From positions 1 through 5,460 of the IMG/VR virus record IMGVR_UViG_2778261570_000010: DNA of 5,460 nt; one strand, written 5' to 3'. The number at the start of each line of letters is the position of its first letter. Position 1 is the stretch's first letter. The stretch comes from a virus. Lineage: Duplodnaviria; Heunggongvirae; Uroviricota; Caudoviricetes. Below the pieces are notes generated by a model. The model was given only the letters and a program-made list of their open reading frames with translations. It was not told the DNA's origin and did no database searches. Positions 1-5,460 of the stretch are shown here, one piece after another. Made by a program: the position numbers and the translations under genes.

Positions 1-106
1 TGGGGCTTTTCTCTATCTGCCTTTTGGTGTTCATGCCTGAGACAGATAGCCTCAAGCACCCGCTGCAATCCTACTTAACTCTGCCGTTACAGCAAACCGT
101 TTTCGC

Positions 107-130
107 CCGATATGGGAATTCCCATATCGG
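107..130. repeat. Perfect 24-bp palindrome CCGATATGGGAATTCCCATATCGG centred on GAATTC; function unknown
   Basis: Read directly: positions 107-118 are the exact reverse complement of 119-130. No T-tract follows on either strand, so it is not a canonical intrinsic terminator. Lies about 120 bp downstream of the minus-strand binding-protein gene. Confidence 0.5.
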
Positions 131-195
131 AATGAATTCAGTTCACCTGGCGAGGCTTAGCGTACAATTTTTTCCGTTTTGTGAGCTGCCCCTAC

Positions 196-213
196 ATGCC
201 GCTGGCGCGGCAT
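196..213 (-). repeat. GC-rich stem-loop (7-bp stem ATGCCGC/GCGGCAT, 4-nt loop) with a partial REP-like flank (CCGGATGC on the minus strand)
   Basis: Inverted repeat seen in sequence, 37 nt downstream of the stop of the 250-1008 gene on the minus strand. Resemblance to enterobacterial REP elements is partial and from memory. No U-tract follows, so it is a possible 3' mRNA-stabilising hairpin rather than a terminator. Confidence 0.3.
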
Positions 214-249
214 CCGGAAAAAGAATCCACGTCCTGAAGAACGAGGATG

Positions 250-1008
250 TCAAGTGCCTTTCCTGGTCCAGCCATATTTTTTGAATGCAGGCGCCGCTTC
301 ATCGGTTTGTAGCCATTCTGCAAATCGACGGGTTTCATCATTTGCATCCTGACGTACTGTAATGTTCATATCACGCCATATCACGTAGTCTGGCGCTATT
401 TCCACGACATCACCAATTTCTGGATTACTGGCTGCCCAGTCAGCCCAGGTTATCCAGACATCTGCTCCAGGCTGATTCTCAAGAGCCTTACGTGCAGTTC
501 CGCTATTGGGCGCATATAAAATAATATTTTTTCGGATTGCGGCGACAGTTTCTATATTCCCTTTACGTCCAGCAATATCTTCCCAGACGCCAGTGCCTGA
601 TGTATTACTGGTACCACCACCATCATTAACAATTACGCCAATCCCAGGTCTGGTCAGGTCGTCAATACTCCGGATATTTTTAGGATTACCTTTCTTTACC
701 AGTAAAATACTTTTTCGCAGATAAAGAGGCTGAATATCTTTTTCACTGAAGCTGTCTTTATGGTCCCGAATGATAGCCAGAGCAGATTGTTCTGATGCGC
801 CAAACAAGATATCTGCATTTTTTTTGGCATCTTCATTCCATTTGTTCTGTGGGCCGTAATGAACGTTCACTATAATACCTGTTTTTTCGGCATAAAGTTT
901 GGCTGCATCAAGCAAGGCTGTATGCGGGCCACCAGGACCATACAGATTGATATCAGCATAAGCAGCAGAAGACAGGAATATTAAAAAACCTGCCATTATG
1001 TTCCTCAT
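250..1008 (-). CDS. Periplasmic substrate-binding protein, ModA-like (type-2 PBP, oxyanion-binding family), with N-terminal Sec signal peptide
   Basis: 252-aa ORF with ATG at 1008-1006, preceded by AAGGAG and a 6-nt spacer. N-terminus MRNIMAGFLIFLSSAAYA followed by DINLY looks like a signal peptide with an AxA cleavage site. The ADILFGAS segment and the C-terminal FKKYGWTRK resemble ModA motifs (PADLFISA, FKRYGFTIK) as I remember them. The gene looks more AT-rich than the replication genes. Confidence 0.75.
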   Translation of the reverse strand: MRNIMAGFLIFLSSAAYADINLYGPGGPHTALLDAAKLYAEKTGIIVNVHYGPQNKWNEDAKKNADILFGASEQSALAIIRDHKDSFSEKDIQPLYLRKSILLVKKGNPKNIRSIDDLTRPGIGVIVNDGGGTSNTSGTGVWEDIAGRKGNIETVAAIRKNIILYAPNSGTARKALENQPGADVWITWADWAASNPEIGDVVEIAPDYVIWRDMNITVRQDANDETRRFAEWLQTDEAAPAFKKYGWTRKGT

Positions 1009-1172
1009 AAAAAACTCCTTTTATTGGTTATCATGAAATAAAGTTATAAACACTACAAATAATATATATTACATCCAGATAAACTTATCCGACTTTACCT
1101 CGTGCATAGCTTGTTATTTAAAGTCAACAAAATAAGGAAAATTATACGCATATTGAAGAGTATAAACCTTAC

Positions 1173-1200
1173 ATGTTGATTACATTTTTGTAATCAACAT
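1173..1200. promoter_or_regulatory. Perfect inverted repeat ATGTTGATTACA-tttt-TGTAATCAACAT (12-bp arms, 4-bp spacer) in the AT-rich region upstream of the binding-protein gene; candidate regulator binding site
   Basis: Read directly: 1173-1184 is the reverse complement of 1189-1200. It sits about 165 bp upstream of the start codon at 1008, in a roughly 250-bp AT-rich non-coding stretch. No flanking T-tract that would make it an intrinsic terminator. Confidence 0.4.
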
Positions 1201-1259
1201 CCTGTTTGGAATAGCCAGCCTTTAATGGATAACTATTTCTGACAATGCAATGAGTATAA

Positions 1260-1738
1260 TCAAGTCCATCTTCCACTGAGAATTTGAGGCGGCATGCTTT
1301 TTCCGGCTCTTGCCGGATATCCGTAATTGTCCATAATCTGCAGATTTATACCTTCTGCATGACCTGTCAGCGAAAATTTGTCCGGTGTTTCTACGGGAAT
1401 GACATCAAAAGTTACACGCACTCGCGTTACCGTGTAGACCTACTTTCCTGCACTTGCAAGATCACAGTGGTGTAACCGTAACAGGAATTTATTCTCTGGA
1501 CCGGCAGTAAATCCCTGAGTGGCGTGGTTCCCATATCAATTTCCCGCCAGGCAGCCTCCATTGCCAGCGTACAGGCTGGAGCCATGACCTGCCCTTTAAA
1601 TCTGGCCCGACCATCCCACCGGACGTGTTCTTCTCCCCTGAACTTAGGTACAGTCATCTCCAGTGGCACAAAAGTGTCAGCGCCATAATTTTTGACCGTT
1701 ATCGCGCTACGGATATTTTGTTGACTGGTGAAAATCAC
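1260..1738 (-). pseudogene. Frame-disrupted ORF remnant of unknown function: GTG-initiated 103-aa frame (1427-1738) continues in another frame down to a stop at 1260-1262
   Basis: The 1427-1738 minus ORF ends at TAA 1427-1429, but a second minus frame is open from about 1439 to TGA at 1260-1262 and encodes protein-like sequence (…VTFDVIPVETPDKFSLTGHAEGINLQIMDNYGYPARAGKS…). Two consecutive protein-like frames separated by one frame change suggest a frameshifted gene. I do not recognise the family. Confidence 0.35.
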
Positions 1739-1867
1739 CCCGCAGAATCAGGCTTGTTCCCTTAACCCGGGCTTTCATCCTGACCGCCGCCTCACTACGA
1801 CCAATCAGACTGCCGATGCATTTTACCTTCATTGTTAGTATCATAATTTCAGGCCTGCACCATCCGC

Positions 1868-2509
1868 TCATTGCCCGGACTTCCGACAAATCCCGGCAAC
1901 CATATCCCGGTGCTTGTTCAGCTCCCGCAGCGCGGCGCAGACTCGCTCCCACTTCTGGACATGACTTTTCGCCCGGCGCAGTTCGCGGTTTGCCATATGC
2001 AGCGATGGTAAAATCAGGCCATTCGCTCGCGTTTCAGTAAACGATGGCAACGATTGCACAATATCAGCCACAGTTTCTGTTTTAATATCTTCCTGTGTTG
2101 CAGCTTCCTGTGCTGGTAAATTACCGCCCGGCATGCAGTAACGAAATTTACCGTTCTGATTAACGCGAATCAGACAACCTTTGCTGATTGCCATTGCCAG
2201 TGATGAGTTCACCCTGCGGGAAGTAATTCTGAACATCAATGCAAGTTCATCAGCAGCTTTAGGACCATGCCGTTCTATCGCCTCAATCAGCATCTGCGCT
2301 GTCACTTTCGGTGCCTGTGTCACAGTGTCATTTTCGTCGCTTTTTTCATTTGTCAGCCACCACATCGAGCCTTTGTTATCTGCCCACCCCCGACGCTTCA
2401 GCTTCCACAGTTCGTTAATCGCTTCATCGCGCGTCATTCCCAGACGTGCTGTAACTTCCTGTGATGAGGCTTTTCCCATCGCTTTCAGTGCGTCAAAAAC
2501 AGTCTCCAT
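1868..2509 (-). CDS. Prophage protein of unknown function with a winged-helix-like N-terminus; possibly DUF1627 family
   Basis: 213-aa ORF with ATG at 2509-2507, preceded by GGAGG and a 6-nt spacer; stop TGA at 1868-1870. The N-terminal METVFDALKAMGKASSQEVTARLGMTRDEAINELWKLKRRGW looks like a small winged-helix DNA-binding fold. The DUF1627 assignment is from memory and unverified. Confidence 0.7.
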   Translation of the reverse strand: METVFDALKAMGKASSQEVTARLGMTRDEAINELWKLKRRGWADNKGSMWWLTNEKSDENDTVTQAPKVTAQMLIEAIERHGPKAADELALMFRITSRRVNSSLAMAISKGCLIRVNQNGKFRYCMPGGNLPAQEAATQEDIKTETVADIVQSLPSFTETRANGLILPSLHMANRELRRAKSHVQKWERVCAALRELNKHRDMVAGICRKSGQ

Positions 2510-2541
2510 AAATTTCCTCCCGGTAAAAATTACTTCTCAAA

Positions 2542-3207
2542 TCAGACAAACCCAGCCGCTTTCCGGCGTTCATACTCCTGTTTCAGCAACTCAATTGGTG
2601 TTGGCCCCGACGGGCGTTTTGGTGCTGCCAGTTGCCGCCGTACGGGCGGAACGCTGAGGCCGTTACCAACATGCTTTGCCCATTTTGTAAGCTGCCGTTC
2701 CGCAAGTCGTTTTAACTCCCCCTCGGTCATCTGCCGCTCAATCCCCTTTGAACGCATCTCGAGGCAAATGTGATACAGCACAGGCTGAGACCACGGGTAT
2801 TTATCGCTCCCGTCGTATCGCCAGGACTCGTTGCGCCAGCGGCGGTACTCCTCCATCACGTTATCCACCGTCAGACCAAATGGATTTGCCCCACTCTCCG
2901 AAATCAGCGCAACAAACTCAGCCAGGTCCGGAGGCCATGTTTCACCCGCCCGGCAGCGGTCCATGCACTGGCGGCAGACCTGTCGGATTTGCTGCTCAGT
3001 CATCGCACCAATCTGTGCAATCCAGAGCTTCGAAGGTGCGGCCCCGTTCTTCTGGGTCCAGCGGTTCGAATAAACCTCCCCCATGAGTTCCCACAGCTTC
3101 CACGCCGTTTCCGTCGAGGATAAATCCGTTTTCACGTTCCCACTGCTCACGTGCTGCCCGAATTTCCTGAACTGCCCGTGATGCGGTGTCACCTGGTGCT
3201 GCTGCAT
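2542..3207 (-). CDS. Replication protein P-like (lambda P family, DnaB helicase loader)
   Basis: 221-aa ORF. Aligns by eye with remembered lambda P: the YPW motif, TEGELKRLAERQL versus TDAELRRKAADEL, and a similar C-terminal tail. ATG at 3207-3205 is preceded by AGGGGG and a 6-nt spacer. That start lies 212 nt inside the O-like ORF in another frame. Internal ATGs at 3084 and 3003 are alternatives, but they would remove residues that align with lambda P. Confidence 0.75.
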   Translation of the reverse strand: MQQHQVTPHHGQFRKFGQHVSSGNVKTDLSSTETAWKLWELMGEVYSNRWTQKNGAAPSKLWIAQIGAMTEQQIRQVCRQCMDRCRAGETWPPDLAEFVALISESGANPFGLTVDNVMEEYRRWRNESWRYDGSDKYPWSQPVLYHICLEMRSKGIERQMTEGELKRLAERQLTKWAKHVGNGLSVPPVRRQLAAPKRPSGPTPIELLKQEYERRKAAGFV

Positions 3208-4036
3208 GGTTTACCCCCTTGCTGACTGGTTTAACCTGCGCCCTGACGTGATTTACGTGACGGGCGAATTTCTGCTCCCACTGAACCTGCGTGAACACTT
3301 TGCCCTCATCGCTCCAGTAATCCCGGAATGCGGCAAGTTCAGCAGGTGTAAATTCCGGCTCCGGCAGAGCCACTCCCCACAGAGCCGCCCGTCGTCGAAA
3401 ATCCCGTGACGGATGCCAGCTATCGGTCATCGGAAATTTTCCGATGGGTTCGCTCAGGCCATCCAGGAATACGGGTGGCACTGCCTGTAACGACAAAACT
3501 TCCTGCTCACTGGTCGGAGCACTCTCGCGTGCGTTATGTGTGGGGTTTAGATCTTTGGGTTCCTTTGGGTTCCGTGATCCGTTTTTGGGTGTCTTTGATG
3601 GAAAATTTGGGTGTCTTTGGTTATTTTCCATGCAGCTAAGAGTTCCGTTTTTGGGTCTGTTTTGTGCTGAAACATAACCATTTTCGGTACTGTTTTTATT
3701 AACAGTACCAATTTTACCCACCTTTAAAGACTCCCGTTTTTGGGTGTATTCAGGCTCGGCAACACTTTCTTCTACACCGATAAGTCGGTACACTACGATT
3801 TGCTTTGTTCGGCCTTTTCTCTCACCGGTATCAACAATTAACCCAATCTCCATCAGGTGTCGTAAGCTGTCCTGCACAGTCTTTTTGTTCAGTTCCGTTA
3901 CTTCTGCCAGGGCAGATACAGACGGGTATGCACACAAATCGGCACCGCACATATCAGCAAGCCAGGTCAATACTGACTTACTGGATGAACTGCCGGTTTT
4001 CACCTTTTTAGCCCATCGTAGTGCATCGATACTCAT
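2996..4036 (-). CDS. Replication initiator (O-like): N-terminal HTH DNA-binding domain, low-complexity linker, C-terminal DnaT-like ssDNA-binding domain
   Basis: Start chosen at ATG 4036-4034 (MSIDALRWAKK…), preceded by AGGGG and a 5-nt spacer. The longest ORF begins at a TTG at 4111 with no SD. The C-terminal region (GKFPMTDSWHPSRDFRRRAALWGVALPEPEFTPAELAAFRDYWSDEGKVFTQVQWEQKFARH) closely matches the C-terminal domain of E. coli DnaT as I remember it. The linker has repeated PKNG motifs encoded by the iterons. Stop TGA at 2998-2996. Confidence 0.8.
   Translation of the reverse strand: MSIDALRWAKKVKTGSSSSKSVLTWLADMCGADLCAYPSVSALAEVTELNKKTVQDSLRHLMEIGLIVDTGERKGRTKQIVVYRLIGVEESVAEPEYTQKRESLKVGKIGTVNKNSTENGYVSAQNRPKNGTLSCMENNQRHPNFPSKTPKNGSRNPKEPKDLNPTHNARESAPTSEQEVLSLQAVPPVFLDGLSEPIGKFPMTDSWHPSRDFRRRAALWGVALPEPEFTPAELAAFRDYWSDEGKVFTQVQWEQKFARHVNHVRAQVKPVSKGVNHAAAPGDTASRAVQEIRAAREQWERENGFILDGNGVEAVGTHGGGLFEPLDPEERGRTFEALDCTDWCDD
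3551..3752. other. Putative phage origin of replication: iteron cluster (core TTTGGGT, longer form CCGTTTTTGGGTGTCTTTG) plus AT-rich segment with a 9-bp inverted repeat, inside the O-like gene
   Basis: Direct repeats seen at 3554-3560, 3564-3570, 3579-3597, 3606-3619, 3645-3663 and 3734-3752. AT-rich stretch at 3664-3730 contains GGTACTGTT-ttttat-AACAGTACC (3686-3709). The layout (iterons plus AT-rich region in the initiator's interdomain linker) mirrors ori-lambda inside gene O. Confidence 0.55.
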
Positions 4037-4559
4037 ACGAACCCCTGGCAGACATTTGTTTATCTGCAAAGTAATATTGATATTGCTGACGATACGCATG
4101 CTTGAAAGCAATAGCTTTTTCTATAAGCTCGTCAGTCTCACGTTCCACAACAGCTGGATCCGCAAAAAGCAGCCCGGACTCCACCACATCGCCATATTCT
4201 TTGTTTAATCCGGCGATCATGTACGTAATGCTTTTTCCATCACTGATCTCACGATACAACCTGAAATCACTAATTCGGATAGCCTCCATAATTGCCGGAA
4301 TCAGCGCCGTGAATTTTTTCCGCTTATCCCTGGTGTCGATAGCTTTCCAGCGTTCGAATATCTTCACCCGGTTAACGCCCAGCGCCCGTTGATCAACCTC
4401 GCCATCATTAAACGTGACGCGTTGAACATCGATGTTCGGGCGTTCTTTCAGAGCCCAGAATGCTTCCGTGATTAATATCGTCGCCTGCTCCTGTGTCATT
4501 CCTGGTCGACATATCCAGGCATCCAGAGCCTCACGAGCCTGTTCAGGAGTGATTTTCAT
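4008..4559 (-). CDS. YdaT-family protein (prophage cII-position regulator)
   Basis: 183-aa ORF immediately downstream of the Cro-like gene, overlapping its stop by 17 nt. ATG at 4559-4557; stop TAA at 4010-4008. Resembles remembered Rac YdaT (MKI… N-terminus; the LIPAI…RL segment). Its position matches cII in lambdoid early-right operons. Confidence 0.65.
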   Translation of the reverse strand: MKITPEQAREALDAWICRPGMTQEQATILITEAFWALKERPNIDVQRVTFNDGEVDQRALGVNRVKIFERWKAIDTRDKRKKFTALIPAIMEAIRISDFRLYREISDGKSITYMIAGLNKEYGDVVESGLLFADPAVVERETDELIEKAIAFKHAYRQQYQYYFADKQMSARGSYEYRCTTMG

Positions 4560-4773
4560 TGTTCAACCGCCCCGCCCGCTTCGTCTTACGATATTCATCA
4601 TAAACTTTGGGATCATACTGAAGCTCCCCGCCAGATGCCTCCTGTAGACGCATCGCGCGACCTTCGGGAACTAAATCCCCTTTCCAGCTATAAAGCGAAG
4701 CCAAACGAATACCTGCTGCTTGTGCAAGTTTTGTTTTTGAACCGAAATACAAAAGAGCGTCAGTTTTAAGCAT
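4543..4773 (-). CDS. dicC: Cro-like HTH repressor, DicC-type
   Basis: 76-aa ORF divergent from the CI-like gene; ATG at 4773-4771 preceded by AAGGTG and a 7-nt spacer. The sequence (MLKTDALLYFGSKTKLAQAAGIRLASLYSWKG…) has the Cro fold signature and matches my recollection of E. coli DicC. The gene symbol is from memory and needs BLAST confirmation. Confidence 0.8.
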   Translation of the reverse strand: MLKTDALLYFGSKTKLAQAAGIRLASLYSWKGDLVPEGRAMRLQEASGGELQYDPKVYDEYRKTKRAGRLNNENHS

Positions 4774-4856
4774 TTAAAACACCTTTATTGTTAGTCATAA
4801 CTAACAAGATAGATGTTAACAAAAACATAGTCAATACGATTTAGCATTAGCTAACT
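4774..4856. promoter_or_regulatory. Divergent dicC/dicA control region with two 14-bp palindromic operator candidates and a candidate leftward promoter
   Basis: Palindromes TTAGTCATAACTAA (4791-4804) and TTAGCATTAGCTAA (4841-4854) read directly. On the minus strand: -35 TTGACT (plus 4834-4829), 17-bp spacer, -10 TATCTT (plus 4811-4806). The first palindrome overlaps the predicted transcription start of dicC; the second ends 2 nt before the dicA ATG. Confidence 0.5.
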
Positions 4857-5264
4857 ATGGAAACAAAAAATTTAACTATCGGCGAACGCATCAGGTATCG
4901 TCGGAAAAACCTCAAACACACCCAAAGGTCTCTTGCTAAAGCCCTGAAAATCTCCCATGTGTCTGTATCACAATGGGAACGGGGTGATAGTGAACCTACA
5001 GGGAAGAACCTTTTTGCCCTCAGCAAAGTATTGCAATGCTCACCAACATGGATTCTATTTGGCGATGAAGACAAGCAACCAACACCACCTGTTGAGAAGC
5101 CAGTTGCCTTATCCCCCAAAGAACTAGAGCTCCTTGAGCTGTTTAATGCACTGCCAGAATCAGAACAGGATACCCAGCTCGCCGAAATGCGAGCTCGAGT
5201 AAAAAACTTCAATAAACTCTTTGAAGAATTACTAAAAGCCCGTCAGCGGACAAATAAAAGATAA
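4857..5264 (+). CDS. dicA: CI-like phage repressor of the DicA type (XRE-family HTH, no S24 peptidase domain)
   Basis: 135-aa ORF, ATG 4857, stop TAA 5262-5264. N-terminal HTH (…HTQRSLAKALKISHVSVSQWERG…) with a helical C-terminus. The sequence matches my recollection of E. coli Qin-prophage DicA, with divergent Cro-like partner. Symbol from memory, unverified. Confidence 0.85.
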   Translation: METKNLTIGERIRYRRKNLKHTQRSLAKALKISHVSVSQWERGDSEPTGKNLFALSKVLQCSPTWILFGDEDKQPTPPVEKPVALSPKELELLELFNALPESEQDTQLAEMRARVKNFNKLFEELLKARQRTNKR

Positions 5265-5286
5265 CATCATCAATGAGTTATCTTTT
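5256..5286 (+). terminator. Weak AT-rich hairpin (AAAAGATAAC … GTTATCTTTT) overlapping the dicA stop codon; possible terminator
   Basis: 10-bp inverted repeat with an 11-nt loop, ending in TTTT, seen in sequence. The stem has only two G-C pairs, so stability and function are uncertain. Confidence 0.25.
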
Positions 5287-5324
5287 ACCACATCAATTAT
5301 GTTAGCTATAGCATACAAAATCAC

Positions 5325-5353
5325 TTGACCGATATGTTAGTCATGGCTAATCT
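5325..5353 (+). promoter_or_regulatory. Candidate rightward promoter (-35 TTGACC, 17-bp spacer, -10 TAATCT) overlapped by a third operator-like palindrome TTAGTCATGGCTAA (5337-5350)
   Basis: Motifs read directly. The palindrome shares the TTAGY-N4-RCTAA pattern with the two sites in the dicC/dicA intergenic region. Location matches the position, as I recall it, of the DicA-repressed dicB-operon promoter downstream of dicA in E. coli K-12. Confidence 0.45.
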
Positions 5354-5430
5354 TGTTTGCATCAACACACCGCACGGTGTTCTCAGCAAACAGTTCCGCT
5401 ACCCCAGCGTTAAGGGGAAATGAGGTCAGC

Positions 5431-5460
5431 ATGGATACTATCGATCTTGGCAACAACGAA
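5431..5460 (+). CDS. 5' end of a small ORF (MDTIDLGNNE…), truncated by the window edge; possibly ydfA-like, first gene of the rightward operon
   Basis: ATG at 5431 preceded by GAGG (5422-5425) and a 5-nt spacer. Only 10 codons are visible. The ydfA resemblance is from memory of the K-12 gene order (dicA, ydfA, ydfB, ydfC, dicF, dicB). Confidence 0.4.
   Translation, partial: MDTIDLGNNE

Follow-up and report, generated by a model that had tools for sequence, protein, structure and literature searches.

Background

The gene z2053 of Escherichia coli O157:H7 EDL933, also named adfO, is a virulence factor located on O-island 57 (OI-57) (PMC8565820, PMC10562709). Mutants of adfO show reduced adherence to HeLa cells (PMC8565820), and transcription of the EDL933 homologue is higher in the contents of the bovine rumen and rectum (PMC8524897). 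According to the literature, adfO is "always" found together with ckf (z2054), a gene for cell killing that is associated with phages (PMC8565820, PMC10562709). The gene is synonymous with paa, the porcine attaching-and-effacing-associated factor, and serves as a virulence marker for EHEC, EPEC, porcine ETEC and O-island 57.

Two homologues have been crystallised, PEB3 of Campylobacter jejuni (PDB 2hxw, 3fir, 3fjg, 3fj7) and AcfC of Vibrio cholerae (VC_0841, PDB 4jb7). AcfC is a periplasmic protein with a binding preference for heparin, chondroitin sulfate and mucin over hyaluronic acid, and it is needed for mucin chemotaxis and for a normal intestinal distribution, not for adhesion to cell lines (PMC5976639). 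The published roles within this group thus disagree: Paa and PEB3 are called adhesins, PEB3 is also described as a transporter component, whereas AcfC acts in chemotaxis and has no role in cell-line adhesion.

On the phage side, bor and lom of phage lambda are lysogenic-conversion (moron) genes of lambdoid phages. We compare these systems with a stretch of 5,460 nucleotides from a member of the Caudoviricetes (positions 1 to 5,460 of the IMG/VR record IMGVR_UViG_2778261570_000010), which is called the window throughout. A sequence-only reading of the window had pointed out a gene for a secreted binding protein beside the replication module and had interpreted it as an orphan, ModA-like candidate moron. 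This reading is partly supported; its moron part holds, while its ModA/oxyanion part does not.

The window encodes Paa

On the minus strand, the window contains an ATG-start open reading frame of 252 aa at positions 250-1008. The encoded protein matches RefSeq WP_001449026.1, annotated as "AcfC family adhesin Paa" in strain TUM9757, with 100% amino acid identity. When the window was compared with complete E. coli genomes by megablast, the matching region likewise carried the annotation paa, AcfC family adhesin Paa. On the DNA level, paa alone reaches 100% and 99.9% identity to annotated paa genes, including those of O157:H7, O55:H7, O145, O111 and O103 strains. The gene is therefore paa; the match is exact and leaves nothing realistic by which this identity could be overturned. 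We are likewise highly confident in the wider description of the gene as prophage cargo that encodes a stand-alone anion-binding colonisation factor. The binding-protein fold and the placement in the AcfC/PEB3/Paa family, by an SBP_bac_11 match and by structure matches to PEB3 and AcfC, are described further below.

Deposited genomes of PPompW phages, with or without an adjoining Stx2a phage, already annotate the gene as Paa/AdfO in the same gene order, and they share with the window the succession dicA, dicC, ydaT, O, P, DUF1627, fimbrial relic, paa and hok. As reported for adfO, paa of the window is paired with the hok-like ckf (PMC8565820). Between the known Paa/AdfO (z2053 on OI-57 of EDL933; PPompW prophages of O145:H28) and the window gene, whose protein sequence is identical to RefSeq Paa, there is no difference of substance; only the surrounding prophage mosaic differs. 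Hence, what the sequence-only reading had treated as an uncharacterised orphan is a named and experimentally studied gene. Since paa/adfO is in use as a virulence marker, recognising it guards against announcing a known gene as a novelty. Publications or annotations already cover the gene itself, its prophage location, its pairing with a hok-like gene and its homology to AcfC and PEB3, and the additions made here are small ones, namely the boundaries of a paa cassette (~190-1202) and the systematic lack of partner genes across taxa.

Prophage context and distribution in E. coli

In TUM9757, the closest complete genome, the window is part of a lambdoid prophage whose integration site is beside yccA. 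The prophage begins with genes for an integrase and an exonuclease and with dicB, followed by dicA facing dicC, a ydaT-like gene, the gene of a DnaT-like (O-type) replication protein, P and DUF1627. A fimbrial pseudogene, paa and hokD come next, and RusA, Q, the lysis genes and the terminase complete the order. Several IS insertions are present in this prophage. The paa slot is thus flanked by the replication module (O-like, P, DUF1627) on one side and by hokD on the other, in a lambdoid prophage of the Qin/DicA type with DicA/DicC immunity.

Among 5,426 complete E. coli genomes, 611 carry paa, in 564 of them with at least 99% identity. The places comprise 582 on chromosomes and 36 on plasmids. 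About 91% of the paa-positive genomes carry the gene in the same prophage context, while the prophages themselves are found at different chromosomal sites. At least 80% of the whole window is found in one place in 556 genomes, so that the gene does travel with the prophage, and parts of the window are found in 4,884 genomes. Over its full length, the window has its best complete-genome match in TUM9757 with 96.6% identity, and paa with its flanks is 99.9-100% identical in other strains. Such a mosaic would fit with exchange between lambdoid prophages by recombination.

One sibling prophage lacks paa and has six small hypothetical genes in the slot between DUF1627 and hokD instead. When the hok-side and DUF1627 flanks were joined and used as a query for the empty site, no place was found in which both halves abut. 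There is thus no simple empty site, and other genes occupy the slot.

By this pattern of presence and absence, the view of paa as a lysogenic-conversion (moron-type) cargo gene is supported. Its presence is patchy at a fixed slot among related prophages, and its base composition is unlike that of DUF1627, P and the O-like gene. Along this line, paa resembles bor and lom of lambda in being an extra gene of deviant base composition that only some sibling prophages carry. It also has a ribosome binding site and an upstream region of its own, and its product would act in the cell envelope to the benefit of the host. Two differences stand against these similarities: paa lies in an early-right (nin-like) position and not in the late region, and the same cassette also circulates on plasmids. 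Horizontal acquisition of a cargo gene, as proposed by the sequence-only reading, is in good accordance with the presence in 611 of the 5,426 genomes, with the variable slot and with the plasmid-borne cassette.

Features surrounding paa in the window

At the hok side, the window starts within a hok/sok (hokD, also ckf) toxin-antitoxin locus (1-61, minus strand), which is matched by the Rfam model sok RF01794 with 58.3 bits (E=1.9e-11). This is just under the gathering score of 59 because the match is cut by the end of the window; in TUM9757 the hokD coding sequence lies just past the window edge. The locus is a type I toxin-antitoxin system and corresponds to the "ckf" that is always reported beside adfO.

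On the other side of paa, a frameshifted relic of a PapH-like fimbrial subunit extends from 1168 to 1701 on the minus strand. Its frames are broken, and it is a RefSeq pseudogene in TUM9757. The relic is distantly similar (~70%) to papH. Intact homologues with ~85% identity form the second gene of chaperone-usher Pap-like operons, one on a plasmid and one on a chromosome. The relic is carried together with paa in 573 genomes, and this joint occurrence suggests that part of a fimbrial operon entered the prophage along with paa.

Some further observations concern the replication and immunity genes. Within the DnaT-like (O-type) replication gene, positions 3554-3752 contain four to six direct repeats of ~14-19 nt (CCGTTTTTGGGTGT... 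and TTTGGGTGTCTTTG), which look like origin iterons placed within an initiator gene, as in phage lambda. The ORF list of the window holds a P-like ORF of 221 aa (2542-3207, minus strand) that overlaps the O-like gene (2995-4035, minus strand) by ~210 nt; P of RefSeq has 153 aa, starts with MTEQQ at window position 3002 and overlaps O by 8 nt. The longer form is probably artificial and due to the choice of the earliest start codon. Between the divergent dicC and dicA lies an operator-like palindrome, TGTTAGTCATAACTAACA (4789-4806), and related copies are located 3' of dicA, ahead of the next gene (5298-5312 and 5335-5350). A perfect hairpin with 11-nt arms follows immediately 3' of the dicA stop codon (5255-5287).

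Base composition and expression signals

The sequence-only reading had described paa as more AT-rich than the replication genes and as equipped with a strong ribosome binding site and an AT-rich upstream region, all of which the measurements bear out. The GC content of paa is 43.7% (GC3 34%), against 50.6% for DUF1627, 57.7% for P and 50.8% for the O-like gene, with GC3 values of 50-64% for these three. The contrast is genuine, yet paa is not alone in it, as dicA, dicC and ydaT also have only 44-47% GC. The motif AAGGAG (1015-1020, minus strand; CTCCTT on the plus strand) is located 6 nt 5' of the ATG, and the intergenic stretch 5' of paa (1009-1167, 159 nt) has a GC content of 25.8%. The AT-rich upstream region, presumed to be regulatory, comprises 1009-1172 on the minus strand and aligns over its whole length with the plasmid-borne copy described below.

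A scan of the coding (minus) strand from 1009 to 1200 for the sigma-70 consensus gave no match, and we therefore name no promoter for paa. Just past the paa stop codon, a consensus scan picked up a weak terminator-like hairpin with a T-rich tail (230-243, minus strand); such hairpins were found in a number no higher than in shuffled sequences. Independent transcription of paa and read-through from the early-right operon upon prophage induction are both possible, the latter since paa is oriented in the same way as that operon. With regard to H-NS, we infer only that it may silence the AT-rich region upstream of paa.

Boundaries of a mobile paa cassette

Perfect inverted repeats with 12-nt arms occur just twice in the whole window, and the two flank paa. 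One, ATGTTGATTACA-N4-TGTAATCAACAT, is located at 1173-1200; the other, CCGATATGGGAATTCCCATATCGG, is a perfect 24-nt palindrome without loop at 107-130. Both were found by an inverted-repeat search, and among 2,000 block-shuffles of window positions 1-1900 only three gave even one perfect inverted repeat with 12-nt arms.

A plasmid-borne variant of Paa with 92% amino acid identity to the window protein delimits the cassette. It is encoded on an IncF plasmid between DUF4238 and the yacAB genes, and no transporter genes were found beside it. Homology between plasmid and window DNA is restricted to window positions 190-1202, with 88.7% identity. On the 5' side of paa it ends at 1202, immediately beyond the palindrome at 1173-1200. 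This palindrome is conserved in its 10-nt core arms and marks the 5' edge of the cassette. On the 3' side homology starts at ~190, just ahead of a GC-rich hairpin at 196-213 (7-nt arms ATGCCGC/GCGGCAT, 4-nt loop) that is conserved in the plasmid copy.

The 107-130 palindrome was also considered as a cassette boundary and rejected. Prophages without paa have window positions 62 to ~150 in common with the window at ~89-90% identity, including this palindrome, and it is thus part of the hok-side prophage backbone. Accordingly, the earlier statement that paa is bracketed by perfect palindromes is correct in that both are present and flank the gene, but only one of them belongs to the cassette, whose 3' hairpin is that at 196-213. 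Lying between the paa cassette and hok/sok, the 107-130 palindrome might serve for insulation, for termination or for the binding of a protein.

Judged from these alignments, the mobile unit is a segment of ~1.0 kb (~190-1202), composed of paa, ~190 nt of AT-rich upstream sequence and ~60 nt downstream. The same ~1 kb cassette is found in prophages and on plasmids.

Paa belongs to the AcfC/PEB3/Paa family

Paa has a type II periplasmic-binding-protein fold: its residues 20-247 match the Pfam family SBP_bac_11 (PF13531) with E=5.5e-34 and 118.3 bits, compared with a gathering cut-off of 25. The best matches among solved structures are C. jejuni PEB3 (E=1.2e-81, residues 11-248) and V. cholerae AcfC (E=3.5e-81, residues 16-248); sulfate-binding proteins come next with E values of only 1e-4. 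Over the mature length, Paa is 54% identical to PEB3 and 52% identical to AcfC.

Codons 1-18 (955-1008, minus strand) encode a predicted Sec signal peptide, MRNIMAGFLIFLSSAAYA, which ends in AYA|D and is of the typical Sec type. The predicted cleavage before D19 was read from the sequence and from the start of mature PEB3, as the crystallised mature chains (2hxw, 3fj7) begin at the residue aligned with D19. A lipobox cysteine is absent from the N-terminus of Paa.

When Paa, PEB3, AcfC and the plasmid variant are aligned, three loops are invariant: S134-N-T-S-G-T139, P167-N-S-G170 and A172-R-K174. In PEB3, the SNTSGT, PNSG and ARK loops are ligand contacts, and in Paa they are putative anion-binding loops. 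On the grounds of full-length similarity, size, features of an exported protein, these loops and the stand-alone gene, Paa is placed in the AcfC/PEB3/Paa family: it shows the ~250 aa, the predicted cleavable Sec signal peptide, the single binding-protein fold and the putative anion-binding loops of this family.

PEB3 shares with Paa the fold, the invariant loops and the lack of an adjacent ABC transporter; it differs in being encoded by a chromosomal gene. Two local differences were noted. K135 of PEB3, beside the anion loop, is T133 in Paa, and the DFNVS stretch, presumably around the reported N-glycosylation site of PEB3, reads DSFSE in Paa. AcfC likewise has the same fold and motifs, and like Paa it is a colonisation factor encoded on a mobile element, in its case a pathogenicity element (PMC5976639). 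In contrast to paa, which has no chemoreceptor neighbour, acfC is immediately preceded by the chemoreceptor gene acfB (PMC5976639). The reported effects differ as well, with AcfC acting on mucin chemotaxis and Paa promoting adherence.

Paa and its relatives lack a conserved partner gene

As the sequence-only reading had stated, the window contains no ABC permease or ATPase gene, and none was found within 18 kb on either side in TUM9757. In order to place this in the context of the family, we collected 25 loci encoding relatives from contigs representing one genome per species. Their sources were E. albertii, Citrobacter, Edwardsiella, Aeromonas, Vibrio, Francisella, Endozoicomonas, Campylobacter, Helicobacter, Desulfovibrio, Mucispirillaceae, a spirochaete, Cetobacterium and Elioraea. 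As the Elioraea contig of 910 bp was without flanks, it was left out, and 24 loci were used. The three nearest ORFs per side, 137 proteins in total, were compared with Pfam.

These 24 loci revealed no recurrent partner, be it an ABC or MFS component, a chemoreceptor or a kinase, and no protein family occurred at more than four of them. The commonest neighbours, DcuC and Peptidase_M20, were found at four loci each, the DcuC-type carriers in loci of the Campylobacter group only. Not one of the 137 neighbours combined a Walker A motif with the ABC signature (LSGGQ). A chemoreceptor (dCache, HAMP, MCPsignal) is encoded only before the V. cholerae copy, where it is acfB. As no ABC permease or ATPase gene was found at any of the 24 loci, the transporter-less state is a trait of the whole family and not a peculiarity of the prophage copy.

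Relatives of Paa occur as single genes in gut bacteria of other phyla, with identities of 70% in Mucispirillaceae, 73% in Desulfovibrio from goat caecum, 59% in the spirochaete and 53% in Cetobacterium. Their neighbourhoods are unrelated. From the sequences compared, this distribution points to horizontal transfer of the Paa family among intestinal bacteria across phyla.

Proposed function and alternative explanations

Paa is predicted to be exported via its Sec signal peptide. By homology and by the literature, its two-lobed fold would bind a small or polymeric anionic ligand between the lobes, and the protein, having no dedicated importer, would promote adherence and intestinal colonisation. 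Its action might be direct, that of a surface-exposed adhesin, or it might be indirect and depend on sensing, as in the mucin chemotaxis to which AcfC contributes. We draw these functional steps from the homologues and from published work with near-identical alleles.

The indirect route can be taken further. Paa might be no adhesin at all, but a prophage-delivered periplasmic sensor of a host-derived phosphorylated or sulfated compound that plugs into a resident chemoreceptor, signalling or secretion pathway. This is modelled on AcfC, which appears to work with the AcfB chemoreceptor in V. cholerae, and we put it forward tentatively, as an idea that is speculative and rather doubtful.

The main rival to a colonisation factor acting on its own is that Paa constitutes the substrate-binding part of an uptake system, takes up an anionic, e.g., phosphorylated, metabolite in the periplasm and passes it to a membrane transporter whose gene lies at another site of the host chromosome. 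The fold, which is that of transporter binding proteins, and the invariance of the putative anion-binding loops speak for it. However, no permease or ATPase gene is found beside the 24 homologues or within 18 kb of paa, a single gene that crosses phyla would need to dock on unrelated resident transporters, and the published phenotypes are adhesion and chemotaxis rather than growth on a substrate (PMC8565820, PMC5976639). We regard this explanation as unlikely.

Much less credible is a molybdate/tungstate binder or sequesterer of the ModA/TupA/WtpA type, the framing favoured by the sequence-only reading. ModA and the sulfate-binding Sbp/CysP, the binding proteins of ABC importers, share with Paa the broad SBP_bac_11 fold, ModA's own Pfam family, and models of both kinds give weak local matches around the anion-binding loop. 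Their family cut-offs are far out of reach, however. The modA model TIGR01256 scores 18.3 bits (cut-off 62.5) and the ModA model NF002920 17.7 bits (cut-off 470), and both matches cover only ~35 residues at one end. Among the Sbp/CysP models, TIGR00971 (sulfate/thiosulfate-binding) reaches 21.5 bits (cut-off 155.5), NF008022 22.6 bits (cut-off 288) and NF008106 19 bits (cut-off 308). Neither modBC nor cysTWA partners are located near paa. Since all scores remain below the cut-offs and the full-length relatives are PEB3 and AcfC, "ModA-like" is true of the fold only. Membership in the ModA/TupA/WtpA families was rejected, and the family scores effectively refute this explanation.

It is also highly improbable that paa is a decaying, non-functional passenger like the adjacent fimbrial pseudogene. 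Such a fate could be suspected from the frameshifted relic next to it and from the IS insertions in the TUM9757 prophage. Against it, 564 genomes carry the gene with an identity of at least 99%, its ORF is intact, the signal peptide, the ribosome binding site and the family-invariant motifs are all kept, and both transcription (PMC8524897) and a mutant phenotype (PMC8565820) have been published. Finally, no supporting point was found for a conserved chromosomal gene with transporter partners just outside the window, and the absence from all but 611 of the 5,426 complete genomes, the location inside a prophage with integrase, replication, Q, lysis and terminase genes, the several prophage sites and plasmids and the absence of ABC genes within 18 kb on either side refute a chromosomal core gene and leave this explanation practically no chance.

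With the identity of the gene settled as paa, the remaining question is one of biochemistry: which natural ligand the protein binds, and whether it acts as an adhesin, as a chemosensory co-receptor or as an uptake component. The cassette boundaries and the missing partner gene frame this question without answering it. If the tentative sensor model were true, the prophage would re-tune the site at which its host settles in the gut, and what spreads as a single gene among gut bacteria of different phyla would be a portable module for niche sensing.

Follow-up and report, generated by a model that had tools for sequence, protein, structure and literature searches.

Introduction

In E. coli K-12, the response regulators HprR (YedW) and CusR recognise one and the same sequence and bind very few sites (PMC8249747); HprSR and CusSR are regarded as near single-target systems. 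HprR is activated by H2O2/HOCl via HprS, CusR by Cu/Ag via CusS (PMC8249747, PMC9302797, bioRxiv 10.1101/2021.09.09.459708). A box for both regulators, CATTACAAAATTGTAATG, is located 87-70 bp before hiuH (PMC9302797; bioRxiv 10.1101/2021.09.09.459708). In Pseudomonas, CusR, CopR and CzcR bind ATTACATnnATGTAAT, with CTGACAn5GTAAT as the consensus for CopR (PMC11195947). A 2026 study of EDL933 reports that HprR is needed for colonisation by EHEC O157:H7; paa is not mentioned in its main text (PMC13064566).

The adhesin Paa, named AdfO in prophage CP-933O / OI-57 of EDL933, is an adherence factor that serves as a marker for STEC of high pathogenicity (OI-57, prophage CP-933O) and for porcine ETEC. 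In the literature, we found neither a description of a Paa/AdfO promoter or regulator nor a report that links Paa/AdfO with HprR, CusR or copper.

Here, we study a palindrome upstream of paa in a stretch of viral DNA of 5,460 nt (the window, i.e., the whole stretch that was analysed). This stretch represents the early region of a lambdoid prophage from pathogenic E. coli, with a dicA-like repressor, dicC, ydaT, O- and P-like replication genes and DUF1627. Matches that span at least 80% of the window are found in 556 complete genomes, and phage records of the PPompW/Stx2a type match as well. The features discussed are collected in Table 1.

Table 1. Features of the paa promoter region, with positions in the window; the strand is left empty where none applies.
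Feature	Position	Strand	Basis or remark
Perfect palindrome, 12-bp arms and 4-nt spacer	1173..1200		sequence
Predicted HprR(YedW)/CusR-type response-regulator box	1178..1195	-	GATTACAAAAATGTAATC; 15/18 positions equal to K-12 hiuH box CATTACAAAATTGTAATG
Third, direct half-site TGTAAGGTT	1165..1173	-	11 bp downstream of TGTAAT half-site; overlaps would-be -35 position
Consensus -10 hexamer TATAAT	1141..1146	-	starts 41 nt from palindrome centre
Block homologous to K-12 hprR-hiuH intergenic promoter (AAACAG...box...TGTAAGGTT)	1165..1207	-	local alignment
paa (AcfC-family adhesin Paa/AdfO)	250..1008	-	gene served by the promoter; RBS AGGAG at 1015-1019 (minus)
Junction of paa promoter module and truncated 3' end of pixH-like pseudogene	1208..1214		homology limits
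pixH-like fimbrial pseudogene remnant, frameshifted	1210..1674	-	85.8% nucleotide identity to plasmid pixH

Results

A non-random palindrome upstream of paa

The original prediction described a perfect 28-bp palindrome in an AT-rich region, about 165 bp upstream of the start codon of a binding-protein gene. Reading the sequence confirms the inverted repeat, i.e., ATGTTGATTACA-TTTT-TGTAATCAACAT. The gene is paa, whose product has an SBP_bac_11 fold, and the palindrome edge at 1173 is 165 nt from the A of its start codon at 1008. The setting is likewise as described: the GC fraction is 0.26 over 1001-1200, and no other part of the window is as AT-rich as that around the palindrome. When perfect palindromes are required to have arms of 12 bp or more and a loop no longer than 10 nt, the window holds two (1173-1200 and 107-130), compared to 0.007 expected per window (300 shuffles). 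That is, the palindrome is non-random. It is identical in 576/611 E. coli records (53 bp compared, at least 99% identity), and about 42 viral contigs of the prophage type have the identical palindrome too; the prophage lineage is so uniform that this says nothing about selection.

As RNA, the palindrome folds into a hairpin of about -14 kcal/mol (z = -2.3 vs. shuffles) with no U tract behind it. Only 3/12 stem pairs are G-C, and neither strand has the T run of an intrinsic terminator. The terminator scan made no call that overlaps 1173-1200, in agreement with the predicted lack of terminator features. A terminator or RNA hairpin is thus unsupported by both fold and scan. Known RNA families do not account for the palindrome either, since Rfam gave just sok at 1-61 and one chance match elsewhere. 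An integron attC site was rejected by inspection (wrong order of the core sites, site far too short). Binding sites of FNR, CRP, TyrR, LexA, IHF, LysR-type regulators, EvgA, UvrY/GacA and HapR, compared by eye, each seem to misfit in spacing or orientation.

Several further features of the window lie apart from this promoter. The second perfect palindrome (107-130, CCGATATGGGAATTCCCATATCGG, 12-bp arms, no spacer) is located between the end of paa and hok/sok; it could represent the structure at the 5' end of the hok mRNA, or a site of another kind. The sok antitoxin RNA (RF01794; 1-61, minus strand) scores 58.3 bits against a gathering threshold of 59 and runs off the window end, and hokD lies just past the window in a related genome. 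About 40 nt past the paa stop, a G+C-rich hairpin is found (196-213, ATGCCGC-N4-GCGGCAT, no T run behind); the homology of the paa module between prophage and plasmids stops right after it. Within the O-like replication gene, three exact copies of CCGTTTTTGGGT (3579-3590, 3645-3656 and 3734-3745, plus strand) with degenerate TTTGGGT repeats between them are probably origin iterons.

The palindrome centre resembles the HprR/CusR box of hiuH

Boxes of the HprR/CusR class consist of inverted (C)ATTACAA/TTGTAAT(G) or TGACAA/TTGTCA half-sites around a 2-bp centre, 18 bp in total. Such a box is present on the minus strand at the palindrome centre, reading GATTACAA-AA-ATGTAATC in the same inverted 8-2-8 geometry as the hiuH box. 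Among the three positions that differ from hiuH, an inner T-to-A change breaks one symmetric pair. Given the few sites in K-12, the affinity of HprR/CusR may be sensitive to these three changes.

The similarity extends beyond the box. We aligned a 50-nt segment of the K-12 hiuH promoter, i.e., of a validated target promoter, to both strands of the window. The best local alignment is the block at 1165-1207, with 34/44 identities and a score of 22, while shuffled sequences score 11.0 +/- 1.3 (maximum 17, 0/300 reach 22). The K-12 hprR-hiuH spacer itself reads GAAACAGCCTGGTT-CATTACAAAATTGTAATG-CTGC-TGTAAGGTT; the cusR-cusC spacer reads AAAATGACAATTTTGTCATTTT, followed by TCTGTCAC. A hiuH flank, GAAACAGCCTGG, is also retained in the copy on plasmid pE105-3.

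From these likenesses we consider it likely that the palindrome centre is a site for an OmpR-family regulator of the HprR(YedW)/CusR type, within a hiuH-type promoter that drives paa. The original prediction had proposed an operator for a regulator that is not encoded in the window. In substance this fits, because the centre resembles an HprR/CusR box and both hprR and cusR are chromosomal and lie outside the window. The proposed geometry does not hold: conservation covers the central 16-18 bp and the third, direct half-site on the paa side, not two 12-bp half-sites.

Promoter architecture

We compared the promoters of cusC, hiuH (chromosomal and on IncF plasmids), paa, the plasmid operon DUF305-YncE and four further paa-type genes, anchored at the box centre. 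All of them arrange their elements alike: two inverted half-sites are followed by a third one in direct orientation at +11, and a -10-like hexamer is placed 41-42 bp from the centre. The third half-site TGTAAGGTT is identical in the hiuH promoters of K-12 and plasmids and in the paa promoters of the plasmid and of the homologues L268 and L270. In the two DUF305 promoters it is near-identical (one reads TGTAAGGTC); homologue L272 (TGTCAGCTT) and Providencia (TGTAATATT) have diverged further. The counterpart in cusC is TGTCAC, 11 bp after TGTCAT. At +41 or +42, a -10-like hexamer is found in cusC (TAAAGT), hiuH (TATCCT) and DUF305 (TAAAAT) as well as in L268, L272, L270 and Providencia.

The -10 and start-site assignments for paa were made by inspection. 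Transcription is predicted to start near 1134. No recognisable -35 accompanies the TATAAT hexamer at 1141-1146, and a promoter scan that needs both hexamers made no call for the paa promoter. In its third half-site, its -10 spacing and its missing -35 consensus, the paa promoter thus has the same context as the known targets. Since a TATAAT -10 stands there without a -35, the promoter should depend on an activator.

The mechanism that we propose reads as follows. A dimer of phosphorylated HprR and/or CusR would bind the inverted ATTACA/TGTAAT half-sites, whose centre (1186.5) is at about -52 from the predicted start, with an extra contact at the third half-site at about -39 to -31. Sigma-70 RNA polymerase would then be recruited to the perfect -10 (TATAAT, read from 1146 to 1141) without the help of a -35. 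The signals for paa would be H2O2/HOCl via HprS and Cu/Ag via CusS, such that the Paa adhesin would be expressed in response to oxidative/chlorine and copper stress in the gut.

Circumstantial expression data come from published RNA-seq of EDL933. In rumen content vs. M9-glucose, Z2053 (acfC, i.e., paa), cusC and cusF show log2FC values of 2.4, 3.5 and 4.0, respectively; in rectum content, paa is likewise induced, but without cusC (PMC8524897 supplement).

As a separate observation, one viral contig carries an insertion sequence end (TGAACCGCCCCGGGTTTCCTGGAGAG...) that replaces the sequence from TATAAT onward, so that the box is cut off from paa.

Conservation among paa copies and homologues

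Plasmid copies of paa (about 86% identical) share the region from about 190 to about 1207-1212 with the window. Beyond it, paa has four different upstream neighbours, namely a YncE-DUF305 operon, a Tn3 transposase fragment, an IstB-like fragment and, in the window, the pixH remnant (pixH'). The inner core ATTACAAAAATGTAAT is identical in all compared plasmid copies. Taking the paa homologues into account, the core TTACA-N4-TGTAAT shows no change in any of the ten paa-type sequences in which it is present, and none across six paa-type lineages including Providencia. Core and third half-site together are kept in the prophage, the four plasmid contexts, L268, L272, L270 and Providencia alcalifaciens, while the spacer and the upstream flank vary; the proteins of the latter four homologues are 86%, 86%, 68% and 67% identical, respectively. 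When anchored at the centre, all copies follow the pattern [variable flank] TTACA-N4-TGTAAT-N5-TGT(A/C)A(G/T); a -10-like hexamer then starts 41-42 nt from the centre.

For Providencia, the chance of an exact 15-mer match is about 1e-4, as estimated from base composition. When the upstream regions of E. coli and Providencia are aligned globally, the cores do not fall in register, so that this homology lies only in the motif block and its spacing. The upstream regions of the paa homologues of E. albertii, Citrobacter, Edwardsiella, Salmonella, Yersinia and V. cholerae are unrelated; the box is thus not intrinsic to the gene family. A BLAST search with the hiuH promoter against plasmids returned the plasmid hiuH copies and missed the paa promoters, for which it is too insensitive.

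A scan of metagenomes for TTACAAAAATGTAAT-N5-TGTAA returned more than 120 mostly unrelated AT-rich contexts, the three known paa types among them. In nine marine metagenome contigs, TTACAAAAATGTAAT-N5-TGTAATC is followed by a TTGATCT-N2-3-ATCAA palindrome, and this family may be a conserved regulatory region of some marine bacterium. In a scan of viral contigs, the 19-mer ATTACAAAAATGTAATCAA occurs in paa prophages and also in unrelated phage ORFs, where it codes for a conserved ..YYKNVIN..; this is a coding coincidence and no regulatory site.

Related boxes on plasmids

Via a weak BLAST match, we found a second box, AAAATGACAAAAATGTAATC, which precedes the DUF305-YncE operon adjoining paa on plasmids. 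Its array reads AAAATGACAAAAATGTAATC-N4-TGTAAGGTT with the -10-like TAAAAT at +41. The box, together with TGTAAGGT, is present in L004 (about 7870-7905, minus strand) and L280 (about 2495-2530, minus strand) and is of a hybrid CusR/HprR type. This suggests a small mobile set of copper/oxidant-responsive genes.

On IncF plasmids from E. coli and E. marmotae, a near-identical hprR-hiuH-msrPQ cluster including the box is present (L283, 3302-6245), which is a plausible source for the capture of the promoter onto plasmids. One and the same IS-like end, TTTAAGTGATATTGGTTGTCTGGAGATTCAGGGGGC, is found at about 60-95 of L268 and at about 7940-7985 of L004, in each case 30-60 nt upstream of a different box, namely that of the paa-type gene of L268 and that of the DUF305 operon of pE105-3. 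This hints at IS-mediated movement of these promoter modules.

Outer arms of the palindrome

Only in the prophage lineage are the outer arms fully complementary. On the left, the outer 6 bp of the arm change from lineage to lineage (TTGTAC, CTGTGC, CTGGGT, CTGGGC, ATGAAC, CTATAC etc.), while the outer 5-6 bp on the paa side are the variable N5 spacer and the first T of the third half-site. Since the distal outer 6 bp of the plasmid copies are not complementary, the 12-bp arms are specific to the prophage lineage. If hiuH and the plasmid copies are taken as outgroups, an ancestral distal flank of about CCTGG(G/T)(T/C) results, where the window now reads GATGTTG. That is, 4-5 changes are clustered within 7 nt, and each of them creates complementarity to the spacer CAACAT opposite. 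Independently, L268 has reached 10/12 arm pairs.

Template switching at quasi-palindromes is a known mutational mechanism, and the clustered changes would fit one such event. The outer arms are probably a by-product, either of this kind of event or of chance. Chance may account for them because the flank is hypervariable in every lineage and ATG/CAT may be ancestral. Nothing indicates a functional role for the extra symmetry.

Junction with the pixH remnant

The pixH-like remnant is located between DUF1627 and paa. Intact plasmid pixH is homologous up to about 1210-1213 and, from the other side, the plasmid copies of paa and the hiuH promoter up to about 1207-1212; unrelated sequence takes the place of the last 12 or so codons of the remnant. 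In other genomes, the NCBI (PGAP) annotation runs the pseudogene through the palindrome (...DVDYKNVINM*, stop at 1169-1171). This frame is fortuitous, since pixH homology already stops at about 1210, and we likewise rejected the palindrome as fimbrial C-terminal coding sequence because PixH homology ends before it. Compared to plasmid pixH, the pseudogene of the prophage (1210-1701, minus strand) is truncated at both ends.

The paa module, its plasmid copies and the hiuH homology all end near ATAC/ATTC, 12-20 nt upstream of the core. We read this shared edge as the inherited end of a captured hiuH-type promoter rather than as a recombination site. A transposon or MITE end was also considered and rejected, as no inverted partner of the module's left end is present in the window or in five related loci.

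Discussion

Alternative explanations

The sequence similarities reported here can be read differently. One could regard the element as a decayed relic, i.e., a hiuH-derived promoter to which HprR/CusR no longer bind usefully, with paa transcribed constitutively from TATAAT or controlled otherwise, e.g., by H-NS, which would silence AT-rich DNA. This would fit the 26% GC content of the region and the box, which departs from that of hiuH at three positions, and the -10, now a perfect TATAAT where hiuH has TATCCT, could relax the dependence on an activator. We nevertheless consider such decay, including the H-NS variant, unlikely: there is no usable -35, and the half-sites and the third site have stayed invariant while spacers, flanks and coding sequence diverged down to 67% protein identity, as purifying selection would give. 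Quite improbable, in our judgement, is a different winged-helix response regulator with similar half-sites, be it a plasmid-borne PcoR, SilR or HprR copy or, as further candidates, CpxR or OmpR. The direct repeats TGTAAT-N5-TGTAAG do resemble tandem sites of the OmpR family, IncF plasmids have their own hprR-hiuH-msrPQ, and related regulators share GTAAT-type half-sites to the extent that they cross-bind one Pseudomonas palindrome (PMC11195947). Still, the closest match by far, flanks and spacing included, is the HprR/CusR promoter of hiuH, and EHEC prophage hosts always have hprRS and cusRS but not always pco or sil.

The symmetry of the full 28 bp could be explained by a dimeric repressor or operator protein, possibly phage-encoded, on two half-sites ATGTTGATTACA, and this symmetry is indeed perfect and non-random. 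We hold this to be very improbable, given that no other lineage has the same outer 6 bp in the left arm and that a search of the window for the 12-bp half-site yields no other copy, even with 2 mismatches. Operators of the DicA/cI type would be repeated at the early promoters of the prophage; no such repetition is seen in the window, and its DicA/DicC-type operators (4778-4817 and 5296-5321) are unrelated to the palindrome. We can hardly credit, either, a recombination or attachment site, the end of a mobile element at the cargo junction, or a hairpin terminator of the pixH remnant. It is true that the pixH'/paa junction is close by, that the four upstream contexts break at points no more than about 10 bp apart and that the RNA hairpin is stable to the extent given above. 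But where the original prediction had suggested a recombination or attachment-related site between phage and cargo DNA, the nearest junction connects one cargo piece, the pixH remnant, with another, the paa module, at a distance of 9-14 bp from the palindrome. Furthermore, the core is also present on plasmids, in Providencia and at the chromosomal hiuH of K-12, where no such junction exists. The palindrome thus neither behaves like an attachment site, i.e., as a homology boundary that is absent from uninterrupted relatives, nor is an inverted-repeat partner of the module end found. A terminator is opposed by the lacking U tract and terminator call, and the 12-bp stem is missing from the plasmid copies.

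Implications

Returning to the hiuH-type promoter with an HprR/CusR-type box as the likely reading, a broader picture can be drawn, which we put forward tentatively as possible rather than probable. Here, mobile DNA would have extended the HprSR/CusSR regulon in pathogenic E. coli: a captured hiuH-type promoter would stand before Paa/AdfO in EHEC prophages and ETEC/STEC plasmids and a related box before DUF305-YncE, with adhesion induced by HOCl/H2O2 or copper. If this is true, neutrophil-type oxidants (HOCl/H2O2) or copper would induce adhesion, and part of the colonisation defect of an EHEC hprR mutant could run through paa. The prophage-specific extension to 28 bp may additionally alter affinity or regulator preference.

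A working box would provide a concrete signal for adhesin production, i.e., copper (pig feed, phagosomes) or the reactive chlorine and oxygen species of inflammation. It would add a horizontally acquired virulence gene to two regulators that are thought to have nearly no targets beyond their own loci, and it would connect with the 2026 report on HprR in EHEC O157:H7 colonisation (PMC13064566). It would also illustrate how a chromosomal stress promoter is copied onto plasmids and prophages, where it rewires cargo genes.

Comparison with known systems

The hiuH promoter is like that of paa in 15/18 box positions, the 8-2-8 arrangement, TGTAAGGTT after a 5-nt spacer, the AAACAG flank and the distance to the -10. 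The paa box differs in its outer pair (G/C instead of C/G), in the inner T that is now A and in arms that are perfect over 12 bp. Furthermore, the paa promoter has a consensus TATAAT, serves a horizontally acquired prophage adhesin and not hiuH-msrPQ, and has no divergent hprRS adjacent.

The CusR box of cusRS-cusCFBA (AAAATGACAAnnTTGTCATTTT) shares with paa the spacing of the half-sites, the third half-site at 11 bp (TGTCAT-N5-TGTCAC) and the -10-like hexamer at +42. Its half-sites are TGACA/TGTCA, whereas those of paa are TTACA/TGTAA. The left half AAAATGACAA is exactly common to the CusR box of cusC and the plasmid DUF305 box.

In Pseudomonas, the palindrome ATTACATnnATGTAAT is nearly the same as the 16-mer ATTACAAaaATGTAAT of paa and serves as an activator site for copper/zinc two-component regulators, of which several paralogues bind it. 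Genus and regulators differ from those considered here, and no third half-site is described for CusR/CopR/CzcR (PMC11195947). The pco genes resemble paa as mobile-element genes under CusR-family control by a palindromic box, which for paa is a prediction; they differ in that pco confers copper resistance while Paa is an adhesin or solute-binding protein, and in the half-site variant. Compared to these systems, the paa box would be a further example of an established operator class, placed before a new target gene that was acquired horizontally.

Follow-up and report, generated by a model that had tools for sequence, protein, structure and literature searches.

Among the described systems closest to the locus studied here, the prophage Qin of E. 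coli K-12 is reported in the literature to be without replication genes. Its repressor DicA has no Ala-Gly bond and is controlled by the antirepressor Rem, and operators in the dicA-dicC control region have been described. The PPompW prophages of EHEC and EPEC (GenBank LC567818-LC567841) are present in 44% of 767 complete genomes; they excise and circularise on mitomycin C, and the genomes of O145:H28 PPompW were excised but undetected in particles (Nakamura et al. 2020, 10.1101/2020.11.04.367953). For YdaT, a reassignment as a DNA-binding CII equivalent has been published (PMC9986795, PMC8630535, PMC5917428).

The window, i.e. the whole stretch of DNA that was analysed, comprises 5,460 nt, and the region studied reaches from the stop codon of the DUF1627 ORF (1868) to that of dicA (5264) (Table 1). 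All six ORFs in this range are open and of full length, with Shine-Dalgarno sequences, coupled starts and family matches. The leftward (minus) strand carries, in this order, dicC, the YdaT/CII-like gene, the O-like initiator, the P-like loader and DUF1627, and dicA lies on the plus strand. Intact YdaT-like, O-like and P-like genes beside immunity genes had already been recognised by an earlier inspection without database searches (the sequence-only reading), and this description is borne out. Very probably, the region combines the immunity switch with the early-right (replication) operon of a lambdoid prophage, of a type that many E. coli strains harbour at ompW or yccA. The DUF1627 protein has exact copies in 137 blocks of public assemblies, and the ydfA gene, which starts at 5431, is cut by the window end. 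At the gathering threshold, Rfam returned no RNA family inside the window; its matches to sok, DicF and tRNAs all come from a wider related locus (L005).

Table 1. Genes and control elements of the immunity and replication region (positions refer to the window).
Feature	Position	Strand	Description
dicA	4857-5264	+	135 aa; CI-type repressor; Pfam HTH_3 (1.3e-16)
dicC	4543-4773	-	76 aa; Cro-type regulator; Pfam P22_Cro (1.7e-11)
YdaT-like gene	4008-4559	-	183 aa; Pfam YdaT_toxin (PF06254); phrog_163
O-like initiator gene	2996-4036	-	346 aa; Pfam DnaT (9.4e-18); phrog_1032
P-like helicase loader gene	2542-3207	-	221 aa; Pfam Phage_lambda_P (PF06992); phrog_109
DUF1627 (YdaW-like) gene	1868-2509	-	213 aa; Pfam PF07789 (2.1e-66); last gene in the range
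dicA-dicC divergent control region, OR-like	4774-4856		palindrome and dicC promoter-like site
OL-like operators and dicBp promoter region	5296-5354	+	between dicA and ydfA
Putative origin inside the O-like gene	3554-3752		six TTTGGGT iterons and A+T-rich stretch

At the amino-acid level, DicA and DicC do not differ from their counterparts in K-12 MG1655 (100% identity), so that the immunity genes are true dicA and dicC, as had been supposed. Both intergenic regions flanking dicA lie inside the segment 4280-5460, which shows 97.7% DNA identity to K-12. The control region between dicA and dicC contains the palindrome TGTTAGTCATAACTAACA at 4789-4806 within the inverted repeat I2 (4778-4817), with TGTTAG half-sites at 4789 (+) and 4801 (-). 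A dicC promoter-like site (TTGACT-17-TATCTT, 4834..4806) was found on the minus strand. Since the counts of the promoter and terminator scans did not exceed the shuffle expectation, only this site was used, and it was kept because it coincides with the operator palindrome. Further TGTTAG sites at 5300 and 5335, together with a repeat (D15) and a palindrome (I4), are located to the right of dicA, where TTGACC, 17 nt and TAATCT at 5325-5353, read directly from the sequence, are homologous to K-12 dicBp. With divergent dicA and dicC orthologs and shared operators on both sides of dicA, the region is an immunity region of the Qin type.

From this arrangement we infer which protein binds which site. 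DicA, as a short CI-type repressor, would bind the TGTTAG-type operators on both sides of its own gene and would thereby silence transcription in both directions, leftward from the dicC promoter and rightward from the promoter of ydfA-dicF-dicB. In the Pfam search its 135 aa matched only HTH-type families and no S24 autocleavage domain, and DicA does not belong to the SOS-cleavable repressors of the CI/LexA type. The mitomycin-C induction proposed earlier as a check of this prophage needs a caveat for this reason. Inactivation most likely proceeds via a Rem-type antirepressor and not via RecA-mediated cleavage. Leftward transcription would then pass through dicC (Cro), ydaT (the CII equivalent), the O-like and P-like genes and DUF1627.

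The O-like initiator, whose ATG at 4036 is preceded by the Shine-Dalgarno sequence AGGGG, is composed of an N-terminal winged-helix part, an iteron-bearing linker and a DnaT-like C-terminal domain (aa 194-272). It matches the DnaT chains 6aep and 9zbt of the PDB (about 1e-19 to 4e-20) and phrog_1032, 'replication initiation protein' (1.1e-88). Remote matches to O-like PHROGs cover only aa 1-176, HTH_36 and RP-C were sub-threshold Pfam matches, and the lambda O family (Phage_rep_O) gave no match at E<=0.01 in the Pfam search. Inside the gene, six TTTGGGT motifs in the same orientation start at 3554, 3564, 3584, 3606, 3650 and 3739 (spacings of 10, 20, 22, 44 and 89 nt; array 3554-3745), three of which are exact copies of CCGTTTTTGGGT. 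The same strand of the window has no further TTTGGGT, and at most two per 200 nt turned up in shuffled sequences, so the array exceeds chance, in agreement with the embedded origin that had been proposed. Within the array, positions 3660-3719 contain 70% A+T, and this stretch includes a perfect 9-bp palindrome, GGTACTGTT-N6-AACAGTACC (3686-3709). The iterons correspond to aa ~95-161, between the winged-helix part and the DnaT domain, and at the level of sequence this combination of same-orientation iterons and an A+T-rich stretch in the initiator linker is that of a lambdoid origin. Initiators of other types likewise have iterons of their own in the middle of the gene. The initiator may bind the six iterons inside its own gene and the adjacent A+T-rich stretch may open; because the O-like protein stands outside the lambda O family, the proposed binding is drawn from analogy and position.

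The P-like protein reached 62.2 bits with Pfam PF06992 (cutoff 26), 1.2e-62 with phrog_109 'P-like helicase loader' over 19-220 and 6.6e-4 with lambda P in the PDB (8v9t). By profile and solved-structure similarity, it belongs to the lambda P helicase loader family, and it would recruit host DnaB, as in lambda. Its ATG at 3207 is preceded by AGGGGG.

As a side observation that is possibly worth a look, the first 212 nt of the P-like gene are, in a different frame, also the 3' end of the O-like gene (~70 codons each). The O tail would include the peptide EPLDPEERGR and the P start the peptide MQQHQVTPHHGQFR. Database entries conceal the overlap, as P is cut to 153 or 180 aa by annotation pipelines. 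Phages of Klebsiella and Vibrio share the conserved N-terminus of the P-like protein. Four phages were examined, and in each of them both frames are open; the overlap measures 212 nt in the three genomes from E. coli and Vibrio, and in the Klebsiella phage Kp4865-4 it is 215 nt when counted from the aligned P start. Given the P protein, the chance of the O frame staying open was 0.03, 0.047 and 0.008 in the three lineages, and conservation at the P wobble position is higher inside the overlap (0.61) than outside (0.49). The Uetakevirus relative PAS61 is without the tail, which is therefore not essential to the family. The case for a dual-coding segment, kept across E. coli, Klebsiella and Vibrio phages, that couples the synthesis of initiator and loader or supplies the loader-binding tail of the initiator, stands about evenly balanced.

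Though it looks intact, the block could be a silent remnant in a cryptic prophage, its genes persisting pending decay or riding with the paa and dicBF cargo. We consider this unlikely, yet of the alternatives it deserves the most attention. The finding that O145:H28 PPompW genomes are not packaged into particles implies that related prophages may be partly defective; PPompW late regions are often degraded, some relatives carry IS insertions in the terminase, in DUF968 and near paa (e.g. L003, H1), and a fimbrial pseudogene directly adjoins the module. Decay is at odds with the full length of all six ORFs, with their translation signals and with the excision and circularisation of PPompW on mitomycin C. 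Conservation points in the same direction. A scan intended to reach distant relatives by means of an alignment of P proteins yielded 80 IMG/VR loci; the N-terminal half of the O-like gene, iterons included, is at least 96.7% identical in 45 of these, and the P-like gene is at least 91% identical in all 80. The genes of the module are intact, and the module may still fire.

K-12 Qin aligns to the window only at 4280-5460, and left of 4280 no match was detected in the 26-kb K-12 Qin region, even at word size 7; K-12 is therefore without these replication genes. The sequence-only reading had rightly described K-12 Qin as gutted just left of the immunity genes. It had placed ydfX and an integrase pseudogene next to dicC: ydfX is indeed there and comprises, by alignment with YdfX, the first 93 codons of the YdaT-family gene, but the following ydfW stems from an IS transposase and not from a phage integrase: it retains the 49 C-terminal residues of a 265-aa transposase ORF whose product has an integrase-core (rve_3) domain. 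An undeleted Qin resides at the K-12 site, next to rspB, in E. coli W, and is also found as the phage record PhiR42_1; the two flanks in this record match K-12 at 99.9% identity and enclose a stretch of 4,799 bp that K-12 has lost in a clean deletion. Our literature search for PhiR42_1/ECOR13 found no paper describing PhiR42_1. The deletion junction shows 2-nt microhomology. An IS-end-mediated deletion was rejected as cause of the gap: on the left, the break falls within the transposase ORF, and the microhomology is only 2 nt.

What K-12 lost decides on the further proposal that the window is an ancestral, ungutted Qin from before K-12 lost these very replication genes. The identity of the DicA and DicC proteins is compatible with it, as is a collinear order with K-12 Qin, with ydfE-dicB-dicF at 87-89%, ydfA-dicA-dicC-ydaT at 96-97%, hokD at 98% and rem-ydfU at 80% DNA identity. 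However, PhiR42_1 and E. coli W carry in the K-12 gap a 321-aa initiator (phrog_391) with different iterons (CATTTTGACC..GATG), followed by DUF977 and methyltransferase genes, where the window has its DnaT-domain initiator, P and DUF1627, and BLASTP revealed no similarity between the two initiators. With undeleted Qin, ydaT shows 96% DNA identity over 4077-4559, and at 4077, the 3' end of ydaT, the homology ends. The interval from ydaT to hokD holds a different replication-plus-cargo segment, one without relationship to its counterpart in E. coli W and PhiR42_1. Moreover, Qin is integrated at ydfJ/rspB, whereas the loci closest to the window occupy ompW or yccA and have other integrases, which is not an orthologous insertion. 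The idea of a more ancestral Qin is hence very improbable and was abandoned; judged by sequence comparison, the window prophage is a collinear mosaic cousin of Qin and not its ancestor.

The YdaT-like gene follows the cro-type dicC, as cII would. Its product reached 25.2 bits with Pfam PF06254 (cutoff 21) and 1.9e-41 with phrog_163, 'CII-like transcriptional activator', and a PDB sequence search gave nothing at E<=0.01. The published operator of the CP-933P YdaT, TTGATTN6AATCAA, was not found near the switch; matches with two mismatches occur only at 1721 and 2156, away from it, at a chance expectation of 0.42. This YdaT protein may recognise some other site. Least credible of all is a toxin-antitoxin pair of dicC and ydaT in place of the Cro/CII arm of a phage switch, which is suggested by the 'YdaS/YdaT toxin' naming and the Pfam/PGAP names 'Bacterial toxin ydaT' and 'toxin YdaT family protein' and is countered by the cro and cII positions of both genes upstream of replication genes, by the phrog_163 assignment and by the published role of YdaT.

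The combination present in the window (at least 80% of the module) was detected in 42 of 5,426 complete E. coli genomes; in the same set, the undeleted Qin-type module occurs in 1,223 genomes and the K-12 deletion junction in 360. Loci in draft assemblies, located at ompW, are 99.7% identical to the window, the best-matching ones differing by 13-15 mismatches, and a 96.6% identical relative lies at yccA. These near-identical draft loci carry int, xis, a full-length gene for the 823-aa YdfE-type exonuclease, dicB, DicF RNA and rem. Mosaicism is apparent from the 80 IMG/VR loci, for which the scan of viral contigs had given only loci 96-98% identical: the O C-terminal half accompanies P in 78, the N-terminal half with the iterons in 45, ydaT in 44 and dicA in 7.

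The region is an ordinary repressor switch and replication block of a common and annotated E. coli prophage, and as such already known. Intact Qin-like prophages are abundant and annotated, and the finding matters little beyond bookkeeping, in which ydfX and ydfW of K-12 can now be entered as two stumps of a single 4.8-kb deletion. Work on the native control of dicB and dicF within an entire phage is best begun with undeleted Qin (E. coli W, ATCC 8739, PhiR42_1) or with a prophage of the PPompW type, where an antirepressor, and not RecA cleavage, is to be expected as the trigger of induction.

With PPompW the window has DUF1627, P, the O-like gene, ydaT and part of dicC in common at 94.5% identity. 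A megablast search with the O145:H28 PPompW records left 4681-5264 unmatched, a stretch that covers dicA completely and dicC in its 5' part; their repressor region is therefore not closely related. The Rac-type early-right operon (ydaS-ydaT-ydaU-ydaV-ydaW) of phage Rac-SA53 shares the O C-terminal half, P and part of DUF1627 at ~92% DNA identity and has the same 212-nt O/P overlap. It differs in the N-terminal half of the initiator, in ydaT and in the repressor pair; TTTGGGT iterons are absent, and no clear iteron array was detected in its initiator gene at the settings used. In phi80, genes 15 and 14 are the counterparts, and the window loader is 49% identical to phi80 protein 14 over aa 93-221. 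Compared to lambda, the window initiator has a DnaT-like C-terminal domain and no Phage_rep_O match, the iteron at 3739 lies across the A+T-rich stretch from the other five, and the O and P genes overlap by 212 nt. The likeness to the lambda O/P module, with its ori inside O, consists in the order of cro, a cII-like gene, initiator and loader, and in iterons with an A+T-rich stretch in the initiator linker.

The window carries a replication module beside dicA and dicC which is absent from K-12. Even with a word size of 7 nt, the 26-kb Qin region of K-12 aligns to no part of the window but 4280-5460, there at 97.7% identity, and since ydfX is also truncated, K-12 is without the replication genes seen here. 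The DicA and DicC proteins are both 100% identical to those of K-12 MG1655 and are thus orthologs. Both points had been proposed in the sequence-only reading, and the alignment to K-12 Qin revealed neither the same replication genes in K-12 nor unrelated immunity genes. The observation was correct and well placed; segments of this kind are common, annotated and published.

Gene map of the window, built from a six-frame ORF list and profile searches
Feature	Position	Strand
paa, AcfC-family adhesin gene	250-1008	-
decayed fimbrial gene	about 1168-1738	-
54-aa ORF	1707-1871	-
DUF1627	1868-2509	-
lambda-P-family helicase loader	2542-3207	-
O-like initiator	2996-4036	-
YdaT-family gene	4008-4559	-
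dicC	4543-4773	-
dicA	4857-5264	+
ydfA, beginning only	from 5431	+

The range 1868-5264 ends exactly at the stop codons of DUF1627 and dicA. The stop of DUF1627 and the start of the 54-aa ORF overlap; the ORF has a match to phrog_30109 (unknown function) and carries the label 'hypothetical' in relatives. A cargo block between the replication module and hokD (250-1738) is A+T-rich (35-41% G+C), with paa intact and the fimbrial gene frameshifted, and in 556 complete E. coli genomes the whole window, this block included, is covered to 80% or more. The left edge (1-60) interrupts a sok antisense RNA/hokD locus: in L005, a locus 99.7% identical to the window, an Rfam sok match of 118.9 bits straddles this edge (L005 12449-12624).

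The start codon of the O-like protein is the ATG at 4036, preceded by the Shine-Dalgarno sequence AGGGG. PHROGs of phage 'replication initiation' proteins match the N-terminal half (phrog_1032, 1.1e-88) and residues 194-272 match the DNA-binding domain of E. coli DnaT (Pfam 9.4e-18; PDB 6aep 4e-20), while the profile search gave no match to lambda O (Phage_rep_O). By position and architecture it would act like O, but it does not belong to the lambda O family. Between its two domains the gene contains six TTTGGGT repeats in one orientation (3554, 3564, 3584, 3606, 3650 and 3739; spacings of 10, 20, 22, 44 and 89 nt), three of them as exact CCGTTTTTGGGT. The motif is absent elsewhere on the same strand of the window, and shuffled sequence yields at most two per 200 nt. 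Inside the array, 3660-3719 is 70% A+T and includes a perfect palindrome, GGTACTGTT-N6-AACAGTACC (3686-3709). Repeats and A+T-rich stretch show the classical lambdoid layout of an origin in the initiator gene and are regarded as a putative origin; the palindrome has the iteron at 3739 on one side and the remaining five on the other. Different mid-gene repeats are found in the initiator genes of Klebsiella phage Kp4865-4 (ACTCA(C/G)TGA) and of PhiR42_1 (five to six CATTTTGACC..GATG repeats with 23-nt spacing, L009 7522-7653), which is consistent with initiator-specific iterons.

The P-like protein exceeds the Pfam cutoff for lambda P (62.2 bits vs 26), matches phrog_109 'P-like helicase loader' over nearly its full length and matches the solved lambda P structure weakly. 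Its ATG at 3207, behind AGGGGG, lies 212 nt ahead of the O-like stop, and PGAP and other annotation callers give P in a shorter form of 153 or 180 aa. The two genes overlap in different frames at 2996-3207 (-), as they do in loci of other phages (L010 3501-3715, L011 1801-2012, L012 3702-3913). Phages of E. coli, Klebsiella and Vibrio conserve both frames and keep them open. The 221-aa P is kept end to end in Kp4865-4 (66-67% identity) and Rac-SA53, and in Vibrio phage D75 it shows 29% identity across the alignment, with a tblastn match at aa 1-132. These three phages also retain the O tail, and the overlap in D75 is the same 212 nt. In phage PAS61, P is conserved from aa 18 onward and the overlap is 4 nt only. 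With the P protein fixed and codons recoded synonymously, the probability of an open O frame was 0.03, 0.047 and 0.008 in three lineages, and third-position conservation of P is 0.61 inside the overlap vs 0.49 outside. These data are suggestive of dual coding rather than proof, because much of the motif conservation in the O tail follows automatically from that of P. The profile phrog_15931 matches the C-terminal half of O and P alike, so fused or mis-called O/P forms may exist.

The dicA-dicC spacer holds the palindrome TGTTAGTCATAACTAACA (4789-4806), overlapping a promoter-like site for dicC, and TGTTAG sites at 5300 and 5335 overlap a TTGACC-17-TAATCT promoter upstream of ydfA. All these elements fall within the 97.7% match to K-12, for which published work covers the operators and the repression of dicBp by DicA. 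The profile search found only an HTH domain in DicA. It is reported to have no Ala-Gly cleavage site and to be under the control of the Rem antirepressor, and dicBp of K-12 is reported not to be induced by mitomycin C (10.1101/2023.04.14.536235). YdaT-family proteins have been described as CII equivalents (PMC9986795); a search of the window for the published YdaT operator did not find it at the switch. A perfect 11-nt inverted repeat (5255-5287, TAAAAGATAAC ... GTTATCTTTTA), also present in K-12, begins within the dicA stop codon region; it may serve as a weak terminator or bind a protein.

The sequence-only reading had given the K-12 layout as dicC followed by ydfX and an integrase pseudogene. 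The order dicC, ydfX, ydfW was found, ydfX consisting of codons 1-93 of the YdaT-family gene plus three foreign codons. The supposed integrase, ydfW, is a transposase remnant, made up of the C-terminal 49 residues of a 265-aa ORF whose integrase-core (rve_3) domain explains that label. This parent ORF is of the rve type (PGAP label ISNCY), and ydfW is not a phage integrase. PhiR42_1 (host ECOR13), which matches the window only at 4077-5460 (96.4%), is 99.9% identical to K-12 Qin on either side of a gap. K-12 has lost 4,799 bp (positions 3405-8203 of the PhiR42_1 locus) with a 2-nt TA microhomology at the junction; this single deletion left ydfX and ydfW as its two stumps (L002, the K-12 locus, 17175-17637 vs L009, the PhiR42_1 locus, 3220-8483). 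Lost were most of the transposase ORF, an HTH ORF, small hypothetical genes, a methyltransferase, a DUF977 ('LygF') gene, a 321-aa initiator (phrog_391 'replication initiation O-like', 1e-91) and the 3' part of ydaT. By BLASTP this initiator has no similarity to that of the window, and the repeat array within its gene is presumably the origin of the Qin lineage. In E. coli W this undeleted arrangement recurs at the chromosomal site that Qin occupies in K-12, adjoining rspB, with int, xis and exonuclease intact; the CATTTTGACC..GATG array occurs there in the same region. The proposal that the window represents a more ancestral Qin is contradicted by this true undeleted form with its different initiator. 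Among 5,426 complete genomes, the Qin-type module (at least 80% coverage) occurs in 1,223, the K-12 junction in 360 and the module of the window in 42.

None of the complete E. coli genomes in the collection is identical to the window; the best reaches 96.6% over its full length, in a prophage adjoining yccA. An exact look-up of the DUF1627 protein led to draft-assembly loci that differ from the window by 13-15 mismatches over its whole length (99.7% identity). Each of them lies in a prophage adjoining ompW with the order int, xis, 823-aa exonuclease, DUF1482, dicB, DicF RNA, ydfA, dicA, dicC, ydaT, O, P, DUF1627, paa, Doc/Fic, rem, DUF968, rusA, Q and lysis genes. Prophages at ompW, termed PPompW, are lambda-like and occur in 44% of 767 complete genomes; mitomycin C causes their excision and circularisation, and none was detected in particles for O145:H28 (Nakamura et al. 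2020, 10.1101/2020.11.04.367953). GenBank PPompW records share 1868-4680 with the window (94.5%), but a megablast search gave no match to its dicA end.

In a sample of 80 IMG/VR loci (P protein 96-98% identical), the C-terminal half of O is common to 78, its N-terminal half with the iterons to 45, ydaT to 44 and dicA to 7, a pattern of ordinary lambdoid mosaicism. A window-type prophage at ompW is collinear with Qin/PhiR42_1, with 87-89% identity at ydfE-dicB-dicF, 96-97% at ydfA-dicA-dicC-ydaT, 98% at hokD and 80% at rem-ydfU, whereas they differ wholly from ydaT to hokD. Not an ancestor of Qin, the window is a cousin which carries the same immunity cassette.

Follow-up and report, generated by a model that had tools for sequence, protein, structure and literature searches.

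In phage lambda, the genes of the replication initiator O and the helicase loader P lie in that order on one transcript, and the gp15-gp14 pair of phi80 and the corresponding pair of EC.W1-9 are arranged likewise. In lambda, O binds P through its COOH region, and P uses its N-terminal part to bind O (PMC6022878). Oam205, an allele whose product lacks 5 residues of O, is O-defective (PMC6022878). Lambda P is composed of an N-terminal lasso, domains II and III, and a C-terminal lasso (PMC12661323). In lambda, phi80, EC.W1-9, Klebsiella RAH1 and Edwardsiella EPP-1, the two genes share only a 4-nt ATGA overlap. The lambda spanins Rz and Rz1 work together and are encoded by one stretch of DNA, on one strand but in two frames, and spanin genes may be embedded, overlapped or separated (PMC6139136). 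The overprinting of overlapping genes in viruses has been reviewed (PMC8227390, PMC6195259). A search of full-text literature, incomplete in its coverage, found no description of the long O/P overlap treated here.

The O/P pair analyzed here belongs to a prophage replication module and lies in a 5,460-nt stretch of DNA from a virus of the Caudoviricetes (IMG/VR record IMGVR_UViG_2778261570_000010, positions 1 to 5,460; hereafter the window). It resembles the lambda pair in gene order and in its single transcript, in a loader of the lambda P family (PF06992, Foldseek matches to 9oa1, and a layout of lasso, two helical domains and lasso), and in the iteron-like repeats within the initiator gene. 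It differs from lambda and the four relatives named above in that the overlap is 212 nt long and in that O carries a tail of ~55-70 residues, which their O proteins are without. In addition, the C-terminal domain of lambda O is replaced in the window's O by a DnaT-like domain.

The O/P pair can also be compared with the spanins. Homologous pairs of both kinds are found in overlapping and in separated arrangements. However, Rz/Rz1 serve lysis and O/P serve replication, and Rz1 is wholly embedded in lambda, whereas only the gene ends overlap in O/P. The interaction of the overlapped segments is established for spanins, but for O and P we only infer it. With overprinted virus genes, O/P shares a long same-strand, out-of-frame overlap, an enrichment of predicted disorder, a suppression of synonymous change, and an apparent older frame (P) beside a newer one (the O tail). 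Here, in contrast, the newer frame is a C-terminal extension of the neighboring gene rather than a separate gene, and this extension is carried with the older gene onto differing upstream partners.

Judged from comparative sequence analysis, the overlap appears to be a genuine and anciently conserved case of same-strand dual coding by two replication genes, with both products probably being made. We put the probability of this reading at about 0.87. A genuine long dual-coding overlap was one of the options raised in an earlier note on this DNA, and it is supported by the architecture of 22 lineages, the absence of stop codons, constraint in two frames, and a conserved Shine-Dalgarno (SD) sequence and ATG. 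It would provide a deeply conserved example from bacterial viruses of two co-operating proteins that use ~200 nt in two frames.

Geometry of the overlap and the two gene products

All features described here are on the minus strand. The O-like replication initiator gene occupies 2996..4036 (a 1041-nt CDS of 346 aa, with its TGA stop at 2998-2996), and the P-like helicase loader gene occupies 2542..3207 (221 aa at full length from the ATG at 3207). The region common to both, 2996..3207, comprises 212 nt read out of frame on the same strand, and contains O codons 277-346 plus the stop and P codons 1-71. The P frame is the O frame +1, so that each P codon begins one base after an O codon. The start codon of P (3205..3207) sits in O codons H277/A278 (CAT GCA). 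Its SD sequence, AAGGGGG (3214..3220), is within the O CDS at O residues K273-G274, and forms a duplex of -11.7 kcal/mol with the 16S 3' end. A recheck on the minus strand bore out the positions first given for the overlap and for the ATGs at 3207, 3084 and 3003, as well as the 6-nt spacer (TAAACC) between the SD at 3220-3214 and the P start. In the window alone, the overlap is within chance, as the P-frame ORF stays open in ~27% of synonymous resamplings of the O codons. Its significance comes from comparison with other genomes.

O begins with a putative helix-turn-helix (HTH). A low-complexity middle that contains iteron-like repeats follows, then a DnaT-like domain, and the last 70 residues form the tail. 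Pfam assigns residues 201-267 to the DnaT domain with 64.3 bits (cut-off 25). HTH_36 scores 20.9 bits, which is under its cut-off of 25; over its N-terminal 67 aa, O shares 34% identity with the initiator of Vibrio phage D75, which itself scores 48.8 bits for HTH_36. O matches the PHROG replication initiation protein profile phrog_1032 at 1e-88, and PGAP annotates this 1041-nt CDS also in near-identical E. coli loci. The putative iterons are three to four copies of CCGTTTTTGGGT-type repeats at 3554-3750, in the low-complexity middle. O shares with E. coli DnaT the DNA-binding domain (Pfam), to which it adds the putative HTH, the middle with its iteron-like repeats, and the tail. The NCBIfam DnaT alignment pairs O 194-282 with DnaT 82-170 (of 179) at 95 bits against a cut-off of 201, and O is thus not a DnaT equivalog. 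According to this alignment, the tail extends ~55 residues past the DnaT end, rather than the ~45 estimated earlier.

An AF2 model of the O C-terminus predicts the DnaT-like domain, a linker, a single helix (O287-302, fragment residues 98-113), and a disordered tail. The tail has pLDDT <50, a low confidence that is consistent with disorder and does not prove it. Invariant residues in the O alignment form the pattern T-ASRAVQ-I--A---W. An acidic/aromatic motif, FEALDCTDWCDD (2999..3034), closes the protein, and it is kept as EERG..F..LD..DW both by the Enterobacterales and by Vibrio phage D75, whose sequence is 45% identical over 31 aa (E=3e-4). The C-terminal peptide reads TFEALDCTDWCDD. A protein search with the O C-terminal fragment returned mainly partial proteins and added little to the rows of the alignment.

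P is recognized as a lambda-type loader by several methods. PF06992 (Phage_lambda_P) scores 62.2 bits (cut-off 26) over residues 56-188, the PHROG profile of P-like helicase loaders (236 positions) covers residues 19-220 at 1e-62, and tblastn aligns residues 18-221 with the lambda-like P of phage EC.W1-9. In a Foldseek search with the P model, lambda P chains from 9oa1 take the first three places among the PDB matches (probability 1.00), and the alignment to chain Z has 224 columns; the TM scores are low (0.34-0.38), which reflects the flexible links between the domains. When P is compared with lambda P itself by BLASTP or PDB profiles, the match extends only over ~86-193. The claim of a nearly full-length alignment with lambda P thus holds at the level of profiles and structure, but not in direct sequence comparison.

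The AF2 model of P, built on an alignment that left out the Vibrio sequence, has residues 1-30 disordered (pLDDT <50, again a low confidence that fits disorder but is no proof of it), helices at 29-54, 60-66, 71-86 and 95-104, and further helices at 114-181 and 204-217. The prediction suggests the four-part layout of lambda P, with a disordered N-terminal lasso, helical domains II and III, and a C-terminal lasso. Homologs down to 47% identity keep a form of 212-223 aa, and M1 is invariant in both P alignments (A1 and A2). W39, K53, N54, G55, P58 and W62 are invariant as well, with the Vibrio phage included. Residues 2-35 are weakly conserved (pN/pS 0.5-0.85), and in more than 100 clusters of distant P relatives, the match begins at query residue ~20-40.

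Conservation and constraint in two frames

The overlap is present in 22 diverged lineages (18 of Enterobacterales and 4 of Vibrio phages), with a length of 149-242 nt and the same phase throughout. At the species level, 22 of 27 Enterobacterales loci have a long O ORF that ends 149-242 nt after the first P ATG, and the remaining loci are pseudogenes, remnants, or cases in which the ORF is open further upstream. An Erwinia locus, which seemed to have a P without an overlapping O, was dropped as a counterexample; it is a prophage remnant beside a PTS transporter gene and is uninformative. Five Vibrio phages have an overlap of 191-230 nt, and four of them belong to the set of 22. Among complete E. 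coli genomes, 2175 of 5426 (~40%) match the region, and 906 cover at least 80% of it. An O gene that ends without an overlap does occur beside a lambda-like P in another type of module (EC.W1-9), but not in homologs of the present module. The alignment of homologous O/P pairs proposed in the earlier note thus finds the overlap and both open frames kept in all 22 lineages.

Both frames are open far beyond expectation. In the overlaps of the 22 lineages, O-frame stops number 0 + 3, where synonymous resampling of P predicts 29.5 + 28.1, and the 3 are O's own terminators. Three control stretches of P contain 49/62/29 O-frame stops against 36/63/34 expected. Conversely, there are no P-frame stops in the overlap against 30.6 expected, and an equal-length O-only stretch upstream contains 65 against 57.6 expected. 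Per lineage, the probability of an open O frame given the P protein is ~0.03, and that of an open P frame with its ATG given the O protein is ~0.11; these values apply to mosaic modules in which lineages and sequence pairs are not statistically independent.

Polymorphism also indicates constraint in both frames. Synonymous diversity (pS) is 0.10-0.22 in the flanks and 0.011-0.054 in either frame of the overlap, a 3-10 fold reduction, which is the synonymous-site constraint that the earlier note had proposed to look for. The ratio of nucleotide diversity in the overlap to that in the flanks is 0.29 (95% CI 0.18-0.44), and the peak at wobble positions is gone. Mutations that change O and are silent in P are rarer than changes at P-only silent sites (OR 0.32, p=3.5e-5), and those that change P and are silent in O are similarly depleted (OR 0.31, p=1.9e-4). 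An RNA element was considered as a cause of the low variability and set aside, with no Rfam match in the window, no unusual RNA structure near the P start (z=0.21), and no promoter-like or terminator-like sites in 2400-4300.

The two halves of the overlap differ in which frame is held. In the upstream half (3131..3187), the conserved O motif T284-ASRAVQ-I--A---W299 lies opposite the variable residues ~7-26 of P domain I. Constraint on O is strong there (OR 0.15, p=1e-5), that on P within the E. coli clade is weak when taken alone (OR 0.45, p=0.04), and identity among the deep lineages is 0.289 in the O frame and 0.220 in the P frame against 0.138 expected. In the downstream half (3010..3123), P domain II helices 29-54 and 60-66 lie opposite the Gly/acidic tail of O. 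P is under strong constraint there (OR 0.17, p=3e-4), and the test for O within the E. coli clade is again weak alone (OR 0.53, p=0.077), with an O-frame pN/pS of ~2. In these two half-tests (O downstream and P upstream), the case relies on the deep maintenance of the ORFs. On the predicted structures, constraint is divided, with a conserved O helix opposite disordered and variable P, and conserved P helices opposite a disordered O tail. The division is visible in that order and conservation in either frame coincide with disorder and variability in the other.

The results for the downstream half could be taken to mean that O is indeed translated across the overlap and only gains a functionless tail, with selection acting on P alone and the position of the O stop being incidental. 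The pN/pS of ~2, the non-significant polymorphism test and the predicted disorder would all fit. On the other hand, P constraint alone would leave O open at a chance of ~0.03 in each lineage, and O is open in 22/22. The invariant O motif lies where P is variable, the terminal EERG..F..LD..DW is kept out to Vibrio phages, and O-changing, P-silent mutations are 3-fold depleted overall, all of which makes a tail without function very improbable. That a sequencing error or a recent indel has artificially lengthened O, as the earlier note had allowed, can be dismissed for practical purposes. Frameshifted copies do exist elsewhere (the Leclercia locus L030, the protein P0185 and the fused O-P profile phrog_15931), but O ends at the same place and in the same frame in the 906 E. 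coli genomes, in 80 IMG/VR contigs and in all deep lineages including Vibrio phages, and PGAP likewise annotates the 346-aa O, with no flag for a frameshift. A fusion of O and P by programmed +1 frameshifting was also considered and rejected, as there is no conserved shift site near the O stop, such as a prfB-like CUU UGA C preceded by an SD, and P has its own SD and ATG. The context of the O stop varies between lineages (GAC TGA G, AAG TGA T, AAC TAA C, TGT TAG C). The fused proteins L030, P0185 and phrog_15931 join the frames at differing places, as expected for mutations or errors. The profile phrog_15931 (482 positions, matching O 161-345 and P 6-221) looks like one seeded by frameshifted fusion ORFs.

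The start of P

In the dual-coding reading, P begins at 3207. A strong SD with the P ATG inside O (GGAGG/GGGGG-type, dG <= -6.4, 3-8 nt 5' of the ATG) is found in 18 of 20 lineages. Vibrio phage D75 likewise has its P ATG embedded in the 'NH' of O. Two internal ATGs are the other candidates. The ATG at 3001..3003 (P M69) lies together with the O stop in ATGACTGA and is the start used by RefSeq/PGAP, which gives a P CDS of 462 nt and 153 aa with an 8-nt overlap. The ATG at 3082..3084 (P M42) is the start in some gene callers. Neither is probably the main start.

In the RefSeq model, P would start at 3003, coupled to the O stop, or at 3084, and the P frame upstream would be untranslated. The 153-aa PGAP annotation, the choice of M42 or M69 by many gene callers, the near invariance of M42 within the Enterobacterales, and an ATGA-type arrangement with the O stop that recalls the coupling in lambda and phi80 speak for this model. 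Against it, the P frame contains invariant residues 5' of both ATGs. Six precede 3003, and W39 alone of these also precedes 3084, as does the conserved block TAW-LWE. The invariant residues lie in predicted helices 29-54 and 60-66, which distant P relatives also possess. The ATG at 3003 is without an SD (the best is -3.1 kcal/mol, 16 nt off) and the SD of 3084 is weak (-4.2 kcal/mol), in contrast to the strong and conserved SD at 3207. Residue 69 is Leu instead of Met in many lineages, and residue 42 is Leu in Vibrio phage D75. A start at 3003 would delete the predicted helices 29-66, and that at 3084 falls within helix 29-54; both ATGs are inside the predicted helical domain II. Together with the complete lack of P-frame stops over the overlap, these observations leave the RefSeq model little credence, and a main start at 3084 or 3003, which the earlier note had offered as an option, is rejected. 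A related proposal is that full-length P is the main product and that the E. coli/Klebsiella/Enterobacter clade also reinitiates at 3003 to make a second isoform without domain I and half of domain II. Termination-reinitiation at overlaps such as ATGACTGA and ATGAGTGA is a well-established mechanism, and one or the other is present at the O stop in about half of the lineages. However, this arrangement is not kept outside the clade, where Leu takes the place of M69 and the O stop has other contexts, and the predicted product would have a broken domain II. Moreover, the ATG at 3003 is forced by the Asp-Asp/Glu C-terminus in the O frame, so its conservation needs no reason in the P frame. We consider a second isoform unlikely. 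With regard to the preferred start at 3207, P might instead start unconventionally between codons 1 and 36, since residues 2-35 are poorly conserved.

The choice of start has consequences for annotation. The RefSeq P from 3003 is probably truncated. With P begun no earlier than 3003, as in RefSeq and in several phage records of GenBank, ~70 residues are lost that contain the N-terminal lasso and two domain II helices. Gene callers that bar long overlaps will make the same error again.

A proposed role for the O tail

Under dual coding, a single mRNA would be read in two frames over 2996-3207. Ribosomes translating O would run past the DnaT-like domain into a short linker, the helix TASRAVQEIRAAREQW, and a disordered acidic tail ending in LDCTDWCDD. 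Other ribosomes would initiate independently at the SD and ATG of 3207, within the O linker, and produce a 221-aa loader of the lambda P type. The O tail would share its bases with the disordered domain I of P and with the two leading helices of domain II. Lambda, phi80 and EC.W1-9 have an equally long P, a shorter O and a 4-nt overlap, which suggests that the O tail was probably overprinted onto the 5' end of P.

The tail is found behind three different O bodies, namely the DnaT-like domain in the window, a C-terminal domain of the lambda O type (loci L033 and L118), and a third body in D75. The lambda-type bodies are 48% (L033) and 49% (L118) identical to lambda O, a homology that breaks off at O residue ~274-276, exactly where the P ATG lies. 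Since the tail is part of the P gene, an initiator body brought in upstream by recombination would automatically receive a tail that is matched to that P. By analogy with lambda, the tail may act as an adaptor from the initiator to the loader or to the loader-helicase complex, and the overlap would then co-encode the docking tail of O and the O-facing end of P. A further proposal is that the 5' end of P holds a portable docking tail, with both sides of the interface in one 200 nt, inseparable by recombination and co-evolving base by base. This proposal is tentative, and we regard it as possible but somewhat doubtful. It suggests how initiator and loader stay compatible in mosaic phages, in which the tail that presumably mediates the hand-off rides in the loader gene, behind at least three unrelated initiator bodies. 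For lambda-type replication, the overlap offers a way to test the contact between O and P, which is poorly mapped.

That the O tail is directly homologous to lambda O was also considered and dropped, and BLASTP with the whole O gave no match to lambda O. A short terminal motif is nevertheless alike in the two proteins: the C-terminus of lambda O, LDLTNTDWIYGVDL, resembles the end of the window's O (LDLTNTDW vs LDCTDW), a likeness only.

Geometry of the overlap and the start of P

The O-like replication initiator gene (window 4036-2996, minus; 346 aa, Pfam DnaT DNA-binding domain) and the P-like helicase loader ORF (3207-2542, minus; 221 aa, Pfam Phage_lambda_P) share 212 nt, from the P ATG at 3207 to the O stop TGA at 2998-2996, exactly as an earlier note had placed them. 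Within this overlap, P is read one base ahead of O. The note had considered a genuine dual-coding overlap, an O protein lengthened by a frameshift, and a P start at an internal ATG, 3084 or 3003. The arrangement is present in 22 loci, with open frames, suppressed synonymous change and a conserved SD, and by sequence comparison the best explanation, at a probability of nearly nine in ten, is a long overlap that genuinely codes in both frames and a P that starts at 3207. The strong SD noticed ahead of 3207 is AAGGGGG with a 6-nt spacer (-11.7 kcal/mol); that of ATG 3084 is weak (-4.2 kcal/mol), and at ATG 3003 there is no SD. Of 20 lineages, 18 have a GGAGG/GGGGG-type SD ahead of the P ATG, which explains a conserved Gly-Gly in O.

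The question of where P starts is a real one, as databases disagree. PGAP annotates the 346-aa O but begins P at ATG 3003, so that P is 153 aa long and the two genes overlap by 8 nt (ATGACTGA), GenBank phage records start P at 3003 or still later, and protein databases hold the same gene in versions of 221-223, ~180, 153 and 140 aa. The P frame 5' of 3003 and 3084 reads as coding. In the PHROG 'P-like helicase loader' profile, positions 22-235 of 236 align with P residues 19-220, and tblastn against the lambda-like P of phage EC.W1-9 covered residues 18-221. P residues M1, W39, K53, N54, G55, P58 and W62 are invariant among 18 full-length homologs with identity down to 27%. A search of P residues 1-110 against 1.84 billion representative proteins returned 130 clusters, with most matches beginning at about query residue 20-40. 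The AlphaFold2 model of P, whose closest PDB matches are the lambda P chains of 9oa1, has a disordered stretch (1-30) and helices at 29-54, 60-66, 71-86 and 95-104, then 114-181, and a last one at 204-217. A start at M42 (3084) would break the predicted helix 29-54, and a start at M69 (3003) would remove two domain II helices. With invariant residues of predicted helices upstream of both ATGs and the SDs weak or absent, an internal ATG is not borne out as the main start.

The 153-aa P that PGAP/RefSeq systematically annotates (start codon 3001-3003; RefSeq loci L001 and L002) is probably a widespread N-terminal truncation error, probably caused by avoidance of long overlaps, and the start at 3207 would correct it. 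The profile phrog_15931 (482 positions) is matched by O 161-345 as well as by P 6-221 and was probably built around O-P fusion ORFs. The O and P frames are fused by frameshift, at differing points of the overlap, in Leclercia adecarboxylata (L030 2474-2689) and in protein P0185.

Selection on both reading frames

In an ORF-maintenance test, the protein of one frame was fixed, its codons were resampled, and openness of the other frame was scored. Per lineage, the O frame was open in ~3% of trials when P was fixed, and the P frame was open with an ATG in ~11% when O was. Taken over all 22 lineages, the overlap contained 0 and 3 O-frame stops (29.5 and 28.1 expected), the 3 being true terminators, as against 49, 62 and 29 (36, 63 and 34 expected) in three control stretches of P. 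P-frame stops were 0 (30.6 expected) in the overlap and 65 (57.6 expected) in an equal-length O-only control stretch directly upstream. Among 80 distinct sequences, synonymous divergence fell from 0.10-0.22 in the single-coding flanks to 0.011-0.054 within the overlap, whichever frame is considered. Within the E. coli clade, the ratio of diversity in the overlap to that in the flanks was 0.29 (95% CI 0.18-0.44), with loss of the third-position peak. O-changing, P-silent mutations occurred at one third the frequency of silent changes in sequence that encodes P alone (p=3.5e-5), and the converse test of P-changing, O-silent mutations gave equal depletion (p=1.9e-4). Selection maintains both reading frames across the overlap.

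The constraint is divided between two halves. In the upstream half (P 2-35, O 278-311), the conserved frame is O, with an invariant T-ASRAVQ-I--A---W and with residues 287-302 predicted as a helix, and P is variable and disordered. In the downstream half (P 36-70, O 312-346), the conserved frame is P, which encodes helices, and O is a Gly/acidic disordered tail with the conserved motif EERG..F..LD..DW at its end. In each half, the weaker frame has only a modest polymorphism signal (p=0.04 and p=0.077), so the case for these two is carried by the ORF-maintenance result.

Conservation, likely origin and mosaicism

A scan limited to a single genome of each species yielded 27 loci (P identity 44-92%). 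In 22, a long O ORF terminates 149-242 nt past the first P ATG, in identical phase throughout. The remaining five comprise a frameshifted Leclercia pseudogene, two degraded remnants, one further O-less remnant, and one locus with the P frame open further upstream. In loci L067 and L026, the P frame extends further upstream with an earlier ATG, so that the overlap would seem to reach 428 and 545 nt; these may be chance extensions or real longer forms. In Vibrio phage D75, the initiator gene (286 aa) and the P-like ORF (219 aa) also share exactly 212 nt, and the P ATG is again embedded in the 'VNH' codons of O; the P of D75 is 32% identical to the window P over residues 1-132 and its O tail 45% over 31 residues. 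Four further Vibrio phages have overlaps of 191-230 nt. The arrangement is conserved well outside E. coli, and the comparison of homologous O/P pairs that the earlier note had proposed found the overlap and both frames kept, with synonymous change suppressed in the overlap.

Lambda, phi80, EC.W1-9, Klebsiella RAH1 and Edwardsiella EPP-1 have a 4-nt O/P overlap and a P of similar or greater length. In EC.W1-9, the partner is a 271-aa DnaT-like O that ends shortly past the DnaT-like domain. The long P of these relatives and the short DnaT-like O of EC.W1-9 indicate that P was not extended; an O tail grown over the 5' end of P is the pattern expected for overprinting, which is the likely origin.

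In many E. coli loci, similarity to the window O is limited to residues 161-346, which suggests that the DNA-binding N-terminal half of O is swapped on its own, at a joint close to the iteron region. Lambdoid O genes are a classical case of such exchange. O residues ~1-160 (3556-4036) differ in many otherwise near-identical prophages among IMG/VR and E. coli loci. Inside the O gene, at 3554-3750 (minus), lie 3-4 copies of a CCGTTTTTGGGT-type repeat and three of a second family, TTTGGGTGTCTTTG, in the low-complexity 'PKNG' middle of the protein. By analogy with lambda, whose ori is located within O, they probably mark replication origin iterons.

In Pluralibacter (L033) and Vibrio phage 199E37-1, O shares 48-49% identity with the lambda O C-terminal domain. 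This likeness ends near lambda O residue 274-276, precisely at the embedded P ATG, beyond which both proteins carry the tail of the window O family. The D75 O body is of a third kind, besides DnaT-like and lambda-O-like. D75 P (L004 2001-2660) resembles the window P over residues 1-132 only and gives no match to Pfam Phage_lambda_P; the P proteins of phi80, HK639 and mEp237 (H26-H28) resemble it only over residues 93-221, at ~50% identity. P itself is thus mosaic. The tail on differing O bodies, together with these partial similarities, points to O tail plus P domains I-II as the conserved unit, and the O tail travels with P, not with O.

The O C-termini of the window (2999-3034, ...FEALDCTDWCDD), lambda (L003 187-1086, ...KLDLTNTDWIYGVDL) and EC.W1-9 (...HWNSPEAWEDFL) are all acidic/aromatic, a likeness that may be due to common descent or to convergent evolution of a docking motif.

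A possible adaptor and its genomic setting

By function, the module is of the lambda O-P type, with P agreeing in the family tests that could be run; compared with E. coli DnaT, O is an initiator with a DnaT domain and not a DnaT equivalog. In lambda, the COOH region of O binds P, the N-terminal part of P binds O, and an amber mutation deleting just the last five O residues is an O-defective allele (PMC6022878). P has been proposed to engage O through its disordered N-terminal lassos (PMC12661323). The 70-residue O tail could, by analogy, serve as an adaptor from the initiator to the loader or the loader-helicase complex. Being encoded inside the P gene, it would provide any upstream initiator with a tail matched to that P, a testable idea of how compatibility between initiator and loader is preserved in mosaic phages.

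Gene overlap as a phenomenon is already well known, and this arrangement falls within the class of long same-strand gene overlaps in phages. It is most closely paralleled by Rz/Rz1, in which partner proteins share DNA and related phages have the genes overlapped or separated (PMC6139136). A full-text literature search of incomplete coverage found no description of this particular O/P overlap.

The minus strand carries all genes of interest in the window, save the divergent cI-like repressor (4857-5264, plus). Upstream of O are a Cro/DicC-like gene (4773-4543, minus) and a YdaT-family gene (4559-4008, minus), whose end overlaps the start of O out of frame by 29 nt (4008-4036), as also in the PGAP annotation. 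P is followed by a DUF1627 gene (2509-1868, minus). Downstream of the replication genes lies prophage cargo (250-1008 and ~1260-1740, minus) including the adhesin gene paa (AcfC-family) and a disrupted fimbrial-protein gene, for which a frameshift and internal stop are annotated in a near-identical E. coli locus. The module region is widespread, with a match in 2175 of 5426 complete E. coli genomes and at least 80% of the region covered in 906.

Follow-up and report, generated by a model that had tools for sequence, protein, structure and literature searches.

The repeats in the linker-coding part of the O-like gene are most probably the iterons of a prophage replication origin that lies within its own initiator gene, as judged by sequence comparison. 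The original prediction of a lambda-type origin in an O-like gene thereby gains strong comparative support: the repeats show constraint at the DNA level, occur throughout the family of the initiator's N-terminal domain with a consensus specific to each lineage, have a dyad-symmetric structure centred on an A-tract, end at a module junction that coincides with the array edge, and are followed by a gene for a P-like helicase loader. The analysis thus offers a concrete predicted origin (three strong sites, ~200 bp) for a replication module that is widespread in E. coli. Current understanding is not overturned by it: the origin would be built like the classic one of lambda, which is sound but unsurprising.

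Genomic setting and encoded proteins

In the window (the whole stretch of 5,460 nucleotides that was analysed), the minus strand carries the early-right operon of a lambdoid prophage of the Rac-like/PPompW kind; the O-like gene lies beside cI-, cro- and cII-like genes, i.e. in a prophage context (Table 1). From the predicted pR-like promoter, transcription would proceed through cro, the cII/ydaT-like gene, the O-like gene including its iterons, and the P-like gene. The replication module is present in 909 of 5426 complete E. coli genomes (~17%), its carriers including O157:H7, O103, O111, O145 and PPompW prophages adjoining Stx2a phages. The P-like loader of the original prediction is borne out by matches to PF06992 and phrog_109 in the gene directly downstream of the O-like gene. 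Its long open reading frame overlaps the tail of the O-like gene by 212 nt, the PGAP annotation starting instead at the ATG at 3003; this ~200-nt dual-coding overlap may couple the synthesis of O and P.

The array corresponds to residues ~96-161 of the O-like protein, between a winged-helix N-terminal domain (residues 1-90) and a DnaT-like C-terminal domain (residues 197-267), and so occupies the interdomain linker, as had been proposed. For HTH_36, the window protein reaches 20.9 bits, under the Pfam cut-off of 25, and homologues whose N-domains are 38-75% identical reach 30-49 bits, above that cut-off. The N-domains of the window protein and lambda O alike match the replication-initiation families phrog_678, phrog_345 and phrog_270; any kinship with lambda O rests on these shared families, because direct profile comparison is weak (hhalign of the N-domain family versus lambda O, probability 6%). 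HTH_36 has also been assigned to lambda O by HHpred (PMC5509034).

The C-terminal domain scores 64 bits against PF17948 (cut-off 25), and residues 197-267 align with residues 82-158 of DnaT (PDB 6aep, 4ou6, 9zbt; E ~1e-19, the DnaT chains reaching E=4e-20), whereas neither the N-terminal oligomerisation domain nor the PriB-docking linker of DnaT was detected in the window protein by comparison with PDB and Pfam. In DnaT, the C-terminal domain forms filaments on single-stranded DNA and docks on PriA, and the N-terminal domain is the proposed recruiter of DnaB/DnaC (PMC13377028). The suggestion that the O-like initiator recruits helicase in the manner of a primosome appears weakened on this domain assignment, since the DnaT C-terminal domain is the only one here and the proposed DnaB/DnaC-recruiting N-domain is absent.

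Table 1. Features of the window relevant to the predicted origin.
Feature	Positions	Strand	Description
O-like replication initiator gene	2996..4036	-	346 aa; phrog_1032 (replication initiation protein), E=1e-88
Lambda-P-like helicase loader gene	2542..3207	-	PF06992, E=6.5e-17; phrog_109 (P-like helicase loader), E=1e-62
pR-like promoter, predicted	4806..4834	-	upstream of cro-like gene; consensus match only
N-terminal winged-helix (HTH_36-type) DNA-binding domain	3767..4036	-	aa 1-90; presumed iteron reader
DnaT C-terminal-domain-like domain	3236..3448	-	aa 197-267; PF17948, E=8e-18
Iteron array, predicted origin core	3551..3752	-	3 strong, 3 intermediate/degenerate and 2 short doubtful copies
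Iteron a, strong	3727..3750	-	core CCCAAAAACGG at 3744-3734; peptide TQKR
Iteron b, degenerate	3708..3718	-	core GGTAAAATTGG (3718-3708); peptide VGKIG; right arm GGTACTGTT contributes one half of the inverted repeat
Iteron c	3678..3688	-	core ACCGAAAATGG (3688-3678); peptide TENG; left arm AACAGTACC contributes the other half of the inverted repeat
Inverted repeat GGTACTGTT-N6-AACAGTACC	3686..3709		facing arms of iterons b and c
Iteron d, strong	3638..3661	-	core CCCAAAAACGG at 3655-3645; peptide PKNG
Iteron e, symmetric centre	3601..3619	-	ACACCCAAATTTTCC; peptide HPNF
Iteron f, strong	3572..3595	-	core CCCAAAAACGG at 3589-3579; peptide PKNG
Copies g and h	3554..3570	-	two short ACCCAAA, 10 bp apart; questionable binding sites

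The repeat array

The repeats exist and exceed chance expectation. On the plus strand, TTTGGGT is present six times within 3554-3745 (at 3554, 3564, 3584, 3606, 3650 and 3739; 0.9 expected), in agreement with the claim of at least six copies, and seven times in the window as a whole (0.93 expected), a total that none of 200 shuffles reaches; the seventh occurrence is a minus-strand match at 4920 that is unrelated to the array, and no second cluster of the motif is found elsewhere in the window. The description of four copies in a longer form holds in part: the 19-mer CCGTTTTTGGGTGTCTTTG is exact once (3579-3597) and recurs with three mismatches at 3645-3663 and 3734-3752, but the fourth copy (3606-3619) has just the 14-mer TTTGGGTGTCTTTG in common. 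The degenerate copies GGTAAAATTGG and ACCGAAAATGG had been overlooked.

As derived from 53 copies, the consensus of the clade, AAnAnnCCCAAAAACGGGAnnnTT, has an A5 tract flanked by the arms of a 24-bp dyad (AA..CCC / GGG..TT). Only three copies in the window are of full strength. Iteron a is unchanged across four E. coli variants and has an orthologous copy in all ten clade members; iteron b is recognised by alignment, relatives having a full ACACCCAAAAACGGTACTGTT copy at that position; and the region of iteron c is also scored as a repeat copy at 3678-3696 (79%). The ACCCAAA of the short copies at 3554 and 3564 is not kept in related genomes, according to the alignment. Readings of the array as an RNA element or a cluster of promoters were dropped because scans for Rfam families and for promoter-like and terminator-like sites found none within it.

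Distribution of the repeats and modular exchange

In each of the ten phage homologues of the N-domain (from Edwardsiella, Burkholderia, Acinetobacter, Moraxella, Vibrio, E. coli phiV10 and an EBPR podovirus), the domain is directly followed by 4-8 repeats, with a consensus that differs from lineage to lineage. Among 73 genomic loci with an N-domain homologue, gathered by a search built on a four-sequence alignment, 66 have at least four copies in the linker, and the median over the 73 is six copies in the linker versus three in flanking controls (Wilcoxon p ~1e-12). The ten phage homologues and these 66 of the genomic ones carry 4-10 repeats each, in the same place and in lineage-specific form. 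Absence of the repeats from homologous O-like genes had been put forward as the observation that would count against an origin; instead, the survey indicates that they are a constant companion of the N-domain family, and the design in which the origin lies inside the initiator gene appears to span the whole HTH_36-type family, in Gamma-, Beta- and Alphaproteobacteria and Desulfovibrionaceae. A practical rule for annotation follows, namely to seek phase-independent repeats directly behind an HTH_36 domain. Matches in Marinomonas, considered as DopC genes with repeats, were rejected, their C-termini not being DnaT-like.

Homology with Rac-SA53 spans 2099-3556 and covers the same DnaT/P part joined to a different N-domain (DUF1376), whereas homology with the Edwardsiella phage EPP-1 spans 3554-4043 and covers the same N-domain and iterons joined to a different C-domain (Phg_2220_C), placing the mosaic junction at 3554-3556, on the edge of the array. 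Together, these alignments indicate that the N-domain and the repeats are inherited and exchanged as one mosaic module. This co-inheritance is partly plain linkage, because the repeats adjoin the DNA that codes for the N-domain; covariation of iterons and N-domain would, for the same reason, arise from linkage alone.

Selection on DNA rather than on peptide

The original prediction had the iterons encoding a repeated PKNG motif, which does not hold: only two of six copies do so, and the core is used in all three codon phases. Of the six ACCCAAA cores, one lies in phase 0, two in phase 1 and three in phase 2, and the cores give the peptides TQKR, HPNF, NPK, PKNG and EPKD. At codons for identical amino acids among ten clade members, third-position identity is 0.476 in the N-domain and 0.86 in the orthologous iteron copy a. 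Agreement with the consensus within iteron cores is 169 of 173 at third positions and 367 of 399 at first and second positions; choosing copies with at most two mismatches inflates the first of these two figures, a bias of which the copy-a figure is free. The codon comparison indicates that the repeats are selected as DNA and not as peptide, synonymous sites being near-frozen in the repeats and saturated in the flanking domain.

It is very improbable that the repeats are instead a by-product, with no function as DNA, of a low-complexity, slippage-prone linker rich in P, K, N and G. A single DNA core is read in three phases to yield unrelated peptides (TQKR, HPNF, PKNG), and of the 66 genomic loci with at least four copies, 57 use at least two phases and 35 use all three; third positions of the core are conserved at least as well as first and second positions and far better than synonymous sites in the domain next to them; the intervening spacers are unrepeated and diverge among relatives, whereas the cores persist; and the dyad symmetry of the copies would be meaningless for a peptide. 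The linker is admittedly simple in composition, PKNG/PENG/PKIG-like peptides recur in distant homologues, and slippage does occur, one short copy (a 10-bp repeat unit) being deleted in strain 2013C_3277 and perfect 18-24-bp tandems being present in Ab105, Her and Edno5; yet domesticated DopC has the same domain architecture, reportedly without iterons (PMC5509034).

The AT-rich segment and the inverted repeat

An AT-rich stretch containing an inverted repeat had been described as following the repeats. The stretch, the inverted repeat and its N6 spacer all exist, but the tract is internal to the array: in the direction of transcription it comes after the first strong copy and before the second. 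GC content is 0.32-0.33 over 3660-3739, with a minimum of 0.28 in 40 nt (positions 321-360 of the coding sequence, between iterons a and d), and no 40-mer in the O-P genes is less stable than the one at 3688-3727, which falls here. No AT-rich tract is present downstream of the last iteron, where GC content is 0.52-0.55.

In the window, the arms of the inverted repeat (3686-3694 and 3701-3709) form a perfect 9-bp stem with a 6-nt spacer or loop. This stem, its location inside the least stable O-P segment and the DnaT-like domain of the initiator would suit an independent element that promotes unwinding as a hairpin or cruciform, or that serves, as a match for the DnaT-like domain, in primosome assembly of the PriA type; we consider such an element highly unlikely, and the reading is largely refuted because conservation is absent from the alignments. 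Within E. coli, where identity of 95-99% is too uniform for a test of iteron conservation and is informative for the inverted repeat only, 13 of 857 genomes are identical to the window over 3672-3724, and the inverted repeat is imperfect in the other 844 (~98%). The O157 RV06, TUM9757 and 2013C_3277 copies read AACAGCACC and the O103 copy reads GGTTCTGTT, with no compensating change in the aligned variants. Relatives in Edwardsiella, Serratia, Plesiomonas and Enterobacter have ordinary iterons at the positions of the inverted repeat, with one additional copy in between, and lack the hairpin. The arms are the outer halves of two dyad-symmetric iterons, and the alignments indicate that no separate element exists: the right arm of degenerate iteron b faces the left arm of the next iteron, c.

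Function of the array and proposed mechanism

Iteron plasmids use the same sites for control and for initiation, and the lambda-style AT-rich tract is missing at the downstream end of the array. The repeats might accordingly be true binding sites of the N-domain that serve autoregulation, copy-number control or exclusion (by titration or handcuffing), while replication starts elsewhere in the prophage; cloned lambda origin DNA is reported to inhibit phage growth (PMC3349717, PMC4488673). We regard this as very unlikely: all lambdoid O-type systems that have been characterised use the iterons within O as their origin (PMC7466680), the array contains the least stable DNA of the O-P genes, the N-domain and iterons are swapped as a self-contained specificity module, and the array is the only cluster of its motif in the window.

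If the array is the origin, rightward early transcription (minus strand here) from the pR-like promoter would first supply the O-like initiator. Dimers of its winged-helix N-domain would bind the iterons (AAnAnnCCCAAAAACGGGAnnnTT), which are dyad-symmetric around an A-tract, and an O-some-like nucleoprotein complex would form on three strong sites and several weaker ones over ~200 bp; the AT-rich, least stable segment within the array (~3677-3727) would then melt; the clustered DnaT-CTD-like C-domains would bind the exposed single strand or form a filament on it; and the C-terminal region of the initiator would contact the lambda-P-like loader, which would bring the host DnaB. From the comparisons above we infer iteron binding, the melting site, the filament on single-stranded DNA, P-DnaB delivery and origin activity; the melting site is a guess, since there is no AT-rich tract behind the last iteron, where lambda unwinds. 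That the DnaT C-terminal domain forms filaments on single-stranded DNA suggests a simple way for initiators to stabilise the open complex. The searchable literature yielded no experimental work on binding or replication in the HTH_36-type initiator family, and no description of these repeats was found in publications on DnaT iterons, prophages, epsilon15, phiV10 and non-lambdoid Stx phages; papers on ydaU are silent on repeats.

Comparison with known origins and initiators

The closest parallel is with ori-lambda, in lambda and the Stx phages 933W and P27. In lambda as in the window, the origin or array occupies the central part of the initiator gene, which encodes the linker that joins the DNA-binding N-domain to the C-domain (PMC7466680); the iterons have dyad symmetry and an A-tract at their centre and lie ~20-44 bp apart; the gene for a P-like loader comes next, and a pR-type promoter, predicted in the window, serves the operon; and the N-domain and iterons constitute one exchangeable specificity module. 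Origins of the ori-lambda type have four or more iterons of ~18-19 bp with an imperfect dyad; the window has three strong and up to five weaker copies. The codon phases of the four annotated lambda iterons are 0, 2, 2 and 1, so that all three are used, as in the window. The two systems differ in iteron sequence (a CCCAAAAACGG core with AA/TT outer arms in the window, TCCCTCAAAACGAGGGA in lambda, for which the iteron ATCCCTCAAAACGAGGGA is given for comparison), in the array (~200 bp and looser in the window, four to six tightly packed iterons in lambda), in the AT-rich tract (inside the array in the window, after iteron 4, the last, in lambda) and in the C-domain (DnaT-CTD-like in the window, of the Phg_2220_C type in lambda O), and their N-domains are at most remotely related.

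The replication module of Rac consists of ydaU-ydaV-ydaW and has a functional origin, oriJ. Rac and the window share a common family and gene order (repressor, cro/ydaS-dicC, ydaT, O-like gene, loader, DUF1627), and the DnaT-like C-domain, P-like loader and ydaW of Rac-SA53 are ~84% identical in DNA to those of the window. In contrast, ydaU of K-12 and SA53 has a DUF1376 N-domain and lacks the iterons of the window, the array repeats being absent from ydaU genes of the DUF1376 type, and ydaV of K-12 carries the annotation of a putative ATP-binding protein rather than that of a P-like loader.

Iteron plasmids with a winged-helix Rep have direct repeats of ~17-24 bp, helically phased, with an AT-rich region near. 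The window resembles them in its multiple direct repeats of similar length and helical phasing, predicted winged-helix binding and nearby AT-rich region. Plasmid iterons are normally intergenic, asymmetric and bound by Rep monomers, whereas the repeats of the window are inside the initiator's own coding sequence and dyad-symmetric like those of lambda.

The window protein has in common with E. coli DnaT (primosomal protein I) a C-terminal domain that in DnaT binds single-stranded DNA and forms filaments (PMC13377028), the N-terminal domain and PriB-docking linker of DnaT being replaced by a winged-helix domain and an iteron-coding linker. The contexts differ: origin initiation with a P-like loader for the window protein, PriA/PriB restart for DnaT.

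In Cellvibrionales and Oceanospirillales, DopC combines HTH_36 with a DnaT C-terminal motif and is followed by a lambda-P-like protein, DopE; both genes are residents of the chromosome and reportedly have neither iterons nor origin activity (Brezellec et al. 2017, PMC5509034). DopC/DopE and the window share exactly the same two-gene architecture, but DopC is chromosomal and reportedly has no iterons, whereas the window gene is in a prophage and has a full array. Its prophage location and iterons mark the window gene as the phage form rather than DopC, and the module as the iteron-bearing phage counterpart of the domesticated DopC/DopE pair. A broader reading, which we put forward tentatively and consider rather doubtful, combines a hybrid initiator (a lambda-O-like reader with a DnaT domain for filaments on single-stranded DNA), a filament that holds the origin, and ancestry of DopC/DopE. 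If it were true, iteron-bound initiators would hold the origin open by a DnaT-type, DnaA-like filament before P-DnaB arrives, and such E. coli phage modules would be the direct ancestors of cellular DopC/DopE loading, the iterons having been lost on domestication. The combination of an HTH_36-type domain, DnaT_C and a P-like protein is already found in working phage modules (this prophage and phiV10), and therefore need not be a product of domestication.

Initiator gene and its surroundings

The window matches a prophage of E. coli TUM9757 over its full length (96.6% identity) and PPompW prophages of Shiga-toxigenic E. coli across 2500-4600 (95% identity), and Rac-like phages match parts of it. 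Its early-right operon lies on the minus strand. The O-like protein has three parts: an N-terminus of the HTH_36 winged-helix type (20.9 bits, slightly below the Pfam cut-off, which homologues pass); a linker rich in P/K/N/G/S/T; and a C-terminal part that matches PF17948, the DnaT C-terminal domain (E=8e-18), with amino acids 197-267 aligning with DnaT 82-158 (solved DnaT structures, E about 1e-19).

Genes and repeat copies in the window
Feature	Position	Strand	Remark
cI-like repressor	4857-5264	+	
pR-like promoter match	4834-4806	-	
cro/DicC-like gene	4773-4543	-	
cII/YdaT-like gene	4559-4008	-	
O-like initiator	4036-2996	-	
lambda-P-like loader	3207 (or 3003) to 2542	-	
DUF1627 YdaW-like gene	2509-1868	-	
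Cargo: Paa adhesin and fimbrial pseudogene	250-1008 and about 1200-1740	-	downstream of replication genes
Iteron a	core 3744-3734		full-strength
Iteron b	core 3718-3708		weaker
Iteron c	core 3688-3678		weaker
Iteron d	core 3655-3645		full-strength
Iteron e	3601-3619, core 3611-3601		weaker
Iteron f	core 3589-3579		full-strength
g, h	3570-3554		short copies

The last 29 nt of the cII/YdaT-like gene (4008-4036) are also the first of the O-like gene (ATG 4036); a longer TTG-initiated O-like ORF from 4111 is unused in the PGAP annotation. Among the cargo, paa is intact and encodes an AcfC-family adhesin of SBP_bac_11 fold, and the fimbrial-protein pseudogene is frameshifted.

The O-like and P-like ORFs overlap in different frames by 212 nt (2996-3207, minus strand). 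In relatives from Enterobacter, Scandinavium and Kluyvera the P frame is uninterrupted for 227-245 nt before the O stop, and both the encoded P peptide (TETAWRLW..NRWTQKNG..LWIAQIG) and the O tail are conserved; the overlap may be a true dual-coding stretch. The PHROG P-like profile match begins at amino acid 19 of the long P ORF and the phiV10 P alignment at amino acid 45; PGAP annotates only a 153-aa form (start ATG 3003). A short C-terminal motif, [DN]-[TS]-x-W plus acidic or small residues, recurs in O-like proteins whatever their type of C-terminal domain (window 2996-3020; loci L011 (phiV10), L014, L024, L048 and others), as in lambda O (..TNTDWIYGVDL), the window (..DCTDWCDD), phiV10 (..NSPEAWEDFL) and Marinomonas (..NDTDW), and may be a docking tail for loader or helicase.

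Constraint on the repeat array

TTTGGGT occurs seven times in the window against 0.93 expected, a count reached in 0 of 200 shuffles; six plus-strand copies lie within 3554-3745, as predicted, and one lies elsewhere on the other strand. The four copies said to share a longer form proved less uniform: the 19-mer occurs exactly once and with three mismatches twice, and the fourth copy has only the 14-nt end in common. Centre-to-centre spacings are 26, 33, 30, 44, 22, 20 and 10 bp. Copies g and h may be incidental, because their sites read AATCTACCAAGGAACCATAAAG in Enterobacter, Scandinavium and Kluyvera. In E. coli 2013C_3277, a 10-bp deletion equivalent to 3553-3562 removes one of the pair of short tandem repeats (CTTTGGGTTC) and separates the initiator gene into an HTH ORF and a DnaT-like ORF; this is a repeat slippage that inactivates the module.

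The repeats had been taken to encode a PKNG motif, which holds for two copies only. On the coding strand the ACCCAAA core falls once in codon phase 0, twice in phase 1 and three times in phase 2, yielding unrelated peptides (TQKR, HPNF, NPK, PKNG, EPKD). Within the closest clade, ten members comprising the window, Edwardsiella phage EPP-1 and Enterobacter, Scandinavium, Kluyvera, Plesiomonas, Edwardsiella and Serratia genomes, pairwise identity at synonymous third positions of the N-domain is 0.476, near saturation, and third-position identity in orthologous iteron copy a is 0.86. Over all cores, agreement with the consensus is no lower at third positions (169/173) than at first and second positions (367/399), the third-position figure being inflated by the choice of copies with at most two mismatches, which leaves the copy-a figure unaffected. 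Core positions carry 1.6-2.0 bits of information, most flanking positions no more than 0.5 bits. Synonymous-position identity and information content together argue that the constraint acts on the DNA. That the array is a functionless repeat of the peptide linker is highly improbable, given a core read in three codon phases and constrained third positions.

Repeats across the N-domain family

By tblastn, the 97-aa N-domain has homologues in 73 phage records. Ten diverse homologues were compared, together with Rac-SA53, K-12 Rac and lambda; every N-domain homologue carries four to eight direct repeats starting directly 3' of the domain (cds nt about 260-500), with a consensus that differs by lineage: ACACCCAAAAACGG in the window and EPP-1, ATCCCAAAAACGGGAT in phiV10, GTCCCAAAAACGGGAC in the EBPR podovirus, CCGAAAACGGTAC in Vibrio phage Her, ATGATCCCAAAATTGG in Edno5, AACAGTCCCAAA in Bcep176, AATGAACCCAAA in AP22, GTACCGAAATTGGTAC in Ab105 and AAAGGGGGTACAATTTTGC in Mcat8. 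These repeats are missing from the ydaU genes of K-12 Rac and Rac-SA53, which are of the DUF1376 type. K-12 ydaU has another, weak repeat, CAG(A/G)TGTTCAAAC, at cds nt 354, 387, 420 and 432, in a single codon phase throughout (354-445), which might be related to the Rac origin oriJ or else be due to chance.

Scanning one genome from each species added 80 loci, 73 of them with an intact ORF. In these 73 the best 11-mer has a median of 6 copies in the linker zone, whereas control stretches of equal size on either side have 3 (p about 1e-12, Wilcoxon); 66 loci have at least four copies, occupying two or more codon phases in 57 of the 66 and all three in 35. Comparison across homologues, proposed with the original prediction, clearly finds the repeats present. 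Among 5426 complete E. coli genomes, 909 carry the N-domain together with its iterons at 95-99% identity. Spacing patterns of 17-17-22-22 and 18-18-24-24 bp recur in distant lineages with differing iteron sequences (L025-L092: Acinetobacter, Desulfovibrionaceae and others), which suggests that the geometry of the initiator-DNA complex is conserved.

Homology to Rac-SA53 spans 2099-3556; the N-domain of Rac-SA53 is of the DUF1376 type, and its DnaT-like domain, P-like loader and ydaW are those of the window. EPP-1 homology spans 3554-4043; this phage shares the N-domain and iterons and carries Phg_2220_C as C-domain. The downstream edge of the array is exactly where the two blocks join, which argues that N-domain and iterons travel as one specificity module, like in lambdoid phages. 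C-domains found with the module are DnaT-like, Phg_2220_C, lambda-O-like (Edno5, so called by eye against the lambda O sequence) or unassigned, and its partner genes encode P-like loaders, DnaB-like helicases or DUF6475 proteins.

Inverted repeat and AT-rich segment

The predicted inverted repeat is present exactly (3686-3694/3701-3709). Alignment with relatives shows where its two arms come from: GGTACTGTT belongs to degenerate iteron b (right arm) and AACAGTACC to iteron c (left arm). Edwardsiella, Plesiomonas and Serratia have no hairpin; ordinary iterons occupy these positions, and a further copy separates them. Among 857 E. coli genomes, the stretch 3672-3724 is the same as in the window in only 13. 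The repeat reads AACAGCACC in the O157 RV06, TUM9757 and 2013C_3277 copies and GGTTCTGTT in the O103 copy, and none of these four aligned copies, each broken, has a compensating change. Given this rarity and the uncompensated breaks, an independent hairpin element is very unlikely, and we reject the inverted repeat as a selected element; composed of iteron halves, unconserved and uncompensated, it appears to be a side effect of adjacent dyad-symmetric sites.

The AT-rich stretch said to follow the repeats exists, GC falling to about 0.32 at 3660-3739, and lies within the array. Within the O-P genes, duplex stability is lowest at 3688-3727 (deltaG -45.3 versus a window mean of -54.2, sd 4.6), our best guess for the melting site. 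In lambda the AT-rich tract comes after iteron 4 (PMC7466680), whereas that of the window sits inside the array. In phiV10, three AT-rich 12-mers in tandem come directly 3' of the iterons (ATATAACCAGTC, read as QSYNQSYNQSFNQ; O-like cds nt 409-445). They may form an unwinding element placed as in lambda, one with no counterpart in the window.

A probable prophage origin

Non-random, constrained at the DNA level, family-wide with the N-domain, lineage-specific in consensus, dyad-symmetric, part of one module and adjoined by a P-like loader gene, the repeats are very probably initiator-binding iterons of a prophage origin. Binding sites used for control only, with the start site elsewhere, are a very unlikely alternative reading of the same array. 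At the proposed origin, initiator dimers would bind the iterons and form an O-some-like complex, melting would occur at about 3677-3727, the DnaT-like domain would bind single-stranded DNA, helicase delivery (P-DnaB) would fall to the P-like loader, and transcriptional activation would come from the pR-like promoter. The arrangement is a textbook design, here in a related initiator family; no description of these iterons was found in the searchable literature.

Comparison with lambda and DopC/DopE

The consensus of 53 closest-clade copies, AAnAnnCCCAAAAACGGGAnnnTT, forms an imperfect dyad of 24 bp, in which AA/TT and CCC/GGG arms flank an A5 tract, a design matching the lambda iteron ATCCCTCAAAACGAGGGA. 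Lambda iteron 3, with its AAATT centre, parallels window iteron e, with its AAATTTT centre, and the four annotated lambda iterons (codon phases 0, 2, 2, 1) are, like the window cores, phase-independent. At the site orthologous to iteron e, Scandinavium and Enterobacter (L016-L018) have GTACCGTTTTTCCC, an inverted iteron, where the window has the symmetric centre, which fits dyad-site recognition. Taken by itself, the N-domain of the window (91 aa) matches replication-initiator families phrog_678, phrog_345 and phrog_270, and so does that of lambda O; direct hhalign of the window N-domain family with lambda O is weak (probability 6%).

The domesticated cellular pair DopC/DopE consists of HTH_36 plus DnaT_C followed by a P-like protein, and its authors found neither iterons nor origin activity (PMC5509034). 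The window has the phage form of that pair with iterons in place, which agrees with the repeats serving as an origin and suggests that the DnaT-like domain is older than domestication. Cryo-EM shows the C-terminal domain of DnaT assembling into a helical filament on single-stranded DNA and docking onto PriA, and the DnaT N-terminal domain is the proposed DnaB/DnaC recruiter (PMC13377028). Because the C-terminal domain forms such filaments and the recruiter domain is absent from the window protein, we infer that clustered C-domains capturing single-stranded DNA are more likely than the primosome-type helicase recruitment of the original prediction. On a further, less probable reading, a lambda-type reader would here be fused to a DnaT-type ssDNA-filament domain, and such phage modules would be the ancestors of DopC/DopE.

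Follow-up and report, generated by a model that had tools for sequence, protein, structure and literature searches.

The immC region of phage P22, with operators OR1-OR3 and OL1-OL3 and the regulators C2 and Cro, is a close described counterpart of the locus examined here. P22 C2 reads TTAAG-N4-CTTAA through Val33 and Gln37, and the central 4 bp are left uncontacted (PMC5175364). In the Qin prophage, operators were predicted from sequence in 1988 and have been partly tested since; Ragunathan et al. 2023 (PMC10448788) place operator sequences in both the dicA-dicC and the dicA-dicBp interval, citing Bejar et al. 1988, and report that deletion of dicA raises dicBp activity 22-fold. Yun et al. 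2012 (PMC3441716) gave the operator Oc as TTGTTAGTCATAACTAACAA and demonstrated DicA binding and repression through Oc in vivo: a single A-to-C change in an Oc half-site (CTAA to CTCA) abolishes the DicA effect, and high-copy clones of dicCp survive only if Oc is mutated. In the same work the sequence-predicted operators Om and Oa, each alone, were not bound by DicA (data not shown). The Reg-Seq preprint annotates the DicA site at -8 to +12 of dicCp and reports an effect of plasmid mutation as well, and Reg-Seq 2020 states the location of DicA binding at dicB as unknown.

For DicC, a 2024 ChIP-seq preprint (PMC11430063) found the strongest signal at this locus, inferred two sites that flank dicA, at a resolution too coarse to assign single 14-mers, and derived the palindromic motif TT(A/C/T)G...C(G/A/T)AA. 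Induction of DicC in that study repressed dicA 48- to 84-fold and left the expression of dicB and dicF unchanged. Neither the text of the ChIP-seq compendium paper, where DicA and DicC go unmentioned, nor the O157:H7 DicC paper gives further binding data, and a genomic SELEX review only lists the two proteins. The switch governs dicB and dicF, two cell-division inhibitors whose derepression makes dicA essential in E. coli K-12, and exact operator positions are useful for studying how a cryptic prophage controls host physiology.

The window analysed here is a 5,460-base stretch of a Caudoviricetes record from IMG/VR (IMGVR_UViG_2778261570_000010, positions 1 to 5,460). Its positions 4540-5460 are 100% identical to E. 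coli ATCC 8739, and E. coli K-12 MG1655 has one difference from them, at base 5024 in dicA. The locus is the immunity region of the Qin prophage (dicC-dicA-ydfA), and since it equals K-12 bar one base, the K-12 literature transfers to it directly. The operators are flanked by a divergent pair of genes, one for a C2/CI-type helix-turn-helix repressor and one of Cro type, as in P22-type immunity regions. DicC matches Pfam P22_Cro (E = 1.7e-11) and the P22 Cro structure 1RZS (E = 6.8e-06). Residues 7-71 of DicA match the N-terminal domain of P22 C2 (1ADR, 2R1J and 3JXB) with E about 1e-19 (best 8e-20), and the Val and Gln of the P22 C2 recognition helix (Val33 and Gln37 in C2) are kept. A Pfam search of the 135-aa DicA returned HTH_3 only, with no peptidase domain, and an SOS-cleavable system of the LexA/CI type was accordingly rejected, as the C-terminal S24 peptidase with its Ala-Gly cleavage site is absent. 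The literature likewise describes DicA as lacking a cleavage site and as being relieved by the antirepressor Rem.

Identity of the window as a whole to complete E. coli genomes peaks at 96.6%, compared with 100% to ATCC 8739 for the immunity region. Its left part (1-4540) contains paa (AcfC-family adhesin, 250-1008, minus strand), fimbrial-protein remnants, and DUF1627, DnaT-like and YdaT-family genes, and the window looks like a mosaic lambdoid prophage that is more complete than K-12 Qin on its left side. A DicA 100% identical to that of the window is also encoded at 3001-3408 of Escherichia phage PhiR42_1 (L097, PV340562.1; 48.7 kb, from E. coli ECOR13), where dicC, ydfB, ydfC and ydfD are neighbours as in the window locus, so the Qin immunity type is also present in an apparently complete phage.

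Table 1. Genes, promoters and operators of the immunity region in window coordinates, with the landmarks aligned to the P22 genome (offsets from the promoter -35 in brackets)
Feature	Window	Strand	P22 position	Description
dicC	4543-4773	-		Cro-type repressor, 76 aa; annotated as dicC in matching genomes
Operator Oc (site 1), OR1 equivalent	4788-4807, core 4791-4804			exact motif, core TTAGTCATAACTAA; equals published Oc
dicCp	4806-4834	-		-35 TTGACT 4834-4829, -10 TATCTT 4811-4806 (consensus scan)
cro-type promoter -35 (AGTCAA, + strand)	4829		1458	aligned landmark
Middle operator, probable Om, OR2 equivalent	4816-4829			TTAACAAAAACATA; degenerate, 3/8 core positions mismatched; in dicCp spacer
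Operator at dicA start (site 2), OR3 equivalent, probably published Oa	4841-4854		1470 (+12)	exact match TTAGCATTAGCTAA
Repressor ATG	4857		1486 (+28)	aligned landmark
dicA	4857-5264	+		C2-type repressor, 135 aa, N-terminal helix-turn-helix; annotated as dicA in matching genomes
Distal dicBp operator, OL2 equivalent	5302-5315			TTAGCTATAGCATA; right half degenerate
dicBp	5325-5353	+		-35 TTGACC 5325-5330, -10 TAATCT 5348-5353; predicted start near 5360 (CATCA)
Leftward-type promoter -35 (TTGACC)	5325		2229	aligned landmark
Promoter-proximal dicBp operator (site 3), OL1 equivalent	5337-5350		2241 (+12)	exact match TTAGTCATGGCTAA; in -35/-10 spacer
Leftward-type promoter -10	5348		2252 (+23)	aligned landmark
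ydfA	start at 5431			gene calls of region

An exact pattern search of the window with TTAGYNNNNRCTAA returned three matches (sites 1 to 3 in Table 1), precisely the three copies of TTAGY-N4-RCTAA that had been described from the sequence in the first-pass annotation. Dinucleotide-preserving shuffles of the window gave a mean of 0.01 matches, with three or more in 0 of 200 shuffles, and chance as the origin of the three palindromes is excluded. A 12.9-kb stretch of the Qin prophage from E. coli ATCC 8739 likewise has the exact pattern at these three places only. With two mismatches allowed, the window holds six matches against 6.2 expected; at this level the pattern is no rarer than chance, so weaker sites can be called from comparative evidence only. 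Two such sites, the middle operator and the distal dicBp operator, had been missed by the first-pass annotation, whose three exact sites stand while the total rises to at least five operators. A further exact 5+4+5 palindrome, TTTAAGCATTTAAA, at 4765-4778 takes in the start codon of dicC (CAT, 4771-4773); of the relatives, only the closest retains it, and it is probably a by-product of Met-Leu-Lys codons.

We put the probability at about 0.85 that the Qin prophage has a P22-type immunity switch with at least five operators, three of which are the palindromes. DicA (C2-like) and DicC (P22-Cro-like) would each act as a dimer that sets one helix-turn-helix on either TTAG/CTAA half-site, and the centre between the half-sites would be left uncontacted, as it is by P22 C2 on TTAAG-N4-CTTAA. 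Alignment with the annotated P22 genome supports this reading, with the offsets from OR3 to the repressor ATG, from the leftward-type -35 through OL1 to the -10, and from OL2 to OL1 being exactly those of the window. Palindromes with a common half-site are found at both the OR and the OL equivalents, as three exact and two degenerate sites, and these lie over the cores of the PR-, PRM- and PL-equivalent promoters, the -10 elements of dicAp and dicBp being assigned by homology. In the P22 annotation, the PRM start lies 4 nt ahead of the c2 ATG and OR2 is centred 34.5 bp ahead of it.

The relatives used for comparison came from a first search with a single protein against species-representative genomes, which gave six loci, and from a wider set drawn from E. 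coli hits, phage records and IMG/VR. Variation within the immunity type was read from a population set of 54 distinct IMG/VR sequences in which DicA is 93-100% identical.

Site 1 extends to a 20-bp perfect palindrome, TTGTTAGT-CATA-ACTAACAA, which is identical to published Oc, so that the comparison with published DicA operator mapping suggested at first pass comes out in full agreement at this site. It lies just downstream of the -35 and -10 of dicCp, the transcript of which starts at about 4799 given that the DicA site is annotated at -8 to +12; with Oc spanning this interval, the placement of the first palindrome over the predicted dicC transcript start holds. The -35 of dicCp is kept in all relatives and in P22, and the TGTTAG and CTAAC of Oc are invariant in the 54 variants. 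Published experiments show that DicA at Oc blocks transcription of dicC and the replication genes, and that it is also required for expression of dicA itself.

Site 2 ends 2 nt ahead of the dicA ATG, in keeping with its earlier description as abutting the start codon. The dicA mRNA is leaderless, with a leader of less than 10 nt (PMC4681348), and site 2 does therefore sit on the dicA promoter and start site. The likely -10 of this promoter is TAGCAT (4842-4847), within site 2, which is a weak match assigned mainly by P22 homology, and by the same homology the transcript would start near 4853; such a -10 together with a leaderless start explains why a consensus search recognised no dicA promoter. 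A TAnnAT hexamer is kept at this position in all relatives (TAGAAT, TAGTAT or TAAGAT, read from the alignments), the whole 14-mer is invariant in 54 of 54 variants (the flanking base 4855 differs in 2 of 54), and the site is kept in Citrobacter and Serratia. Its centre, CATTAG, departs from the YYATRR of site 1, site 3 and the distal site and is invariant, which a second role as the likely -10 hexamer would explain. If occupied, site 2 would cover the -10 and the start of the leaderless dicA promoter and so turn dicA off.

The operators named Oa and Om in the literature probably correspond, by position, to site 2 and to the degenerate middle site, respectively. The centre of TTAACAAAAACATA lies 25 bp from the centres of both Oc and Oa, where P22 has OR2 and where relatives have more distinct middle sites (centred about -31.5 to -34.5 from the repressor ATG), and the Om block is invariant in 53 of 54 variants. 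As DicA did not bind the isolated Oa or Om of Yun et al., site 2 is not an established DicA site, and it may mainly serve DicC, which would be its likeliest user, as Cro is at OR3. DicA might still bind site 2 weakly, cooperatively or at high concentration, and a site preferred by DicC with weak or cooperative binding of DicA would reconcile the perfect half-sites with the published negative result.

In a stricter form of this arrangement, site 1, site 3 and the distal site, all with YYATRR centres, would be DicA operators, and site 2, with its CATTAG centre, would be used by DicC only and never by DicA. The in vivo assay in which Oa and Om were unbound by DicA (PMC3441716) points in this direction, as do the different and invariant centre of site 2 that doubles as the hexamer TAGCAT, the TGTTAG-YY-AT-RR-C common to the other three sites, and the 48- to 84-fold repression of dicA on DicC induction (PMC11430063). 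However, the DicA result is given as data not shown and was obtained on isolated sites, where cooperative binding would be missed; repressor and Cro of both P22 and lambda each bind all three OR sites; and the half-sites of site 2, TTAGC and GCTAA, are perfect and fit the same consensus. We consider a strict exclusion of DicA from site 2 plausible but somewhat unlikely, and it is a refinement more than a contradiction of the P22-type reading.

The third palindrome had been placed in the spacer of a rightward promoter downstream of dicA, and site 3 does lie between TTGACC and TAATCT of dicBp, with its last three bases overlapping the -10; its TGTTAG and CTAA are invariant in the 54 variants. 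The distal site, TTAGCTATAGCATA, lies 35 bp upstream of site 3, which is the OL2-OL1 spacing of P22. Relatives carry better matches at its position, with a perfect palindrome in two loci (TGTTAGATCAATCTAACA in L003 and TGTTAGACCAATCTAACA in L007) and sites with one mismatch in L002, Citrobacter and Serratia; among the 54 variants its TGTTA is invariant and the following G varies in one. When dicBp is aligned without gaps to the annotated P22 PL, CACTTGACC, the two operators and CATCA fall in identical columns. The -35 of dicBp is invariant in the 54 variants. Its -10 is a weak match, assigned mainly by homology to P22, and agrees with the consensus at three of six bases, which is why it was missed by the consensus scan. 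DicA at site 3 and at the weaker distal site would fill the dicBp spacer and -10, turning off ydfABC-dicF-dicB; the repression itself has been demonstrated, and the exact site is proposed here from position. The literature yielded neither a footprint nor a mutational test of site 3.

Two further features flank the dicBp operators. Upstream, at 5255-5287, the dicA stop codon lies within an A+T-rich hairpin (TAAAAGATAAC...GTTATCTTTTA), after which comes UUUUA. The hairpin has a folding energy of -11.4 kcal/mol (z = -8.2 against shuffles), its inner stem differs in sequence in L002 with pairing kept, and a terminator scan based on G+C did not pick it up; it probably serves to terminate dicA, a short distance ahead of the dicBp operators. 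Downstream, past the predicted dicBp start, the ydfA leader (5360-5430) is near-identical in all heteroimmune E. coli loci despite their differing operators. Within it are a hairpin, ACACC-GCAC-GGTGT at 5367-5380, and, at 5397-5409, a small stem, CGCY-N5-RGCG, which relatives close with a UA, UG or CG pair. An Rfam search of 4500-5460 returned nothing, and the leader folded no better than shuffled sequences (z = 0.06). Its position recalls P22 nutL, and no boxA or boxB match was seen in it.

The comparison with heteroimmune relatives provides further support for the P22-type reading, as these loci have the same gene order and palindromes at fixed positions, and the half-site tracks the recognition helix of the repressor in five combinations. 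The helix SHVSVSQWE goes with TTAGY (the window, E. coli UTAK-15, Citrobacter and Serratia), AHVTISQWE with TTAGR (five loci), SGSSISLWE with TTGAG (L004), SSVSVFKWE with CTAAC-N4-GTTAG (Cronobacter phage phiES15) and SNVAISQWE with TTAAG (P22), which is the covariation at conserved positions that marks a P22-type switch. In the Citrobacter and Serratia loci, where DicA is 73% and 64% identical and the helix is the same, all four TTAGY sites are kept and the flanks have diverged. Within the population set, 0 of 24 positions of the TTAG/CTAA core vary, compared with 65 of 207 other non-coding positions (Fisher p = 4e-4, indicative only, as the sequences are related).

These data also bear on whether Oc alone is functional, with sites 2 and 3 surviving as relics of a P22-like ancestor in a defective prophage. 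Qin is cryptic and direct evidence of DicA binding is limited to Oc, both of which would fit such a scenario. Against it, the cores of all three sites are invariant in the 54 variants while adjacent bases vary, and the sites are retained in Citrobacter and Serratia. In addition, DicA represses dicBp 22-fold and is essential through that repression, one of the DicC ChIP sites lies on the dicBp side of dicA (PMC11430063), and PhiR42_1, an apparently intact phage, encodes an identical DicA. We therefore regard a role for Oc alone as very unlikely. Least probable of all is that the palindromes serve host factors in place of the phage repressors, for example the TetR-family protein YjdC or the Cnu/H-NS complex: ChIP-qPCR is reported to have placed YjdC at the dic operator region, and binding of DicA is antagonised by CnuK9E/H-NS, but the geometry is that of P22 operators and the half-sites change with the phage recognition helix across heteroimmune loci in the same host species, which a host factor cannot explain.

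The population set also allows the inner positions of the operators to be examined. In site 1, site 3 and the distal site, variation among the 54 variants consists of transitions at positions 5, 6, 9 and 10 only, and the three sites yield the sharper consensus TGTTAG-YY-AT-RR-CTAA; the toggling positions fall in 4795-4800, 5306-5311 and 5341-5346. When homoplasy was scored on a tree built from the dicA coding sequence alone, the six most homoplasious non-coding columns were the inner operator positions 4795, 5341, 5311, 5306, 4799 and 5345, each requiring 7-10 parsimony steps (inner operator columns versus other variable non-coding columns, Mann-Whitney p = 2e-5), and all four allele combinations were seen at inner positions 4 bp apart. 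Homoplasy at operator centres was absent from the 33 variants of a sister immunity group, and a general property of the operator family was rejected on that ground; Dcm hot spots were rejected as a cause of the transitions, with no CCWGG site present in the variants.

The recurrent transitions are a lead and not an established result. They could possibly reflect tuning of affinity through non-contacted bases, a neutral readout at the level of Y/R combined with transition bias, or short tracts of gene conversion, whether among operators or between prophages in the same cell. One tentative and on present evidence rather doubtful extension would recognise two classes of operator, one with YYATRR centres (site 1, site 3 and the distal site), in which toggling tunes repressor affinity, and one represented by site 2, fixed by its -10 function and reserved for DicC. 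If true, natural E. coli populations would still be adjusting the affinity of the repressor by toggling bases that it does not contact. The natural variants of the operator centres also form an allelic series that could be used for measuring indirect readout.

Taken together, the proposal that the palindromes are DicA and/or DicC operators over the promoters of the immunity region agrees with the binding of DicA at Oc, with the DicC ChIP-seq signal and with the comparisons made here. The operator consensus put forward in the first-pass annotation as something that could be tested is sound as a consensus; its novelty is not, given the 1988 prediction, the partial tests since then and a DicC ChIP-seq motif that is the same palindrome. 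The three palindromes are a rediscovery of Qin operators already described, and no new element is involved. With the operators predicted decades ago, Oc tested and the motif recovered by ChIP-seq, the remaining value is modest. What this analysis adds is a base-accurate map of five operators aligned to P22, together with comparative and population support.

Among known systems, the operators OR and OL of lambda share with Qin an arrangement in which divergent repressor and cro genes share three operators and a second set lies at the leftward promoter, and in both the repressor activates its own leaderless transcript, which Cro turns off. In contrast, there is no detectable sequence relationship between lambda and Qin operators, the lambda sites are 17 bp long, and the fold of lambda Cro differs from that of P22 Cro and DicC. 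P22 immC is nearer, with a homologous repressor and Cro in Qin, and the two have in common 5-bp half-sites, a 4-bp uncontacted centre, a 35-bp spacing of OL1 and OL2, and a near-leaderless repressor mRNA. They differ in the half-site (TTAGY in Qin, TTAAG in P22), in a clear third OL site, which was not found in Qin, and in the operon downstream, which is ydfABC-dicF-dicB in Qin and gene 24 (N) in P22. Their modes of induction differ as well, as the 135-aa DicA has no LexA-type peptidase and is relieved by Rem, whereas P22 C2 undergoes RecA-mediated cleavage. Of the Qin operators in the literature (Bejar et al. 1986, 1988; Yun et al. 2012), Oc is identical to site 1, and the window coordinates given here for Oa, Om and those at dicBp are assigned by inference.
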